From Chrysonvirus as5 (Duplodnaviria > Heunggongvirae > Uroviricota > Caudoviricetes > Straboviridae): a stretch of 64,000 nt of DNA. Made by a program: the position numbers and the translations under genes. Under the pieces are notes generated by a model, which was not told the DNA's origin, ran no database searches, and worked only from the letters and a program-made list of their open reading frames with translations. The stretch lies in IMG/VR virus record IMGVR_UViG_650627007_000001, positions 43,172 to 107,171 of that record; one strand, given 5' to 3'. Position 1 is the first letter of the stretch. Each line of letters begins with the position of its first letter. Below, one piece after another: positions 1-64,000 of this stretch.

Positions 1-226
1 GTCTACCGATACACCATTCCATCTTGTCGTTGTTGTGCCACACGGTAAAGATATGCTGTTTGACAGTCTTGATGCCATTTGGCATCACGATAGGCTGAAA
101 TGCTTCAATCATAACCTCGTCCTTGCGAACTTCGGTTACTTGCATTTGCGCACCATGTTTCGCAAACTCAGAAGCGATAACAGGCAACAGCTTATTAATG
201 TTGTCTTTAAAATCGTCGTAAGTCAT
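1..226 (-). CDS. hypothetical protein, runs off window (MTYDDFKDNINK...)
   Basis: ATG at 226 overlaps TGA of the upstream ORF (ATGA); frame open to base 1; not in ORF track. Confidence 0.7.
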   Translation of the reverse strand, partial: MTYDDFKDNINKLLPVIASEFAKHGAQMQVTEVRKDEVMIEAFQPIVMPNGIKTVKQHIFTVWHNNDKMEWCIGR

Positions 227-510
227 CGATTTTTACCAAATGTGATTTTAGTAACCGGTTCGATCATCATAGTATCGAGCATTCTCTTGATCTTTCGAAC
301 ATCTTCGAGTGAAATCTTTTTGAATTTGGGCTTACCAAAGAAAGTCTTTCCATTTGGTTCACCAACTTCAATTAGCTCACTTAACTTTGGTACCAGTATA
401 TCAACTTGATACGATTTTGCAAGAGGTTTTGTCTTGAAAATACAAGCTCGACCATCTTGAACAACAACCGATCTACGTTGATTATCGTCAAAGTGTGTTA
501 TCGCGAACAT
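223..510 (-). CDS. hypothetical protein
   Basis: 95 aa ORF with AAGGAG SD. Confidence 0.7.
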   Translation of the reverse strand: MFAITHFDDNQRRSVVVQDGRACIFKTKPLAKSYQVDILVPKLSELIEVGEPNGKTFFGKPKFKKISLEDVRKIKRMLDTMMIEPVTKITFGKNR

Positions 511-560
511 AAAAACTCCTTGTTTCTCTCTATGCTATCACAGCAATAGCACAGAAGAAA

Positions 561-580
561 CAAGGGGATTTCTCCCCTTG
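561..580 (-). terminator. intrinsic terminator after pseT
   Basis: CAAGGGGA-GAAA-TCCCCTTG then TTTC on minus strand. Confidence 0.65.
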
Positions 581-583
581 CGA

Positions 584-1501
584 TTAAAAGTTAGATTCCT
601 GAACTTCCCAGCACTCAAGACCAAGTGAGCGCCACATATCAACCACTTTTTTGCGATCATCGACGCAATACAGAACATTGAAATGCGGAGCGATGTCACG
701 GAAGAACAGCTCTTTCTTGATTACGTCATCAGGACGCTGATCCCCAGCTTCGCGTTGGAAGTGGAAATCGTTAGGCATTCCTACTTTCTTGTACCACTCG
801 GCAGTTGCTTCTTTGCAAACGCCATCGCGACCGCTCAGGTTGATAACGGTGATACCACGCGCTTTCAGATCTTTAGCGTGATTGATTACGTTGTATTTCG
901 GCAGATCTTGACCTACTTTGTCCCACTCGAACGGACCACGATTGTGCATGTGCGCAGTGGTACCATCGGTATCGAACATCACCGCATTAGGCTTGCTGAT
1001 GTCCGGCTCATAAAGTTGGGTTTCCACTGCAAAGTCGGGAGTATAAGCAGTGTGTACCTCGGGGTTAAACTGCTCAACAAACTGGGAGTGCATTGCAGCA
1101 ACGCGATCGGCGTCGAGCTTCCACGGACCACGAGTCTTGTTACGCTTTTGCAGTTCTTCCAGATCAACGTTGAACCAAAGCTCACGATATTCATAGCCGA
1201 CGGAAGCCGCGTATTCTTGCCACAGCTTGCGATAAACCGGACTCAGATTGGTATCACTGATGATAACGTTTTTCTTTTCTGCCACGGCAGCTTCGACGGT
1301 AGCGCGATTGACCTTAGTTACCAGGTCTTCGCGGTCTTTGTTGAACTTGTATTCACCCCAGCTACCGATTGCAAACAGCGATTTGCGGGCATTATCGCGA
1401 TTTACCTCAACGAGGATACCACGAGACTTTTTAACTTCTTGCTTTGCGTAGGTGCTCTTGCCAGAAGAGGATACACCAACAGTTAACTCAAGATACGGCA
1501 T
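584..1501 (-). CDS. pseT: polynucleotide 5'-kinase/3'-phosphatase
   Basis: P-loop GVSSSGKS, RD motif, HAD DTDGT and DDR motifs; T4 position. Confidence 0.95.
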   Translation of the reverse strand: MPYLELTVGVSSSGKSTYAKQEVKKSRGILVEVNRDNARKSLFAIGSWGEYKFNKDREDLVTKVNRATVEAAVAEKKNVIISDTNLSPVYRKLWQEYAASVGYEYRELWFNVDLEELQKRNKTRGPWKLDADRVAAMHSQFVEQFNPEVHTAYTPDFAVETQLYEPDISKPNAVMFDTDGTTAHMHNRGPFEWDKVGQDLPKYNVINHAKDLKARGITVINLSGRDGVCKEATAEWYKKVGMPNDFHFQREAGDQRPDDVIKKELFFRDIAPHFNVLYCVDDRKKVVDMWRSLGLECWEVQESNF

Positions 1502-1510
1502 TATTTTTCC

Positions 1511-2014
1511 TTAGATTTTCATACTTACATCGGTCAGATACGGCACAACGTCATTAACGCTTGTGTGTTTTGTATACGGACCATTATATCGGCGGGTAAT
1601 GTCATTGATAAAAACGGTACCCGGAGCACGTTCGGACATCATGATAACAAAATGAACATGATTTGGATAATTACCAATCACAACATTGTTATGCGAATGA
1701 TTAACAACGACGCGATCAAACGCATCAACCAACGACTCGCTCAGTTCAATACTGGCAACAAAATCGTTGAATGCTTCCTCAATGTCACCATAAACACAAG
1801 ATGTTTTAGTGAACTTTTCGTGATTATACTCTAGTTCAACACAAATGCAAGAGTAATCTTCCCATTCGTTATCATCGTCGTCATCGTCAGCGCCGACCAT
1901 TTCATTAATTGCCAGTTTGACAGCTTCTAGATTAAAGTCAACAACTCGTTTGTCAATATCCATCCGACATTGATCGTCTTCAAATGTGTTGATTGTTACT
2001 TTGTTGTGTTTCAT
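1511..2014 (-). CDS. hypothetical acidic protein
   Basis: 167 aa ORF with poly-Asp tract. Confidence 0.7.
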   Translation of the reverse strand: MKHNKVTINTFEDDQCRMDIDKRVVDFNLEAVKLAINEMVGADDDDDDNEWEDYSCICVELEYNHEKFTKTSCVYGDIEEAFNDFVASIELSESLVDAFDRVVVNHSHNNVVIGNYPNHVHFVIMMSERAPGTVFINDITRRYNGPYTKHTSVNDVVPYLTDVSMKI

Positions 2015-2054
2015 GTTTTCTCACTGACTGAGGCAGTCCGAAGACTGCCGTTTG

Positions 2055-2576
2055 TTATTGTGCTATGCAATCGCAGTTCTGCAATTTGCGCATATTGGAT
2101 TTGACTTTAGCAAGGTAGGTCTGTCCATCTTTACCGCGATAGTTGAAACCCGCATTGTATGAAGCAATGACTTTACTCCAAGACTTCTTACCATGAACAC
2201 TTTGCCAGTATTTCAAGTTCAGTTCGGTCATTGAAGCAGATAGCTCCATATTCTCGATTAGACCCTTTTTCAGGTCTCGAACTTGTTTCGGGGACATTTT
2301 GTAACCAGTCTCTTTTTCGATTGCTCGAACGGTGTATCGCAGGTTGTTTTGAAAAACACCATAATCACCGGAAACGTTGTTTACAAGATCTTCACCGGCT
2401 TGACTCTCGGTCAAAGCGATAGCGGCGAAAGTCATCCCATAATCCATTGATTGACCTAGCTCATAAGCACGATTGACAACATACAGTTGATTTTCGTTGA
2501 GGTCAAGATCGTTTGTAGCATTGGCATTAAATGCACTGCCCATCAGTGCCAGTAGTAATGCGAACTTCTTTAACAT
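2055..2576 (-). CDS. secreted lytic transglycosylase (SLT-like)
   Basis: signal peptide, AIALTES catalytic Glu, GVFQ and SYNAG motifs. Confidence 0.8.
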   Translation of the reverse strand: MLKKFALLLALMGSAFNANATNDLDLNENQLYVVNRAYELGQSMDYGMTFAAIALTESQAGEDLVNNVSGDYGVFQNNLRYTVRAIEKETGYKMSPKQVRDLKKGLIENMELSASMTELNLKYWQSVHGKKSWSKVIASYNAGFNYRGKDGQTYLAKVKSNMRKLQNCDCIAQ

Positions 2577-2659
2577 TTTCTTCTCCTATTTGTTTGGAAT
2601 AGAAAGATACCTTTTTCTACACACTTCCTTAGTTGAGTTTGATTGATGATTGCCAAGCG

Positions 2660-2688
2660 ATTATTACATCAAGATACCGATCTGTCAA
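2660..2688 (-). promoter_or_regulatory. sigma70-like promoter of SLT gene; 10-bp inverted repeat (2676-2685/2704-2713) overlaps -35
   Basis: TTGACA...TAATAAT; ACCGATCTGT/ACAGATCGGT. Confidence 0.6.
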
Positions 2689-2761
2689 CACTATTTTCTG
2701 GTAACAGATCGGTTTGATTATAATCTATACACGTTCAGAAATCGAAGATCGCGGCGTAGCC

Positions 2762-2840
2762 GCTAACTTATTGATCTCCAAAGAAAAGACAAAGTAAATT
2801 CTCATTAAAGTATTATAAGAGATTTTATTTTCTCTTTTTG
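2762..2840 (+). repeat. 79-nt AT-rich quasi-palindromic element, copy 1
   Basis: 70/79 identical to reverse complement of 46553-46631 (manual alignment); intergenic. Confidence 0.9.
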
Positions 2841-2854
2841 TAACATCTTCTTAA

Positions 2855-3172
2855 CTAGCGACTGGCGTCGCCGTCTTCGACGTCTACACATTTCGGTTCT
2901 TTAAGATCTTTCCGATAGTGACAGATTACCTCATTTTGTTTCTTGACATAACCAAACACTCGTTCAAGCCAGATTCGGTATCTAACTGAGTCATCATAGC
3001 TCATTGCTACGTAAGGTTTTCCCTCGTCTAGGATAACTCGCCACTCTGGCTTGTATGTCTCCACTGTTTCTGGTAGTGGAGGATGATAAACAACAGGCTT
3101 AATTTGCTCTGCTGTAGATGCGCATCCACCCAACAGTAAAGTTAGGCCGACCATCGCATATTTCATTTGCAT
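2855..3172 (-). CDS. pseT.2: o-spanin lipoprotein (Rz1-like, T4 pseT.2 equivalent)
   Basis: lipobox LLGGC, Pro-rich stretch, paired with i-spanin. Confidence 0.8.
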   Translation of the reverse strand: MQMKYAMVGLTLLLGGCASTAEQIKPVVYHPPLPETVETYKPEWRVILDEGKPYVAMSYDDSVRYRIWLERVFGYVKKQNEVICHYRKDLKEPKCVDVEDGDASR

Positions 3173-3549
3173 TTCTTACCTCCCATGATGCAATCGGCAT
3201 CTTTGGTAAATCCTTCATAGCTGGCGTTGATCTTCTTCTCTACCAACTTAGGCTTCTTGGCAACGACATCAGAACGTCCGATCATCTTCTCAAGGCCAGA
3301 TATCTTAGTATCAAGCTTTGTATTAAGCTCTCCAATTCGTTTGGAGAACGATTGTTCTTGAGTCTGTAGCTCAGATATATTCGCTCTCAACTCGTCGGCC
3401 ATGCGCGTCTGAGTTGCTATGTTTTCGCTTAGTTTGTTTATCTCAAGCTTTTGATCTTGTATAGTGTCATGCATATAGTAAAAAGACCCAAAAAGCAATC
3501 CAATTCCCAACGCACCCGCTACCCACTTATTTGTTAATAAACCTAACAT
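3163..3549 (-). CDS. pseT.3: i-spanin (Rz-like, T4 pseT.3 equivalent)
   Basis: N-terminal TM, coiled coil, C-terminal Cys pair; synteny. Confidence 0.8.
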   Translation of the reverse strand: MLGLLTNKWVAGALGIGLLFGSFYYMHDTIQDQKLEINKLSENIATQTRMADELRANISELQTQEQSFSKRIGELNTKLDTKISGLEKMIGRSDVVAKKPKLVEKKINASYEGFTKDADCIMGGKKCK

Positions 3550-4021
3550 ATTTGTCCCGATACCTCATTATTTTGTGAATATGGTCACTGCTATTTACGA
3601 ACTCTACGGCGCTTTCTTTTGTATGAATATCGAGCGTTCCTGTAATAAAATCCTTGATGAAGAACTTAGTACCGCTGCGATAAATCACGTATGCGTTTCG
3701 GCAGTGCAGAATATGGTGTCTCTTTCCTTTGTAGATTGTGCTATCGGTTGATTTGATAGTAACTGCCTTGATAGGAAACACGTCGGTAGACACGCTAGGA
3801 TCGACTACCTCCGCTTTTTCGTAATCACCCATGCACTCGTTCAGCTTTTTAAAGAAAGCTGTGGAATCGCTTTCCAATGCGCATACAGAAGGTACGTCAC
3901 CGTGAACGATAAACGGATGTAATGGATTACCTGTGTATTCTACTATTCCGACTTTGTTGATCTTGTTCTTGTGAACAAGAATCAGTTTGCCGTCTTCGCC
4001 GATATCTTTCATACTAAACAT
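3527..4021 (-). CDS. hypothetical protein
   Basis: 164 aa ORF with GAGGAG SD; no visible similarity to T4 Alc despite position. Confidence 0.7.
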   Translation of the reverse strand: MFSMKDIGEDGKLILVHKNKINKVGIVEYTGNPLHPFIVHGDVPSVCALESDSTAFFKKLNECMGDYEKAEVVDPSVSTDVFPIKAVTIKSTDSTIYKGKRHHILHCRNAYVIYRSGTKFFIKDFITGTLDIHTKESAVEFVNSSDHIHKIMRYRDKYVRFINK

Positions 4022-4077
4022 AAAAATCTCCTCTCAGTGAACTATCATAATATCATGATGTGGTAAACAACACAAAC

Positions 4078-4100
4078 AAAAAAAGCGCCCGAAGGCGCTT
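4078..4100 (-). terminator. intrinsic terminator
   Basis: AAGCGCC-TTCG-GGCGCTT plus T tract. Confidence 0.8.
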
Positions 4101-4725
4101 AATCTTGTTCAACATCTTCTACCATGTATCGTGCGAGATCGACATCTTCCGCTTTCGTGCTGACAAACGGACTATGATCCTCATAGTGAGTCTTGCAACT
4201 GCTGACGATTACCAGCGGCTTATAGTCAAACACGATAATGTCGGCGACGTTTTCGTAATTCTTGATTACTTCCAGAATCTCTTCCCACTTACCACCACCG
4301 ATACCAGCGCCAATCCTAGGCATAAGAACAAGCGGCTTAACATCTTCGGTATTGTGTGCTTCCTCAAGACGGAGCATCATATCATCGAATGCACGTTCGA
4401 AAGCATCAAGACGAAAATCGGCGCCCGGATAAAGTTGAGAATACAGGTTGAACATCACGGTGCCATGTCCGATTTCCGCTGCGCTCAGTGTGCCGAGTTG
4501 ATGCGTTTCTTTGTCAACTTCTGTCTTGAATTCTTTCGCATACAGACGATCTGCTTTCTCTGCTGCTGGGAAGTGACGCGCCACTTGTGCGGCGAATCCA
4601 GCTCCCATTGCGGCAAAGCAGTTACATCCATGTGCAATATAGATCTTGTTGGTGTCGGTAGTTTTGCGAGCGATCATGCCTTTGATTACATCGATCAAAT
4701 TCGCTTCTTGAAAACTGATCATCAT
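4099..4725 (-). CDS. macrodomain (ADP-ribose processing) protein, T4 tk.4-like
   Basis: IAHGCNCFAAMGAGFA and MPRIGAGIGGG macro motifs. Confidence 0.85.
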   Translation of the reverse strand: MMISFQEANLIDVIKGMIARKTTDTNKIYIAHGCNCFAAMGAGFAAQVARHFPAAEKADRLYAKEFKTEVDKETHQLGTLSAAEIGHGTVMFNLYSQLYPGADFRLDAFERAFDDMMLRLEEAHNTEDVKPLVLMPRIGAGIGGGKWEEILEVIKNYENVADIIVFDYKPLVIVSSCKTHYEDHSPFVSTKAEDVDLARYMVEDVEQD

Positions 4726-4789
4726 TATTCCTCTTGTTTAGATAATGCATTCTCTCATGACATCGATATGATGTCAACTGATTGGAAAT

Positions 4790-4813
4790 AAAAAAAGCCT
4801 CCCTAGGGAGGCT
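4790..4813 (-). terminator. intrinsic terminator containing stop of mini-ORF
   Basis: AGCCTCC-CTAG-GGAGGCT plus T tract. Confidence 0.75.
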
Positions 4814-4907
4814 CCATATCATCATTGCCGCAGAACGGGCAAGAACCATCAGACATATCGGCGTGAAAGAGACTAGCCGAACAACGATTGCATGTATGAA
4901 CTAACAT
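4803..4907 (-). CDS. 34-aa zinc-ribbon miniprotein (MLVHTCNRCSASLFHADMSDGSCPFCGNDDMEPP)
   Basis: manual translation; CxxC...CxxC; AAGGAA SD; starts 1 nt after upstream stop. Confidence 0.7.
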   Translation of the reverse strand: MLVHTCNRCSASLFHADMSDGSCPFCGNDDMEPP

Positions 4908-4908
4908 G

Positions 4909-5571
4909 TTACTTTCCTTTTATTGAGTTACGTACCAATTCAATCCAAACGTCATCCAGCCAGTAATTCTTTTTGAAATCAAGCTGGATTCTCTTTTTAC
5001 GACATTCGTCAATTATCCAGTTACGGACCCAGCGGCCCATATCATGTTGACGTCTGGCGAAAAAATCATCGCTGTATTTATGAGCGATTGCGTCGCTAGT
5101 AAACATTTCTGCCATCACGGGTCGATCTGCTTTGAAGTCTGCCCAAGCTCCGTCTACCATTTCTTGCAATATGCCCATTAAGCCTGTATTCGGCTTTACT
5201 TTTAGCGTGACTACCGAATGGGCAGTCTGATAAACCATTTCGTGCTCTGTCTTGCGATAGAACATCCACGAGAAATTTTTATTCTTGCACTTATCGTACT
5301 GCTTTAGTGCTTCTTCCACTTGTTCTTTTGTGAACACCACCAAGCATTTTTTCGGGGTATACAGACTATGCACCATTCTAGGGTGAAATGTCGAGTTGTA
5401 TCGTAGATCTTCTACCCAGCGTCGTGCCCATACAAACGGAATAAACACCGGTTTTTTAGACGACTTGATAAACGTCTGATAACCCTTGTATCCGCCAGCA
5501 CCATTAGCTGGCCATATGTTGACTTTCGACAGGATCAGGTTCATGTCGTTCAAAAGCTGTTCTTGCATCAT
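4909..5571 (-). CDS. hypothetical protein
   Basis: ORF; start moved to ATG 5571 with GGAG SD. Confidence 0.75.
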   Translation of the reverse strand: MMQEQLLNDMNLILSKVNIWPANGAGGYKGYQTFIKSSKKPVFIPFVWARRWVEDLRYNSTFHPRMVHSLYTPKKCLVVFTKEQVEEALKQYDKCKNKNFSWMFYRKTEHEMVYQTAHSVVTLKVKPNTGLMGILQEMVDGAWADFKADRPVMAEMFTSDAIAHKYSDDFFARRQHDMGRWVRNWIIDECRKKRIQLDFKKNYWLDDVWIELVRNSIKGK

Positions 5572-5818
5572 AATCTCCAATCGGTAACATACCACAACAA
5601 TCAAACACTATTCTACGCTTTTTGTCAACCTGTAACTCTCGAACTCCATAGATTGAAAATGTCTTATGTTTTCGAACTGCTAGATTCCAAACGTTACGTA
5701 AGAATCTATATTCTCGATTGACGCCTGTCAATGTCATTTCATTGATGATTACCAAATTCGGCGTGGTGCTGGAAAACTTGTAAACACCGCTGCCGTCTAT
5801 ACAAGCGAAATCGTACAT
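5504..5818 (-). CDS. possible hypothetical protein
   Basis: fills gap but has no clear SD and overlaps next gene by 68 nt. Confidence 0.4.
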   Translation of the reverse strand: MYDFACIDGSGVYKFSSTTPNLVIINEMTLTGVNREYRFLRNVWNLAVRKHKTFSIYGVRELQVDKKRRIVFDCCGMLPIGDYDARTAFERHEPDPVESQHMAS

Positions 5819-5948
5819 GTATTTGGCAATGAAAAATCTAATGAAAACTCGACCTCGTTTGAAGCCTCTCCATGGAGCTCCGTTCGCTACCTCAGGCCAT
5901 GAATCGAACTAGAGCGTCCAACTTATTATGAACAGTTGGACGTCCCAT

Positions 5949-6689
5949 TTACGAAATCTTCCGATAATCATCGCCTAGTTGAGCGATTTGTTTCTCGTAG
6001 CCATTAATTGTTTCTTGTCTACGGCGGATTTCATCTTGTAGTTGTTCGATAACGCCTCGTTGGGCCTTGATCTGAGACTGTTTAGTCGAGATCTTATCCA
6101 TGATCGATGTCCGCTCTTGTTCCTTCTCACCATACTTGGCAATAACTTGCTTGATGGTCAAGTTGCTGGCATCAATGCCATGTCTCCAGCAGAACTCCAG
6201 AGCGGTTTTAAGCTGTGATTCGTCTACTGGTTGAACTGCCTCAATGAAGAAACGCATTTCACTTGGAACGATAATCGGCATAGAGAGGCGAACGACTTCA
6301 CCATCGCAATTGACGACCTTTGTCACCGCGCCGAGATTGTTCATTGCATCAACGCGAAACGGCTTTTTCAGATACTCGACGAACGAACGATTTTGAGGAG
6401 ATACAGAAAAAGCACGTATCGAGTTTTCGTTTTCGAATTTGTAATATTTGCCGATTTCCATCGTGCGATCAACTCGGATCGCTACCTTTTCAATGTCCGA
6501 GATTTTAACACCAGGACACGGTACGATTTTTTGGGATGAACAGAAAACGAGTTCATAAACCATGCCGTTGTTGTCTTTACGGGGAACGAATTCCCCGTCG
6601 GCAGCACTGAACATTTTCACGAACGCGGTAAGCGATTTATTCAATCGACCTTTGTTCGGGATATGCTCTTTGATTTTGTAGCTTATCAC
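5949..6689 (-). CDS. hypothetical, paralog family A domain plus coiled coil
   Basis: MEIGKYYKF...EMRFFIEA motif shared with the next two ORFs. Confidence 0.75.
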   Translation of the reverse strand: MISYKIKEHIPNKGRLNKSLTAFVKMFSAADGEFVPRKDNNGMVYELVFCSSQKIVPCPGVKISDIEKVAIRVDRTMEIGKYYKFENENSIRAFSVSPQNRSFVEYLKKPFRVDAMNNLGAVTKVVNCDGEVVRLSMPIIVPSEMRFFIEAVQPVDESQLKTALEFCWRHGIDASNLTIKQVIAKYGEKEQERTSIMDKISTKQSQIKAQRGVIEQLQDEIRRRQETINGYEKQIAQLGDDYRKIS

Positions 6690-7186
6690 AGCAAGATCTC
6701 CAGATTTTTGATTTCGGATTCCAGATCTGCTTTACGTTGCTTTGCGTCTGCGATCACTTTCTTGTGATTTTGCCAGCAACGACGCATACCAGCGACTGTG
6801 ATCTTGGAGTCGGATGCAGTCGGATGATAATGCTTGAACAGTTGTACCATTCGAGACAACGGGATTGCCATGAACTCAGATTCTTCGCGAACTTCGGAAG
6901 GAATTGCTTCCTGGAAGTATTTCATTTCGTCACGACAGATCAGATTCACTTCTTTGGAGAAACGCTCACCGTTGATTTCAATGACATATACGCTAACAAC
7001 TTCTTTACCATCAGCCGCATACATAACACCATCGTTTTTGCCAGAAATCAGTTTGAACTTGCCTGCATTTCCAATTTTATCGGCTGTGTCTCTGTTTTGT
7101 GAGTGCTCACCGCGATATTTCAAACGCGCAGTTTCGTCGATGAACTCGTATTCTTGACCAATAATCATAGTATCCAGCATTTTCAT
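6686..7186 (-). CDS. hypothetical, paralog family A
   Basis: MIIGQEYEF...EMKYFQEA. Confidence 0.75.
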   Translation of the reverse strand: MKMLDTMIIGQEYEFIDETARLKYRGEHSQNRDTADKIGNAGKFKLISGKNDGVMYAADGKEVVSVYVIEINGERFSKEVNLICRDEMKYFQEAIPSEVREESEFMAIPLSRMVQLFKHYHPTASDSKITVAGMRRCWQNHKKVIADAKQRKADLESEIKNLEILL

Positions 7187-7222
7187 TTCCTCTTTTTGTT
7201 TAGATGTAGTTATCTTAACAGG

Positions 7223-7579
7223 TTAGATTTCGGTGTCAATGATATTTTTCAGAGAAAGTTCGAGAATTTCGTTTTCTTTTCCTGCTTGATACGCTTCTCG
7301 AATCTTGCGCACCAGCTTTTCGCATTCAGACTCGCCAACCTCTTCAAAGTAAACGAAATCGCTTTCCAGAATCGGATTGTAAGTCATTGTAATCCCATTG
7401 ATCTTATCGGCAGTGCCGTCGATTGTCGCATCAATGCGGATTTCAGGCTGATTCATCGCTTTCATGATTCGAATATAAGCAGCACTCTTTGTTCCAAGTC
7501 CAAGACAATGGAGCCATTGTTGCTTGTGTTCTTCGCTAATAAAGCGGATCACCTGACCTTCATACAGACGTTTAATCAT
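7223..7579 (-). CDS. hypothetical, paralog family A
   Basis: EGQVIRF...DFVYFEEV. Confidence 0.7.
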   Translation of the reverse strand: MIKRLYEGQVIRFISEEHKQQWLHCLGLGTKSAAYIRIMKAMNQPEIRIDATIDGTADKINGITMTYNPILESDFVYFEEVGESECEKLVRKIREAYQAGKENEILELSLKNIIDTEI

Positions 7580-7770
7580 TCAACTCTCCTAAGGTAGTCT
7601 TCTAGATTACCAGTTACGATTCTTGACTTTGCGCCTTTGTATTGAAAAGTCAAGAGACATTTGCCTTTACCAAACCACGATACATCGCTTTGTTTCGCGT
7701 CTTTAATGAGGGCATTCAACGGAACGCCCTGCATTTCTTTGATAACTCGATAGCTCGGAACTTTTACCAT
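7576..7770 (-). CDS. hypothetical protein
   Basis: 64 aa, translationally coupled. Confidence 0.65.
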   Translation of the reverse strand: MVKVPSYRVIKEMQGVPLNALIKDAKQSDVSWFGKGKCLLTFQYKGAKSRIVTGNLEDYLRRVE

Positions 7771-8183
7771 CGCTTATTACTCGCACATGAATCGGCAATG
7801 ATCATGCCAATCAGACCGAGAAACGCAAGCGCAACGCCACCAAGCATACTGACGACACCCTTTTCGCTGATGTTTCGTTCTTCGATTGACTTGGCTTCTA
7901 CCAAGAAATGTGTGCCTTTCGAGTGTTTTACCATGTCTTGGTAAGCAAGTGGATGATAGTTGATCTCCACGTACTCATTCACACGCTCGTCCACGAAACG
8001 ACATTTGTTTACTTGATACACGCTATGTTTAGATCCCTCGATTGTCTGATAGCAGCCTTCCAATGGCATAGACACCTTGACATCATCGTAAGTTCCAGCA
8101 TAAGTCAGAATACCGACACCGATCGCGAAACTTGCTAGACCACCGGCAAGAATCACACCAAACCCTTTAGCTACTGCATTCAT
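7764..8183 (-). CDS. two-TM membrane protein with periplasmic loop
   Basis: hydrophobic segments at both ends; start at ATG 8183 with GAGG SD. Confidence 0.7.
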   Translation of the reverse strand: MNAVAKGFGVILAGGLASFAIGVGILTYAGTYDDVKVSMPLEGCYQTIEGSKHSVYQVNKCRFVDERVNEYVEINYHPLAYQDMVKHSKGTHFLVEAKSIEERNISEKGVVSMLGGVALAFLGLIGMIIADSCASNKRW

Positions 8184-8335
8184 ACTGTTTTCCTCATTTT
8201 GTGTTGTGCTACCAATATAATGCCACACACGGACAATGTCAATAGGACTCCTAAAAATAATCCCATCTTTCCGAATACGCTAACAAGGGTGAAGCATGTC
8301 ACATTAGCAGCAACGCATAAACTTAGCTTTAACAT
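8180..8335 (-). CDS. 51-aa hydrophobic membrane miniprotein
   Basis: manual translation MLKLSLCVAANVTCFTLVSVFGKMGLFLGVLLTLSVCGIILVAQHKMRKTV; GGAG SD; ATGA coupling. Confidence 0.55.
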   Translation of the reverse strand: MLKLSLCVAANVTCFTLVSVFGKMGLFLGVLLTLSVCGIILVAQHKMRKTV

Positions 8336-8350
8336 ATAATAACTCCATAA

Positions 8351-8374
8351 GAAAAATCCCGCCGAAGCGGGATT
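8351..8374 (-). terminator. intrinsic terminator, identical core at 12.1 and 17.2 kb
   Basis: AATCCCGC-TTCG-GCGGGATT plus T tract. Confidence 0.85.
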
Positions 8375-8377
8375 CGA

Positions 8378-9430
8378 TTAAATGCCTGTGAAATACTGAA
8401 TGATTTCATAATGATCATCAAAGAAGTTGTGACGATTGCGGCGTACCATGTGCATTGGCATCCAGAATACATCGCGAACTTCATCGCGCGGCTTAACCGC
8501 TGGCAGTTTACCATCAGCATCGGGTTGCAGTTCGATATACAGAGCCAGAGTCGGTTTGCAGATCGGATAGCTACGTCCCGGATAGTCGAAAATCTTCTCT
8601 TTCTTGACCGAACCACGAATTACGCGCTCCGGCACTTTAAGACGTACTTCCTCGCGCAGTTCGCGAATCGCACATTCTTTATAGGTCTCGTCTTCATTCT
8701 TGTGACCACCAGGCAGTGCATACGCACCCAAACCAGGAAGATTACCACGAATTGTAACGAGCAGGTGACCATTGCAAGTAACGACGGCATCACCAGTAGA
8801 GCAGTTCAGAGCCTCACGATATGGATACGCTTCCATCTTCTTGAGTTCTTTTTTGTTGTGCTGATGTTCTTTAGCCAGTCGATTGTATTCTTCTGCTTTC
8901 TTGACTTTGTAGGATTTCAGCCAAGCAATCACACCCGGAGTAACGATCTCGCTGTGCAGACTTTCAAAGTCAAATGCAGGATCAAAGAAAGAATCACGGA
9001 TGAAAGTTGCACTGATCGGCTTACCGTTGTGCATCTGACATTCGATCTCAGTCAGTTCCCAGCCAAAAGTCTCCAGCCACCAACTGTTCTTGTCTTTCTT
9101 GTTACCAACCATGGTGATCTTGTCGCCCATTTGTTCGTCTACCGCGTCGCGGATATCAGCTTGCCAACGTTCGTTGGTGTAATTGCTGTCATCCACATAA
9201 CGGAAGTATACATCGTTCGGATTCAGACCGTAGTCTTTCATCGCGACACGAAGCATTGCCTCACGTTCAGCAGGACGGAATGGGTTTTTCATATTCGGAA
9301 ACGCATTCGCAGAACCCAGGATGATGTATACCTTTTGTGCAACGCTCATTGCAACGCGAATCATTTCCAGATGGCCGATGTGGTTGATTTGATACCGACC
9401 GTTTACTACAGCTTTGTCATACATTTTCAT
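8378..9430 (-). CDS. nadM: bifunctional NMN adenylyltransferase / ADP-ribose Nudix hydrolase (NadM-NudIX, NatV-like)
   Basis: GRYQINHIGH (HxGH) NTase motif, NPF motif, Nudix box GG...ECAIRELREE. Confidence 0.92.
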   Translation of the reverse strand: MKMYDKAVVNGRYQINHIGHLEMIRVAMSVAQKVYIILGSANAFPNMKNPFRPAEREAMLRVAMKDYGLNPNDVYFRYVDDSNYTNERWQADIRDAVDEQMGDKITMVGNKKDKNSWWLETFGWELTEIECQMHNGKPISATFIRDSFFDPAFDFESLHSEIVTPGVIAWLKSYKVKKAEEYNRLAKEHQHNKKELKKMEAYPYREALNCSTGDAVVTCNGHLLVTIRGNLPGLGAYALPGGHKNEDETYKECAIRELREEVRLKVPERVIRGSVKKEKIFDYPGRSYPICKPTLALYIELQPDADGKLPAVKPRDEVRDVFWMPMHMVRRNRHNFFDDHYEIIQYFTGI

Positions 9431-9515
9431 TTTACCAAAACTCCTTTGGACGCCACACTCAGAGCGGTGGCTTAACTCATGTGAACTATTATACAGATTT
9501 GAATTCAGAAATCAA

Positions 9516-10025
9516 CTATTTTTTCATCCGCTTCAACAGTTTTATTTGTGTCTCGTTGTACGCCTCGAAATAAACGTGATAGTTAACTCGTCCCAAGTCA
9601 TCTTGCAACAAGGTAAACGTCATCGATTCATGACTAAGCGACTTATCGCGAAGTCCCATCAACGGTGGTGTGTGGTTTTTCAGATAGGATTTAACCCACT
9701 GATCATTCGGCAGATTTCTCCATACCAGACACACAAAATCCATGTGCGCAGCGAATACGCCAGCAGCCTTCATTACGTATTCTGGCTTAATGTTCTTTGC
9801 GAAGTGATAACACACCGCCAATTCACGCCAAGCAGATCGCATTTCAGATAGAGTTTGATTCGAAAGTGAATACATCGGCTCAAACGACTGCATGATCTGC
9901 CGTTCTACCTTGTCTTTCATCCCTGGTTCTATGATCAGCAGCGGTGGGTAAATGGAACTGAACTCAGCGATTTCACCGTATCCCGATGTAAGCAACTTGG
10001 TATCGTGAAGCATGTTGGCTCCCAA
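9516..10025 (-). CDS. hypothetical protein
   Basis: 169 aa ORF. Confidence 0.7.
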   Translation of the reverse strand: MGANMLHDTKLLTSGYGEIAEFSSIYPPLLIIEPGMKDKVERQIMQSFEPMYSLSNQTLSEMRSAWRELAVCYHFAKNIKPEYVMKAAGVFAAHMDFVCLVWRNLPNDQWVKSYLKNHTPPLMGLRDKSLSHESMTFTLLQDDLGRVNYHVYFEAYNETQIKLLKRMKK

Positions 10026-10168
10026 ATGTTAAATTGTAAGATTGTTGTTGTCAGGTTCAAAACTGGGATCCGCACCATATGAGCGCCGGATTCGCATAAC
10101 TGAATATAACTGGCAGTGTATACGGAACCGTTCCATATCACAACTACCAATTCGTTTTCTTCGAACAT
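9935..10168 (-). CDS. hypothetical protein
   Basis: TAATG coupling to upstream ORF; long 3' overlap with next ORF. Confidence 0.5.
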   Translation of the reverse strand: MFEENELVVVIWNGSVYTASYIQLCESGAHMVRIPVLNLTTTILQFNIWEPTCFTIPSCLHRDTVKSLSSVPFTHRC

Positions 10169-10362
10169 TATTTCACTTCCACCCAATAATAGCTAGATGC
10201 GAATGTGTTGGTCTTCGGTACTTCTACTGTCTTACCATCTACAGTTGCCGTGATTGTGTCTCCGTTATCTCTCACTATCACAGCACGATAGCTGTATCCG
10301 CTGATCAAAACTTGACAGGGACGACCGACAACATATTCTGGTAGCCCATATTTCAGACTCAT
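10168..10362 (-). CDS. hypothetical small beta-rich protein
   Basis: 64 aa, coupled. Confidence 0.65.
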   Translation of the reverse strand: MSLKYGLPEYVVGRPCQVLISGYSYRAVIVRDNGDTITATVDGKTVEVPKTNTFASSYYWVEVK

Positions 10363-10628
10363 TTCAAACCCTCACAAAAAGTTGTGACACGATCAAACTC
10401 GGTATAATCCCGAAACGGATTGGACATGAAATAAAGCGTCCGAAGAGAGACCGAGTTATGCAGCTCACACAGCTTTGGATATTCGTCATAAACGAAAATG
10501 TTTTTCTCCATGCGCTGCATAACAGTTTCGAGATCTGTTCTAATTGCTTGTGCCGCAACAAAACCACTACTGATTAAGCTAAGTGCCGCAATGATAGATG
10601 CTTTGATAATCACAGATATTTCTCGCAT
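10359..10628 (-). CDS. hypothetical protein with N-terminal signal/TM
   Basis: hydrophobic N-terminus. Confidence 0.65.
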   Translation of the reverse strand: MREISVIIKASIIAALSLISSGFVAAQAIRTDLETVMQRMEKNIFVYDEYPKLCELHNSVSLRTLYFMSNPFRDYTEFDRVTTFCEGLK

Positions 10629-10966
10629 TCGTTAAAGTATTTCATGGAAGAATTTAGTTCGATTGCGTATACCCGCTTTGATTCCAGATTCTTACACGAT
10701 TGGGTCAATTGTGCAAGACGGAATCCTTTGGATTCGCTGGCTTTACTGATCAACTCCATACTTGGATTACTAGCTCGTTTCAGTATTTCCAATGTCAGAT
10801 TATCATTTTCTACCATTGTCATGTATAACCTGACGTCTTGTTGTGCCGTCTCAACTTCGAGTGTCCAATTATTTTGACGCTTCCAGTGAGCAATGGAAAT
10901 TAGAGCGGAAAACATACACACGGTAATGACTGCCATTGCGATTAAGTATGCCTTTTGATGTTTCAC
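10610..10966 (-). CDS. hypothetical membrane-anchored coiled-coil protein
   Basis: GTGA coupling at 10963-10966; N-terminal TM. Confidence 0.65.
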   Translation of the reverse strand: MKHQKAYLIAMAVITVCMFSALISIAHWKRQNNWTLEVETAQQDVRLYMTMVENDNLTLEILKRASNPSMELISKASESKGFRLAQLTQSCKNLESKRVYAIELNSSMKYFNECEKYL

Positions 10967-11388
10967 AGGAAAACCCCTTGTTCGCCACAAATGTTATGAA
11001 CTGCTTGCAGTTTGATTTGTTCCTCTGAACCATATTGCAAGTCATCAACTGACTGTCGTTGTTCATACAAATCATATATCTGACAAGCGGCGCGAACTTC
11101 TAATCCTCTAATCGAAATCAAGCTATCATTTGCGCGTTTTATGGTAGGAAGAATATCGCTACCTCTCAGATCTAATTCCTCTTGTTGATACTGAATCTTT
11201 TTATCAACTAAATCGGCATATTCGTCGATTACGTCCTGTACCAGTTTGTCTTCGTATTCGCTTAATTGCTTCGGTTTTACTACAAAAGGACCTTCGATGA
11301 TTTTAACTGGTGTAACGCTGTTCATGCCCAGAACGAAAGAACCTGTACTGATTACGGCACCTAAAATCAAAGCTTGATATCGTTTCAT
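10963..11388 (-). CDS. hypothetical membrane-anchored protein
   Basis: N-terminal hydrophobic segment. Confidence 0.7.
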   Translation of the reverse strand: MKRYQALILGAVISTGSFVLGMNSVTPVKIIEGPFVVKPKQLSEYEDKLVQDVIDEYADLVDKKIQYQQEELDLRGSDILPTIKRANDSLISIRGLEVRAACQIYDLYEQRQSVDDLQYGSEEQIKLQAVHNICGEQGVFL

Positions 11389-11660
11389 TTTACCAACTCC
11401 GGTTTGACTGTAGAGAAGTTCAGAACACCTTGACCGTATCCGTTATCTTCGGTCATCACTTCTTTCATATAAAGAGGAAATTCGTGTTCTTCGTAATCCC
11501 GATCCATAAACAACCAACGACCGAAATTGTATTGTTCGCAAAACTTGGTAAATTCTTCTTTATTGGAAATCAGAGTGTAACCAATCTTGATCATAAATTC
11601 GTGCATGATGTCTTCCTCATTTTGTTGTTGGCATATTATCATGCCCACATACTCAGTCAA
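11385..11660 (-). CDS. hypothetical protein
   Basis: 91 aa ORF in operon. Confidence 0.65.
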   Translation of the reverse strand: MTEYVGMIICQQQNEEDIMHEFMIKIGYTLISNKEEFTKFCEQYNFGRWLFMDRDYEEHEFPLYMKEVMTEDNGYGQGVLNFSTVKPELVK

Positions 11661-12020
11661 TCACTTTTTGAAAGTAATTTCGGTGCCGTTATCGCACAGA
11701 ACGGTGATTTCGTTGTTGCTGATGATCTGAACTACTTTGAATTTCTGAGTGTTGAACTTGCGATCCATCACGTTGAAGCTAGTTTTGTAACCATACTTCT
11801 TGCCGAGTTCAACCGGAGTTTTACCAAACAGCTTTTTGTAAATCTCGTATTCGCTGCTGTGAGAGATTACAGCGACTTGGCCCTTGGAGTCCAACAGCAT
11901 ATAAGACGGCATAACAAATTGCTGGGTGTTGTTGTGAATGTGAAAACCCAGGCGTTTAGCAGCTTCCAATTCTTTCAGAGTTTGCAGGCCTTTGGCGATT
12001 GTTACGTCTTGCTTAGTCAT
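11661..12020 (-). CDS. hypothetical protein
   Basis: 119 aa ORF downstream of promoter cassette. Confidence 0.75.
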   Translation of the reverse strand: MTKQDVTIAKGLQTLKELEAAKRLGFHIHNNTQQFVMPSYMLLDSKGQVAVISHSSEYEIYKKLFGKTPVELGKKYGYKTSFNVMDRKFNTQKFKVVQIISNNEITVLCDNGTEITFKK

Positions 12021-12029
12021 GATGTTTTC

Positions 12030-12118
12030 TCAGTGTTTCGTTTCGATGTGGCTATAATAACAGGCTCATGTCTCGATGCAAGCACTTTTGAAAAAAAAAA
12101 TCCCGCCGAAGCGGGATT
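12030..12118 (-). repeat. terminator + early promoter + leader cassette, copy 1
   Basis: direct repeat of 17103-17189; differs mainly in promoter spacer; TTGCAT-16-TATTAT. Confidence 0.85.
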
Positions 12119-12123
12119 CTTGA

Positions 12124-12687
12124 TTAACGGAGTTTGATAGTCTTGGCTTCACCGGTTTCGAAAGCTTCGTTGGTTTCTTTGTCAAGAACAATCTTACACA
12201 GAGAATCAACGTCTTTCTTTGGGAAACCCGCGAGTCGAGACATAAAGCCAGACATCACGAAGTTACGTTGGTTTTCATAGCCACCACAAACATCCAGCTT
12301 CTTATCTTGGCTCAGTTTGAACTCATTGCGACCAGCTTCCATAGCAACTTGCAGACTCTTATACATGCTGGAATCGAACGGCAGATTATTTTCAGTCATG
12401 AACTGAGTAACAGCCTTTGACCCGTCTTTACCGTAGCGACCCTGGAAAGTTGCGTCGATTACTTTTTTCAGATCTGCGGTATACATTTCTGGAATCTGTG
12501 CCATATCACGAATCTTGAGAGTATACGCGCTCAGAGTGTTCTGGCTCGCTTTGTGGAACTTCTCGATATTCGTTTCGAACTGAGTATTGGTATTCGAGGT
12601 ACTGACGTACATCCCAACAAAGCCCAGTACAGGAACAACAATCAGACCGATAACCAGAACCAGAACAGCAATCAGAGTTTTATTCAT
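12124..12687 (-). CDS. LemA-like membrane-anchored protein
   Basis: N-terminal TM, helical body, C-terminal Y.N.R..V.SGFMSRLAGFP resembling LemA YN...fP...A...gF; AAGGA SD before 12687. Confidence 0.55.
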   Translation of the reverse strand: MNKTLIAVLVLVIGLIVVPVLGFVGMYVSTSNTNTQFETNIEKFHKASQNTLSAYTLKIRDMAQIPEMYTADLKKVIDATFQGRYGKDGSKAVTQFMTENNLPFDSSMYKSLQVAMEAGRNEFKLSQDKKLDVCGGYENQRNFVMSGFMSRLAGFPKKDVDSLCKIVLDKETNEAFETGEAKTIKLR

Positions 12688-12748
12688 TTTCATTTCCTTT
12701 AACATCATTGAGAATATAACCAGAGACCAACCAATTTTGTCAATCATT

Positions 12749-13810
12749 TTAATCTCTGGAGAAGAAGTAACCAACAGCGATAGACGACCCGATACCCATC
12801 ACAAGAGCGAGAATCACTACCCACAAGGGAGGTTCGCTTTGATCTTTCAGATATTCAAACTGTTCCATCGGCAGACGGTTGTATTTGTTTGCGATAATAC
12901 TAACATTCTGTTTCAGCAAGTCAAGCGATATTTCTTTATCAACCGACTCATTTCGCAGAGTAATATGGAGTTCTTGGTTACCCATCCCATTGCCCAAACT
13001 TGTGCTCTGGAACCATGCTACTTTGTTAGTGCCTTTTTCGATGCCAAACGCCATAACGACATCATTTTTCTTACCACCGGCCCAATTATAGAACAGTGCT
13101 TGAGAGAATTCAAGTGGTTCATTGGTCAAAACGGCAATAATATTCAACTGCTTATCTTTGCCCAAAGACTTCAATGCCTCAGACAGATACATATTCCAAT
13201 CTTTGGTATTCGCTCCGGTGAGATTGATTACACGATTAACGTTATAGTAATCATACACTTCTGGATATTTCGGAATCTTGTTCTTATACGCTTCAATCAA
13301 ATTCTTGTCGTGCGCAAACAGAGAATCTGGTGCCGCTTTGATGTAGTTGGTATATCCGTGTTCACGCGCTGCTGGATCACCGATTACGACTTTCGAAAAA
13401 CGTGGTGGCTCAAGAGTGCCACGACGGTCGATTCGATCAATCTCAAAGTTACCTACCGTAGTGTGTACGTCCCAATCCCAGTCGTTTGAGTGTTCATAAC
13501 AAGTATCGCATTGGCGAGTTGTAGAGCAGGACCGATTTTTACCAGATCCGGAACAAGTTCGAACTTGGCGACACCGGCAATCATAACTATGCGAACAGCT
13601 AACCCATGTGCGCTCTTTGGATGTCACGTACCCACTCAAGATCTCGGTATCGTACATCGCTCGATATGCACCCATTCCATAAACTAATCCAGTCAACGCC
13701 ACAGCGATGGCCGCGTTGGCAGCCATTTCGCCATAGGTATACGTGCGCTTGAACCAGAATTTGTATATGAACGGTACAAGCAGTGGTACGATCAAAATCA
13801 GGTAGAACAT
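12749..13810 (-). CDS. membrane protein with Cys-rich insert and TPM-like domain
   Basis: 2 N-terminal TMs, 1 C-terminal TM, CxCxC..C segment, WAGGKKNDVVMAFG similar to TPM W.G.k..nGvl motif. Confidence 0.55.
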   Translation of the reverse strand: MFYLILIVPLLVPFIYKFWFKRTYTYGEMAANAAIAVALTGLVYGMGAYRAMYDTEILSGYVTSKERTWVSCSHSYDCRCRQVRTCSGSGKNRSCSTTRQCDTCYEHSNDWDWDVHTTVGNFEIDRIDRRGTLEPPRFSKVVIGDPAAREHGYTNYIKAAPDSLFAHDKNLIEAYKNKIPKYPEVYDYYNVNRVINLTGANTKDWNMYLSEALKSLGKDKQLNIIAVLTNEPLEFSQALFYNWAGGKKNDVVMAFGIEKGTNKVAWFQSTSLGNGMGNQELHITLRNESVDKEISLDLLKQNVSIIANKYNRLPMEQFEYLKDQSEPPLWVVILALVMGIGSSIAVGYFFSRD

Positions 13811-13824
13811 GACAATTTCCTCAG

Positions 13825-14880
13825 TTACCGCATTGCGGCTTTGATAGCTTCGATTCGACCAAGCTGGATTGCTTTACCAAGCTCTGGCCCACTGATGCCA
13901 CTATACTGTTCCGACGTTACGCTGTCAAATGCTTTTTCAATCTTTTTAAGCTTTTCTTTTGTGAATCGAAAAACATCGTTCAAATCGACCCAATGGGTAA
14001 GATCGATCAGCTCGAACAACTCCTCACGGAACTTGTCCTTCGTTGCATTCAGCATATGATAAACAATGCTGGAGTAATCGGCATTGTGATCGATTTTCTC
14101 TCCCATAGGGACAAAGAACTTAGCGGCAATCATCGCAAACTTCTTGTAATCGCTCGGAACTTTGGCAACTTTGTAAAACGGTGCCATGTCCGACGCGAGA
14201 GCGACGCTTGCAAATTGCAGCAACGGATCGGCTTGTCTCAGATACCGGAGATTACCATATTCCAGATTGTATCCAAGAGCTTGATCGACACCAGTCACCT
14301 TTGTCAGGAAAATAAATTCGCTGAATTTAGGACCGAATGCTTTTTCGTACTCTTTCCAGATGCGCTCAGTTGTGAGGTGTGCCATTCGTCCATCTTCGAT
14401 GCACCGATCAATGCACTCTATGGTCATTTCAGACAAGCGCATATCATAACGAGCGCCGAAGCGACAAGCGCGAAAAGCTCGCACTGGATCCTCATGAAAT
14501 GCGTGTTCATTCACAACGTTGATAACGCCGGCTTTGATGTCTTTTTGACCACCGTATGGATCAACGACTACGCCGTTAAAATTCAGTGCCATCGCGTTCA
14601 TGGTGAAATCGCGACGTTTCAGATCTTCTTCCAGTGTTACACGTGGGTTAAAGTCGGTAACGAAATCGTTATAGCCTTTACCAGTAGACCGTTCAGTCCG
14701 TGCGAGAGCATACTCCTGACCGAGATCATCGAGATATACAGGGAAATCGGCACCAACTTTCTGATAACCAGCTTCCATCATATCTTCGTGGGTTGCGCCA
14801 ACCACGACATAATCGCGATCTTTAGGCTCGACACCCATTACCATATCTCGAACTGCACCACCTACCAAATAGATATCCAT
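13825..14880 (-). CDS. cca: tRNA nucleotidyltransferase (CCA-adding enzyme, class II)
   Basis: YLVGGAVRD, DRDY, LARTER, DLKRRDFTMNAMA, EDPVR motifs. Confidence 0.93.
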   Translation of the reverse strand: MDIYLVGGAVRDMVMGVEPKDRDYVVVGATHEDMMEAGYQKVGADFPVYLDDLGQEYALARTERSTGKGYNDFVTDFNPRVTLEEDLKRRDFTMNAMALNFNGVVVDPYGGQKDIKAGVINVVNEHAFHEDPVRAFRACRFGARYDMRLSEMTIECIDRCIEDGRMAHLTTERIWKEYEKAFGPKFSEFIFLTKVTGVDQALGYNLEYGNLRYLRQADPLLQFASVALASDMAPFYKVAKVPSDYKKFAMIAAKFFVPMGEKIDHNADYSSIVYHMLNATKDKFREELFELIDLTHWVDLNDVFRFTKEKLKKIEKAFDSVTSEQYSGISGPELGKAIQLGRIEAIKAAMR

Positions 14881-15116
14881 CAGTTTTTCCTCATTTTGTA
14901 GAATTCAGTCAACTTGACCGCCCACTTATCTTCGATGATAAGAGTCGGGTTAGTTTTCATTGGTAGAGTCTGACACATGATAACATAGTTGTCAATGTCT
15001 CTCCTCAGAATATATCGAACATCTTGTTGGAGTGCTGGGTCGTTTATCTTTGCCGACTCGTTGAGATCATATCGCAGCTTATACGCTTCGTCATATGTAA
15101 ACTGAATCATTGCCAA
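14880..15116 (-). CDS. hypothetical, paralog family B
   Basis: MIQFTYDEA...IIEDK. Confidence 0.7.
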   Translation of the reverse strand: MAMIQFTYDEAYKLRYDLNESAKINDPALQQDVRYILRRDIDNYVIMCQTLPMKTNPTLIIEDKWAVKLTEFYKMRKN

Positions 15117-15361
15117 CGTCCTGTTTCCAACATATGCATGATTGCAGAGGCATGATCATCGTCGATTTCGACTGTGCTTGCGGTATCATAGTTGATATCC
15201 AGCATGTCTACCATGTTACAGAACCGTTTCAGTCTGTTATCAACACGTTCGATTGTGAATTGGATCAGACCACCGAGGACTTGAACACTATCCGGGTCTG
15301 CGAGCATACGAAAGATAATCTCACGCATTTTTTCAGCGGCTTTATAGTCTAGACGAATCAT
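15107..15361 (-). CDS. hypothetical, paralog family B
   Basis: MIRLDYKAA...VEIDDD. Confidence 0.7.
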   Translation of the reverse strand: MIRLDYKAAEKMREIIFRMLADPDSVQVLGGLIQFTIERVDNRLKRFCNMVDMLDINYDTASTVEIDDDHASAIMHMLETGRWQ

Positions 15362-15630
15362 TTTGCTTGCTCCAAGAAACGGTATGCATTAAGGATAAAT
15401 GGTACGAACATGTCATCGATGTTAACTCGACTTGTTGAGTCTCCCATCAAAGTTGTGCCCATCTTTTTTGTTAATTCAACAAACGGCTTGAGAACTCGAT
15501 CTGACAACATTCCCATGTGGAAAATTTCATTCGCGGCGTTATTCCACAATGTTGAGCCTTGATTTTCATGCCAGCGAACTTGACCGATTACGTGGATTAT
15601 ACTCTCCGCGTTTTTGATGTCAACTATCAT
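15358..15630 (-). CDS. hypothetical, paralog family B
   Basis: MIVDIKNA...VNIDDM. Confidence 0.7.
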   Translation of the reverse strand: MIVDIKNAESIIHVIGQVRWHENQGSTLWNNAANEIFHMGMLSDRVLKPFVELTKKMGTTLMGDSTSRVNIDDMFVPFILNAYRFLEQAK

Positions 15631-15854
15631 TTCAATACCTCGACAATCAGTTCCAGATCATCTGTGATTATCGGATATGTGCTGTTTGTATCGGTTGTGA
15701 GTTTGCACATACGGATGAAAGAGGATAGCTTAGTTTTCAGCGATTCCATTTTCATTCGATTTTTGTTTTCTAATGTGTCCCATTGTGCTCGACTCATTCC
15801 ACACAGTTTGCTATGGATACTGACGACGACGCCGTAAGATATTTGGACGTACAT
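15627..15854 (-). CDS. hypothetical, possible paralog family B
   Basis: MYVQISY...IITDDL. Confidence 0.65.
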   Translation of the reverse strand: MYVQISYGVVVSIHSKLCGMSRAQWDTLENKNRMKMESLKTKLSSFIRMCKLTTDTNSTYPIITDDLELIVEVLK

Positions 15855-16111
15855 TATGCTGCCTTTTTGTTTTGACGACGGGTTACAGTGCTCGGCTTGG
15901 TGCCAACGAATATCACTTTCTTGGTACCACGCTTGATGCCAGCGAACTTCTTTTCCAGGTCGGCGGCGATTTGAGCTTTAACAGCTTCGCGGCCTTGTTC
16001 TACCCAGCGACCGATGGTACGAGGAGATACATCCATGTCACGGGCGACTTGAGCTTTGGTAACTTGCTTGCGAACTACAGAAACATAAGCTTGGATTTGA
16101 ACGTTTTTCAT
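15854..16111 (-). CDS. helix-turn-helix DNA-binding protein
   Basis: TKAQVARDMDVSPRTIGRWV HTH, basic tail; start at ATG 16111 with GAGG SD. Confidence 0.8.
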   Translation of the reverse strand: MKNVQIQAYVSVVRKQVTKAQVARDMDVSPRTIGRWVEQGREAVKAQIAADLEKKFAGIKRGTKKVIFVGTKPSTVTRRQNKKAA

Positions 16112-16149
16112 GATGTATTCCTCAGTTTTGTTTGGAAGACTGTTTCGTC

Positions 16150-16188
16150 TTGATGTGGTCATAATAACAGGTACTAGGACCACGTCAA
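16150..16188 (-). promoter_or_regulatory. sigma70-like promoter inside 11-bp inverted repeat
   Basis: TTGACG-16-TATTAT; arms TTGACGTGGTC / GACCACATCAA. Confidence 0.75.
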
Positions 16189-16205
16189 CTACTTTTTCAA
16201 ACTTT

Positions 16206-16472
16206 TTAAAAAGAAATTTTCAGATAATCACCGTGTTGATCTCGAACGTCTGCACGATGCACAGAAACATTGTAATCGTGACGCTTGATTTCCATAATCA
16301 ATTCGTGTTCGATGTCTTGTTTAAAATCGTAGAAATAGCACTCACGTTTCCCGCCTACCGACGTCTGTTCGATCAGCTTGCCGACCTTTTTGATTGCTTC
16401 TGTCAGACGAATAGCACGGTCGAATTTCAGATTTTCTCTTGCTTGACTTGCATTGATCATTTTTGTTACCAC
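16206..16472 (-). CDS. hypothetical, paralog family C
   Basis: MINASQAR...GDYLKISF. Confidence 0.7.
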   Translation of the reverse strand: MVTKMINASQARENLKFDRAIRLTEAIKKVGKLIEQTSVGGKRECYFYDFKQDIEHELIMEIKRHDYNVSVHRADVRDQHGDYLKISF

Positions 16473-16735
16473 CCGATTGTCATCACGATAAGATCTCCAT
16501 CACGGGGATCTTGACTTGGTTTATTGTTTGCAGAATAACCATATTCTTTCACGCGGGACGCAACAGCAACCGCATTTGCCATTCCATTAATATAATGGGT
16601 TGTTGTGGTTTTATTAGAACGAATTGCGATCTTGATACGATCCTCAATTTCTTTCATATTCCGTTCTATCATTTCGTGATTGTTGCCAGCTTGTTGAATT
16701 CTGGCTTCATTTGCTGTAATCATGATTTTCTCCAA
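16466..16735 (-). CDS. hypothetical, paralog family C
   Basis: MITANEAR...GDLIVMTIGW. Confidence 0.7.
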   Translation of the reverse strand: MEKIMITANEARIQQAGNNHEMIERNMKEIEDRIKIAIRSNKTTTTHYINGMANAVAVASRVKEYGYSANNKPSQDPRDGDLIVMTIGW

Positions 16736-16762
16736 ATTGAGGGCCGAAGCCCTCGAAAGTTA

Positions 16763-17098
16763 TTAGCCTACGCGGATGATGTCGATACGCAGGATACAAT
16801 CACACACATCAGCACAAACACGAATATCGTTCTTACCAACTCGCAGAGTCATACCGAATTCTTGACCTTCTACCATGTCGTTGAACTTGATTTCTTCGTT
16901 GTTCAGACACAGATTAGCTTTTTCAGAGAAAGGAAACTCGCCTTTCTTGAGAGCTTTCTTTACCAGAGTCTTGACTGATGCACAACCTTTACCAGTACGA
17001 ATCGCAGTTTCGCGACCGTTGTGATCGAAACGCTCACAGTTGCTCAGACCGAAGTACATTGGACGATAACCAGTTGGGCCGTACATGTTCATAATCAT
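16763..17098 (-). CDS. hypothetical protein
   Basis: start moved to ATG 17098 after GAGG SD. Confidence 0.7.
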   Translation of the reverse strand: MIMNMYGPTGYRPMYFGLSNCERFDHNGRETAIRTGKGCASVKTLVKKALKKGEFPFSEKANLCLNNEEIKFNDMVEGQEFGMTLRVGKNDIRVCADVCDCILRIDIIRVG

Positions 17099-17102
17099 TT
17101 CC

Positions 17103-17189
17103 TCAGTGTTTCGTTTCGATGTGGTCATAATAACAGGTAGAAACCAAGACGCAAGCACTTTTGAAAAAAAATCCCGCCGAAGCGGGATT
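17103..17189 (-). repeat. terminator + early promoter + leader cassette, copy 2
   Basis: direct repeat of 12030-12118; TTGCGT-16-TATTAT. Confidence 0.85.
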
Positions 17190-17194
17190 TTTGA

Positions 17195-18352
17195 TTAGTA
17201 ACCTTGTGGTACGAATTTCTCTGGATACTTCTTGATAACAGCCACGATTTCATCTGCCAGACTGAAATCAGGACGAGTGCTGAACATCTGCATGGCGATG
17301 TTGAACCAGTGACGCTCGTTCTTGAATTCATTGGTCATGCTGATGGCATACTCGCGACGCTCCAGTGCCTTATACTTCGAATAAGCGTTGGTCAGTGCCT
17401 GCATTGCAGAGCTAACGACATCACGGAACTTGGCATCAAACACTTCGATTTTTGCCAGACTGTTCGGATCGTCTCGGAACATTTGACGCAGGTCATCGGT
17501 GGCGTTTTCAGCACAAGCAGAAATCAGGCGCTTGCTGTCATTGATGCTGTCTTTGGTATGATGCAGAGCGACATACCAGTCGGTTTTCAGCTTGAACATT
17601 TGGTAATCTTCCATAACTACCACGTAACCTTCGATACCAGTCATGCCGTAAACGTTCTTGATCCACTCGGCACCATCTTGCGGAACTTCATAGAAATCAG
17701 CAGCATATTTGCGGAACACACTGTCTTTTTGCAGTTCGGCAAAATCAACGTATTCGCCGGTTTCGTTGTGACGGATGTTCAGAATGCGCAGTTGATGATC
17801 GGTATAGCACAGAACGATTTGGTTATGCGGTGCAGTCCACTCCATGTTGACAGTGAAACCTTCTTTCGCATAAGCACGGCAGAATTCCAGCAGATCTGCT
17901 TGATCGTCTTGATACAGCCAAACGCTGGCATCATTGGCTTGATTGCTGCGAATGGAGCCTTTGGACTTGAGAAGCAGATTATCAACGTCCATGAAAGTGC
18001 TGATCAGAGAGCCGTCGCGCTTGTCGATAACAAACTTGATCTTGCTCAGATCTGGCATTTTCATGTTGCCGTGAGTTTCTAGCTTTTCCCAGCCGATAAC
18101 TTCGCTGTAGTTGAAGAATTTGTCCATCGGACGACTCATGATACGAACCGGAATTTCGCCGTTCATTTCGAACATGATGCCACGACAAGCCATTGCGTCT
18201 GGACGAATCCAATCGTTATATCCGGCAACGTGATAATCGAAAATTCGAACTTTAGTACCGAGGGAGGTCACGGTCTCGGAGAAAAAGAATTTGGTGTTGT
18301 CGTCAACACACAGGTTAACCAGATTTTGATACAGTTCTTTGATACTTTGCAT
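17195..18352 (-). CDS. rnlA: RNA ligase 1
   Basis: KRDGS motif I, CRGIMFE, FTVNMEW, EGYV, FKLKTDWY. Confidence 0.95.
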   Translation of the reverse strand: MQSIKELYQNLVNLCVDDNTKFFFSETVTSLGTKVRIFDYHVAGYNDWIRPDAMACRGIMFEMNGEIPVRIMSRPMDKFFNYSEVIGWEKLETHGNMKMPDLSKIKFVIDKRDGSLISTFMDVDNLLLKSKGSIRSNQANDASVWLYQDDQADLLEFCRAYAKEGFTVNMEWTAPHNQIVLCYTDHQLRILNIRHNETGEYVDFAELQKDSVFRKYAADFYEVPQDGAEWIKNVYGMTGIEGYVVVMEDYQMFKLKTDWYVALHHTKDSINDSKRLISACAENATDDLRQMFRDDPNSLAKIEVFDAKFRDVVSSAMQALTNAYSKYKALERREYAISMTNEFKNERHWFNIAMQMFSTRPDFSLADEIVAVIKKYPEKFVPQGY

Positions 18353-18752
18353 AATGTTTATTCCATTCAGGGTTAAAATGCTTGATAACTCGGGGTTCTT
18401 CTAAGTGCATTGATGTTACGGTTATTGGGGTGGCGTTTCTTCCGATGAATATCGTCGGACATTCTTTTACATAGAGTTCAACGCCGCTTTTTACAATCGT
18501 TTTTTCTAACAGATCTGTTTTGATTTGATTTGACACAAACGCATTCTTCCAGTTTTTGGAGTTGCGATAAGTGTCAAATCGCTTCCATAAGTCATTCGAC
18601 TTGCCAATATACTTGACTTCCGAGTTGACAACGAAAGCATACAAAACAAATATTAGTTGTCTGGGCTTAACGAAATCGCGAGATATTTTACCGCTATCAT
18701 CAAGCCGCAGATCGCACAACTTTTTGAACCCGAATCGTGACAGTTCATTCAT
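18315..18752 (-). CDS. denA: endonuclease II (GIY-YIG)
   Basis: VLYAF...YIGKS..L.KR...Y, LEEP..IK.FNP.WN as in T4 EndoII; synteny with rnlA. Confidence 0.88.
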   Translation of the reverse strand: MNELSRFGFKKLCDLRLDDSGKISRDFVKPRQLIFVLYAFVVNSEVKYIGKSNDLWKRFDTYRNSKNWKNAFVSNQIKTDLLEKTIVKSGVELYVKECPTIFIGRNATPITVTSMHLEEPRVIKHFNPEWNKHYAKYQRTVSKSG

Positions 18753-19033
18753 ATGTCAAGTCCGGTATATGTCCCAGCCAACTTATTGACCAGTGTCGCT
18801 ATTACTTCTCCGTGACAAGGAAGTGGTGAGCAGGTACATCCTAATCGCTTTCCATGTAGAGATAACAGCATTTCTTTTGTAATGTTACCAGATCTGATTT
18901 CATTACGCAAGTGATTTTTGAACTTTTCGATATTTTCAGCTCGACTACCATCTTTGTGTGGGTTTCCCCAGATTGTACCGCGCTGGATGTCGATATCGAA
19001 ATCCGTTTTATACTTGTTCACCACATAGCACAT
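18749..19033 (-). CDS. DUF4326-like protein
   Basis: RGTIWGNP and GKRLGCTCSPLPCHGEVI motifs. Confidence 0.8.
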   Translation of the reverse strand: MCYVVNKYKTDFDIDIQRGTIWGNPHKDGSRAENIEKFKNHLRNEIRSGNITKEMLLSLHGKRLGCTCSPLPCHGEVIATLVNKLAGTYTGLDI

Positions 19034-19505
19034 AGATTGCTTTCTCCATGAGATTTTCAGTTAGCCCATAACGCGCAGGACACACGTGGCGATCTTCCAT
19101 CTCTTTATACTGAGAAAACAATTGGATGTCGTCGAGCACAACAAAGTTTGTAATACCGTTTTCTTTTATGTGGCGAATCACCGATTCTACTCGAAGATGT
19201 CCACCACCTGTGTAATCTATCACATCCGCGATTTCGATGTCAAGAAAATTAGCAATCTTTTGTGTTCTCATATCGTCGCCGACACGGAACCAAGAGCTAA
19301 TCCCAACGACTTTCGCGTTAGTCTCGCAAATGATTCGGTGCAGTCGTTCAAGCATCGGGATATAAACCCAATCAACTTTACCATACAACCGAATCACTCG
19401 TTTGTCCATATTGATTAGCGTATCTAGCTCGGAGTATGAGTTCAATACGCCATCGATGTCAAGATAAATTACACTGCCATAGGAGCTTTGATCGCTGAGT
19501 GGCAT
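19008..19505 (-). CDS. HAD-family phosphatase (Swiss-army-knife RNA-repair-like HAD)
   Basis: YLDIDGVLN, ISSW, FVVLDD motifs. Confidence 0.8.
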   Translation of the reverse strand: MPLSDQSSYGSVIYLDIDGVLNSYSELDTLINMDKRVIRLYGKVDWVYIPMLERLHRIICETNAKVVGISSWFRVGDDMRTQKIANFLDIEIADVIDYTGGGHLRVESVIRHIKENGITNFVVLDDIQLFSQYKEMEDRHVCPARYGLTENLMEKAIYVLCGEQV

Positions 19506-20302
19506 TTGTAATCCTCTAGTTGAATATCATCCACTGAGAGATTACACGCTTCTTCCAGAGTTGTAAAGTCTTTTTTGAACACCAGTTTTGGCAGTTCGTA
19601 AGGCTCACGGCTCAGTTGTTCGCGCACTTGTTCAAAGTGGTTGTTATACACGTGGACATCATCCAACATGCCTGTTAGCAAACCCGCTTTGTAGCCAGTG
19701 ATCTTTGCAACGATTTCAAGCAGTAAACCATAACTAGCGATATTAAACGCCAATCCAAGGAAGGTGTCAACACTTCGCTGATACCAAGTCAAATTCAGAC
19801 GTCCAGCTTTCACACTGAATCGGAACAGAACGTGACACGGCGGCAGTGCCATATGAGGCAAGTCAACCGGATTCCAAGCACTGACGATATTACGACGACA
19901 TTCTGGATTAGTCTTAATTCGTTCGATTGCTTTAGCGAGTTGATCGACCCCGTTAAAATCGCGCCATTGCTTGCCATAAACAGGACCAAGCTCACCGTCG
20001 GTATAACCCAGTGCTACCCCTTGATTATTGAAATTATCGTCCCAAATCGTTTTGGTAGATGATCCAACACCATAGGTCATAGTGCGCAGAGTTTCAACGT
20101 TAGTGAATCCGTTCATGAACCACAACAGTTCACCGCGAACGGCTTTCCATGCGAGTGTCTTAGTTGTGGTAGCAGGGAACCCGTCTGCCATATCAAACTG
20201 AATCATGCGACCGACAACAGAACGAGTACCAACACCCGTTCTGTCCATTTCGTCAACGCCATGAGTCAGGATATCTTGCATTAAATCCTGATAGTTCTTC
20301 AT
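19469..20302 (-). CDS. td: thymidylate synthase, intron-free
   Basis: DRTGVGT, GPVYGKQWR, LPPCH, QRSVD, FNIASY motifs. Confidence 0.97.
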   Translation of the reverse strand: MKNYQDLMQDILTHGVDEMDRTGVGTRSVVGRMIQFDMADGFPATTTKTLAWKAVRGELLWFMNGFTNVETLRTMTYGVGSSTKTIWDDNFNNQGVALGYTDGELGPVYGKQWRDFNGVDQLAKAIERIKTNPECRRNIVSAWNPVDLPHMALPPCHVLFRFSVKAGRLNLTWYQRSVDTFLGLAFNIASYGLLLEIVAKITGYKAGLLTGMLDDVHVYNNHFEQVREQLSREPYELPKLVFKKDFTTLEEACNLSVDDIQLEDYKCHSAIKAPMAV

Positions 20303-20598
20303 AGCAGCAGAATACCACCTTCGCTACGTGAGCCACCAGACTCGCCAGCACCCTTGATTACATCAAGTTGTTTGCGCAGTTCGATGATTGCACTTTGCAA
20401 TTCGGTGATACAGGTTTCGTGCATCTTGAACACGTCAGACGCTTCCTGCAAACGCTGATTAATGACCTTGATGGTCTCACTTTGACTTTCGATCTTATCG
20501 CTCATATTCTCGAACAGATAAAAGAACAGCGCGTTTAGTTCTTCCTGAGTCATATTCTCAGGATCTTTTTCCATTAGCTCTTGAATGTTTACAGCCAC
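20299..20598 (-). CDS. hypothetical coiled-coil protein
   Basis: heptad pattern. Confidence 0.7.
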   Translation of the reverse strand: MAVNIQELMEKDPENMTQEELNALFFYLFENMSDKIESQSETIKVINQRLQEASDVFKMHETCITELQSAIIELRKQLDVIKGAGESGGSRSEGGILLL

Positions 20599-21041
20599 TC
20601 AGAAATATCCTCTACAAGTTCGGCCATTACATAACGACCGTATTTTTCTAAAATGAAATCGAATTCAACAACCATTTCTTTCGCATCGATAACGGTAATC
20701 GTATTTTCAAGAATACCTTTCATCAGCTTTGGAAATGAGTTTGTACCAATCTGGATTTTATAATCTCTACCATTAGCCAGGATACTACCATCGATGTAAT
20801 AAGCTGACCCGTTATAGTTCGAGAGAATGCGACCAATCTTGATTTGAGCACGGTATACAAAATGCCCGTTCTTGGTCGGCTTAGGCTCTTTACCATATGA
20901 CCCGTTACAATATGATTCTCCGGTCTGCGGGACTCCATCATATTCAGTCACAAACCAACGTCTTTGTTTGGCATCCTTGCGAATGCCATGAACCTTGATT
21001 GCGGGATTGATTTTATCAGCGTCGTCTGAACTAATAAACAT
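20589..21041 (-). CDS. hypothetical, paralog family D
   Basis: PAIKVHGIR..., FILEKYG. Confidence 0.75.
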   Translation of the reverse strand: MFISSDDADKINPAIKVHGIRKDAKQRRWFVTEYDGVPQTGESYCNGSYGKEPKPTKNGHFVYRAQIKIGRILSNYNGSAYYIDGSILANGRDYKIQIGTNSFPKLMKGILENTITVIDAKEMVVEFDFILEKYGRYVMAELVEDISEWL

Positions 21042-21527
21042 TTAAACGCTCTCCAGAGGAATAATATCACCGAAATACGGCTCGATGTAAGCGTTTTCGC
21101 CTTTCTTCTCAACAGTAAATGTCAGCTCAAATTCACCGCTCGCGTTTCCCACCAAAGTTTGATCTGCCAGACGCTTCATGATTTCTAGAGTACCAGTCGC
21201 ACCCGTCTCAATCTCAAAACCAGATGCAGTTTTCAGACCGATTTGGAATCCACTTTGACCACGATATACATCAGCAACAGTCACAACAGTTTTGAAAACG
21301 TAGTGAGCAGAACGATCGGTAGCCGCTGGACGGTATTTCAACCAGCCATAGTAACCAGTCATCAGTTGACCATTATGAGCAATCATGATCGCCCAGTTGC
21401 GCTTTTTCTTGTAGTCGGATCGATACCCCAGAACTTTAATGCACGGATCCAGAGCATTCAGAGATTGGCAGTTGCCCATCAACATTTGAAACGTGGGCTT
21501 TTGGGAAAGATCGTAGTTATACGACAT
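21042..21527 (-). CDS. hypothetical, paralog family D
   Basis: PCIKVLGYR..., FTVEKKG. Confidence 0.75.
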   Translation of the reverse strand: MSYNYDLSQKPTFQMLMGNCQSLNALDPCIKVLGYRSDYKKKRNWAIMIAHNGQLMTGYYGWLKYRPAATDRSAHYVFKTVVTVADVYRGQSGFQIGLKTASGFEIETGATGTLEIMKRLADQTLVGNASGEFELTFTVEKKGENAYIEPYFGDIIPLESV

Positions 21528-22041
21528 TTTTATTCCTCATTAGTTTATAAGCAATGGCAACGTCTTCTAGATATGTCATATCATACACCCAGAAATCGGT
21601 CATCAGTTTATTTGTGAATTCTTCATCCGCTCTAACGTCGCATTCGAATTCATCATCATTGAGGATCACAGTATGCGCCACTTCGTCGCATTTGTCAATC
21701 GCTTCCTTCAACACAGTCATACCGCCAATAACACATATGTTGTCATAAGTGTTTCTAAGCTCGTCCAACGCTTGGCAAACATCACCATGCATGAACATAT
21801 CGGGTCTGTCTCCGTTCTTCGCTATCACGCGGTTGGTGTCGTTTTGCGAGCTAATCACCACGTTAGTTCTGTTCTTTAATGCAGACGGCAGACTCATGAA
21901 TGTTTTAGCACCCATTACAAGACATGCACCAGCGGTAGTCTTCATGAAATGCTTCATATCTTCTTTGCAGTGACCCCAAGGAAGTTCTCCCTTGTTACCG
22001 AACTCACCATTCTTACCAGTTGCAAACACAGCTTTGATCAT
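21517..22041 (-). CDS. frd: dihydrofolate reductase
   Basis: GELPW, EDMKHF, VMGAKTF.SL...L.NR, VIGG. Confidence 0.95.
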   Translation of the reverse strand: MIKAVFATGKNGEFGNKGELPWGHCKEDMKHFMKTTAGACLVMGAKTFMSLPSALKNRTNVVISSQNDTNRVIAKNGDRPDMFMHGDVCQALDELRNTYDNICVIGGMTVLKEAIDKCDEVAHTVILNDDEFECDVRADEEFTNKLMTDFWVYDMTYLEDVAIAYKLMRNKNVV

Positions 22042-22064
22042 TGTTTTCTCCTTGTCTCACTAAT

Positions 22065-22089
22065 AAAAAAGGCTCCCGAAGGAGCCTTT
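22065..22089 (-). terminator. terminator after gene 32
   Basis: AAAGGCTCC-TTCG-GGAGCCTTT plus T tract. Confidence 0.85.
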
Positions 22090-22095
22090 GTTTGA

Positions 22096-23001
22096 TTAGA
22101 TTTCGTCCAGCAGGCTGTCGAGTTCAGCATCCAGACCTACGGTGCTTGGAGTGAACGGAACATCGTCGTCGGCAGTTTTTTCTGCCGGAGTCTGCGGCTC
22201 GTCGAACTGTTGCATTTGACGCTCAAAATCATCGGTAGCACGACCAGCGGAACGCTTCTCGGCACCCATGATGCGATTAAACGCAGTGCTCAGATCTTCG
22301 AAAGACTTGAATTTGTCTTTGGCGACCAGACTCATGATGTCGTGCATTTGTTCGAACAGTTGAGCTTGATAAGCTTCATCTTCGATGTTCGGCAGTTGAG
22401 AAACTTTACCGAATGCGGAATCATCATAGTTGTTGTTGCCGCCAACTTTCTTGATCTTGATAGTGAAGTTCTTACCTTCGAACGGGCAAGTAACGTCGCA
22501 CGGCTCTTCGCCAAGATCGGTGTTAACGTCTACCTCGGCTTGAATCTTGTCCATGATCTTCTTACCGAAGCGGAACTTGAATACTTTGCCTTCGTTTTCC
22601 GGATTAGCCGGATCTTTGATAACGAGAATGTTAGCCCAGAAAGCGACTTTACGAGTTACGCCAGAAGCGTACATAGCTTTCTTGTCTGCTTCGTTGTTGT
22701 AATCCCAGTTCTGTTCTTTGATCCACTGACAAGCAGGGCAAGAATCATAATCACCGTGGGTACTGGAGCAGTTCTCGATATACCACTTGCCATTGCGTTG
22801 GAAGCCGTGATTTACGAGCTTAACGAAAGTGGTTGCATCGTCACCTTTAGCAGGCAGGAAGCGGATAACAGCGGCGCCGTTGCCTTGCTTGTCTTGTACC
22901 AGTTTCCACTCAGCGCCATCAGATTCAAAACCTTTCTTAGCGGAGAAAGAAGCCAGTTGCTGTTGCAGTTGGGACGGGTCACGACGTTTGAAAATAGACA
23001 T
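22096..23001 (-). CDS. 32: single-stranded DNA-binding protein
   Basis: GNGAAVIRFLP, NHGF, CSSTHGDYDSCPAC, acidic tail. Confidence 0.97.
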   Translation of the reverse strand: MSIFKRRDPSQLQQQLASFSAKKGFESDGAEWKLVQDKQGNGAAVIRFLPAKGDDATTFVKLVNHGFQRNGKWYIENCSSTHGDYDSCPACQWIKEQNWDYNNEADKKAMYASGVTRKVAFWANILVIKDPANPENEGKVFKFRFGKKIMDKIQAEVDVNTDLGEEPCDVTCPFEGKNFTIKIKKVGGNNNYDDSAFGKVSQLPNIEDEAYQAQLFEQMHDIMSLVAKDKFKSFEDLSTAFNRIMGAEKRSAGRATDDFERQMQQFDEPQTPAEKTADDDVPFTPSTVGLDAELDSLLDEI

Positions 23002-23022
23002 TACAGTTTTTCCTTATACAGT

Positions 23023-23673
23023 TTAAGACAGTTTATTTTGATTTGCGATTTCAATAAAGCAGGCTTTCGCTTGCTCTTTATTTATACGTGTCAGCATACG
23101 ATATGCCTTAATTCGAGAAGCATATCCATTTGCCCACACATGGTCATCAAGTTTATCATAACTATCGACGAAATTAAACAAAGCATCGAGAATTATCATT
23201 GTTTCATAACTGATTGTACCAGTTTGAACGAACTTGAATATCCATGGTTGCCCATTAGTTGAATATATTAGTTCCTTGAACTTCATATTCTTCTTACGGG
23301 CGAAATAGAACATTTGTTCCACTTCTTCTTTAAAAACTGTGCTCATTTGCTCATAGCGTCCAAGCGCAGTTCTATAAAAAGTTACGGCATCAGCGTTGGC
23401 TATATCACCACCCCATGCGTCAGGGTTCGCTGCAAAGTTCACAGTCATAATAGCAGCGAGTTCACCGAGAGTAAACTTTGTGGCTAATCTTTCGAATATA
23501 GCACGACTGCGATGTTTGACGAAACTTTGTTCGGTTGCCCGAATAGGTGTCCACTGATATTTCACGATGTCATATTTACCGGCAAAGTGATTTTTCAGCG
23601 TCAGAAATAGACGATATACACTAATACCATTGACAGTCATTTTCGGCTTGGGTGGTAATATAAGTTCGATCAT
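23023..23673 (-). CDS. 59: helicase loader
   Basis: VNGISVYRLFLTLKNHF.GKYD; synteny. Confidence 0.93.
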   Translation of the reverse strand: MIELILPPKPKMTVNGISVYRLFLTLKNHFAGKYDIVKYQWTPIRATEQSFVKHRSRAIFERLATKFTLGELAAIMTVNFAANPDAWGGDIANADAVTFYRTALGRYEQMSTVFKEEVEQMFYFARKKNMKFKELIYSTNGQPWIFKFVQTGTISYETMIILDALFNFVDSYDKLDDHVWANGYASRIKAYRMLTRINKEQAKACFIEIANQNKLS

Positions 23674-23912
23674 GCGCCCAGAAAATCAAGAGTAGCATTA
23701 TTATCAGGTTTAATTGTCCTGTTTTCGATGCCTTCTTGCTCCATTTTGTCTTTAAGTGCTGGATAAATTAAACGAGGAATATCCATCGGCTCAATATCCA
23801 ACTCTTCCGCGACTTCAAGACAAGATTCGATTAAAGAGAGACCCAGATCCCTGGATCTCGCTTCGACCATCAAGCTGAAATCGATCTTGCTAATTTCAGT
23901 CTTCTTTTCCAT
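23670..23912 (-). CDS. 33: late transcription co-activator
   Basis: size, L.DK...E motif, acidic-hydrophobic tail, synteny. Confidence 0.85.
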   Translation of the reverse strand: MEKKTEISKIDFSLMVEARSRDLGLSLIESCLEVAEELDIEPMDIPRLIYPALKDKMEQEGIENRTIKPDNNATLDFLGA

Positions 23913-24199
23913 TACTTGCTCGGGAAAGTAGCGTCATACAGCTCAAAAATGCCTTCTGCCTCAGCTTCTGCCTGGTCACGCTCGCGCTTATGACGAATCT
24001 TGAGCAGCTTGCCAAAGTCTTTACCTTCAACGCCCATTTCTTCTTTAGCCCGAGTCTTGATCTCTTTGATCATTTCTTGGAAGCTCGCGATCTGGGTCAG
24101 ATGGCCTTCTGCTTCATCGATCAGTGCTGCCAGACTCTCGGCATGAACGTTTACGTTGAATTCTACTTTGGCTTTCTTTTGCTTCTTTTCGTTGGTCAT
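23912..24199 (-). CDS. dsbA: double-stranded DNA-binding protein
   Basis: IK.IK..AKEE.GV.GK.F.KL motif; synteny. Confidence 0.9.
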   Translation of the reverse strand: MTNEKKQKKAKVEFNVNVHAESLAALIDEAEGHLTQIASFQEMIKEIKTRAKEEMGVEGKDFGKLLKIRHKRERDQAEAEAEGIFELYDATFPSK

Positions 24200-24235
24200 T
24201 TTCAGTTTCTCTTTGTTTAACAGAAGTTTATATTA

Positions 24236-25156
24236 TCAAAAATCGTTAGCACTGTCTAGCAATTTTTTGATGGCTTTTTTCACAAAGTACGGATAGATTT
24301 TGCTACGACCCGGCACTTTGATTGTTTCAAATTCATTGATGATTGCGCTTCGGATGTGATCGGGAATCATTTCGAAGTCAACCAATTCACGGTTTTCATT
24401 GTATCTTACTAACTCGTCGCCAGTAAACAATGTTGCCGGATCTTTAGTTTCAAACGCTTGTGCCAACAGCTTGGAGCTGATTGACTTCTGACGCTCGCCA
24501 TCAAGCTTCGTGTAGATGAAATCCGAACGAGACTTAATATTAGCAACGCCATCACCAGTATCGCCTTTAATGATCTTAGTGATCAAAGATTGACGCCATG
24601 TGCCTTCTTTGGGCTTGACCCATTTCTTCTGGCCTGGACTCCACTGCTTGACGTTTTTATAACGTTGCGTTTGAGTCATATCACCATCTGATGAAACAAC
24701 AAGCACAGGTGCATCTGGACATTTTTCGTCCAAATACTTACACAGCACACCGATGATATCATCTGCCTCGGTATGAGGAAGAATCAATGTCTTATACGGC
24801 ATGTTGTCGCGAATCTCGTATGCAACGGTTTTCAGTGAATCAAAGATAGATTCCCAGTCCCATTCGGATTCTTTGCGATCACGCTCGCGGTGCTTTTTGT
24901 AGAAATAATATTTCTGACGTCGCCAGTATCCACCATCGGCGCTATTATCTACCGCGATAATGATATTCGGATACTCGCGCTTGCGATTCAGAACGTTGTA
25001 TTTCAGAGACGAAAGGATCAGATGTCGCACCAGATTGGTGTCGATCTTATCAGTCGGCTCATAAGTTTGTAAGATTGTTGCAATAGCGATCTGACTAAAG
25101 TCAAAGATGCAGTATCCTTGGCTTTCCTCTTCGCCTAGCATTGATGATAAATCCAT
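24236..25156 (-). CDS. rnh: RNase H / 5'-3' exonuclease
   Basis: DFSQI, YWRR, EADDIIG, SSDGD..Q, KGD.GDGV. Confidence 0.95.
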   Translation of the reverse strand: MDLSSMLGEEESQGYCIFDFSQIAIATILQTYEPTDKIDTNLVRHLILSSLKYNVLNRKREYPNIIIAVDNSADGGYWRRQKYYFYKKHRERDRKESEWDWESIFDSLKTVAYEIRDNMPYKTLILPHTEADDIIGVLCKYLDEKCPDAPVLVVSSDGDMTQTQRYKNVKQWSPGQKKWVKPKEGTWRQSLITKIIKGDTGDGVANIKSRSDFIYTKLDGERQKSISSKLLAQAFETKDPATLFTGDELVRYNENRELVDFEMIPDHIRSAIINEFETIKVPGRSKIYPYFVKKAIKKLLDSANDF

Positions 25157-25196
25157 GGGACTCCTCTAATCGTCTGAACTTCGACGGGGTTAAGTT

Positions 25197-25203
25197 CTAA
25201 ATA
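25197..25203 (+). promoter_or_regulatory. late (gp55-type) promoter for gene 34
   Basis: CTAAATA upstream of 34. Confidence 0.7.
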
Positions 25204-25233
25204 ACAGCATAACATACACAAAAGAGGTACGCA

Positions 25234-28200
25234 ATGGCTTTACAACCGCTACGCGCTACGGCAGGATTGGATGCTGCCGGACATCGCGCTATTAACTTCG
25301 GCTACCCTGATAAAACTAAAGGCGGGGACGGCGTTAACGTTGATTTCTTCACCTACGAAAACACCATTCAGCCACATAGCCCAAGCAGAACATATCCAAA
25401 GGACTTTGCTGTAACATATAACGACCGCATCTATATTAGCGAAGTCGAAATTACAGCACCGGAGCCTTTCAATCTTAACAAATGGAAAGCGACTCGCGTT
25501 GACCCATCATGGCGAGTAGTTACATCGACTGCTAACTTGCAGGGTAACGTTCGTCAAGGTGAATACATTCTATCTCAGATTGTAGGCGCAAACTCAGTAT
25601 ACACTATGCCGTTCGATGCTGCAAACAATATTCCAGCAGCGGGCGATACCGTAGTTATCAAAGACAACGGATTCGCTACCCACGATTATGAAATCGTAGT
25701 AAACGGCAACGGCAAAAAAATCAACAATCAGGCAACACATCGCATCACACTATCTGGATCTACCACTGTATTCATTTACAATGGTACCGAGTGGGTTGCT
25801 CAGTTGTGGGCACAGGGAGATTCTAATCGAACTTATGTTAGTTCGACAAGCTATATTCCCGGTGAAAACTTCTTCCGTGCTAAGGTTGGCGATCATCTTG
25901 TCCGCGAAACTCAATACGGCGGTGGCATTCGTATTCGTCTTCCTCGTTATGCAAACCATGGCGATACCATTGTAACATACGATTTGGATAGATTGAATCC
26001 ACTTACTAAAACTGAGTTTTTCGTTTACCCAAACAGTAACCATAAGATTCTAGTTGGCGTAGGCGAAACACCAGTTGACAGTGCCAAGTTTGATAGCACC
26101 GGTTGGGGTTATTTCGTGTTTGACGCGAGAATTAACCAGTGGCGCGTTTTTGATGCAGACACCAAAGCTCGTTGGAACATGATTGAATCCAATTATACAG
26201 CTATTCTTGGTGAAAAACTAGCGGTACACGCTGCAAATGCAACAGATACAATCACCGTAACGTTTCCTCAAGAAGCATCCAACGGCGATAGCTTTATCAT
26301 CGATACAAGTTATATGGTACAAGGTTCTAAGATCACAGTCAAGATCCCGGACGCACAAGCTAACGATTATATCGTTCCAGACGAAAATGCACTTGGTACT
26401 CCATATGTTAGTAAGTATCGCGACATTGTTAAAGACCTGACTAAGTTTACAACAAAGACAGAGACTTTCACAATCGACGGTCGTTCCCATCAATGGGAAT
26501 TCACTTACTTCCGAAATGCACTGGGAACTGGTCTTGATGTTTGGGTTTTGATCTCCAACACACCAATGCCATTCAGAGTTGATCGCAATGATACATCATT
26601 TGTTGGTCTAGCGGCAATCGCTACACAAGTAGAAGTAAACAAAAACAAAGAGCAAATTACAACTGGTCAAAATCGTGATTGCGAAGCATTTGTAACACCA
26701 GAAACCCTGAGTAACAAAGTCGCCACACAGACTAACCGTGGTATCGCTCGATTGGCAACTGATGCTGAATCAAAAGCAACAAGCGGTACAACCGAAGCTT
26801 GGAACAGTGTAATCATGACTCCGGAAAGAGTCAACAACAGATTGGCAACTGAGACCATGCGTGGTGTTTTGACTGTAGCAACACAAGCACAAGCTAACGC
26901 AATGAGTGGCACCGGTGAAATGTGGGCACAGACTGCAATCACTCCAAAAGTGCTGGATGGTCGCAAGTCAACCGAGACACAAACCGGTATTACTTACCAA
27001 GTTATTCAGGCTGGCGCAAAACAAGCAGAGCGTGGTACTAAAGGTGTAGGTGTTCATGATTTCGACGAGCATTACCGTTATGTAACACCAAAAGTTTTGT
27101 TCGAGAAGGTCGCTACCGAAACTTCTCAAGGTATGGGATTCGTCGCTACTCAACCAGAAACTGACGCTGGCACAGATAACCATGTTAATGGTCCGTTGCT
27201 CGTTACTGCTAAGACTCTGCAAGGACGTCAAGCTACGACAGCACTAACCGGTTTGTCAAGAGCTGTTACCGATGCGGAAATGAGTTCAAATACTCCTCCA
27301 ACTGGCGATAACATTCATGTTACACCGGATGCGATTGTTAAGCGTACTGCAAACGAAACCCGCTGGGGTCTAGCAGAAACGGCAACACAGGCAGAAGTCG
27401 ATGCTGGCACTTTGCATGATCGTTGGTTTGTAACTCCAAAAACATTCGGAGTATGGTTGAATGGTACACGGTTAACAGTTGATGTGTCAAGCGGTTTAAC
27501 CACTGCTGGTACAATCTGGGCAGGACAGAGTTTTAATATCGTAGAATCAACCGAAACACAACGCGGAACATTGCGTACTGCAACACAAGCAGAAACAAAC
27601 ACAATGATTAATCCGCTTGATAACGTGATGATTACGCCTAAGAAATTGAACGACAGAAAAGCAAGTGAAACCCTGACTGGTATTATTGAGATCGCGACTA
27701 AGGCAGAATCCGACGCTGGCACAGATGCAACTCGCGCAATGACTCCAATTCGTGTTCTTGATTCTATGCGCACAAGCGCGAACCACAGAATGAATGAATC
27801 TCGTTATGGCGTTGGTATGATGTGTGTTCTGGCAAATGATGCAAGCGCGAATACAGTGTGGCAAGGTGATGATATTCAAGGATCAACTCGCCCAGTTGGT
27901 CAATATGCAACGGATAATATCGTTGTTAGTCCACGAGCACTGAATACCGCATTAGCTCATTATTTGCCCCTTCTAGGTGTTGCCGAAAGTTCACGTTCTA
28001 TGGATACAGCAGACGGCACAAGAGTTAAAGCCGATGATTGGATTCGTCGTACAGTTGCACAGACTATTACCGGTGGTATGAAGTTTACCGAATCTCCAGT
28101 TATTGAACGTGCAAGCGTTGTTAGACTTGATATGATTGCAACTGGTGGCAAACAAGATACCGCAATTATGTTCAGAAACAGCACCAATAAAAATTGGTGG

Positions 28201-28947
28201 GCAAACGGCGTTCATGTTATTGACGGTGCTTATCAGGTCAGCACTATTACCGATGATGTATTCGACGCGAAAATGAGTATTTTCAGAACAGGCGATGTTC
28301 AGTTCTATAGAAACGTTTCAAACGGTGGACAAGATCCTACCGCTGATAATCATTTGGCACGTTGGAGATATAACGAAGATCGTTATGTTCGCAAGACTGG
28401 AAACGTCACTGAGACTATTACCGGATTGAAAACATTCCAGAATGATACAACATTCAGTGCTGGTAACGGCAATGCGTTCAGTATTAAAGTTGGCGGTGCA
28501 ATTGCATTAACTGGTTTGTATGCTGGAACTGATGGTGCTCTTAACATCGGTTCAAACAAAATCGCATTGAACATTAGACCGAATGGGTATACAGACCCAA
28601 CAAACCAGACACGATTCCATCCTGATGGTATTGTTGAGGCATCCAGTCAAGTTAGAACTAAAGCAACCGCACCGGTCGCAGCTAACGATTTAACCCGCAA
28701 GGATTACGTCGATAACTTGATTGATGATGTTACTAAGTCTGCCGATAGTCGTGTAAATAAGAAAGGTGACAACATGACTGGCGAATTGATTATTACATCC
28801 CCACAAGCTATTACTGCAAATGGTGATGTGACAATCAAGGAACTGCTAACAGTTAAGCGTCTGAGAATTGAAGTCGGTAACGGTGAGTTCTTGGAAATTA
28901 GACCTAACGCAGTAACCAGATCTGTTGATTTTATTTGGATTAGTTAA
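25234..28947 (+). CDS. 34: long tail fibre proximal subunit
   Basis: RATAGLDAAG N-terminus, repeated ATE...G...ATQ.E...G.....TPK motifs; divergent from rnh. Confidence 0.93.
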   Translation: MALQPLRATAGLDAAGHRAINFGYPDKTKGGDGVNVDFFTYENTIQPHSPSRTYPKDFAVTYNDRIYISEVEITAPEPFNLNKWKATRVDPSWRVVTSTANLQGNVRQGEYILSQIVGANSVYTMPFDAANNIPAAGDTVVIKDNGFATHDYEIVVNGNGKKINNQATHRITLSGSTTVFIYNGTEWVAQLWAQGDSNRTYVSSTSYIPGENFFRAKVGDHLVRETQYGGGIRIRLPRYANHGDTIVTYDLDRLNPLTKTEFFVYPNSNHKILVGVGETPVDSAKFDSTGWGYFVFDARINQWRVFDADTKARWNMIESNYTAILGEKLAVHAANATDTITVTFPQEASNGDSFIIDTSYMVQGSKITVKIPDAQANDYIVPDENALGTPYVSKYRDIVKDLTKFTTKTETFTIDGRSHQWEFTYFRNALGTGLDVWVLISNTPMPFRVDRNDTSFVGLAAIATQVEVNKNKEQITTGQNRDCEAFVTPETLSNKVATQTNRGIARLATDAESKATSGTTEAWNSVIMTPERVNNRLATETMRGVLTVATQAQANAMSGTGEMWAQTAITPKVLDGRKSTETQTGITYQVIQAGAKQAERGTKGVGVHDFDEHYRYVTPKVLFEKVATETSQGMGFVATQPETDAGTDNHVNGPLLVTAKTLQGRQATTALTGLSRAVTDAEMSSNTPPTGDNIHVTPDAIVKRTANETRWGLAETATQAEVDAGTLHDRWFVTPKTFGVWLNGTRLTVDVSSGLTTAGTIWAGQSFNIVESTETQRGTLRTATQAETNTMINPLDNVMITPKKLNDRKASETLTGIIEIATKAESDAGTDATRAMTPIRVLDSMRTSANHRMNESRYGVGMMCVLANDASANTVWQGDDIQGSTRPVGQYATDNIVVSPRALNTALAHYLPLLGVAESSRSMDTADGTRVKADDWIRRTVAQTITGGMKFTESPVIERASVVRLDMIATGGKQDTAIMFRNSTNKNWWANGVHVIDGAYQVSTITDDVFDAKMSIFRTGDVQFYRNVSNGGQDPTADNHLARWRYNEDRYVRKTGNVTETITGLKTFQNDTTFSAGNGNAFSIKVGGAIALTGLYAGTDGALNIGSNKIALNIRPNGYTDPTNQTRFHPDGIVEASSQVRTKATAPVAANDLTRKDYVDNLIDDVTKSADSRVNKKGDNMTGELIITSPQAITANGDVTIKELLTVKRLRIEVGNGEFLEIRPNAVTRSVDFIWIS

Positions 28948-28957
28948 CGGAGGCCAA

Positions 28958-31900
28958 ATGGCTGAATTAGTTATTGCCCGTGTTACAGAACAGGGTATTC
29001 AAGCTCGCGATCTGTCAGAAACATTTTCTGGCGATAACGAGTTAGTTATTAAGGGTCAACAAGGCAACGCAGGAGGTGAATGCGTTGCCACCTTAAACGG
29101 AATCAGCCTTAGCCCTTCTCAAACGAAGGGCTTAAACTGCATTCATTTGACCGAAGATTTTAAAGCAACCGGTATGGCATTTGACTTTTCAATTGCCGCG
29201 GATACAGATAGATTTACAAACTGGGTTAATAGTTTGTCTACTGGTATTATTCTTCTAATGAGTCACACAGAAAACGTGACTAATGACAAGCTTAATACAT
29301 ATTTCGATCAAATTGGTTCTGTTGGTTGGAAGTATTATTGGAATCCAGCAAAAGGAACAAATAGAAGTTCTTACGTTGCTATTATTGATTGTCCACTGAA
29401 AAAGATCATGACTGAACAATTCATGGGTCATGGTAAAACAACTATGCAAGCCCAGCTTTGTATTGTATTTGATACATTCGCTGATATTGGTGTTACCGGT
29501 TACGGTGATATGATTGCGTGGGAAGAAAACGAAGTAATATCATCCACTGCTGGATATGCAGTTGTTAAAATCATCGATAAGCCATTATCTGAGTTGAATA
29601 TCAAAGTCGGCGAATATATCGAAATGAATGCGGAAGTGTTTCACGAACAAAAAGCAATTACAGATAAAACTGGTTGCGCTCTTATTATGCAGTTCTGGAA
29701 TGGAAATACATATATTTCTGGTATGCACATTAAGCCAACTGCGGTAGATGTTTGGACGCCGGGTTCAAATATGTCTAGGGTTCCGACAAACTGCAATCGA
29801 ATTGAGTTGTCATTATATCGATATCCTAGTGTGCCAACAAGCACAGCAGCTATTGGTATGCGCGACGTAATGGTAAAGCTTAGAAAGCCGGAAGTTAATA
29901 AGTCTAGATCACATGGAACAGTTGGACAATGGGGCTTTATTACTTCTACCGCCAATGAAGGCGATGCGGAAGCGTCTTTCGTTGCTAGTTCTAAGGTAGG
30001 CGATCTAGTATCTCAATCATACGAAGAACTAGATCAAGAATGGTTGCCACAATTCGATCAAACTGGATATTTCGATATACCAGACTGGATTCCGGGTTCT
30101 AAATTCGAAGTTAGTCAAACTATCTCTTATGACTATCCAGATATTACCGATACGTGGATGCGTTCTGGTATGGGTGGAACTACCGACGGAACGGAGAATA
30201 GAAATCTAAAAGTTGGTATTAGAACAGTTCATCATGATAGAGGAGAAGGACACTTCTTTAGTTATGGAGGATTTGGATACGATTTTGATGCTAGAATCGA
30301 ATATGGTAAATCATACACATATAAGATTGAGGTTGACGGCTCAAATGTTAAGTTCTATCTGGATGGTGTAGAAGTTCAATCTGGAATCGCTACAGCTCCG
30401 TTTAAACAAATAACTCATTTTGCAGTCGGAGCAGATAAGCGAGGAAACGTTTATATGCATAAACTCCGCGGATCTGTCCATGAACTAAACATGATTGACA
30501 AAACTCGCCTGAATGGAACAAATGATCGCTTTTATAATTTCGTTAGACCCGGTCAACTAGATGATAAACGAACAGTTCCTGGCAAATCACGCTATAGCGG
30601 CAAAGAATATTTTGCTACCAACATTTCTCCTGATAATAGTGCAAATGCTCTTTATTGTGGACCTGGATCTAAACTTGTTCCCGGTGGTCTATGTGACGAA
30701 AGTAAAGATGTTTTCGTGACGATTTTAGACGCCGGCGGAAACACATTGCTTCCTGGATTGGAACTCAATAAACGATATTCTTGCGTTGTTCGTGAGATCG
30801 CTAGTCCAAGAGCAGATTGGGTACAAAGCTCAAGTCAATATTCTATCAGAAATCCACTCGATGTTAATAATGGAGCGTGGATAGCAGAAGCCGACGGTAA
30901 AAACGTTAACACAATGAAGTTTAAGATTGAGTGTGTTATTAGTCCGAAGATTAACGGCAAAGTGACTAACGTTGATTGGATTGATATTAATAAGCAAATC
31001 GCTCCATTGAATGGCGTAGATCAATATTCAGATATTCAGCCTTGGAATGGTCCCGGTGAGTTTCAAATCAAATTCAATTCTCGTTCTGGTAAAGGATATA
31101 TTCTTGAAGGTAGAACATTAACTGAAACTATCAATCAGTTTGGTGGAATTTACATTGCAACAACTGGAATATTAACTGCATACGGAAATTATGTGATTTC
31201 TACTGTAAACGGAACTCCATTCACTGCCGGAATGCAAGTTCTTGCAAATACGGATTACGTTCTTAGTGGATATATCAAGTCGGGTAGTAGAGTTGTTCGG
31301 GTTGGTGCAAGATATAATAACACCGAGTTTTTCGATGGATATATCTGGGACTTCTCACTTGATGGAAAGGGTAAAGATGATCGTTATTACAAAAATTATA
31401 ACATGAGTCGATATGATGCCTATAACAACTATGTCAAGGACGAACTGGCAAAAGCAGATGTAATCGCAAGCAAAACTTACGTTTCAGATCTGAGTTTGTT
31501 TAGCACTGCCGTTAGACAAAATGAAAAGTCGTATAAGTTCAATACCGCAACGACTCCTAGTGGAGGCACTCTGAAATTTAGTGCACCAAAGGGTTCTATT
31601 GTTCGAATTGATTTTGACATCGAAGGAGAAACTCGGATTGAGTTGAGATATTCACCGGCACAAAGTGGTAGTGCTCCATTGATCAAATCTCTTCCTGCTG
31701 GAAGATGCAAAGGGTCAGTTGCTTATAAAATCACGGACGAAGCTCCTGGCGTCTATATAAGAACGGTTGCACCTAAGCTCAATGAGGTAGTCAAGATTCA
31801 TAAGCTAAACGTCTCCAGAGTTTACACCGACGTTATTATCGAGAATTCTAGTGGAAGTGAATATAAACTAGAAGATCGAGAGACTCCGATCATGAAAACT

Positions 31901-32875
31901 GTGAATCGAACTAAGTGGATTCCTGATTACAGAACTGGATATCTTCATATTCAAAACGCTTGGAAGCCAGATCCTAAAGATTGGGCAATTCGTGTTAAGT
32001 GTAAAGCTGGTGCTCTAAAAGACGATATCAATCCTATTTTGAGCGGGCCAGTCTATGATACCAGCACGATTTGCGTTGACCAATATCGAAGTGTTAGCTC
32101 AGTTCGTGTGTTCTCCTATAATGCGGCCAAGCAGCTCAATACAGGAATAACAATCGACGCTGGTGCTAAAGTGGGTGACGAGCTTGATATATTTGTGCGT
32201 GTTGTTGGTAACACAGTCACGATAACAGTAAATGGAAAAACTGCTACCGGGGCTTGGAATCCAGATGGTACAGAAAGTATAAATTTGATCGGCGCAAGGG
32301 CTGGAGGATATAGATTCAACAATGATATCACGCTTGTTGAGTTGATTGACAGTAGCACTAAGTTGTGCAATAGCCGTCGTTATGATCTATCACAATATTC
32401 AACCGTTAAACCAGTTGATACTTTCATAGAAAACGAGTTGGGCGCAATCAAATATATTAGAATTGGTGAGATTGACGCAACAAACAAGATCTATGGATGG
32501 GATATAACTAAAGGCGAAGAAAATCAGATTGGCAGAATGAAAGACTCACATTATATCGACGGTGTTCAAATGGATCTTTTTACTACTATAAATACAAGTG
32601 GTTATAGTGCTTACTTGCACTTTGTTGGCGATAAAAGACCATATAACGCAATCGATGTTGAGCTGTATCAAATCGACGATAATAATAACGAGCAGTATAT
32701 CGGAACGTTTACTGCAATTCAGGCAATCAACGCAACTGGATATGGAATTCCAGAAAACGCTGTTGTCACTTCTTGGTTCAGTGGATTGAACACTAACAAG
32801 AAAGTTATTTTCCGTCCCCGTGGAGCAGGATCGCAACTAGCTTTAGCAGATGCGAAACCGTGGGTGGCAATCTAA
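28958..32875 (+). CDS. 35: knee/hinge protein gp35, greatly extended with lectin-like repeats
   Basis: position between 34 and 36; gp35-like N-terminal ~330 aa; GGAGG SD before ATG 28958. Confidence 0.75.
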   Translation: MAELVIARVTEQGIQARDLSETFSGDNELVIKGQQGNAGGECVATLNGISLSPSQTKGLNCIHLTEDFKATGMAFDFSIAADTDRFTNWVNSLSTGIILLMSHTENVTNDKLNTYFDQIGSVGWKYYWNPAKGTNRSSYVAIIDCPLKKIMTEQFMGHGKTTMQAQLCIVFDTFADIGVTGYGDMIAWEENEVISSTAGYAVVKIIDKPLSELNIKVGEYIEMNAEVFHEQKAITDKTGCALIMQFWNGNTYISGMHIKPTAVDVWTPGSNMSRVPTNCNRIELSLYRYPSVPTSTAAIGMRDVMVKLRKPEVNKSRSHGTVGQWGFITSTANEGDAEASFVASSKVGDLVSQSYEELDQEWLPQFDQTGYFDIPDWIPGSKFEVSQTISYDYPDITDTWMRSGMGGTTDGTENRNLKVGIRTVHHDRGEGHFFSYGGFGYDFDARIEYGKSYTYKIEVDGSNVKFYLDGVEVQSGIATAPFKQITHFAVGADKRGNVYMHKLRGSVHELNMIDKTRLNGTNDRFYNFVRPGQLDDKRTVPGKSRYSGKEYFATNISPDNSANALYCGPGSKLVPGGLCDESKDVFVTILDAGGNTLLPGLELNKRYSCVVREIASPRADWVQSSSQYSIRNPLDVNNGAWIAEADGKNVNTMKFKIECVISPKINGKVTNVDWIDINKQIAPLNGVDQYSDIQPWNGPGEFQIKFNSRSGKGYILEGRTLTETINQFGGIYIATTGILTAYGNYVISTVNGTPFTAGMQVLANTDYVLSGYIKSGSRVVRVGARYNNTEFFDGYIWDFSLDGKGKDDRYYKNYNMSRYDAYNNYVKDELAKADVIASKTYVSDLSLFSTAVRQNEKSYKFNTATTPSGGTLKFSAPKGSIVRIDFDIEGETRIELRYSPAQSGSAPLIKSLPAGRCKGSVAYKITDEAPGVYIRTVAPKLNEVVKIHKLNVSRVYTDVIIENSSGSEYKLEDRETPIMKTVNRTKWIPDYRTGYLHIQNAWKPDPKDWAIRVKCKAGALKDDINPILSGPVYDTSTICVDQYRSVSSVRVFSYNAAKQLNTGITIDAGAKVGDELDIFVRVVGNTVTITVNGKTATGAWNPDGTESINLIGARAGGYRFNNDITLVELIDSSTKLCNSRRYDLSQYSTVKPVDTFIENELGAIKYIRIGEIDATNKIYGWDITKGEENQIGRMKDSHYIDGVQMDLFTTINTSGYSAYLHFVGDKRPYNAIDVELYQIDDNNNEQYIGTFTAIQAINATGYGIPENAVVTSWFSGLNTNKKVIFRPRGAGSQLALADAKPWVAI

Positions 32876-32896
32876 TCGTACCTACCCGGTACCCTT

Positions 32897-32945
32897 AACC
32901 GTAACAATTACGGTTTTTGCCCCAACTTAGGTTGGGGCTTTTTTT
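32897..32945 (+). terminator. tandem hairpins / terminator after 35
   Basis: AACCGTAA..TTACGGTT and GCCCCAAC-TTAG-GTTGGGGC-T7. Confidence 0.8.
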
Positions 32946-32955
32946 ATTCCAATCT

Positions 32956-32963
32956 CATAAATA
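32956..32963 (+). promoter_or_regulatory. late promoter for distal fibre A
   Basis: CATAAATA. Confidence 0.7.
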
Positions 32964-32988
32964 ATGAAAACTAACATGAGGATTAGAA

Positions 32989-35900
32989 ATGGCAGATCTT
33001 AAATTAGGGTCTCAGATTGGTGGAAATCTAATCTGGCATCAAGGAATTCTGGAATTAAATCCTGTTGACGATAAACTATATTATCAAGATCAGGAAATGA
33101 TGACAACTAGAGGCAATCAAACTCTACTGGGTGCAATTAAATTCGGTACTCCGAATGATATGTACGATATTGAAAGTATGAGTGATGGGGCAGGCGGAAT
33201 TAAGCGTTATCTACGTAAGTTTAGATCTGGTGCTACATCTACTATTTGGCACGAAACTATTACCGATCGTTTATACACAATTTCAACCGGTGTTACTGAT
33301 ACCGCTCCACAATTCACGTTGAATAACGGTGATAGTGCGACGTTTCAATATCCAGTATTAACTAACAGTCCACAATCTGGATTGGGGAATGCATTAGCAA
33401 GAAAAGATTATGTTGACTCTATTGATGCGAAAAACGTTGCTAAAGCAGGCGACACGATGTCCGGGGATTTACTTTTTAACTCAACAGCAAGAAAAATTCG
33501 AGTTAACGAGATTGCTAGTATTACATCTGGATGGGATGCAGCTGGTAATTCTACCTTTTTCAAATTGGGTGCTTATGATGTATCAAAGGGTGGCGACTTA
33601 CTCGAAATAAGAGCAGCTGGTGCTGGAGTTGGAAACAGAACATCTGGATTCGATGTCAGAACAACAAAGAACATTTCAAATACACCGCTTTATGTTGGCG
33701 ACAACATGGTTTATCATCCGGGAAATAAACCTACTCCGGGCGATATCAATGCATACACAAAATCCGAAGTAGATGAAAAACATTGGATTCGAGTAAAAGA
33801 CGAACGTGCCGCAATGATTGCGCCAAACGTATTACCAAAGAGTACAATGGCAGCTTATTTCACAAATCAAAGCGACGTTAGTTCTAGCTGGGTTTCTGGA
33901 TTCACTGTGAATGGCTGGGATAGCACCTACGCAGCTTGGTCATTGTTTGCTGGTTCACGTTCAGACGTCGATCAAAATCAGTTATGGTTTAAGCATGGTC
34001 GTTCCTCATGGCTTCCTAGCTCAAGAATCTATCACGAACAAGATAAACCAACAAACGACGAACTAAATCTGGTATCTCGCGCTGGCGATAGCATGACCGG
34101 TGTTTTGAACATGAAAGTTACTGATAGTATGGGATTTGGAAAGTATTCTATCAGAATGAACAACGGTTCTATTGGTGGATTAAATCAACTGGTATTCGGA
34201 GATCCATCCGATACTACATCAGAAGGTATTGCTTGGCCGAAGACCGGCAAAAATGATAGCGCGACAACAAACGCAGAATACGATTTGTTGTGGGCACTTG
34301 ATGGTGATTTAAAGTTCAATAATAAGAGTACATACGGCGAGTGGAATAAACCAACAAACGAAGATCTAAATCTTGTTTCCAGATCTGGGGATTGGATGAA
34401 TGGTAAACTGGAAATTAGAAATGCTGAATTTGAAGTAAAACATAATAACGTTAGACGTGTTATTACTCGTCTTGGTGTGCAAAATGATGCCAAACCATTC
34501 ATGGTGTTGATTTGTCCAAAATACGTAGGCAAAGCATTACCGAAACGCGGGTTTGTTGGTCGTGTTACTTTCGAACGTGGAGCAACCACTTCAACTCTAC
34601 AATCACAGTATGTTGACATTTCTGCTGTTACTGCATACACGGCAACCGATGCGCAGATTCATTATGCTAGTTACTATGCTAATGTCAAACTTGTTTATCA
34701 CACTCACACAGACGGTATCGAATATCTGGCATTGTATCGTAACATTCAAAGTTCTGCTACTGTGTTCATAGACGGATATTTGTATGGTTCCGAAGAAATG
34801 ATTGTTATTTCGGATGCAACTGGATTAACTGTCACTGATGTTTCAACCAGAGAAAGAATCTATAGTTCTGGTAATAAACCAACAAACGAGGATCTAAATC
34901 TGGTATCTCGCGCTGGCGACACAATTACCGGGGATCTTGTGGTTAGTGGAAAAATTACGGTATCTAAAGTATTACTATCTGGCGCACAAGGGACAGAAGA
35001 AAACGCATTAACTCGTAAGGATTACGTAGATACTAAAGTAGGTACCGCAGTTCAATCGGTAACAGCTACCGGCGCAGTCAAGAGCACTGGCGGTATTAAT
35101 CCAGTAATCAGCTTGGTAAATGCAACAACAACAGAAGATGGCGCAATGTCTGCTGCTGATAAAGCCAAGTTGAATGGACTTCCTGCTGCTGCTGTGAATA
35201 AGACTGGCGATTCAATGACTGGTAGTTTGACTTTCACAAATGATAGTCAACTTGTCTGGAGTAGAAACACCGATTGGGCTAAGATTGGATTTAAAAACGA
35301 TTCCGACTCGGATGCTGATAGTTATATGTGGTTCGAAACTGGAGATAACGGAAACGAATATTTCAAGTTTAGAGTTAAACCTACTGGTTCTACTACATCG
35401 GAAGATGTGTTTTTAATAAAAAGAAACGAAACGAGATCCAACGGTAGATTTTTTGTAGATCCATCAATATCAGGTAGTGATTTAATTACGTTGATTGGGA
35501 CACCCAATCCAACCGGAACTAATGCTCGTGGTATAAGTGGATATGAATCAACAGGCACAACTCGTGAATGGGGTGTAGGTGCATATTCAGAAAATGGTGT
35601 GATTTTGTATTCCTATTTGGGATTCGGAGAAACTCCATGGAATAATGGAGTTAAAATATACGCAGATAAAGTAGTTTCTCCAACCTCGTTCAATGCTCCT
35701 GATTTTATTCAGACAACACCGCAAAGTAGTGTAGCTGGTGCGAGTACAAGAAAGGATTATGTTGATACTCAAATTGCGGCAATAGACGCGAAAAATGTTT
35801 CTAAAGCTGGCGATACTATGACTGGCGAATTGACTATGCCTAAGGTTAAAAGTGCGTTAAACTTGTTGGACAAAGCCAGTATTAGGTTTGCAGATCTGAC

Positions 35901-36930
35901 TAACACTTGGTTCCATATATATTCAGAAGGAAATCAGTTTAAGATCAGTCAAGGAACTACTGCACAAACAAACGTATTTGCAATAAACAGCAACGGTGAT
36001 ATGGATATTGCGGGTTCGACTATTTCTAAGTATTTTAGAACTGATGAACTAGGAGGAACTAATACAGTAGCTCCATTTGCGAGTAAATCCAGTGGTGGTT
36101 CTTATGCCGCGATGTATACTAGATATGCTCCATTCCATACTGATGTTGTGCAAACTGGATCATCTTATGCTCCTAATGCTTCAATCAGATATACACATAA
36201 CGGCACATACGCTGGTATGTATTCGACTGGTGTTTTGTGTGAGAGTGCAGGAACTCCTGGTAAATATACTATTCATCACATTAACCAATCTGCTGGTTCA
36301 TCCAAAGTTTGGAGCTTTGATGGTAGTACAGGTAGATTTACTGCTGATGGTCCTATTAGTTGTACCAATATTGATGTAAATGACGTTATTAGCGGAGAAA
36401 ATTTACATCTTACTGGAAATATTAGACTGAACAATAGTGCTCCTACTATTACCATGCAAGATACCGATCACATGGGCGCATTCTTGCACACAAATAGTAA
36501 TAACTTCTATGTGTTGAGATCTCCGACTGCGAATAACGGAAACTTCGATAGTGGTCCAGGTGGTGTTCATCCAATGACATTAAACTTGTCAACTGGCGAT
36601 GCACAATTTAGCCGCAACGGTAGCTTTAACGATGTTCAGATTAGATCTGATATTAGACTGAAATCTAACTTCGAACCAATCTTGAATGCTGTTGATAAAG
36701 TTTGCACATTGAGCGGTAAGACATTTGATAAAGTTGGATGCGACAAACGAGAAGCTGGTATTATTGCTCAAGATCTTGAGAAAGTATTGCCAGAAGCGAT
36801 TGGTAGTTTTAAAAATACTGCTGGTGAAGAGTATCTGACTGTTTCTAACTCTGGTGTTAATGCACTATTGGTAGAAGCTATCAAAGAACTTAAAGCCGAA
36901 ATCGAAGAACTTAAATCTAAACTTAACTAA
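32989..36930 (+). CDS. 36: distal long tail fibre A (gp36-37 fusion) with C-terminal intramolecular chaperone (peptidase S74)
   Basis: MADLKLGSQIGGNLIWHQG gp36-type start; fibre repeats; SDIRLK...GIIAQ....PEA...LVEAIKEL chaperone motif. Confidence 0.85.
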   Translation: MADLKLGSQIGGNLIWHQGILELNPVDDKLYYQDQEMMTTRGNQTLLGAIKFGTPNDMYDIESMSDGAGGIKRYLRKFRSGATSTIWHETITDRLYTISTGVTDTAPQFTLNNGDSATFQYPVLTNSPQSGLGNALARKDYVDSIDAKNVAKAGDTMSGDLLFNSTARKIRVNEIASITSGWDAAGNSTFFKLGAYDVSKGGDLLEIRAAGAGVGNRTSGFDVRTTKNISNTPLYVGDNMVYHPGNKPTPGDINAYTKSEVDEKHWIRVKDERAAMIAPNVLPKSTMAAYFTNQSDVSSSWVSGFTVNGWDSTYAAWSLFAGSRSDVDQNQLWFKHGRSSWLPSSRIYHEQDKPTNDELNLVSRAGDSMTGVLNMKVTDSMGFGKYSIRMNNGSIGGLNQLVFGDPSDTTSEGIAWPKTGKNDSATTNAEYDLLWALDGDLKFNNKSTYGEWNKPTNEDLNLVSRSGDWMNGKLEIRNAEFEVKHNNVRRVITRLGVQNDAKPFMVLICPKYVGKALPKRGFVGRVTFERGATTSTLQSQYVDISAVTAYTATDAQIHYASYYANVKLVYHTHTDGIEYLALYRNIQSSATVFIDGYLYGSEEMIVISDATGLTVTDVSTRERIYSSGNKPTNEDLNLVSRAGDTITGDLVVSGKITVSKVLLSGAQGTEENALTRKDYVDTKVGTAVQSVTATGAVKSTGGINPVISLVNATTTEDGAMSAADKAKLNGLPAAAVNKTGDSMTGSLTFTNDSQLVWSRNTDWAKIGFKNDSDSDADSYMWFETGDNGNEYFKFRVKPTGSTTSEDVFLIKRNETRSNGRFFVDPSISGSDLITLIGTPNPTGTNARGISGYESTGTTREWGVGAYSENGVILYSYLGFGETPWNNGVKIYADKVVSPTSFNAPDFIQTTPQSSVAGASTRKDYVDTQIAAIDAKNVSKAGDTMTGELTMPKVKSALNLLDKASIRFADLTNTWFHIYSEGNQFKISQGTTAQTNVFAINSNGDMDIAGSTISKYFRTDELGGTNTVAPFASKSSGGSYAAMYTRYAPFHTDVVQTGSSYAPNASIRYTHNGTYAGMYSTGVLCESAGTPGKYTIHHINQSAGSSKVWSFDGSTGRFTADGPISCTNIDVNDVISGENLHLTGNIRLNNSAPTITMQDTDHMGAFLHTNSNNFYVLRSPTANNGNFDSGPGGVHPMTLNLSTGDAQFSRNGSFNDVQIRSDIRLKSNFEPILNAVDKVCTLSGKTFDKVGCDKREAGIIAQDLEKVLPEAIGSFKNTAGEEYLTVSNSGVNALLVEAIKELKAEIEELKSKLN
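34044..34919 (+). repeat. module-junction repeats in fibre A (34044-34088, 34347-34373, 34875-34919)
   Basis: first and third copies 43/45 nt identical; encode KPTNxxLNLVSRAGD. Confidence 0.85.
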
Positions 36931-36935
36931 GGAGG

Positions 36936-36955
36936 ACGGGGAGAAATCCCCGTTT
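36936..36955 (+). terminator. hairpin after fibre A
   Basis: ACGGGGA-GAAA-TCCCCGT-TT. Confidence 0.55.
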
Positions 36956-36960
36956 AAATT

Positions 36961-37401
36961 ATGGTAGCATTACCGTTTTGGCTTAGCACGGCCAATACAG
37001 AATTAAGAGCCAATGGATGGGCTAGCAACATGAGAACACAAGCGGGTTTGCCTGCTGCTGGATTTATGAGTCAGTTGGTAAATAAAACCGCGATCAGTTT
37101 GATTGCTGCACCAAGTAGAACTAGCTCAATGCCAGTTTATTTCTCATACGTAGGTGGAAAAGTTATTATGGAAGTTCCAACATATAACTTGAAACAAGAG
37201 ATTATACTCGGCATGCCATATGTAAATATTACATGGACTGGTCCAGTAGAAGCACAGGGATATCATGGTGGATGGCAGAGAATGGATGCTGGAATGATTA
37301 AAATGGTGAAAACAGTTCAAGCGACGACAGAATTTGTTATTACGTTTTCTAGCTCACCAGATGGAACAACATCAAGACATCAGTGGACGTTTAAAAACTA
37401 A
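36961..37401 (+). CDS. gp38-like tip/adhesin protein (short)
   Basis: N-terminus (W..TA...A.W...M...AGL...GFMS.L) resembles T2-type gp38 docking domain; no Gly-rich repeats; position. Confidence 0.55.
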   Translation: MVALPFWLSTANTELRANGWASNMRTQAGLPAAGFMSQLVNKTAISLIAAPSRTSSMPVYFSYVGGKVIMEVPTYNLKQEIILGMPYVNITWTGPVEAQGYHGGWQRMDAGMIKMVKTVQATTEFVITFSSSPDGTTSRHQWTFKN

Positions 37402-37430
37402 GGCACCTTCGGGTGCCTTTTTGCTAAATA
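37400..37430 (+). terminator. terminator followed by late promoter for fibre B
   Basis: AAGGCACC-TTCG-GGTGCCTTTTT then CTAAATA at 37424-37430. Confidence 0.8.
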
Positions 37431-37456
37431 CTGCTATAAACTGAGAGGAGTCTATA

Positions 37457-40400
37457 ATGGCAGACCTTAAATTAGGATCACAAATCGGAGGTAATCTGAT
37501 TTGGCACCAGGGCATTCTTGAGCTAAACCCTCTTGATGATAGCCTGTTTTATAAAGAATTCGATGTGATCACCTCAAAGGGCGGTCAGACAATTAATGGC
37601 GGTATTAATCTAAAAGGCGATATCGTTACAACTGGAAAAGTTATTGCAGTCGGCAATGATGTGGGTTGGGGACAAGCACCAAACGCAGCATTCAACATGG
37701 ACAAAGATAACACAGCTGGTGCTCACTGGCTTATTGCAAGTCGTAAAGCAGATGGAACCCCGCGCTCTGGTATTCAAGTTCTTACAAACGATGTTGGCGA
37801 AGTTAGAATTTACACAAACAAAAACGCTAACTATGTCGGATTCCGAGATGGCCAAGTTTTTATCCCTGCAACGACGCCATCGGCAGCGTCTCACGCAGCT
37901 CGGAAAGATTATGTAGATCGTGAAGTTGATAAAGCGATGCAGTTCGCAGAAACAACTACCGATAAACTCACTGCTGATCTGGCTACCGCAAATACCAAGA
38001 TTGATACCCTTGATGCACAGAATGTAAAGATTACTGGCGCTCAATCAATCGCTGGAACAAAGACATTTACCGACCCCGTTGTTTTGGAAGATCAGCCAAC
38101 TGCTGATACTCATGCAGCAAACAAGAAATACGTCGATACCAAAGTCGGTACTGCGGTCCAAGGCATTGCGACTACTGCACCATTGACTACTACTGGAGGC
38201 GTCAATCCAACGCTGGCCATCACGGCTGCTTCGCGCACTGCTTCCGGTTCTATGAGTGCTCAAGACAAAGTTAAACTAGACGATCTTCCAGCCGACGCTT
38301 TGAGCCGTTCTGGTGGTAACATGAAGAACGGTGGATATATCAACATCGAAGGTGTTGGTGGATTGCGTTCATTGTATAACAGCAAGACATATTCTATTAT
38401 GCGAGATCATAATAACGGCAACGTTACTTTAGGCGCTGCTAGTGGTGATCTGTATTTGGGATATAATACAACTGCCGAAGAATATACAACAAAAAACGTT
38501 GTATTGCATCAAGCAATGAAATGGAATGCGGGTAATGGACGAGTTCTGGTTGATACAGATGGATTTATTCCATGGGCTTCTATCAAAGATAAAGTTGGTC
38601 TAGAAGGTAAGACTAAGAATATCAGGGGTCCAATCAACTTTGACGAATACGAGTCAACCGGTTTTTATAACTTGTATTTGGCACGTGCAACTGGATCAGT
38701 TAATCCTCCTCCATTGGATTACGGTACAATGTTTGTTATTGGCTCAGATAAAGACGCTAATACCTTCGTGACTCAAATCGCGACAGATAGAACACAAGGC
38801 TCCACATACATCAGAACTAGAAATGATGGTACAATGGCTTGGACACCTTGGGTAAAACAAATCGATGAACGTGGCGGAGATGTTGATAAACTAAAAGTGA
38901 ATCAAGATCTAGTAGTAGGAAACGGAATCGAAGTAGCGGCAACATCCGTCGTTCATACTGTAAAAGCATTAGGAAATACAGCGGATGCTAAACCTTCTCT
39001 AATTCTTCTTGCGAAGCGTTCTAGTTCTACTCCTATTGAGAAAAATGGATTTATAGGAAAAATTATTTTCAATCGCGGTGCTACTACCTCTAATTTGCAA
39101 AGTGATTATGCAGAAGTTGCAGTATATAGCGGATATACCGAACAGTATGCAAGGATCCATTATCTATCCGGCGCAAAAACATCTGGCACAAAACTGGTAT
39201 ATCATACATACAACGGCGTTGAATATATTGCGCTGTATCGTTCCGCAATTAGTATGGCACATGTTGTAGTTGATGGACTTAGATATGGAGCACATCCGAT
39301 ACTTATTCCAGACGCAACCGGATTGACAGTTACCGACATTAGTGTCAGAGAAGAGATTCTTAGTCTTCATAATCTACCGACAAATGATGATTTAAATCTA
39401 GTGTCTCGCGCTGGTGATGCTATGACAGGAACACTGACTGCTGCTAAAATCAAAAACTCAATTATGGTGAATGATAAAGGTAGTATTAGTTTCCAAGATG
39501 CGGCAGATACAAGATTCCATTTGGCATCAGAATCAAACTCTCTTACTTTGAGTCACGGCAACGAAGGACAAAACGCTCTTGTTTCTTTCCTTGGTGATGG
39601 ATCTATTAACGCAACTGGACCAGTTGTAGCAACTGCATTCAGATCTTCTGGTGATTATGGTTTCGTTCGTTCGACTAATAGCACTCAAGGTATGTTTGTT
39701 GGTGCAGACGGTAGAACTATTATCGGTGGCGGAGCTGGTGCAACAGGAACAATCCATTTGCGTCCTCAAGGCATAGGAACAACAACAGTTGAAACTATTA
39801 TCGCGAATGATGGTACTATTACACTGGGCAAACAGGGAACGGCTGCTGGACATCTAGTTAATAAGGCATATGTTGACGCAGTAGACGCGAAGAACGTTGC
39901 GAAAGCCGGCGATTCAATGACTGGTGCATTAAACAACACCAAAGCGTTTGTCTCGAATGATTATATCATGGTAGACAAGAACTCCAAGAAGTTGGCATTG
40001 GAAATTGATTCCGGTACATCTAAGATTCCTTATATTAGCGTCGATGCTACTTATAGAGCATTAGAATTTTTGCCTAATAGAAGGGTACTGGCAACACATG
40101 GATATGAAGTCGGAGGAACTAATTCCACTTCCGAATATTTCTTTACTCCATTATCTGGAGTATCAACTGATTGGGCAAGAGGATTTACTGCTATTGAGAC
40201 CGATGGTTCAAGAAAAGCGGCATTTGGATTCCACGGAAAGCCAACCGGAGAAATTGATTTCATTTATCTTGGAGTTGGTGCTGCTCCTTGGAATGCCAAC
40301 GCAGGTATTCAAATCAACGCTAACAATCAGATGTTGATGAAAGATGGACAATCCGGCGCTGCTACATTCGGCGCGGGCGCGAGTGCTTTGTTTATCAATA

Positions 40401-41452
40401 ATACATCAAACGCTTGGTTCCATATTAACAGACAAACCGGAAAAGGATTTGAAGGACTTGCTATTTCCGATGGCGTTGCTCCCAGTGAAACTAACCCAAT
40501 CGCTGTATTTGAAGCTAGTAAAATACTATTGCGTAGACCAACATATGTGTATGGTAATGGTCAATTCCAGATTAACACAGGCGGTAATCCAGTATTAGAA
40601 TTTCATGTTCCTGGAAAACACGCTCGTATTGTATGGCTTGATAATACAACAGGCGATTTGAACTTTGGTCAGTCGAATGGTTCATTTGGTGAAGCGAAAC
40701 GATACATGCAAATGCGAGCAGAGGGAACCGGATTGACTATGTATGGAACTAACTGGGCAGCCGGTGGTTCACACGCATATGCAGATCAATGGGCAAGAGA
40801 AGCTCCTATTCAAATTGATTTTGGAGCCGTGGCTGGTTCGTCTGATTATTATCAAATCGTGAAGGGACGTTCCGTTGTTTCGGGTGTTGGATATACAACT
40901 GACGTTGAACTTGGAGTATTGCGTTCTGGCAACGTTTGGGGTCAAGGTATTATTCGGGTTGGTTCCGGTGAAAGTGGTACTAAAGGAACAATGGGAATTT
41001 ATACTTTTGATATCAGTGGTAACTTTAGATCTCCGGGTGGAGTATACGGAGGAACTGGAGTATATGATTCTGGTGACCGCGTATATTCTGTAAATAACCC
41101 GCCGCCGTCAAACACGCACACACACAATAATATCAGAGCTACTAGCGCAGTCACGATATTTGATGGGGATGTTGGTGGAGGAAACTTCGCATTAACTCGT
41201 CCATGGACAGACTTTGACATGATAATGTTTGTTGTTGGCTGGGATGATATGGGATTAGTTAGTCCGAAAACATTCACTAGATATGATCTAGAATATCTAC
41301 AAGCAATTGGTTGGAACTACGATATTTCTGGTGGTTCGGGTGGATTAGGTTGGGGCGGAAGATTCTCTGCTGATAACCGGACATTCGTTACCGCTTGGGA
41401 AAATGGTAGAGTTCGAAAAGTTGTCGGATATAATCTGAGAACCGTTAACTAA
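37457..41452 (+). CDS. distal long tail fibre B (second gp36-37 fusion), different C-terminal tip, no S74 chaperone
   Basis: same first 25 aa as fibre A; fibre repeats ...KDYVD, AKAGDSMTG; distinct C-terminus. Confidence 0.85.
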   Translation: MADLKLGSQIGGNLIWHQGILELNPLDDSLFYKEFDVITSKGGQTINGGINLKGDIVTTGKVIAVGNDVGWGQAPNAAFNMDKDNTAGAHWLIASRKADGTPRSGIQVLTNDVGEVRIYTNKNANYVGFRDGQVFIPATTPSAASHAARKDYVDREVDKAMQFAETTTDKLTADLATANTKIDTLDAQNVKITGAQSIAGTKTFTDPVVLEDQPTADTHAANKKYVDTKVGTAVQGIATTAPLTTTGGVNPTLAITAASRTASGSMSAQDKVKLDDLPADALSRSGGNMKNGGYINIEGVGGLRSLYNSKTYSIMRDHNNGNVTLGAASGDLYLGYNTTAEEYTTKNVVLHQAMKWNAGNGRVLVDTDGFIPWASIKDKVGLEGKTKNIRGPINFDEYESTGFYNLYLARATGSVNPPPLDYGTMFVIGSDKDANTFVTQIATDRTQGSTYIRTRNDGTMAWTPWVKQIDERGGDVDKLKVNQDLVVGNGIEVAATSVVHTVKALGNTADAKPSLILLAKRSSSTPIEKNGFIGKIIFNRGATTSNLQSDYAEVAVYSGYTEQYARIHYLSGAKTSGTKLVYHTYNGVEYIALYRSAISMAHVVVDGLRYGAHPILIPDATGLTVTDISVREEILSLHNLPTNDDLNLVSRAGDAMTGTLTAAKIKNSIMVNDKGSISFQDAADTRFHLASESNSLTLSHGNEGQNALVSFLGDGSINATGPVVATAFRSSGDYGFVRSTNSTQGMFVGADGRTIIGGGAGATGTIHLRPQGIGTTTVETIIANDGTITLGKQGTAAGHLVNKAYVDAVDAKNVAKAGDSMTGALNNTKAFVSNDYIMVDKNSKKLALEIDSGTSKIPYISVDATYRALEFLPNRRVLATHGYEVGGTNSTSEYFFTPLSGVSTDWARGFTAIETDGSRKAAFGFHGKPTGEIDFIYLGVGAAPWNANAGIQINANNQMLMKDGQSGAATFGAGASALFINNTSNAWFHINRQTGKGFEGLAISDGVAPSETNPIAVFEASKILLRRPTYVYGNGQFQINTGGNPVLEFHVPGKHARIVWLDNTTGDLNFGQSNGSFGEAKRYMQMRAEGTGLTMYGTNWAAGGSHAYADQWAREAPIQIDFGAVAGSSDYYQIVKGRSVVSGVGYTTDVELGVLRSGNVWGQGIIRVGSGESGTKGTMGIYTFDISGNFRSPGGVYGGTGVYDSGDRVYSVNNPPPSNTHTHNNIRATSAVTIFDGDVGGGNFALTRPWTDFDMIMFVVGWDDMGLVSPKTFTRYDLEYLQAIGWNYDISGGSGGLGWGGRFSADNRTFVTAWENGRVRKVVGYNLRTVN

Positions 41453-41488
41453 ATAATAAACTAAGGGGCTTCGGCCCCTTTTATTTTT
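41449..41488 (+). promoter_or_regulatory. late promoter CTAAATA and hairpin AGGGGC-TTCG-GCCCCTTTT
   Basis: sequence motifs. Confidence 0.65.
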
Positions 41489-41500
41489 AAAGGAGATAAA

Positions 41501-42028
41501 ATGAAAGTTATTTTAAGAATGCTACAGCATATTGTTTTGCTGCCTATTCACTTATTCATGTGCCTAACGTGCTGGATCTTATCACCAGTGCTTCCTTTGT
41601 TTGCGATAAATAAAGAGACGCTACCAAACTGGTTGAGCTGGTATCAAACTCCAGACGCTCCACTAGATGGCGATAGCGGTCACGTAGAACGTTGCCAAGG
41701 ATATCCTCGTTATATTCAACGAGTATTATGGCTAATTCGAAATCCGGCATATGGATTTGCTTGGTCTGTTCTTGCATATCAGCCAAAGAGTCCAAAATTT
41801 AAATGGCGAGGATCTCTTGGATATACTAAAGGAGACGAAGCCAAGTTTGGCTGGTATTTCATCACTCAAGAATGCGGACATTTCCAATTCAGTATGAGAT
41901 ATCCGAGTGTATTTGGGAAACAGTTCAGATTTAGATTTGGATGGAAAATGATTGGGATTGCTGCTGCTGGGACATGGCGTGAACGGAAGAAATTTGTTTT
42001 CACATTGAATCCACTTGACGGAGGCTAA
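41501..42028 (+). CDS. hypothetical protein with N-terminal hydrophobic helix, Trp/aromatic-rich
   Basis: 175 aa, AAGGAG SD; WLSWYQTPD..LDGD, RNPAYGF motifs. Confidence 0.75.
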   Translation: MKVILRMLQHIVLLPIHLFMCLTCWILSPVLPLFAINKETLPNWLSWYQTPDAPLDGDSGHVERCQGYPRYIQRVLWLIRNPAYGFAWSVLAYQPKSPKFKWRGSLGYTKGDEAKFGWYFITQECGHFQFSMRYPSVFGKQFRFRFGWKMIGIAAAGTWRERKKFVFTLNPLDGG

Positions 42029-42526
42029 ATGCTTGCACAAATGCTAAAGCAAGATGAAGGTTATAAAGAGACTGTATATTGGGACACAGAAGGATATCCC
42101 ACTATCGGAATCGGACACCTCATCATGCGTAAAAGAACAAAAGATATGGGAGAGATTAATCGCGAATTAAGTTCCCATGTTGGAAGAAATATTAAAGACG
42201 GTAAGATCAGTGCAAACGAAGTATTGGCTTTGTTTGAACGAGACATGGACGTTGTTAGACGTTCAATCGCGAATTATGCCGCATTGTCCGGTGTATACGA
42301 CACTTTAGACACGGTGCGCAAGAATGCCATTGAGAACATGGTATTTCAAATGGGGGCGCTTGGTGTGTCGAAATTCCCTAGTATGCTAAGAGCACTTCGA
42401 AACAAGGATTGGAACGAAGCATATCGCCAAGCACTCAACAGTGCATGGGCAAAACAAACGCCAAATCGCGCCAATCGCGTGGCCAGCGTTTTGAAGCTCG
42501 GCAGCTATGCTCCCTATGGCTTCTAA
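42029..42526 (+). CDS. e: T4-type lysozyme (endolysin)
   Basis: DEGY....Y.DTEGYPTIGIGHL, NMVFQMG..GV..F, W..QTPNRA.RV. Confidence 0.93.
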   Translation: MLAQMLKQDEGYKETVYWDTEGYPTIGIGHLIMRKRTKDMGEINRELSSHVGRNIKDGKISANEVLALFERDMDVVRRSIANYAALSGVYDTLDTVRKNAIENMVFQMGALGVSKFPSMLRALRNKDWNEAYRQALNSAWAKQTPNRANRVASVLKLGSYAPYGF

Positions 42527-42854
42527 TCAGGAATCTCGGATATTCTCGTTGGGAGAGTGGTCAACGCTTCTTAGTGTTATCGTTATTGTTACGGTAGCTG
42601 CGGCAGGTGCGATGACTGCGATCTATCGTTTAGGACAGATAGAATCGGCACAGGAGAAAATGGAAAGTCGAATTGTGTCAATCGAAAATCGAGTAAACGA
42701 AATGAATACCGTAGATAGTAATCAAGATACCAAGATTGAATATCTACAGAAGCAACAAGAGAAGACAAACGAAATAACGGAAAAGATGAATGATACCCTG
42801 AATAACTTGAATGTGAGTATAAACAAGTTGCAGGTAGCCATTGATCGGAAGTAA
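42507..42854 (+). CDS. putative holin (single TM + coiled coil)
   Basis: one TM then heptads; sits at T4 gene t position next to endolysin; not visibly gpT-like. Confidence 0.55.
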   Translation: MLPMASNQESRIFSLGEWSTLLSVIVIVTVAAAGAMTAIYRLGQIESAQEKMESRIVSIENRVNEMNTVDSNQDTKIEYLQKQQEKTNEITEKMNDTLNNLNVSINKLQVAIDRK

Positions 42855-42856
42855 AC

Positions 42857-42887
42857 AAAAGGGAGCCCTCGGGCTCCCTTTCTTTTT
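42857..42887. terminator. bidirectional terminator between late and early blocks
   Basis: AAAAGGGAGCC-CTCG-GGCTCCCTTT. Confidence 0.85.
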
Positions 42888-43179
42888 ATGCAAAGTCAAC
42901 GTGACCGCGTGGTCCCATCATTGCATTCAACATTTCATAGTGTTCTTGCGCGGAGAACTCAGTCAGCACTTCGGCTCGTTCTTCATCAGTGAGTCTACCG
43001 ACCATTTGTCTAAAACTCATTTTGGTGAACTCAAGCCCACGTACAGTTCGGAATCCAGCTTCATTCAGAAAATCGATAAGATTTTGCTGGGTATCCAATA
43101 TTTCGCCTTCAACTTCCAGTTTGATTAGAAGTGAGACAGTCGCGATGATATCTTTAACAAGTTCCAATTTGGCGTTCAT
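42886..43179 (-). CDS. asiA: anti-sigma70 protein
   Basis: V..II...S.LIK, FLNE.G, SFR..V..LT.E pattern of T4 AsiA; synteny. Confidence 0.85.
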   Translation of the reverse strand: MNAKLELVKDIIATVSLLIKLEVEGEILDTQQNLIDFLNEAGFRTVRGLEFTKMSFRQMVGRLTDEERAEVLTEFSAQEHYEMLNAMMGPRGHVDFA

Positions 43180-43436
43180 ACTACATAGCCTATTTCGCGC
43201 AGGGTAATCGCCTCATTTTCGAGTGCGTTACCTCTAAATCTAATTTGGTGTCCGTCATTTAGCACGATTAGGCTTGACGTAACACGGTTATGAATATCCC
43301 GAGTTAAGGTTACGTCAACCTCTGACATCTGATATTTTTCCAGGTCGATTTGAATCGACGTCTTAACTTCTTGTTCTTGCCAATCGGGTGGCAAACCCTC
43401 ACAGATCTTTCCTGTGACTAAAGTCATGAGCGGCAC
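43176..43436 (-). CDS. hypothetical protein
   Basis: 86 aa ORF. Confidence 0.65.
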   Translation of the reverse strand: MPLMTLVTGKICEGLPPDWQEQEVKTSIQIDLEKYQMSEVDVTLTRDIHNRVTSSLIVLNDGHQIRFRGNALENEAITLREIGYVV

Positions 43437-43716
43437 GGGTCAGTTTCTCCACAATGTCGTCCATGGTAACCAGTTGAATGCCGTCTGCTTGTTTGAATGC
43501 AATATCACCGTCGTTTTCCATATGACGGAACATAGCGTTCACACTGTCAAACAGTCGAAACTTTGTGGAGTATCGATCCTTGATACTCATTAACATACCG
43601 AACTGGTCGAGTTCGAAAATGCCATCTGAGATTGTAATCGCGTCGAGCGGTAATGCGTGATTATCAGAGTCAACGGCAAACACATGGTTACCACGAAACA
43701 GAAAATAACGTTTCAT
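43399..43716 (-). CDS. hypothetical protein
   Basis: 105 aa ORF with GAGG SD. Confidence 0.7.
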   Translation of the reverse strand: MKRYFLFRGNHVFAVDSDNHALPLDAITISDGIFELDQFGMLMSIKDRYSTKFRLFDSVNAMFRHMENDGDIAFKQADGIQLVTMDDIVEKLTRAAHDFSHRKDL

Positions 43717-43742
43717 TTTGTATACCTCAAACCAGAATTGAA

Positions 43743-43868
43743 TTAGTAGTCGATTTTGCCTTTGTGCTTCATCTTGCGAGCACCGGCGTTTTTGCTTTGC
43801 TTCTTGCGATCAACCATGACAACGGCATTGTTGAATTCGCGAGCATGTTTGGCAACAAAGTTTTGCAT
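43743..43868 (-). CDS. 41-aa basic miniprotein (MQNFVAKHAREFNNAVVMVDRKKQSKNAGARKMKHKGKIDY)
   Basis: manual translation; GAGG SD; N.VAK...FN and RK.KHKG motifs recall small ORFs of the T4 arn region. Confidence 0.7.
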   Translation of the reverse strand: MQNFVAKHAREFNNAVVMVDRKKQSKNAGARKMKHKGKIDY

Positions 43869-43877
43869 TTCTTTACC

Positions 43878-44312
43878 TCAGTCAATGAATACAAGTATGG
43901 TAGCGACAATCACAAAGAAAGTCAACAGTTGAATATTTAGTTGACGTTCGATTTTCTTTCGCTCGTCTTTGCTGAGACGATCAAACTTTTCAGCGGCAAA
44001 ATCTGCGATCTCAGTTGCACCATTACCAGACTTGCGGCAGAGGTAATCGAAGATCAGAATATGCTTGAACTTGTTGCCTACCGTCTGAATTCTGTTTGCT
44101 TCGATTGTATATGTCTTGACATACGCACCGAACATAAACATCGAACCCCAGATTTTCAGACCAAGTACCCATTCTGTAGGTTCACCCAGCAACATTGCGA
44201 AGACGTTAGCGGCGACAATCAATATGCCGAGTAAACCAAACACGCGGCATAGAGAATGCCACTCGACTTGCTCTTGCTTCATTGCGCGATTGAGTCGAGT
44301 GGCAAGCATCAT
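43878..44312 (-). CDS. three-TM membrane protein
   Basis: hydrophobic segments. Confidence 0.7.
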   Translation of the reverse strand: MMLATRLNRAMKQEQVEWHSLCRVFGLLGILIVAANVFAMLLGEPTEWVLGLKIWGSMFMFGAYVKTYTIEANRIQTVGNKFKHILIFDYLCRKSGNGATEIADFAAEKFDRLSKDERKKIERQLNIQLLTFFVIVATILVFID

Positions 44313-44584
44313 TTCAGCAGTTCCTCGAACTTCTGTGCGATACGACCGGCGCGTTCCGCATCTTGACGCTTGTTGGCTTGACGCTTTTGGATAACGGCGA
44401 TGTCTTTGTCCAGTTGCTCTACTTGTGCAATATCATCGGCTTGACGCTCTTTCAGCTCGGTAACAGTTTGTTCCAGTTGCTCAACAATTGCAGTCAGCGG
44501 ACGAGGACCGATAGTCAGTTCAGCATCACCTGCGAATTCACGAACACGGCGTTGTGCAGCTTGCCAGAATGAAAAAATACTCAT
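44309..44584 (-). CDS. hypothetical coiled-coil protein
   Basis: 91 aa, coupled to 52. Confidence 0.75.
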   Translation of the reverse strand: MSIFSFWQAAQRRVREFAGDAELTIGPRPLTAIVEQLEQTVTELKERQADDIAQVEQLDKDIAVIQKRQANKRQDAERAGRIAQKFEELLK

Positions 44585-45897
44585 TTCAAAAATTCCTTGA
44601 TGTCAGATTGGTATTGCTTCTTGGGAGAAGTGTTCTTCCAGAAGTCGTTTTCTTTGGTCAACTCGGTGACTTGCTTTTCTAGCTTAGTCAATTCGTCTTC
44701 CGTCATGTGGTACAAGTTCATTTGCACCAGTTGTTCGGCATAGTCTTTCAGACTATCGAAAGCTTGAATCTGTTCGATTACTTGCTTGCGAGTCTGTTTA
44801 TGGAACTTGATCTTCTCGTCTAGCACAAGCTTGATAAACTCTACCTTAGCTTGAGCATATCCAAGTTTCTCAGTCGTTGCTACAATAGCATTATCGATTC
44901 GCTTTTGCAAGATGCCGAAGCGATAATTCACGAAATCAACAATCAGATCAGAAGCTTTTTCGTATGGCTTCAAATCGCCGTTTTGATCGATTACGCGAAT
45001 GTATTGTGACACATTCTGAGCCAGTTTGAAAGTCTTAATGATGTTTTCGTGACTGGTATCGAAATCACGCTTTAGCGTGATCTTGAAACAGAACTCACGA
45101 TCATCCATTTTGGACTCGTCATAGCCAACAATCTTGTCGGTCTCTACCAGCTTATCCAGTAAAGTCACATACTTAACGCGATCATATTTTACTGGAATCT
45201 CGCTGATTGTCAACTTAGTTTTACCGCTAAGTTCATAACAGCCTTCCAGTGTCCAAGCTTGATTCTTATCGACAACAGGAGTGATTTTACCATAGAACAG
45301 CGGGAACTGAATCTGTGGTTCATCGCACTTACCAGTTTTAAGAACTTGCTCAACACACTTAGCAACACTCACCAAGCTATGTGGCAGAATCTTGGTAGCA
45401 AATCCAGTTGCAATACCGCTAACACCGTTCAGCAGAACAGTTGGCAGAATCGGCAGATAGTAGCGTGGGAGTTCAGAACCATCAGCGGTAGACTCTTCCA
45501 GCAGCTCCATATCTTTGAACATACTATCGAATTGATCGTGCTTGGTACAGAAGATATAACGCGCTGCCGCACCTTCTTGCACAGCTCGGGAACCGAAGTT
45601 ACCTTGACCCTGAATAATAGGGAAGTTGTTGTTCCAAGTAGAAGCCATCAAACATGCGGCATCCATGGCAGCAACTTCGCCGTGGTTGTAACCATACTCA
45701 GAGATCACACCAGCGATTGCGGCATTCTTTTTGAAAGACTTGCCAGCATTCTTCAACACGCTATAAAGAATATAACGTTGTACCGGTTTTAGACCGTCTA
45801 CCATGCTTGGCAGAGCGCGTTCCTCAATGGTATACATCGCAAATTCTTTTGCTTCGTTATTGACTAGACTAGATATTCCACGTTTAGTTACTTGCAT
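44581..45897 (-). CDS. 52: topoisomerase II medium subunit
   Basis: RALPSMVDGLKPVQR, YNHGE, GNFGSR, AAARY. Confidence 0.97.
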   Translation of the reverse strand: MQVTKRGISSLVNNEAKEFAMYTIEERALPSMVDGLKPVQRYILYSVLKNAGKSFKKNAAIAGVISEYGYNHGEVAAMDAACLMASTWNNNFPIIQGQGNFGSRAVQEGAAARYIFCTKHDQFDSMFKDMELLEESTADGSELPRYYLPILPTVLLNGVSGIATGFATKILPHSLVSVAKCVEQVLKTGKCDEPQIQFPLFYGKITPVVDKNQAWTLEGCYELSGKTKLTISEIPVKYDRVKYVTLLDKLVETDKIVGYDESKMDDREFCFKITLKRDFDTSHENIIKTFKLAQNVSQYIRVIDQNGDLKPYEKASDLIVDFVNYRFGILQKRIDNAIVATTEKLGYAQAKVEFIKLVLDEKIKFHKQTRKQVIEQIQAFDSLKDYAEQLVQMNLYHMTEDELTKLEKQVTELTKENDFWKNTSPKKQYQSDIKEFLK

Positions 45898-45955
45898 TCT
45901 TTACCTCTTTTCAAACAGTCAGGATATTATACACGGCTGTTTGAAGATGTCAACA

Positions 45956-46462
45956 TCAGGATTTCAGACGACCAATAAAGTCATATTTGGTGCGAAGCTC
46001 GGTGATCATAGCGATACCGTTGTTTTTCGCGCTGTATTCTTCGATACCAAGCAGGTCGCGCATTTGTGCGTAGGACACGAAGAACACTTGATGTTTTGCT
46101 TCTACCTCACGCCAAGCTTTTACGATACTGGCATCGGTGAAGATTTCGGTAGATCGCTTGCACAAGTAATCGCCCAATGCTTTGTTTTGCTCGGTACGCG
46201 GATTATTCAAGCGACGCAGAACTTCCTTAAAGCCAGTTTTGCGTTTCTGAATACCGACGTGGTTTACGCTAACGATATCGCGCAGGCGAGCGTCATTAGT
46301 CGGGAAAGTAGCGATCAGATAGAAACCAGGAGTAGTCAGATCGTGATTCACAGGTACCCGAGCAATTTGGCCAGGAGTAAACTCCAGAATGCCAGTTTTG
46401 TTAGGGAACAGAGTACCGATATACAGTGCGTTTCCCATAAGGAGATTAGTATTCAATTTCAT
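45956..46462 (-). CDS. ndd: nucleoid disruption protein
   Basis: IGTL, L..PGFY, VG.Q..K.GF..VL as in T4 Ndd; synteny. Confidence 0.75.
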   Translation of the reverse strand: MKLNTNLLMGNALYIGTLFPNKTGILEFTPGQIARVPVNHDLTTPGFYLIATFPTNDARLRDIVSVNHVGIQKRKTGFKEVLRRLNNPRTEQNKALGDYLCKRSTEIFTDASIVKAWREVEAKHQVFFVSYAQMRDLLGIEEYSAKNNGIAMITELRTKYDFIGRLKS

Positions 46463-46489
46463 TTCATTACCTCATTAAGTAGAGATCGA

Positions 46490-46518
46490 ATTATTACACA
46501 CTAGCTAACGTGTGTCAA
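46490..46518 (-). promoter_or_regulatory. sigma70-like promoter of ndd
   Basis: TTGACA...TAATAAT with ACACAC/GTGTGT inverted repeat in spacer. Confidence 0.7.
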
Positions 46519-46552
46519 CACTGCGGCATAGCCGCTAATTGTTACTATGTAA

Positions 46553-46631
46553 CAAAAAGAGAAAATAAAATCTCTTATATATCTTATATGAGAATTTACT
46601 TTGTCTTTTCGTTAGAAATCAATATGTTAGC
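46553..46631 (-). repeat. 79-nt AT-rich quasi-palindromic element, copy 2
   Basis: 70/79 identical to 2762-2840 in inverted orientation. Confidence 0.9.
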
Positions 46632-46683
46632 TTCGCAGTCGCTGGCGCGACATTTGGAGTTTAATTATTATACTATCTATTCA

Positions 46684-46754
46684 CCAAATCGATTTGGAGC
46701 GATTCCTTATCTAATTGATATCATCGCATAGACTATCGCTAGGAATCGCTCCAA
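46684..46754. repeat. 14-bp palindrome plus 14-bp-arm inverted repeat
   Basis: CCAAATCGATTTGG 46684-46697; TTGGAGCGATTCCT 46694-46707 / AGGAATCGCTCCAA 46741-46754. Confidence 0.85.
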
Positions 46755-46764
46755 TGTCTTCCTA

Positions 46765-46986
46765 TTAACAGGAGAAAGTCATATGATCATAACAGTATTG
46801 AATGATCTCTTGTTGACGTTTGTTATCCCAATAGAAGAAATCCTTATCGGTACCTCTGATTGAATCCGCCAGTTCCGTTGGCAAGTTGTTGAACAACGCT
46901 TGACCAAAACGGTATTGGTCGCTTGTCTCGCAAATGCTCTTGCGGATAAGATCATACATCTGCGGTACAGTGAGTTTCATTGTCAT
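46765..46986 (-). CDS. hypothetical protein
   Basis: GGAG SD before ATG 46986; RFGQALFN motif. Confidence 0.7.
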   Translation of the reverse strand: MTMKLTVPQMYDLIRKSICETSDQYRFGQALFNNLPTELADSIRGTDKDFFYWDNKRQQEIIQYCYDHMTFSC

Positions 46987-46987
46987 A

Positions 46988-47554
46988 TCAGTTGCTCCAG
47001 TCATAGTCAACGCCCAGAAAGTCGAATACTTCTACCAGTTCGGCTTTCACGGTACGAGCACAGTTGGCGTGCTTCATTTGTTTGATTGTCGGTGGTGTCA
47101 GATGCGCTACCGCGTTTCCGAAAGCTTCGATACGCGAGTGGGTCGCATCCATTGCCGAACGTTGCATGTCATACAGTGCTTCCTCAGAAACACGGCACAT
47201 ATACAGGTGGCAATGCATACCACTTTCAGGAATCTTGTGTGTGCAAAGATGCAGCAGATGATCTGGATTCGGAGTGTATCCAATTTCTTCTTTGCATTCG
47301 CGCACCGCAGCTTCGATCAGGCTTTCGCCTTCATCTACCATACCACCCGGGAAGCCGAAACGAGAATCCCAACGAACATTCAGAAGGATTTTGTGTGCCC
47401 AAACGTGCTTCTTGTCTTCTGGGAAAGTCGGGTCGGTTGTATTGATATATGGCTGCACTTTGTCACAGTAGAAGCAGACAAACGCAGCATCCGATTTGCC
47501 ACGTGCACCGCTTTCTACTTCAATGCAATCGACAAACGATTTAAATGATTTCAT
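46988..47554 (-). CDS. nudE: Nudix hydrolase
   Basis: RWDSRFGFPGGMVD.GES...AAVRECKEEIG. Confidence 0.9.
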   Translation of the reverse strand: MKSFKSFVDCIEVESGARGKSDAAFVCFYCDKVQPYINTTDPTFPEDKKHVWAHKILLNVRWDSRFGFPGGMVDEGESLIEAAVRECKEEIGYTPNPDHLLHLCTHKIPESGMHCHLYMCRVSEEALYDMQRSAMDATHSRIEAFGNAVAHLTPPTIKQMKHANCARTVKAELVEVFDFLGVDYDWSN

Positions 47555-47583
47555 TTTGTTTACTCTCTTTGGTTGATGTGCTC

Positions 47584-47650
47584 AGTATACTGGTTCAGAA
47601 TCACAAGTCAACACTTTTTAAAATAAAAAAGCCACCCGAAGGTGGCTTTT
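47584..47650 (-). promoter_or_regulatory. rIIB terminator followed by nudE promoter
   Basis: AAAAGCCACC-TTCG-GGTGGCTTTT; TTGACT-16-TATACT. Confidence 0.8.
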
Positions 47651-47655
47651 GATGA

Positions 47656-48954
47656 TTAGTGCTTACCAAACTCTTTGGTAATGTCTTTCAGAACCTTGAA
47701 CTCACAGCAACGCATTTTTGCGCCCTTGTAGTCTTTCGGAACTGCTACTACATGCTGAGGATCAACTTGTACCAGCAGAATACGACCTTGACCACCGTGA
47801 TAGTTCGGGATGTAGTGTCGAGCTGCTACGTGGAGACCGGCAGAACAAGTTGCGTCGGAGCTGTCACACTTAGCACGATCCAGTTTAACCGTTTCACCTA
47901 CTTTGTTTGAAAGCTTACCGGTATAAAAGTCTTTATAATCGGTAGTGCAACGACGATAAGCATGGACGAAACCGTCGGTGGTGATTTCGATGTCGTTGTG
48001 CTCAAGGAAGTCAAACAGGCCTTCGATTGCTTTCTTGTTCGGATTCAGCAGCAGTTTTTCGAGAAACGCTACCAGGTGACCGAACGGCTTACCATCGTGC
48101 ATGTTGCTGATGATACGCTTTACAACAGAACCACCAATTTCCAGACCCTTATAAGTAACAACATCATTTTCTACCTTGAGTTGACCTTTAGCATAAGAGC
48201 TAACACCCTTAGCAACGTTGATCAGACCCAGAGCTTTCAGAACATCACCAGCGATACACAGATCCAGAGCTTTGCGGAACTGTTCGTGACTGCTATCGGC
48301 AGTGTAAGTCTTACCGTCTGCCATGATGTTGATGAACTTGGTAGACGCGAACCACTTGAGTTCTTTCGGAGTCTCAACCGGTGCAACAGCCGGAGAACCA
48401 GGACGACGGGCTTTTACGCCTTTACGCTTGAGAACTTCACCAACAGTGCTTTCAGAGCAACCAACCAGGGATGCGACAGTCTTTTGGGACTTGTACTCAC
48501 CGGTGGTATAGAGTTCGACGATTTTTGCGTCTCGCTCGTCAGCTCGTTTGTCTGCTTCGTGAAATCGAGCGCCCAGATGGGTGTCCTCTTTCTTCGGTAC
48601 AACCGGAGCGGCTTTCGGAGCAACAACAGCAGGTTTAGCAACTGGTGCGGCTTTAGTTGCCGGAGCTACGTTACCACGAATTGCTTCGATGATCTTGCGA
48701 GCTTCGGATTCTTTGATATTCAGACGCTTGGCCAGAACAGTGCGACCCAGTTTGCCTTCCAGAATCTCTTTGCGCATAGCTTCGGTAACACCGTTGCTCG
48801 GCTGTTTTGCCTTAGCCAGTCGATCTTCTTCTTTTACGAGTTCGATCATTTTACGAGCTGCGGATTCGCCGATGTTCAGTTCGCGAGCCAGTACGCCACG
48901 ACCCAGAGTGCCAGCCAGAATACGTGCTTTTTGTTGTTCAGTCAGTTTAGCCAT
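47656..48954 (-). CDS. rIIB: RIIB protector protein with N-terminal HTH repeats
   Basis: W.ASTKFI, L.FLE.L..NP, LF.FL..NDIEIT.DG, CS.GLHV, K.RCC.FKV. Confidence 0.93.
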   Translation of the reverse strand: MAKLTEQQKARILAGTLGRGVLARELNIGESAARKMIELVKEEDRLAKAKQPSNGVTEAMRKEILEGKLGRTVLAKRLNIKESEARKIIEAIRGNVAPATKAAPVAKPAVVAPKAAPVVPKKEDTHLGARFHEADKRADERDAKIVELYTTGEYKSQKTVASLVGCSESTVGEVLKRKGVKARRPGSPAVAPVETPKELKWFASTKFINIMADGKTYTADSSHEQFRKALDLCIAGDVLKALGLINVAKGVSSYAKGQLKVENDVVTYKGLEIGGSVVKRIISNMHDGKPFGHLVAFLEKLLLNPNKKAIEGLFDFLEHNDIEITTDGFVHAYRRCTTDYKDFYTGKLSNKVGETVKLDRAKCDSSDATCSAGLHVAARHYIPNYHGGQGRILLVQVDPQHVVAVPKDYKGAKMRCCEFKVLKDITKEFGKH

Positions 48955-49035
48955 TTTACAGTTTCCTTTTCTTGTCAGGTTTGATTAGTTTAACGCTTTT
49001 GATTCTCATAATAAACATTATCTCCTTCTCATAAC

Positions 49036-49072
49036 GTGCGGTCATTATCTCATATGAATGACCGCACGTCAA
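49036..49072 (-). promoter_or_regulatory. rIIB promoter inside 11-bp inverted repeat
   Basis: TTGACG-17-GATAAT; GTGCGGTCATT/AATGACCGCAC. Confidence 0.75.
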
Positions 49073-49075
49073 TAT

Positions 49076-51274
49076 TTATTTTACAGCAACTTGAACAATG
49101 TTTGTCGCAGTTGCATCTGGGATACTATATACGGAGTTGGTATAAGCGACGATCAGAGGGTTATTCTTCTCGAACTCTTTTACCTTAACGTATGCGATAT
49201 CATACGCTTTTCTTTCCAGTTCTGCAATAGCATCATGCAGACTTTTGCCGTTTGTCAGCTTGAGATCTGACATAGAATTCCGAGCACGACGCAAGAAATT
49301 ACCGATCTCACTCACTTTGCCGTTATTACAGATCTGATCTACCAGCGGCTTGGTGATAACGTTGCTTTCGAGACGACCAACCCAACGTTCCATGACTTGC
49401 ACACCAAAGTGGGTTTCGTCAACGGCATCGGCATGTTTCAGAACATCAAACTGGATAATATCCTGAGATACCTGAGTGATATTCTTGTTCTTCCATGCAC
49501 GTTGGAAGTGCGTAGGCTTGAACATATAAACGGTTTTCTTCTCTACAGCAGCCCATTGAGAAATCAGCTCAGAGCTATACAGATTCACGCTCTTCCAATC
49601 GCCAAACTTCTCTTTGGTCTTACCGGATTTCAGAGTCTCGATGGTAATTGTCGGAGTAACATGACGCGGATTGCTCCACTCATAGCCCATCCAATAACAA
49701 TCTTTCAGCTCGTCGATGTCTTCCACGTACATCTGTTTTTCTTTGTAGATGCCATTTTCGTACACGACCACGTTAGTGGCTTTACCGGTACGCTTCTTGA
49801 CTTCTACCAGACCCTTGTCCTTCATTTCTTTCAGAACATCGGCGCGAACTTTGGACAGAGTGACAATCATTTTGTCCTTCATCCGAGTCGGCCAGTATCC
49901 CAGGTAATGAATCAAGTTTTCTTTGTACGCATCACCGATTGTACCACGTGATGGGTCTTTCTTGTCGATTGGCGTAGTGTTGGCTACGTCAAACACCAGT
50001 GCACCTTCGACTCGGAACTTGTTCAGACGATGCAGAGCCATCATAACTTCGCCAGCTCCGGATTTCAAGTCGTTAATGATTACACGCTTGAAATTGGCAT
50101 CAAATCCAACCATGTTGCTGGTATAGCGGATCTTGTTTTTGCGAACAGTGACACCAACGCTTGCATTCTGCAAATACACTTCCGTGTTCGGACGGGTATA
50201 GCTATTGAAATGCGCTTTCCACTGTTGGATAGTCTTGCCGTGGAACACACGATTTTCGATCATTCGGCGCCATACGTCATGCGGCAGTCTGCCGTTGATT
50301 GACTTATACAGCTCGAATATGTCATTGGACTTATCAAAAATCTTGTCAATTTCCACATCATGAACTTTGTTCAGAATCTTGATTCGCTTGTCAATAGAAG
50401 CGATGGTATCAGGGTCCAAACTCAGTTCTTCGCGGCTCGGAGTCATATCAAGTTCACCGATTTCGAAGCGAACGTAATAAGACTTGTCTTTAGCAAACAG
50501 CCCGATCATGGTGTTGTTCCAGTATTCGCTCGGGATTGGGTAAACTACACCACCCATAACAGCGAACACACCGTTACCATGTTGTGAGCGAGTATTCCAG
50601 CCACCTTCTACCTTACAGATACCATCGGCATCGAAATCCAGGTAGTTGATTGTGATCGACTTACCAACGAAACGAGGACGATATTTCTCGAAAGAGCAGA
50701 ATACGCGGGCGGCTTCTTGTTCCCAAGTGTTCATGTCATTACTAACAGGTACGGTAACTTCAACACCAGTCGGCTCGTTGCTTTCTTCTTCGAACATTTT
50801 CATGATGTTCGGCTCGCCGTTCTTCATGAATGCGCTGTAAATGCGCTTGAATCCGCCGTGCCAGGAAGTCACTGTGAACGTATCGGTATACGCAAACGGA
50901 GACTTACAACCAAGACCGAAACCACCGATTTCATCGTTACTGTTCGACTTGGTACTTGCAAAATAAGTGCAGTACAGCCCGGTAACATCTTCCTCACTCA
51001 GACCAATACCGTAATCACGGACGCTGAATTGTTGGTTCAGTACACTCGGCAGAGTAACGTCGAAAGTAGTCTTAACATCTACCCCAGTGCGAGCCAGAGC
51101 GATATGACCGTCTACCGCGTTGCAACACAGTTCACGAATGATGGCGCGTTGCTTGTACTTATACAGAGAACTGGACAGAATCTTGAATGCTTTTGCACTA
51201 GCCAGAATTTTGAATCCAGAACTCATGTCCGCGGCGCTGCCGTAGATCTCGGTTTGTTCCTGATGAATTTTCAT
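49076..51274 (-). CDS. rIIA: RIIA protector protein (GHKL ATPase)
   Basis: LYKYKQRAIIREL..NAVD, VRDYGIGL, STK..SN..IGGFGLG.KSPFAY. Confidence 0.96.
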   Translation of the reverse strand: MKIHQEQTEIYGSAADMSSGFKILASAKAFKILSSSLYKYKQRAIIRELCCNAVDGHIALARTGVDVKTTFDVTLPSVLNQQFSVRDYGIGLSEEDVTGLYCTYFASTKSNSNDEIGGFGLGCKSPFAYTDTFTVTSWHGGFKRIYSAFMKNGEPNIMKMFEEESNEPTGVEVTVPVSNDMNTWEQEAARVFCSFEKYRPRFVGKSITINYLDFDADGICKVEGGWNTRSQHGNGVFAVMGGVVYPIPSEYWNNTMIGLFAKDKSYYVRFEIGELDMTPSREELSLDPDTIASIDKRIKILNKVHDVEIDKIFDKSNDIFELYKSINGRLPHDVWRRMIENRVFHGKTIQQWKAHFNSYTRPNTEVYLQNASVGVTVRKNKIRYTSNMVGFDANFKRVIINDLKSGAGEVMMALHRLNKFRVEGALVFDVANTTPIDKKDPSRGTIGDAYKENLIHYLGYWPTRMKDKMIVTLSKVRADVLKEMKDKGLVEVKKRTGKATNVVVYENGIYKEKQMYVEDIDELKDCYWMGYEWSNPRHVTPTITIETLKSGKTKEKFGDWKSVNLYSSELISQWAAVEKKTVYMFKPTHFQRAWKNKNITQVSQDIIQFDVLKHADAVDETHFGVQVMERWVGRLESNVITKPLVDQICNNGKVSEIGNFLRRARNSMSDLKLTNGKSLHDAIAELERKAYDIAYVKVKEFEKNNPLIVAYTNSVYSIPDATATNIVQVAVK

Positions 51275-51323
51275 TTACATATCTCATGGTTGGCATTATA
51301 TATTCCTCACATACGTTACAATA

Positions 51324-51357
51324 ACTGGATAATACACGATGATTATCCAGTAGTCAA
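51324..51357 (-). promoter_or_regulatory. rIIA promoter inside 10-bp inverted repeat
   Basis: TTGACT-17-TATTAT; ACTGGATAAT/ATTATCCAGT. Confidence 0.75.
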
Positions 51358-51364
51358 TTACTTT

Positions 51365-51676
51365 TTACAGGTATTCGTCGAACCAGCGTTCACCAAGCTC
51401 TTCCAGATCGACATCATAGCCGAAGATCAGACGAAGATTGGCAGTTTTATGTGTGATTTCTTTGGTTTCTACCAGAGATTCGCGCAACTTCTTGATCTCA
51501 TTCTTGACGGAAGACAGAACCAGGATGTTGTTTTCCTTGCAATGCTCTTCCCATTCTCCGAACTTCATATCGAAGAACTTGATAAACTTCTCACGAAGAA
51601 AAGTCATCTTGCCGATCTTGATACACGGTGTGATCTTCTTACCGATGTCTCCCAGATTCTTGGTCATGCTGTTCAT
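51365..51676 (-). CDS. hypothetical protein
   Basis: 103 aa ORF upstream of rIIA. Confidence 0.7.
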   Translation of the reverse strand: MNSMTKNLGDIGKKITPCIKIGKMTFLREKFIKFFDMKFGEWEEHCKENNILVLSSVKNEIKKLRESLVETKEITHKTANLRLIFGYDVDLEELGERWFDEYL

Positions 51677-51678
51677 TA

Positions 51679-52149
51679 TTAAACCTTCTGTTTGATAGCG
51701 TTTTTAGCCATTCGACGATTAGCGTATTTCTTATCGCCGGTCACTTCTTTGCCGATCCAGTTGGGAAGAGGCAGAATTTCTTCTTTCTCATGGTTCAACT
51801 CGATTTCCGCAACTTGGAGTCCAGTATACGGGTAAGAGCTAAAGGTGTCAAGCTCAATTTTATGTTTTCCGTGCTGATAAACATCGCGAATCTTTTCGAG
51901 GATGCCAGCGGGATTAGCATAGCGACGGGCGAACTCATAGACGAACTTGGGGATACGGGTCTCCAGTTCAATCTTGCTCATGCCTTTGCCGATCTTCATG
52001 TTCCAGTAATAAGACGTCAAACCCTCAACTTGCTTGCGGAATCGCAGCTTGCCGAAGTAAAACTGAGTGATTGCAATACGACGAATCGGAATGTCATCGA
52101 TGATCACATGCTCATTTCTCAGGAACTTACGTTCAATTTCGAGTAACAT
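51679..52149 (-). CDS. CYTH-domain triphosphate tunnel metalloenzyme
   Basis: EIERKF, ELD.F, AEIEL, W.G.EVT.D.KY.N motifs; AAGGAG SD before ATG 52149. Confidence 0.88.
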   Translation of the reverse strand: MLLEIERKFLRNEHVIIDDIPIRRIAITQFYFGKLRFRKQVEGLTSYYWNMKIGKGMSKIELETRIPKFVYEFARRYANPAGILEKIRDVYQHGKHKIELDTFSSYPYTGLQVAEIELNHEKEEILPLPNWIGKEVTGDKKYANRRMAKNAIKQKV

Positions 52150-52173
52150 ATTTCTCTCCTTTGTAAAGCATAC

Positions 52174-52208
52174 AATATACGCTTTAAAAAGGAGGGTGTC
52201 AACCCTCC
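52174..52208 (-). promoter_or_regulatory. terminator hairpin whose loop is both the 39/60 stop codon and the -35 of the CYTH promoter
   Basis: GGAGGGT-TGAC-ACCCTCC-TTTTT; TTGACA-17-TATATT. Confidence 0.75.
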
Positions 52209-54043
52209 TCCTCAATTTCTGCATCAAAATCTTCACCGAAACCAAGCCATGTTTTACGCTTGCTTTCATCATCACCGAACAACATTTCCAGCATAGCGGG
52301 AGTGTCTTCGTCGATAACGATCTGTTCCAACACAAGATTTTCGATACACTGCTTGTATTCGCAGTTTTTACCTTCGGTAGTCAGTGTGCCAAGACCCTTA
52401 ATGTGTCGATGTGTCCACTTGCTATCGAATTTCTTAGAACGGAACTCTTCGCGTGAATAGCTCCAATCAGTTTTCTTACCGTTGGTACTGATATACTCAG
52501 GTGTCCTAACGATATGAATACGACCTTGCTCGAACCAATGTGGCCAATACTTGTAGAAGAATGCAATAGCCAGCATAGCGATTGAACCCTTACCGTCTTG
52601 GTCCGCGTCGGTCATGATTGCGATGTTTGTATAAGCCGGAGCTTCTTTCGACCGAAGATCAACGTTAAGAATACCAAGCAGATCTGAAATCTCCTTGTTC
52701 TTCAACACTTCATGATCAGCTAAGTTCCAAACGTTCAGCATCTTACCACGCAACGGATAGCCGCCTTGTGACTCTTCGTTACGGAATCGAATGAAAGGAC
52801 CGATAGCTGAATCCCCTTCTGCCAGGAACAAAGTTGTCTTGGTTCGACCCAGTCCAGACGCTTTAACGTGCTTGGCAACGTTGGCAGCTTTCGCTTTCTT
52901 CTGTGCTTTGGTAGCCGCTGCTTTATCGGCAGCTTCTTTCTTCGCAAGTGCAGACGCGATAATCGGATCAATAACTTCCGGTGTTTTCAGAATCTTGCGA
53001 GCCAATCCCTTGTAATCCAAGTTCATGTGATCGCGAATCTGTGCCCACGGGGAGCTTAACCGCTCTTTTGTCTGACCATCATACTTCGGCGCTACCAGAT
53101 TACGAATAAACAAGCCAATAATCAAGCATTCTTTAATTCGAGCTTTGTTAATTTCGATCTTGTGCTGACGCTTGATCATCGGGATCAGTTCTTCGCTCAG
53201 ACTATCAAGCACACCATAAACGTGATTGCCGCCTTGCTTAGTATGAACACCGTTAACAAAACTCAGTTGTCTGTATTCTTCCGATGTGCCAAAGAACACA
53301 CTAACATTGTCATCATTGTGACAAACAACATCGCCGAATTGTGCCGCAAACTTCTGGAATTTGCTATCGACTTTCTTGCCGTTATACTTGAATGTAACTT
53401 GTGGGAAGTTCACTGCCAGCGTGATTAGACGCGACTTGATCACTTGCTCAAAGTCTTCATCAAGATTGAATACGCCGAATCTGGTGAAGTCTGGGACGAA
53501 GGTAACAACCGTGCCCTTGAACTTACCTTTCTTCACGGAATAGCTTACTTCATCCGCGTTGTTTGTGCAACTTACAGTAACAACAGTTTCGCCATTACCA
53601 GTTTCGCCAATAAAGCTATCGGAGAAGAAGTTAGTCAGCGCAGAGCCGACACCGTTTTTACCGATTGTCTTTCGATCTGCGGAGAAGTTTGAGCCGGCGC
53701 GAGCGCGAGTCCAAGCAGCTAGTGGCAACGGAACTTCTAACCCCTCGGGTGTGACTACCGTGCCTTGTGGCAGACCACGACCGTTATCTTTCACCGACAC
53801 TTTATTATCGGCAACAGTGATTTCAATCACGTTTGCATGTTCGAAATTGGTACGAATCGCTTCATCCACGCTGTTATCGATAACTTCGTCGGTGATTTTT
53901 ACCAGACCAGGAACATACGTTAGTGGTTGAAATTTACCATCGATTAGTACATCGTGTGTTTCCGTCGATACTGATCCCACATACATATCGGTGTTAATAA
54001 GGCAGTGTTCTTTGTCGGATAAAACTTTAAACTCTTGGGACAT
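52199..54043 (-). CDS. 39: topoisomerase II large subunit (gp39+gp60 fused)
   Basis: EVIDNSVDE, DNGRGLP, G.NGVG, AEGDSA, PLRGK, MTDADQDG, KGLG in one frame; start at ATG 54043. Confidence 0.96.
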   Translation of the reverse strand: MSQEFKVLSDKEHCLINTDMYVGSVSTETHDVLIDGKFQPLTYVPGLVKITDEVIDNSVDEAIRTNFEHANVIEITVADNKVSVKDNGRGLPQGTVVTPEGLEVPLPLAAWTRARAGSNFSADRKTIGKNGVGSALTNFFSDSFIGETGNGETVVTVSCTNNADEVSYSVKKGKFKGTVVTFVPDFTRFGVFNLDEDFEQVIKSRLITLAVNFPQVTFKYNGKKVDSKFQKFAAQFGDVVCHNDDNVSVFFGTSEEYRQLSFVNGVHTKQGGNHVYGVLDSLSEELIPMIKRQHKIEINKARIKECLIIGLFIRNLVAPKYDGQTKERLSSPWAQIRDHMNLDYKGLARKILKTPEVIDPIIASALAKKEAADKAAATKAQKKAKAANVAKHVKASGLGRTKTTLFLAEGDSAIGPFIRFRNEESQGGYPLRGKMLNVWNLADHEVLKNKEISDLLGILNVDLRSKEAPAYTNIAIMTDADQDGKGSIAMLAIAFFYKYWPHWFEQGRIHIVRTPEYISTNGKKTDWSYSREEFRSKKFDSKWTHRHIKGLGTLTTEGKNCEYKQCIENLVLEQIVIDEDTPAMLEMLFGDDESKRKTWLGFGEDFDAEIEEEG

Positions 54044-54056
54044 ATTACCTCTTTCT

Positions 54057-54108
54057 ATGGGGAGCTGTTTAGACTCCCCATTATACACAAAAACGACTTA
54101 CTATAAAC
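54057..54108 (-). promoter_or_regulatory. promoter of 39/60 with leader hairpin
   Basis: GTTTAT-17-TATAAT; ATGGGGAG/CTCCCCAT. Confidence 0.65.
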
Positions 54109-54602
54109 TAACTAACGATCTGTTTGTGCCACTTTTCGTTCTTTTCAACGATAGACTGGCTTACCAGATTAATCACTGTTCTAGCCGTGCTTTCGTTGGC
54201 AGGCATGCCTTTTTGCTGAACAAGATGCATATAAACGACATCGAGACCAGCAATGATCAGATCTGCGAACTCTGCATGGAGCGGTTCAGGATGTTGCTTT
54301 TTCGGCTTGTTGATCACCGTAGACATTTCGCCCAGTTCTTCGGTACATTTGCCTAGCACTTCATGAACCGTACGCTCTTTGGCAATCAAACTATTTCGCA
54401 GAACATCACAGAATGCTGTGGTAAGAGAATGCTTTGGAACTTGTCGAGCTGCATTCCAGCCCATAACCCAAGTAGTCCAACAAGCGCCACGTACCATAAA
54501 CTGCTGGTCATCAGTCAGATTGTACCAATCGTATGCTTTCTGGAATGCAAGTTCGCATTCCATACGATCCACAACTTGAACAACGTTAATATTGTCGAGC
54601 AT
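54108..54602 (-). CDS. MazG-like NTP pyrophosphohydrolase domain protein
   Basis: K..EELGE....I and EFADLII all-alpha NTP-PPase motifs. Confidence 0.75.
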   Translation of the reverse strand: MLDNINVVQVVDRMECELAFQKAYDWYNLTDDQQFMVRGACWTTWVMGWNAARQVPKHSLTTAFCDVLRNSLIAKERTVHEVLGKCTEELGEMSTVINKPKKQHPEPLHAEFADLIIAGLDVVYMHLVQQKGMPANESTARTVINLVSQSIVEKNEKWHKQIVS

Positions 54603-54817
54603 TATTTCGCCTTGACTTGTTCGTAAAAACCACGGGCGCGTTTGTAGCTGTCAATGATGCCATCAACGCGAGATTCGATGTCGATTTCTTTCGGAACACG
54701 CAGATCCATGATTGCACGGAAAATAGTGTCGCGGCTGCTATCGATAAGACGGTATACAGTCTTGTCCAGGGTGTCGATTTGTTTCTGTTCGAACTCGGTA
54801 AAAATCTTTTCTTCCAT
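54602..54817 (-). CDS. hypothetical protein
   Basis: 71 aa, coupled. Confidence 0.7.
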   Translation of the reverse strand: MEEKIFTEFEQKQIDTLDKTVYRLIDSSRDTIFRAIMDLRVPKEIDIESRVDGIIDSYKRARGFYEQVKAK

Positions 54818-54993
54818 TACTCTTCGCCTTCTTCGTAATCGGTACCAGCGTCAGTCACGATTCGGACTGCCAACTGCTTACCGTCTTTGTTGTAAATTGC
54901 GGTAGTCATTTCTCCGAAGCCATACGAAGTGCGCTCAAAAGCACCTTCTACAGTGGCCAGGATTTCGTTGTAACGCACTTCGTTGATTTGCAT
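54817..54993 (-). CDS. 58-aa hypothetical (MQINEVRYNEILATVEGAF...)
   Basis: manual translation; GAGG SD; TAATG coupling; not in ORF track. Confidence 0.7.
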   Translation of the reverse strand: MQINEVRYNEILATVEGAFERTSYGFGEMTTAIYNKDGKQLAVRIVTDAGTDYEEGEE

Positions 54994-55004
54994 TTTTAGC
55001 CTCT

Positions 55005-55012
55005 TATAAATA
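55005..55012 (+). promoter_or_regulatory. canonical T4 late promoter driving HNH gene
   Basis: TATAAATA. Confidence 0.75.
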
Positions 55013-55047
55013 GATGTATCATAAACCTAGATCAGGATGTCTTTCAC

Positions 55048-55791
55048 ATGAATTATAAAATGATATACGAAAAACTCACTTCCGTCAACACAGAATCAGA
55101 TAAATTTGAAGTTCATCACATAATTCCTCGGTGCATGGGAGGAACAAATGATCCTGTAAATCTCGTTAGATTAACGTATCGCCAACATTACATAGCACAC
55201 AAACTCTTAACCAAGATTTACCCGGATAACAATAAGCTTGAAATCGCATTCAAACTCATGGTATTCAAAAATTCACATAAGTATTATAACTCTAGAGACT
55301 TTGAGAATGCAAGAGTTTTGCAATCAACGCATATGAGAAATAATAATCCTATGAAATCATTCGAGACTAAGGATAAAATGCGACAAACTATGATTGATAA
55401 GTATAAAGCTGGATGGACTCCCAGAGTTGGTAAATCGCACAGTGAACAAGCCAAAGCTAATATATCCACTGGAAGATCTGGCAAACTGTGCGGCGAAGAA
55501 AATCCGAATTATGGTAAACAGCTCAGTGAAGAAACTAAACTGAAAATATCCAAATCCAGAATCGCAAATTCAGAGTTATACAAAAAGCCAAGAACCGAAG
55601 AAGTTAAGCGTAAGATATCCGAATCGTGTCGCAACAGGGTGATTTCCGATGAAACTAAACGAAAGATTTCTGAATATAAACTAAACTTACCACCTGTCAC
55701 TTGTCCTCATTGTAATAAGACTATGAAACAGGGACCTGGTGCTGTTCGTTGGCATTTTGATAATTGTAAACTATCCCCTAAGAATAGATAA
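55048..55791 (+). mobile_element. free-standing HNH homing endonuclease with NUMOD3-like repeats (MobE-like)
   Basis: EVHHIIPRCMGG.ND..NLV.LT.RQH..AH.LL; H/LSEETK.KIS repeats; C-terminal CPHC; opposite strand, AT-rich. Confidence 0.88.
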
Positions 55792-56451
55792 CGGATCAAC
55801 ATCATCGGAGGATGGAATTTCTTGCAAACCCCAGGCATAGCGTTTTGAGTAGATCAGCATCAATATATCCTTAGCGGCATCATGAATACTATCATGTTTC
55901 ACGAATCCGTCAAGCGTTCCTTTCGGTAACGGGCAGATTGTTTGCATTCTAGTACCTAGATTTTGTTCAATCGCGGTGCGAATATCGCGCTGGCGAGAGA
56001 AGTTAACTGGCTGATCAAAGATCGTGTCGTCATTCCCAGTGAACTGAGATAACATATCCTCGAATATGGTAAAGTCAAAGCTATTGCCACGACACCATGC
56101 CAGCGATTTCCAGTAATCAACTTTGAACTCCGGCTTGCGGATAAAGTCGAAAAACTGTTGGATTCCGTCTTCGATTGTAACATCGTGTTCAGACGGTTTC
56201 AAGTTCTTTTTCGCTTCTGGTGATTGATTTTTCCACCAGTCGATTGTTGATTTCAGTTTATGACGATTTGACTGTGATTTCAAGTCAAATTTGATTTTTA
56301 TGCCGCGAGACACCAAATCTTTAAAGCTAGGAGGATTCATTACATCCTCCCGATACACGATAACGGCTAAATCAATAGCCGTTGCGTTCGCTTTGTTGCT
56401 CAGAGTCTCCATGTCGATGATATAATCATCATACTCTGGGACTTGTATCAT
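55771..56451 (-). CDS. dexA: 3'-5' exonuclease A
   Basis: IIDMETL, WCRG..FD, RDIRT, HDSIHD.AKD. Confidence 0.92.
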   Translation of the reverse strand: MIQVPEYDDYIIDMETLSNKANATAIDLAVIVYREDVMNPPSFKDLVSRGIKIKFDLKSQSNRHKLKSTIDWWKNQSPEAKKNLKPSEHDVTIEDGIQQFFDFIRKPEFKVDYWKSLAWCRGNSFDFTIFEDMLSQFTGNDDTIFDQPVNFSRQRDIRTAIEQNLGTRMQTICPLPKGTLDGFVKHDSIHDAAKDILMLIYSKRYAWGLQEIPSSDDVDPLSILRG

Positions 56452-56942
56452 TTGACGCCGGAACTCCCGAGACCACCTTCGCCGCGTTCAGAAACGGTTT
56501 CGAACTCGTCTACCCGCTTGAAAGTGAATCCTTTCACGTACAGATGGAATACCATTTGAACAACACGGTCACCAGGCTCGATAGTAAGATCACCAGTGCC
56601 TTCGTTGCGCAGCTTGATCATGATCTCGCCTTGATAGTCAGCATCAATAACACCAGCAGTATTAGCCAGTCGGACATAGTGCTTGAAGCCCAGACCGGAG
56701 CGAGGCAGAATGCAGCCATACACACCAACATCCAGGAACACTTGAGCGAGATCAAGAGCGGCAATGTTCATTTTCAGACCACTCGGGATAACAACGTCCT
56801 CGCCCGGTTTCAGGGTAACAGCTTCGCTAATTGCAGCTCGCAGATCTACGCCGGCGGCGTCTTTGGACTTGAACTCAGGCAGTTCCCACTTGTAATGTGG
56901 CAGTACGATTACAGGAATATCTCTCATTAAATTTTTCTCCAT
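56448..56942 (-). CDS. dut: trimeric dUTPase
   Basis: AAGVDL, PRSGLG, GVIDADYQGEI, RGEGGLGSSG. Confidence 0.96.
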   Translation of the reverse strand: MEKNLMRDIPVIVLPHYKWELPEFKSKDAAGVDLRAAISEAVTLKPGEDVVIPSGLKMNIAALDLAQVFLDVGVYGCILPRSGLGFKHYVRLANTAGVIDADYQGEIMIKLRNEGTGDLTIEPGDRVVQMVFHLYVKGFTFKRVDEFETVSERGEGGLGSSGVK

Positions 56943-57958
56943 TCGGAAAGTCTACGTTTAGCACTAAGTCCAGATACCGTATTCTGTTTGAGATACGTTT
57001 CGATTTGTTGAACAGTCGCGCCTTCATCTTTGATCATATCATTGATGTCCTTCGAGTGGAATGGACAATCTAACCATACGACCACCTTTTCACCAGCGTC
57101 TATAAGCTTCTCCAGACGCTCTACCGTCTCTTTGCTTCGCGGCTCGTTGTCTAACACCCACACACGCTTACCTTTGAATGGAGCGTCTGCCAAGTGCATA
57201 GAACCACCGACGATTGCCAAAGAGTTCGGAATAAATGTGCTGTCTATTGGACCTTCGAAGTACCAGACAGTCTTTGTTCCGTCAACGCGCTCAAGTCCAT
57301 AAACTTTGTTCGCATCGTCGGACGGCTTCACAGTCAGATACCGCTGATTTTTGTCAACGTTTCCCAATGCTCGACCTTGAATACAGCTCACCGTACCGTC
57401 AGCATTATAGATGGGAATTACCAATCGGTATTCTTTCTCGATATGCTTGTAAGTATCGGGTTTTATGTGATTGCTCAGACCTTTCCAGTTGTCGGTGAAG
57501 TAGAACAGTTTCAAGTTCTCTTTCGGGATACAGCGATGAAGCATGTATTTTACAACTGGATGCGCTTCTGGCAGTTCAGATAGTCTAACACAAAACGGCA
57601 GTTCGGAAACAATTTTTTGCTCTTTTTTCTCAAGTTTCGCACCGAGGTCTAGCTTGACTTCTGACCGTTTTGGCTTGCTGTCCTTATACTTCTCTTTGAT
57701 ATACTCGCGGTATAGTTCTTCATGATACAGTTGGAGATATAGAGAAAACGGAAGCTGTTTGCCGCAGTTGAAGCAGCCATAGAAAACTTGTCCGTCGCGT
57801 TCGTAAAACCATCCGCGAGACTTGTATTTGTCTTTTTGTGAGTCGCCACAAATGTGACAACGGAAGTTATACTTGATTTCATGCGCACGGCTGTGATCCG
57901 AAAACATCGGCAACACAAACGCTATTTGATGCGCCATTTGTCGTTGAATGTAAAGCAT
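56927..57958 (-). CDS. 61: DNA primase
   Basis: NFRCHICGDS..D..K.RGW, CFNC, FEGPIDS.F, DNEPR, KDINDM. Confidence 0.95.
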   Translation of the reverse strand: MLYIQRQMAHQIAFVLPMFSDHSRAHEIKYNFRCHICGDSQKDKYKSRGWFYERDGQVFYGCFNCGKQLPFSLYLQLYHEELYREYIKEKYKDSKPKRSEVKLDLGAKLEKKEQKIVSELPFCVRLSELPEAHPVVKYMLHRCIPKENLKLFYFTDNWKGLSNHIKPDTYKHIEKEYRLVIPIYNADGTVSCIQGRALGNVDKNQRYLTVKPSDDANKVYGLERVDGTKTVWYFEGPIDSTFIPNSLAIVGGSMHLADAPFKGKRVWVLDNEPRSKETVERLEKLIDAGEKVVVWLDCPFHSKDINDMIKDEGATVQQIETYLKQNTVSGLSAKRRLSEWRKI

Positions 57959-57971
57959 AAACTCTCCAAAT

Positions 57972-57995
57972 AAAAATGCCCTCTTATGAGGGCAT
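57972..57995 (-). terminator. terminator after 61.1
   Basis: ATGCCCTC-ATAA-GAGGGCAT-TTTT. Confidence 0.75.
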
Positions 57996-58002
57996 GATAT
58001 CA

Positions 58003-58473
58003 TTAGTATTCTTTCTTTTCAACTTTTTTCTTGCCCATATTCGATGGACCTTTCGATGTAACGCTACCGCTTTTCTCGCCGGTAGCAATCGCAGTTGCAT
58101 CCCCGCCAGAGTCGCCAGAAATCATTTCGATCAAAGTATGCAGATCGCTAGACTCTTCGCACTCCGTCAACGGCATACGACTCATGTCCGGTTCACCATA
58201 TTCACTGATGATCGCGTTCCATCCCATCTTAACTGCCAGAGCTGATGTACCGAATCCACCACTGAATTTCTGAATAGTCTGCTTCAAACTTCTTACCATA
58301 CTATGGAATTTGGTATAATGCGACTTTTCTTTCGGGGTTTCGGGACGACGGATCACGTTGCCTTGATCATCGATAATGCCTAGCTTGAATGCCTCCCACT
58401 TGCGAAATGATTTCCCAAGCAGTGTAGCAAGGCGATAGGCATACACAGCATCCATAACTGTTTTTGCACTCAT
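58003..58473 (-). CDS. 61.1: conserved T4 61.1-like protein
   Basis: D..YAYR....L.K.F..W.AFKLGIID..G; own CTAAATA late promoter at 58494-58500. Confidence 0.85.
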   Translation of the reverse strand: MSAKTVMDAVYAYRLATLLGKSFRKWEAFKLGIIDDQGNVIRRPETPKEKSHYTKFHSMVRSLKQTIQKFSGGFGTSALAVKMGWNAIISEYGEPDMSRMPLTECEESSDLHTLIEMISGDSGGDATAIATGEKSGSVTSKGPSNMGKKKVEKKEY

Positions 58474-58504
58474 TTAACACCTCCTAAACAAATTATTTAG
58501 GGGA

Positions 58505-59959
58505 TTAGATCCCCCAATCGACCGCATCATCAATCGTTGCGTCAGCAAGCTTGTCCATCTTGTTGCGTGTGCTCAAGTCTTTGGCTTTCGCCACGTTCTC
58601 CTTGTGCGCTTCGTTCATACGCGAGCTTGCATCATTCAGATTACCACCAAAGTTGCCCTCTGGTTCTGTCCAACGTTGTTTACCTTTGTTAACACATAGG
58701 TTAAATCTGGTAAACTTGTTTTTGTCACCATAACGCGATTTGATTTGTTTAAAGAGTTGTTGATTGATTTCTGCCAACTCTTCGGTTTCCATCGCTGCCA
58801 ACATAAAGTCACAAGTCGCGGGAAGACCAGCAGATTCAGCAACATCCGACATATTGATATCAGAGCTATCCCAGCCACCACGAGTAGTCTGTGCCGCAGA
58901 CCAAACAACCACATCATGCTCGATAGCAAAGCCTCGAAGTTCTTCGGCAATCGCTTTCACCATGGTGTAACTGTTCTCAGAATATGCAGTCATTCGCTTA
59001 GACGCCATGATCCCAAGATAGTCAACAATCACGATATCAGGCTTGAAACCCTTCTTGATCTGCAAGTCAGACATCAAATTGTCTAAGTGGTTGCAGTTCG
59101 CAGCACCGGTAGGGAACTGTTTAACAACGAGCTTGCCACAGTTCTTCTGCTTGAGTCCAGCGAATCGACGCATAAAATCGGTCTCAGAGATAAGACCATC
59201 GTCAATATCGTCCAGTGTGACATCCAGCAAGTTAGCATCGATACGCTTACCGCATACTTCTTCGCCCATTTCCATAGACACATACAGCACATTGTAACCC
59301 TGTAACAGGTACTCACATGCCAAATGACACAGACCCAGCGATTTACCGACGTTAACACCTGCCAGAATGATGTTCAGCGTTCGACGCTCTACACCGCCCT
59401 TGGTGATAGTGTTCAGAATCTTTGTGATAAACGGAATCTTTTTCGATTTAGTCTTGTAAGACTGAAACCGGGATTCAACGTCATCAAAGTAATCATGACC
59501 GATTGCCAAGTTAAATGCAACAGCAAGCGCGTTTTTCATCAAGTCAGGAATAGCGCCGATGTCCTTGATCTTGCGGTCTCGTTCGTCCAGCGGCTTCGCG
59601 TGATTTTCTTGAATCAAGATTGCTTCGGACAATGCATTATGCATCGCTCGTTCTTGGCAATACTTCTCGGTTTCAGCAAGCAGCCAACCGAGATCTTCCG
59701 GTACACCAACAAGTTCGCCGATACCAGAATAGGCTTCATCAAACTCAACCTGAGAAATCCCTGTACGCTTCTCCAGCGCGATTGCCAGCGCGTTGTGAGT
59801 CGGGATTGTCTTATACTCAGTATAATGCTTTTGAATCAGTTCGAAGATTAAACGAATTGGTCCTCTCGGAAAATACTCCCGCTTTATGAACGGGAAGACT
59901 TGCCGAAAGTATTCCTCAGAAACGAGGAGATTCGTGAGAATAGATTGTTCGATTGACAT
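58505..59959 (-). CDS. 41: replicative helicase
   Basis: LAGVNVGKSLGLC, YVSMEM, DYLG, ELRG, Q.TR, ES.GLP.T.D, KSRYGD. Confidence 0.97.
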   Translation of the reverse strand: MSIEQSILTNLLVSEEYFRQVFPFIKREYFPRGPIRLIFELIQKHYTEYKTIPTHNALAIALEKRTGISQVEFDEAYSGIGELVGVPEDLGWLLAETEKYCQERAMHNALSEAILIQENHAKPLDERDRKIKDIGAIPDLMKNALAVAFNLAIGHDYFDDVESRFQSYKTKSKKIPFITKILNTITKGGVERRTLNIILAGVNVGKSLGLCHLACEYLLQGYNVLYVSMEMGEEVCGKRIDANLLDVTLDDIDDGLISETDFMRRFAGLKQKNCGKLVVKQFPTGAANCNHLDNLMSDLQIKKGFKPDIVIVDYLGIMASKRMTAYSENSYTMVKAIAEELRGFAIEHDVVVWSAAQTTRGGWDSSDINMSDVAESAGLPATCDFMLAAMETEELAEINQQLFKQIKSRYGDKNKFTRFNLCVNKGKQRWTEPEGNFGGNLNDASSRMNEAHKENVAKAKDLSTRNKMDKLADATIDDAVDWGI

Positions 59960-60201
59960 TCATTGCCTTCTGTGATTTGCGCTTGTAAAGCGGCTTTAAC
60001 GTGTTTGAATAATTCATCTTTCATGATCTCTTTCTCAGTATGGGGAGTGGACCAGTCCATGTAAACTTGTCCGTTAACAAAACTTACATCGTGAATATAC
60101 GCGATGAAGGGCTTGCCGTCAACTAGAATAACAAGCTCTTGTTTGATATCTTTTAATGCTTCGTCTAGTACGTCTCTGTAATTTCGCTCTTTGGCTTCCA
60201 T
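59884..60201 (-). CDS. 40: head vertex assembly chaperone
   Basis: QE.VI......IAYI...DWSTP pattern; synteny 41-40-uvsX. Confidence 0.8.
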   Translation of the reverse strand: MEAKERNYRDVLDEALKDIKQELVILVDGKPFIAYIHDVSFVNGQVYMDWSTPHTEKEIMKDELFKHVKAALQAQITEGNECQSNNLFSRISSFLRNTFGKSSRS

Positions 60202-60908
60202 TGACGTCTCCGTTTACTTTGCCATTTCCAACTTTTCTGAACGGCTCGATCAGCTCGATCCCACCAAGCTTCGGTAATCTCATACGAATCAATGATAGAA
60301 CTACGACGAATCGGCGGCTCAGGAATGTCGTACCAGTTTCCGGGTCCAGCTTCATAGTTGCCTTCGTACCACTCTTCGCGATACAAATCCCATTCGTATT
60401 CATTGACTTCCAGATCTTGGCGACGCTGACTTTCCATAAAGCGTTGTGCAATTCGAATTGCACCGCGTGGCTTGCGATAGCCGTACACGCTCTTACGAGA
60501 CCCACGATCACGGGCGTTCCAGCTCATACAGCTCGGTGCCTTGCGTTTGGCCTGCTTATGATAGACTTGCATTGCCATATTGGGATCAATAACTCGACCA
60601 CCATCGTCGGTAATGATGCCAGCACAGGTAGCAAATCCAACAAACAGATCAAACCAACCCCAACTGTCTTTAGTCTTTTTGTTCGCGATGTATGTCAGAC
60701 GATATCCGTTATGAACGTAAAATCCGTTTTTCTCGATGCCTTCTTTGATCTCATGGCGATACTTGCCATAAGTTCCGATGTGCAGAAAAGTACCGAATCG
60801 TTTAAGATGATACGTTTCCCAGTTTTCGATCACGTCGATCAACTTAGCACGTTTGAACGTGCCATTGGCCAGATCGATGTTGTATTCTTTGTGCAGATCG
60901 ATTTTCAT
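60165..60908 (-). CDS. hypothetical protein with basic Trp-rich C-terminal motif
   Basis: 247 aa, AAGGAG SD; ...WWD...KSWKWQSKRRRQWK. Confidence 0.75.
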   Translation of the reverse strand: MKIDLHKEYNIDLANGTFKRAKLIDVIENWETYHLKRFGTFLHIGTYGKYRHEIKEGIEKNGFYVHNGYRLTYIANKKTKDSWGWFDLFVGFATCAGIITDDGGRVIDPNMAMQVYHKQAKRKAPSCMSWNARDRGSRKSVYGYRKPRGAIRIAQRFMESQRRQDLEVNEYEWDLYREEWYEGNYEAGPGNWYDIPEPPIRRSSIIDSYEITEAWWDRADRAVQKSWKWQSKRRRQWKPKSEITETY

Positions 60909-60959
60909 AAATCTCTCCTTGATTAGATAGGAATAGATTATCAGAGTCCAACATAAAAG

Positions 60960-60984
60960 TAAAGAGGGCCGAAGCCCTCTTTTT
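60960..60984. terminator. terminator after uvsX
   Basis: AAAAGAGGGC-TTCG-GCCCTCTTT. Confidence 0.8.
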
Positions 60985-62215
60985 AATCTAGATTTTCGAA
61001 CAGCTCGTCGGCATCATCGGAACTAACGTCGATGTCTTCAAGTTGATCGATTTCTTCTTGTTTGTCTTCCATCTTGCGACCCATATTAACAGGCAAATCA
61101 GATTCCCCGTTAAACAGATCATCAACTTCATCAAACACTTCATCTTTGACGCTAACAGCTTTCAGCTTGTATGCATCGGAACAAGCGCGTTTGAATGGCT
61201 CATGACTGAACAGCGGCTTCCAGAATTCCAAGCAACTTGTATCAGCACGACGCCACTTGCGATCTTCCTCAATCAACTCACCGGTTTCCTCGTCGAGGAA
61301 AGCACGACTGAACCAACCGTTAGACGGTTTAACGACGAATCCGACATCGAGCGCAATGTCAAGCATACCGGAGTAAGTGTTAATACCACCTTGGAAAGTC
61401 ACCTCAAGCGGCAGCTTGGATTGTTCGCGAACGAAACGAGACTTTTCCATGTTCAAGATGAAGTTATAACCAAGCAGTTCTTTACCGTCTTTCTCTTGTT
61501 GACGACCGATAATGATTACGGTGTCGGCAGAGTAAGTGATACCAGTACCACCAGAAACGACTTTCTTGGAATACATTTCTTGAGTGTCATAGGTATGAGC
61601 AACCATGATCGCCGGAATGTCCAAGAATGTCAAATACGGAGTCATGATTCGGGTCAGAGACTTGATTTGTTTTGCTCGGGTCATATCGCTAACCGATTTT
61701 TCGTCGATAGCGTCGTCCACTTCTTTCTTAGAAGCAGCGTTACCGATAGAGTCAACGAAAACGATCACACGCTCGCCGCGCTCAATTGCTTCCAGTTTCT
61801 TAACAATGTCGAATTTGAGTTCTTCAATGTTTTTGAACGGACAATGAATTACGCGAGAAATGTCAACGCCTTGTGACTGGAAATAACCAGGAGTAGAACC
61901 GAATTCGTTGTCAAAGAACAGACAAACGGCATCGGGATATTTTCGCATATAAGCAGCAACGAATACCAGAGACAGGTTAGATTTAAAGTGCTTAGACGGA
62001 CCAGCCAGAACAGTCAGACCAGGAGCCAAACCACCGTCAAGTTCGCCACTCATTGCCAAGTTAAGCAACGGTACACGAGTTCTAATACTGTCTTTGTCGT
62101 TGAAGAATTTACTATCTACCAGAACGGAACTCATGCCGTTAGAAGATGCGCTAGTGAGTTTGCCAATCAAACCACTCAGATTACTTTTGCTACCAGTTTT
62201 AATGCCTTTTGCCAT
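60983..62215 (-). CDS. uvsX: RecA-like recombinase
   Basis: LAGPSKHFKS, DNEFG, FVDSIGN, DMTRAK, SGGTG. Confidence 0.97.
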   Translation of the reverse strand: MAKGIKTGSKSNLSGLIGKLTSASSNGMSSVLVDSKFFNDKDSIRTRVPLLNLAMSGELDGGLAPGLTVLAGPSKHFKSNLSLVFVAAYMRKYPDAVCLFFDNEFGSTPGYFQSQGVDISRVIHCPFKNIEELKFDIVKKLEAIERGERVIVFVDSIGNAASKKEVDDAIDEKSVSDMTRAKQIKSLTRIMTPYLTFLDIPAIMVAHTYDTQEMYSKKVVSGGTGITYSADTVIIIGRQQEKDGKELLGYNFILNMEKSRFVREQSKLPLEVTFQGGINTYSGMLDIALDVGFVVKPSNGWFSRAFLDEETGELIEEDRKWRRADTSCLEFWKPLFSHEPFKRACSDAYKLKAVSVKDEVFDEVDDLFNGESDLPVNMGRKMEDKQEEIDQLEDIDVSSDDADELFENLD

Positions 62216-62288
62216 TTTACAGTTTTATCCTTTAGTTACGATTTAAGTCATAACGAAGCAGGATTTATTTTTCACCTCACAAAGTTAT

Positions 62289-62324
62289 GGGGCTATTATC
62301 GCATAGCCCCAGAAGCGGATAAAC
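62289..62324 (-). promoter_or_regulatory. uvsX promoter with -10 at apex of 8-bp hairpin
   Basis: GTTTATC-17-GATAAT; GGGGCTAT/ATAGCCCC. Confidence 0.65.
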
Positions 62325-62325
62325 A

Positions 62326-64000
62326 TCAGAAGTCGAAAAGATCCATCAAGCTGGCTTTCTTCTCAGTCTCCCATCCGATTGCGTTACAGATATTCTCCAA
62401 CGGTTTCAAATAGTGCTTCTGATACATGCCCATATAATCCATGTATTTGTCAAGATCGAGATTGAAATCATCAGGAATCTTTTCACCACTCGGGAATGCC
62501 AAGATTGGTGATTGAATGTGATTCGGCTCTCTCAGATAAACAATCTGGATTTTCTCACCACTTCGAATCATATCGCAATTCAGACGCTCGGCAGTCTTGT
62601 TGTACGCAAGCGCACCCTTGATATGTCCAGGACATCCTTTCAGCGGGACCCAGTTGTGATGATTCTTTTCTATGTTGTTCGCACTAGACACGCTCGCAAG
62701 TTCGCGATAATCGCGCTTTGGATACTCGGCCTTCACTTCCGCAACATAGTCTTGTAGGGCAGCTTCACCTTTAGTAAGGATTAGCTTGATACTCTTCTCA
62801 AGCGATTTGCCAGCAAATACTGGCGTGCTAGAACGTTGAGTTTCGATGCCCATAATTTTCAGCTTCGGAACAACGTTGCCGTGTTCGTCAAGCTTACGTT
62901 TACCTTCTGAGTCCCACACGTTAGCGGCATAACGCTTCTTAGCAGTCCAGAAAGCAGTATCAGCGATGATCTCTCGGTCCATGAACAACTTATGATCGAA
63001 GCAGTTCACATACTCAGCCAGTTCTCGATAGCTCTGGTCGATATACGGCTCGCATTTCTCTTTAGCGAACTTAGACAGAAAATCTACCCAGCGAATTGTC
63101 TCGATGTCACCGACTTGAATGCCTTTCTTAGCAGCCATCAGATTAACGAAACGTTCAAAGGTAAGATAGATTGAGTCGGTATCACCATACACAACATAAT
63201 CAACGTTTTCAGTCTGGCACAGCGCGTTCATGTATTCGTTCATCTTCCGCATGATCCAGCGAATCGCAAACTGACCACTCATGGTAATAGCTTCTGCGTT
63301 TCGAACGTCATAATAACGGAAGTGCTCGTTACCCAATGCACCATAAAGTGAGTTGATCAGTACCTTACGAGCTTGCTGGTTTACGTTCTCCAGCTTTTCC
63401 ATAAAGCGGCAGTAATCAACGACGCCGTTTAGTGATTCGTTACTATAGCCCAACAGATCATCTTTGAACTGTTCGAGTGCTGCACCTTTCATTGACAGAT
63501 CGATTGTCTTTGGATCAAAGAATGCTGGTTTGTCAGCTTCTCCGTTTTCTTTGCGACCAATCAAAATATCGTATGCAACGGTAGCGATTTTGTCCGCGGT
63601 AAATTCTGCGTTCTTCGCTGCTTTACGTTGCAGGAACACTTTCTCGATTTCAGTCGGGATAATACCACGCTTCTCGCGAGTGTATCGCATCCCATTTGCC
63701 GCGAACGAATGACCATTGTGTGGCACTTGCATCTTCTTATCGACAAGTCCGGTACCAAATACATCTGGTACCATGCGATCTTTCACAAAGATAGAAGGCA
63801 TTTCAAACTGGTCAATAATAGTCTCGGGACTAATATTCCAACCCATGATAATGTGCGGATACAGTGATGTCAAGTCGAAACTCAGAATCCAGCGGTAGAA
63901 TGCGGTCACCGGGTCTTTGACATATGCGCCCGCGTACTTCTTCTTGGAAGTGCGCTTGTTCTCTGGTACGACGATTCCTTGAACATGCAGACTGTTATGG
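62326..64000 (-). CDS. 43: family B DNA polymerase, C-terminal part (5' end outside window)
   Basis: SFDLTSLYP, K..INSLYG, YGDTDS, KKRYA, K.MGIET; frame stays open from 63909 to the window edge. Confidence 0.97.
   Translation of the reverse strand, partial: HNSLHVQGIVVPENKRTSKKKYAGAYVKDPVTAFYRWILSFDLTSLYPHIIMGWNISPETIIDQFEMPSIFVKDRMVPDVFGTGLVDKKMQVPHNGHSFAANGMRYTREKRGIIPTEIEKVFLQRKAAKNAEFTADKIATVAYDILIGRKENGEADKPAFFDPKTIDLSMKGAALEQFKDDLLGYSNESLNGVVDYCRFMEKLENVNQQARKVLINSLYGALGNEHFRYYDVRNAEAITMSGQFAIRWIMRKMNEYMNALCQTENVDYVVYGDTDSIYLTFERFVNLMAAKKGIQVGDIETIRWVDFLSKFAKEKCEPYIDQSYRELAEYVNCFDHKLFMDREIIADTAFWTAKKRYAANVWDSEGKRKLDEHGNVVPKLKIMGIETQRSSTPVFAGKSLEKSIKLILTKGEAALQDYVAEVKAEYPKRDYRELASVSSANNIEKNHHNWVPLKGCPGHIKGALAYNKTAERLNCDMIRSGEKIQIVYLREPNHIQSPILAFPSGEKIPDDFNLDLDKYMDYMGMYQKHYLKPLENICNAIGWETEKKASLMDLFDF

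Follow-up and report, generated by a model that had tools for sequence, protein, structure and literature searches.

The 79-nucleotide sequence found twice in the window, which is the whole stretch of 64,000 nucleotides analyzed here, is the center of a composite palindromic non-coding DNA element of about 150 bp. Using nhmmer with a profile of the family, we identified seven copies of this element in the 225-kb genome of the Aeromonas T4-like phage, and the two copies in the window correspond to sites B and C of the seven sites (A to G). We tentatively propose, from sequence comparisons, that the elements are orientation-independent DNA unwinding or cruciform sites recognized by a protein, most likely replication origins; we infer the binding of the protein, the identity of the factor and the role in replication. 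An earlier inspection of the letters of the window, hereafter the sequence-only reading, had described a duplicated element of 79 nt. The similarity holds: positions 2762-2840 (plus strand) and the reverse complement of 46553-46631 are identical at 70 of 79 positions without gaps, five of the nine mismatches (positions 7, 15, 18, 21, 45, 46, 50, 51 and 52) fall within the central 8 nt, and the resemblance between copies is far above chance (nhmmer E 1e-13 to 1e-25). The copy number and the size had instead been underestimated, since there are seven copies in the genome rather than two and the unit spans approximately 140-170 bp.

Seven copies at fixed sites in a clade of Aeromonas phages

Sites A to G are syntenic and intergenic, and all of them are occupied in Aeh1, Ah1, avDM12 and PX29, the four relatives whose full genomes were mapped throughout; AsFcp_4 was searched less thoroughly and returned four copies, at sites A, C, D and E. 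The four relatives mapped genome-wide span three genera, and the proteins flanking the sites are only 44-87% identical. Since the same seven syntenic sites are occupied in all four of them, the set is old and has been retained. The sole difference in occupancy among the mapped phages concerns site G, where the Aeh1 group has two copies in tandem. As for the hallmarks of MITEs and other mobile repeats, we saw neither presence/absence polymorphism nor copies at non-syntenic sites in these phages.

The carriers are the phiAS5/Aeh1/PX29 clade of T4-like Aeromonas phages. Copies outside this clade were not found in the pattern scans of IMG/VR or of the JGI metagenomes: in the former, the true family members were only in Aeh1, Ah1 and PX29 and the other loci were chance matches, and in the contigs of the latter two patterns gave zero matches. 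A loose pattern returned at least 120 loci in bacterial genomes, and among the matches listed none was a true member according to the family profile. We found no description of the element family in the literature on Aeh1, PX29, phiAS5, PeSLs, T4 origins and BIMEs.

Each copy separates the end of a gene from the promoter of the next gene, which is either early or of the late CTAAATA type, and some of the sites lie among core genes (gp14/15, gp47 and gp26). Copies occur about every 30 kb and the gaps between them are regular (CV 0.20-0.28, P ~0.001 compared to random placement), with the tests on related genomes being mutually non-independent. The cumulative GC skew turns with the switches of gene strand and coincides only loosely with sites C and G.

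Organization of the two copies in the window

The unit is composed, in this order, of a GC hairpin, an AT-rich quasi-palindrome of 58 bp, an IHF-like block and a second GC hairpin. At site C it occupies positions 46520-46653 in plus display orientation (profile match at genome positions 89691-89824, E 5e-32). The left hairpin, GCGGC-ATA-GCCGC (46523-46535, plus strand), was identified from the sequence and from folds, and its stem covaries among the copies as GCGGC/GCCGC, GCGAC/GTCGC and GCGCC/GGCGC. The core (46554-46611, no strand; alignment A3) comprises outer arms of 11 bp, an inner 4-bp box, a short upper stem and a variable center of 4-5 nt. It is followed by the asymmetric block AATCAATATGTTAGC (46617-46631, plus strand; pattern match at genome position 89788), which matches the IHF consensus WATCAANNNNTTR, sets the orientation of the unit and has a high information content across 41 copies. 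The conserved form of this block is WWTCAAYRRGTTAGC. The consensus WATCAR-N4-TTR is found in four of the seven copies of our genome, in nearly all copies of the Aeh1 group (all but site E of avDM12) and in two of the seven of PX29, and the binding of IHF is putative. The right hairpin, GTCGC-TGGC-GCGAC (46638-46651, plus strand; sequence and folds), has the loop GCCA on the minus strand, where it reads as the short GC hairpin GTCGCGCCAGCGAC of the sequence-only reading. We also recovered, at both loci (2751-2766 and 46523-46538), the motif GCGGC(G/A)TAGCCGCTAA. Hairpins of this GC type number 17 in the genome, most of them, by comparison with the copy sequences, inside the seven elements, and their loops are mostly G(N)NA triloops or tetraloops.

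Site C is flanked by an ndd-like gene (45956-46462, minus strand; PHROG Ndd-like) and by an ORF of 58 aa, in synteny with Aeh1, Ah1, avDM12, PX29 and AsFcp_4. An early sigma-70-type promoter for the ndd-like gene (TTGACA-17 nt-AATAAT with TG; 46490-46518, minus strand) abuts the left hairpin and is directed away from the core. On the other side, the palindrome of 14 bp (46684-46697) and the perfect inverted repeat with 14-bp arms (46694-46707 and 46741-46754) are indeed present, and form a flank specific to site C (46684-46754, no strand) outside the repeated family, whose 10-bp stem TTGGAGCGAT/ATCGCTCCAA is kept in Aeh1, Ah1 and avDM12.

The copy at site B spans positions 2736-2874 in minus display orientation (profile match at genome positions 45907-46045, E 1e-37), between Rz-like spanin genes and a gene with an SLT domain (PHROG and Pfam assignments). 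Its core lies at 2782-2839 (no strand; row B_own of alignment A3), between the hairpins GCGGC-GTA-GCCGC (2751-2763) and GCGAC-TGGC-GTCGC (2858-2871), which, read here on the plus strand, are the right and the left hairpin of the unit, respectively. The left one overlaps the last codons of the spanin ORF at 2855-3172 (minus strand). As at site C, an early promoter (TTGACA-17 nt-AATAAT; 2660-2688, minus strand) serves the neighboring gene, in this case the SLT-domain gene (2055-2576, minus strand), and points away from the core.

Stability, symmetry and conservation of the core

When all non-overlapping 60-bp segments of the genome are ranked from the lowest duplex stability, the seven cores take ranks 1, 2, 4, 5, 6, 7 and 9 (site C is fifth and site B seventh), which follows in part from their being AT-rich non-coding DNA. 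Their AT content exceeds the 99.8th percentile, and they contain an AT-rich, easily unwound segment of about 50 bp, as do oriF and oriG of T4. The stretches ATCTCTTAT and ATCTATTTT resemble the 13-mers of E. coli oriC, and are too short to weigh.

In alignment A3, 94% of the arm cells are paired, compared to 37-60% in slid controls. Counting the copies and following the arms for covariation, as the sequence-only reading had suggested, returned seven copies genome-wide and three arm pairs that are altered on both sides between genera (CG/GC/UA, AU/GC and CG/UA). Perfect symmetry is not required, as four of the seven copies of our genome share the same two mismatches in the arms. The primary sequence of the core is also strongly conserved, including the unpaired positions and the asymmetric block, which argues for recognition of the sequence and not of the fold alone.

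Within each genome the copies evolve in concert. Paralogs in one genome are 83-93% identical, and orthologs between genera are 73-81% identical, approximately the same as non-orthologs. That paralogs are closer than orthologs fits gene conversion, a trans-acting factor common to the copies, or the two together. Whereas the flanks are conserved, the unit as a whole has turned around at sites C and E in different phages, and such flips would not be tolerated by a strand-specific mRNA signal. Site E also adjoins a mosaic boundary, where the neighboring gene is 84-86% identical to that of Aeh1 and avDM12 and 44-47% identical to that of Ah1 and PX29.

Promoters, terminators and coding potential

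The promoter scan at copies B and C called no promoter reading into the core. The strong promoters that adjoin the elements are all directed away from it, and stay in place when the unit inverts. Late CTAAATA promoters follow the elements at sites A, F and G, and the combination of a stem-loop with an early sigma-70-type promoter, similar to a PeSL, is limited to sites C, D and E, where it is found at the outer edge of the copy. A canonical intrinsic terminator separates the element at site D from the gene upstream, which indicates that the element is not simply the terminator.

The sequence-only reading had placed a TATAAT box 35-37 nt upstream of both copies. The hexamers are there, at 2719-2724 (plus strand) and 46667-46672 (minus strand), but they are not kept across copies or relatives, and the segment that contains them shows homology to the start of a neighboring gene, namely its ribosome site and start codon. 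More generally, the right flank holds no TATAAT or late-like motif conserved across copies and relatives. This weakens the analogy that had been drawn with T4 oriF and oriG, in which a promoter fires into an unwinding element, because the TATAAT is not conserved and the strong adjacent promoters point away from the core.

Several other candidate signals were rejected. A possible internal sigma-70 promoter on the minus strand of copy C (TTGAT, 18 nt, TAAATT) matches at 8 of 12 positions at best and has a C at -7 in PX29. Inside the core there is no late promoter, in the form of either TATAAATA or the Aeh1-type CTAAATA, and no MotA box (TGCTT); the phiAS5/Aeh1/PX29 clade is without MotA and middle promoters (PMC1524935). 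The ORF of 73 aa that spans the element on the plus strand (46510-46731, GTG start) is spurious, and the small ORFs that cross the core lack conservation from one copy to another. In the 64-kb window, Rfam at the gathering threshold returned no match and ARAGORN no tRNA or tmRNA.

A CapR-type zinc-finger gene beside site A

Site A lies between diverging genes, namely gp15 and an ORF of 203 aa that starts about 20 nt from the element in every phage mapped there (our genome, Aeh1, Ah1, avDM12, PX29 and AsFcp_4). The statement of the sequence-only reading that no gene explains the repeat therefore needs amending. About three CapR/treble-clef zinc-finger modules fill the ORF and leave no space for a nuclease domain. 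On its own, the protein scores 18.6 bits against Pfam CapR (E 0.002), below the curated cut-off of 24.2. A profile of three orthologs finds 40 proteins; eight of the nine that were tested carry CapR, DUF723 or DUF4379, and seven of the nine carry three to four CapR domains. The orthologs have conserved Cys/His columns (alignment A2) and the Cys pairs of CapR-type modules; the AlphaFold2 model is poor (pLDDT 47). CapR domains are sequence-specific DNA binders, as shown experimentally, and derive from T5orf172 homing endonucleases (PMC8096241, PMC10448857). From its sequence, the 203-aa protein looks like a domesticated, nuclease-less relic of a homing endonuclease. In many copies the right flank shows homology to the ribosome site of this ORF and the ATGAAC that follows it, and at site G of the Aeh1 group the first copy is followed by ATG AAC TAA.

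The elements as candidate replication origins

The sequence-only reading had offered a repeated origin or a binding site for a dimeric protein. This is the reading that best fits the synteny, the regular spacing, the low stability, the symmetric arms and the independence of orientation, and it has the status of a candidate. In the mechanism that we envisage, the element would be a cis-acting signal at the DNA level, independent of its orientation. The AT-rich quasi-palindrome would offer the most easily melted DNA of the genome, clamped by small GC hairpins, and its two arms would be recognized sequence-specifically by a clade-specific factor, the candidate being the CapR-type zinc-finger protein with three domains whose gene lies beside copy A. 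At the adjacent WATCAA-N4-TTR-like block, host IHF may assist. Most likely, the role would be in starting DNA synthesis, with the elements acting as sequence-related origins or as cruciform/unwinding sites that load the phage helicase.

A more specific version, which we consider unlikely, is a dedicated system unknown in Straboviridae, in which seven palindromic origins, related in sequence and evenly spaced, or cruciform helicase-loading sites would be recognized by a domesticated 3xCapR initiator or origin-marking factor encoded by the phage. A point against the origin reading in general is that T4 origins have no sequence motif in common and work without an initiator protein, so that a family of origins with a consensus would be unprecedented in the virus family (PMC3016281).

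Alternative explanations

The same CapR-type protein could be a regulator, and the seven palindromes its operator or roadblock sites, through which it would autoregulate its gene at site A and insulate or time the adjacent transcription units. We regard this as possible, although with considerable doubt. A stand-alone CapR is a proven transcriptional repressor (PMC8096241), the CapR-type ORF begins next to copy A, and every copy lies between a gene end and the next promoter. Orientation independence and concerted evolution fit a DNA-binding factor, and a half-site of 23-26 bp could plausibly be within the reach of one monomer with its three zinc-finger modules. However, the -35 of the adjacent promoters lies 60-70 bp downstream of the center of the core, which is too far for simple occlusion, the promoters under control would belong to different classes (early and late), and neither the regular spacing nor the extreme AT-richness would be explained.

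Rather doubtful is also a signal at the RNA level, in which read-through transcripts would fold the core into a mismatched hairpin of about 27 bp flanked by the GC hairpins, and serve as an RNase III-type processing site (as do the intergenic R sites of T7), a 3'-end stabilizer or a terminator. As RNA, either strand gives a good fold (z -3.5 to -5.3), and G-U pairs make the fold best for the strand that is the sense one at the majority of sites. Arms and flanking hairpins both show compensatory changes, which agrees with this role, as does the location at the 3' ends of genes, and an inverted quasi-palindrome would still fold. Against it stand the conserved sequence of the unpaired positions and of the asymmetric block, the AT-rich stems with no U-tract after them, and the lack of a consistent strand bias between G-U and A-C pairs. 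The loops, mostly G(N)NA, are unlike the usual GNRA or UNCG of RNA, and no Rfam match was found. In addition, site D already has its own terminator upstream of the element, and no read-through is expected between the diverging genes of site A.

The homology between the right flanks and the start of the CapR-type ORF, including the ATG AAC TAA of site G, raises the question of a selfish or relic cassette. In this case the element would be the regulatory region of a once-mobile homing-endonuclease gene of T5orf172 type, copied to seven sites, and would now persist through gene conversion and act at most as a recombination module like PeSLs. Concerted evolution and the mosaic boundary at site E are in line with such an origin, and exchange boundaries in phages are marked by nuclease genes and PeSLs (PMC10448857, PMC4122927). 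A cassette of this kind is nevertheless quite unlikely, given that exactly seven syntenic sites are retained in all four relatives mapped genome-wide, across three genera, with regular spacing, no presence/absence polymorphism and no copies found outside the clade, and that the core is strongly conserved with compensatory changes.

We consider it improbable that the elements organize the chromosome, in the manner of BIME-1/RIB or of the strong gyrase site of Mu, with IHF and a type II topoisomerase managing supercoiling at regular intervals. Inverted GC palindromes around an IHF-like linker at the 3' ends of transcription units resemble BIME-1 (PMC3333891), and the regular spacing and the dyad symmetry with a variable 4-nt center would suit this function. 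The hairpins, however, measure 13-14 nt rather than the 20-40 nt of REPs and have no GTAG foot as REPs do, conservation of the IHF match is partial, and BIMEs occur in hundreds and not at fixed syntenic sites. Finally, the small non-coding RNA gene with its own promoter that the sequence-only reading had considered is highly improbable: it has in its favor the stable fold and the TATAAT-like hexamers that both copies of the window have at 35-37 nt from the core, but these hexamers are not conserved in other copies or relatives, there is no Rfam family and no conserved promoter or terminator, and the unit inverts between phages with the flanking promoters staying in place, still pointing away from the core.

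Significance

T4's own origins are without a common motif, and a sequence-defined family of seven members provides concrete and easily testable origin candidates, with the neighboring CapR-type gene as the obvious candidate for the partner protein. Alternatively, the elements are candidates for topological or transcriptional boundary sites. Even if they were regulatory or selfish, they would represent a clean case of dispersed repeats evolving in concert at fixed sites in a lytic phage, and possibly a second example of a domesticated DNA-binding module from a homing endonuclease.

Comparison with known systems

T4 has up to seven mapped origins, among them oriF (uvsY) and oriG (gene 34), each composed, over about 100 bp, of a promoter and a downstream AT-rich unwinding element that is primed by an R-loop (PMC3016281). 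Similar to these, the elements described here are compact AT-rich segments that are easily unwound, lie at several sites around the chromosome and are close to promoters. Unlike T4 origins, which share no motif, the seven elements belong by sequence to a single family, whose members have palindromic arms, GC clamps and an IHF-like block, and no conserved promoter reads into their core. T4 unwinding elements can be replaced by unrelated sequence and are not sequence-specific, whereas the sequence of the core is conserved.

In E. coli, BIME-1/RIB-RIP elements (two REPs, the second inverted, on either side of an L linker that contains an IHF site) resemble the phage elements, whose match to the IHF consensus is partly conserved, in having inverted GC-rich palindromes around a conserved linker (PMC3333891), and are likewise extragenic, located at the ends of transcription units and repeated within one genome. 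They are, however, found in hundreds on a bacterial chromosome, whereas the phage element has seven copies, much shorter hairpins (13-14 nt) and no GTAG foot. Between its inverted GC hairpins lies a conserved stretch of about 100 bp, the linker being, unlike that of BIME-1, a quasi-palindrome of 58 bp, and its neighbor is a CapR-type zinc-finger gene instead of a RAYT (HUH) transposase.

Within T4-type genomes, PeSLs are conserved composite intergenic cassettes too, with a stem-loop adjoining an early promoter, as at site C (PMC2839356, PMC4122927), and both types of sequence are tied to mosaic boundaries. PeSLs are numerous, measure about 50-60 bp, concentrate in hyperplastic regions and vary between close relatives. 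The elements, in contrast, measure about 150 bp, have a large AT-rich palindromic core, precede late as well as early promoters, lie partly among core genes and are fixed at seven sites across genera. The intergenic RNase III (R) sites of T7, of which there are about ten, are also related and conserved irregular hairpins at syntenic intergenic positions. Those are proven RNA substrates in one orientation on one transcript, unlike the elements, whose orientation flips, whose DNA is extremely AT-rich and of which one lies between diverging genes.

As for the putative partner, the 203-aa ORF, composed of tandem CapR/treble-clef modules with no nuclease, is comparable to the CapR of the Vibrio PLE satellite and to the CapR/DUF723 DNA-binding domains of T5orf172 homing endonucleases (PMC8096241, PMC10448857), and like CapR it looks like a DNA-binding module domesticated from an endonuclease. 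CapR binds one promoter of a helper phage, whereas the putative targets of the 203-aa protein would be seven palindromes in the genome of its own phage.

A repeat family at seven syntenic sites

The window covers bases 43172-107171 of the 225,268-bp Chrysonvirus as5 record. Among T4-like Aeromonas phages, those closest to this record are Aeh1 and Ah1 (Cinqassovirus), avDM12 (Chrysonvirus), and PX29 and the AsFcp phages (Angelvirus). The sequence-only reading had described a duplicated 79-nt element in the window, and on recomputing the match we found that positions 2762-2840 (+) and the reverse complement of 46553-46631 share 70 of 79 nucleotides, with five of the nine differences in the central 8 nt. 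At the positions given in that reading we also located the TATAAT hexamers, the two GC hairpins, the motif GCGGC(G/A)TAGCCGCTAA, the 14-bp palindrome and the inverted repeat with 14-bp arms. The two copies are real but are no mere pair, as a profile search identified seven in the genome, at 7.8, 46.0, 89.8, 115.2, 134.4, 174.2 and 204.4 kb.

Aeh1, Ah1 and avDM12 carry eight copies each, PX29 seven, and AsFcp_4 at least four in a less thorough search. Comparisons of flanking proteins assigned all of them to the same seven sites. At site A the order is gp14, an opposite-strand ORF, the element and gp15. Site B lies between Rz-like spanins and an SLT-domain gene, site C between a 58-aa ORF and an ndd-like gene, and site D upstream of gp47; site E has two small conserved ORFs on either side. 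An ARH hydrolase gene and a PARP-like 1187-aa gene flank site F, and a tail-tube-like gene and the baseplate hub gene gp26 flank site G. Copy number differs only at site G, with a tandem pair in Aeh1, Ah1 and avDM12 (the Aeh1 group; loci L016, L015 and L020, copies about 45 nt apart) versus one copy in this phage and PX29. Searches of 50,697 phage records, of IMG/VR and of JGI metagenomes found no members beyond these phages, and the family is not described in the Aeh1 genome paper, reviews of T4 relatives, papers on PeSL or elsewhere in the literature searched. The avDM12 record has an identical stretch with copy E at both ends (131-255 and 230847-230971; loci L014 and L017), which is probably an assembly overlap broken at the repeat and no biological terminus.

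Anatomy of the unit

Alignment of 41 copies defined a unit of about 140-170 bp. First come an AGTC-GAA-GACT-type mini-hairpin, a GC hairpin of 5-6 bp and a variable segment of 5-40 nt. The core after them is a 58-bp AT-rich quasi-palindrome, built from 11-bp outer arms (AAGASAAARTA), a TCTC/GAGA box inside these, a short upper stem and a centre of 4-5 nt that varies. An asymmetric conserved block (WWTCAAYRRGTTAGC) follows, then a second GC hairpin with its mini-hairpin; many copies next carry TTTCTGGAAGAG-N9-ATGAAC, intact or decayed. The GC hairpins keep their pairing despite sequence variation (GCGGC/GCCGC, GCGAC/GTCGC, GCGCC/GGCGC, GTCGC/GCGAC) and have loops that are mostly G(N)NA when read on the strand running towards the centre. 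The genome holds 17 hairpins of this type, most of them inside the seven copies.

The inverted repeat that separates the element from the 58-aa ORF (window 46694-46754; perfect 14-bp arms, 33-nt loop) is outside the repeat family; Aeh1, Ah1 and avDM12 all retain its 10-bp stem TTGGAGCGAT/ATCGCTCCAA. A 73-aa GTG ORF (window 46510-46731, +) crosses the whole element, and short ORFs like it occur over other copies, such as the one at genome 174078-174245. These are almost certainly not genes, and tblastn matches among them reflect only the repeated DNA.

Selection on the arms and concerted evolution

Among 29 distinct cores, 94% of arm positions pair, compared with 37-60% when the partners are slid, and three pairs changed on both sides between genera (8-50 CG/GC/UA, 11-47 AU/GC, 19-39 CG/UA). 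Selection is therefore keeping the arms complementary or symmetric. The primary sequence is also highly conserved, unpaired positions included, and the same two arm mismatches recur in four of the seven copies of this phage, so that recognition of the half-sequence fits better than a pure stem requirement.

Paralogs within one genome are 83-93% identical, while orthologs between genera are 73-81% identical, roughly as much as non-orthologous pairs. The copies thus undergo concerted evolution through gene conversion, tracking of a common trans factor, or both. The neighbor gene of copy E (genome 134510-134971, -) is a mosaic, with 84-86% protein identity to Aeh1 and avDM12 and 44-47% to Ah1 and PX29, which places a recombination boundary at or near the element.

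Promoters and orientation

Each copy occupies the gap between one gene's end and the following gene's promoter, and all flanking promoters are directed away from the core. Sites B, C and E have early promoters (TTGACA-N16-17-TAnnnT), site D has a T4-type GTTTAC promoter, and sites A, F and G have CTAAATA, the Aeh1-type late motif (PMC1524935). In this genome CTAAATA lies directly between the outer element hairpin and the ribosome site of gp15 (7909-7915), the baseplate hub gene (204312-204318, -) and the PARP-like gene (174111-174117, -).

The element at site D has a canonical terminator (A-run, GC stem with CGAA loop, T-run) beside it in all genera, which argues against the element itself being a terminator. 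Relative to conserved flanks, the whole unit with its hairpins is inverted at site C in this phage and PX29 versus the Aeh1 group, and the whole unit at site E in this phage and avDM12 versus Aeh1, Ah1 and PX29. Such inversion would disrupt a strand-specific mRNA leader or a small-RNA gene, whereas a symmetric DNA site, or a hairpin folding on either strand, would withstand it.

Candidate functions

The gaps between the seven sites measure 19-44 kb and are regular, with a coefficient of variation of 0.25 in this genome, 0.20 in Aeh1 and 0.28 in Ah1 (P about 0.001-0.002 versus random placement, which counts as one test since the genomes are related). Ranked by nearest-neighbor duplex stability from the lowest, the cores take places 1, 2, 4, 5, 6, 7 and 9 of all non-overlapping 60-bp windows. 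The other two of the nine least stable windows (genome 17518-17578 and 118215-118275) are AT-rich and intergenic. Taken together, the data point to a DNA-acting, orientation-independent, sequence-recognized signal placed at seven of the most easily melted stretches of this DNA. We tentatively rank first a role in starting DNA synthesis, in which the elements may serve as replication origins or, alternatively, as cruciform or unwinding sites where a helicase loads. This reading alone explains how the copies are spaced, why extremely AT-rich cores carry GC clamps, why precisely seven sites were kept and why the direction of the neighboring genes makes no difference. Against it, no conserved promoter is directed into the core.

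Copy A has as its neighbor a CapR-type ORF of 203 aa (genome 7133-7744, -, outside the window; L004:849-1460, -), which is encoded between gp14 and gp15 on the opposite strand. In all genomes mapped at this site (this phage, Aeh1, Ah1, avDM12, PX29 and AsFcp_4), its start is about 20 nt away from the right end of the element. The protein is cysteine-rich, has close homologs only in this phage clade, and is linked by profile search to proteins with three to four CapR/DUF723/DUF4379 treble-clef zinc-finger domains; about three such modules fill its length, so that a nuclease domain would not fit. T5orf172 homing endonucleases use CapR domains as their DNA-binding modules, and CapR occurring on its own has been proven to act as a sequence-specific repressor (PMC8096241, PMC10448857). 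Many solo copies have a right flank homologous to the ribosome site and first codons of this ORF, which ties the family historically to the gene. In Aeh1, for instance, ATG AAC TAA stands after the first of the two site-G copies, a vestige of the ORF start kept in the tandem spacer of Aeh1, Ah1 and avDM12. At site B the upstream TATAAT of the sequence-only reading sits within this homologous segment. The CapR-type protein would be the obvious candidate factor reading the palindromes. A doubtful alternative to the role in DNA synthesis is that the elements are operator or roadblock sites that this protein would bind.

RNA hairpins for processing or stability, similar to T7 RNase III sites, are likewise unlikely. 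In their favor, both strands form long irregular hairpins (RNA z -3.5 to -5.3, DNA z about -4.5); against them, the conserved unpaired positions fit a pure stem less well. Less probable is a relic homing-endonuclease or PeSL-like cassette, maintained via gene conversion. BIME-1-like organizing sites for IHF or topoisomerase are improbable. The IHF consensus WATCAANNNNTTR recurs in the asymmetric block of nearly all Aeh1-group copies (the exception is avDM12 site E), of four of seven copies in this phage and of two of seven in PX29. A small RNA gene, disfavored by the inversions, is highly improbable.

A precedent for the role in starting DNA synthesis comes from T4, whose multiple origins are compact and have AT-rich unwinding elements (PMC3016281). 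However, T4 origins have no common motif and need no initiator, which counts against reading this family as origins.
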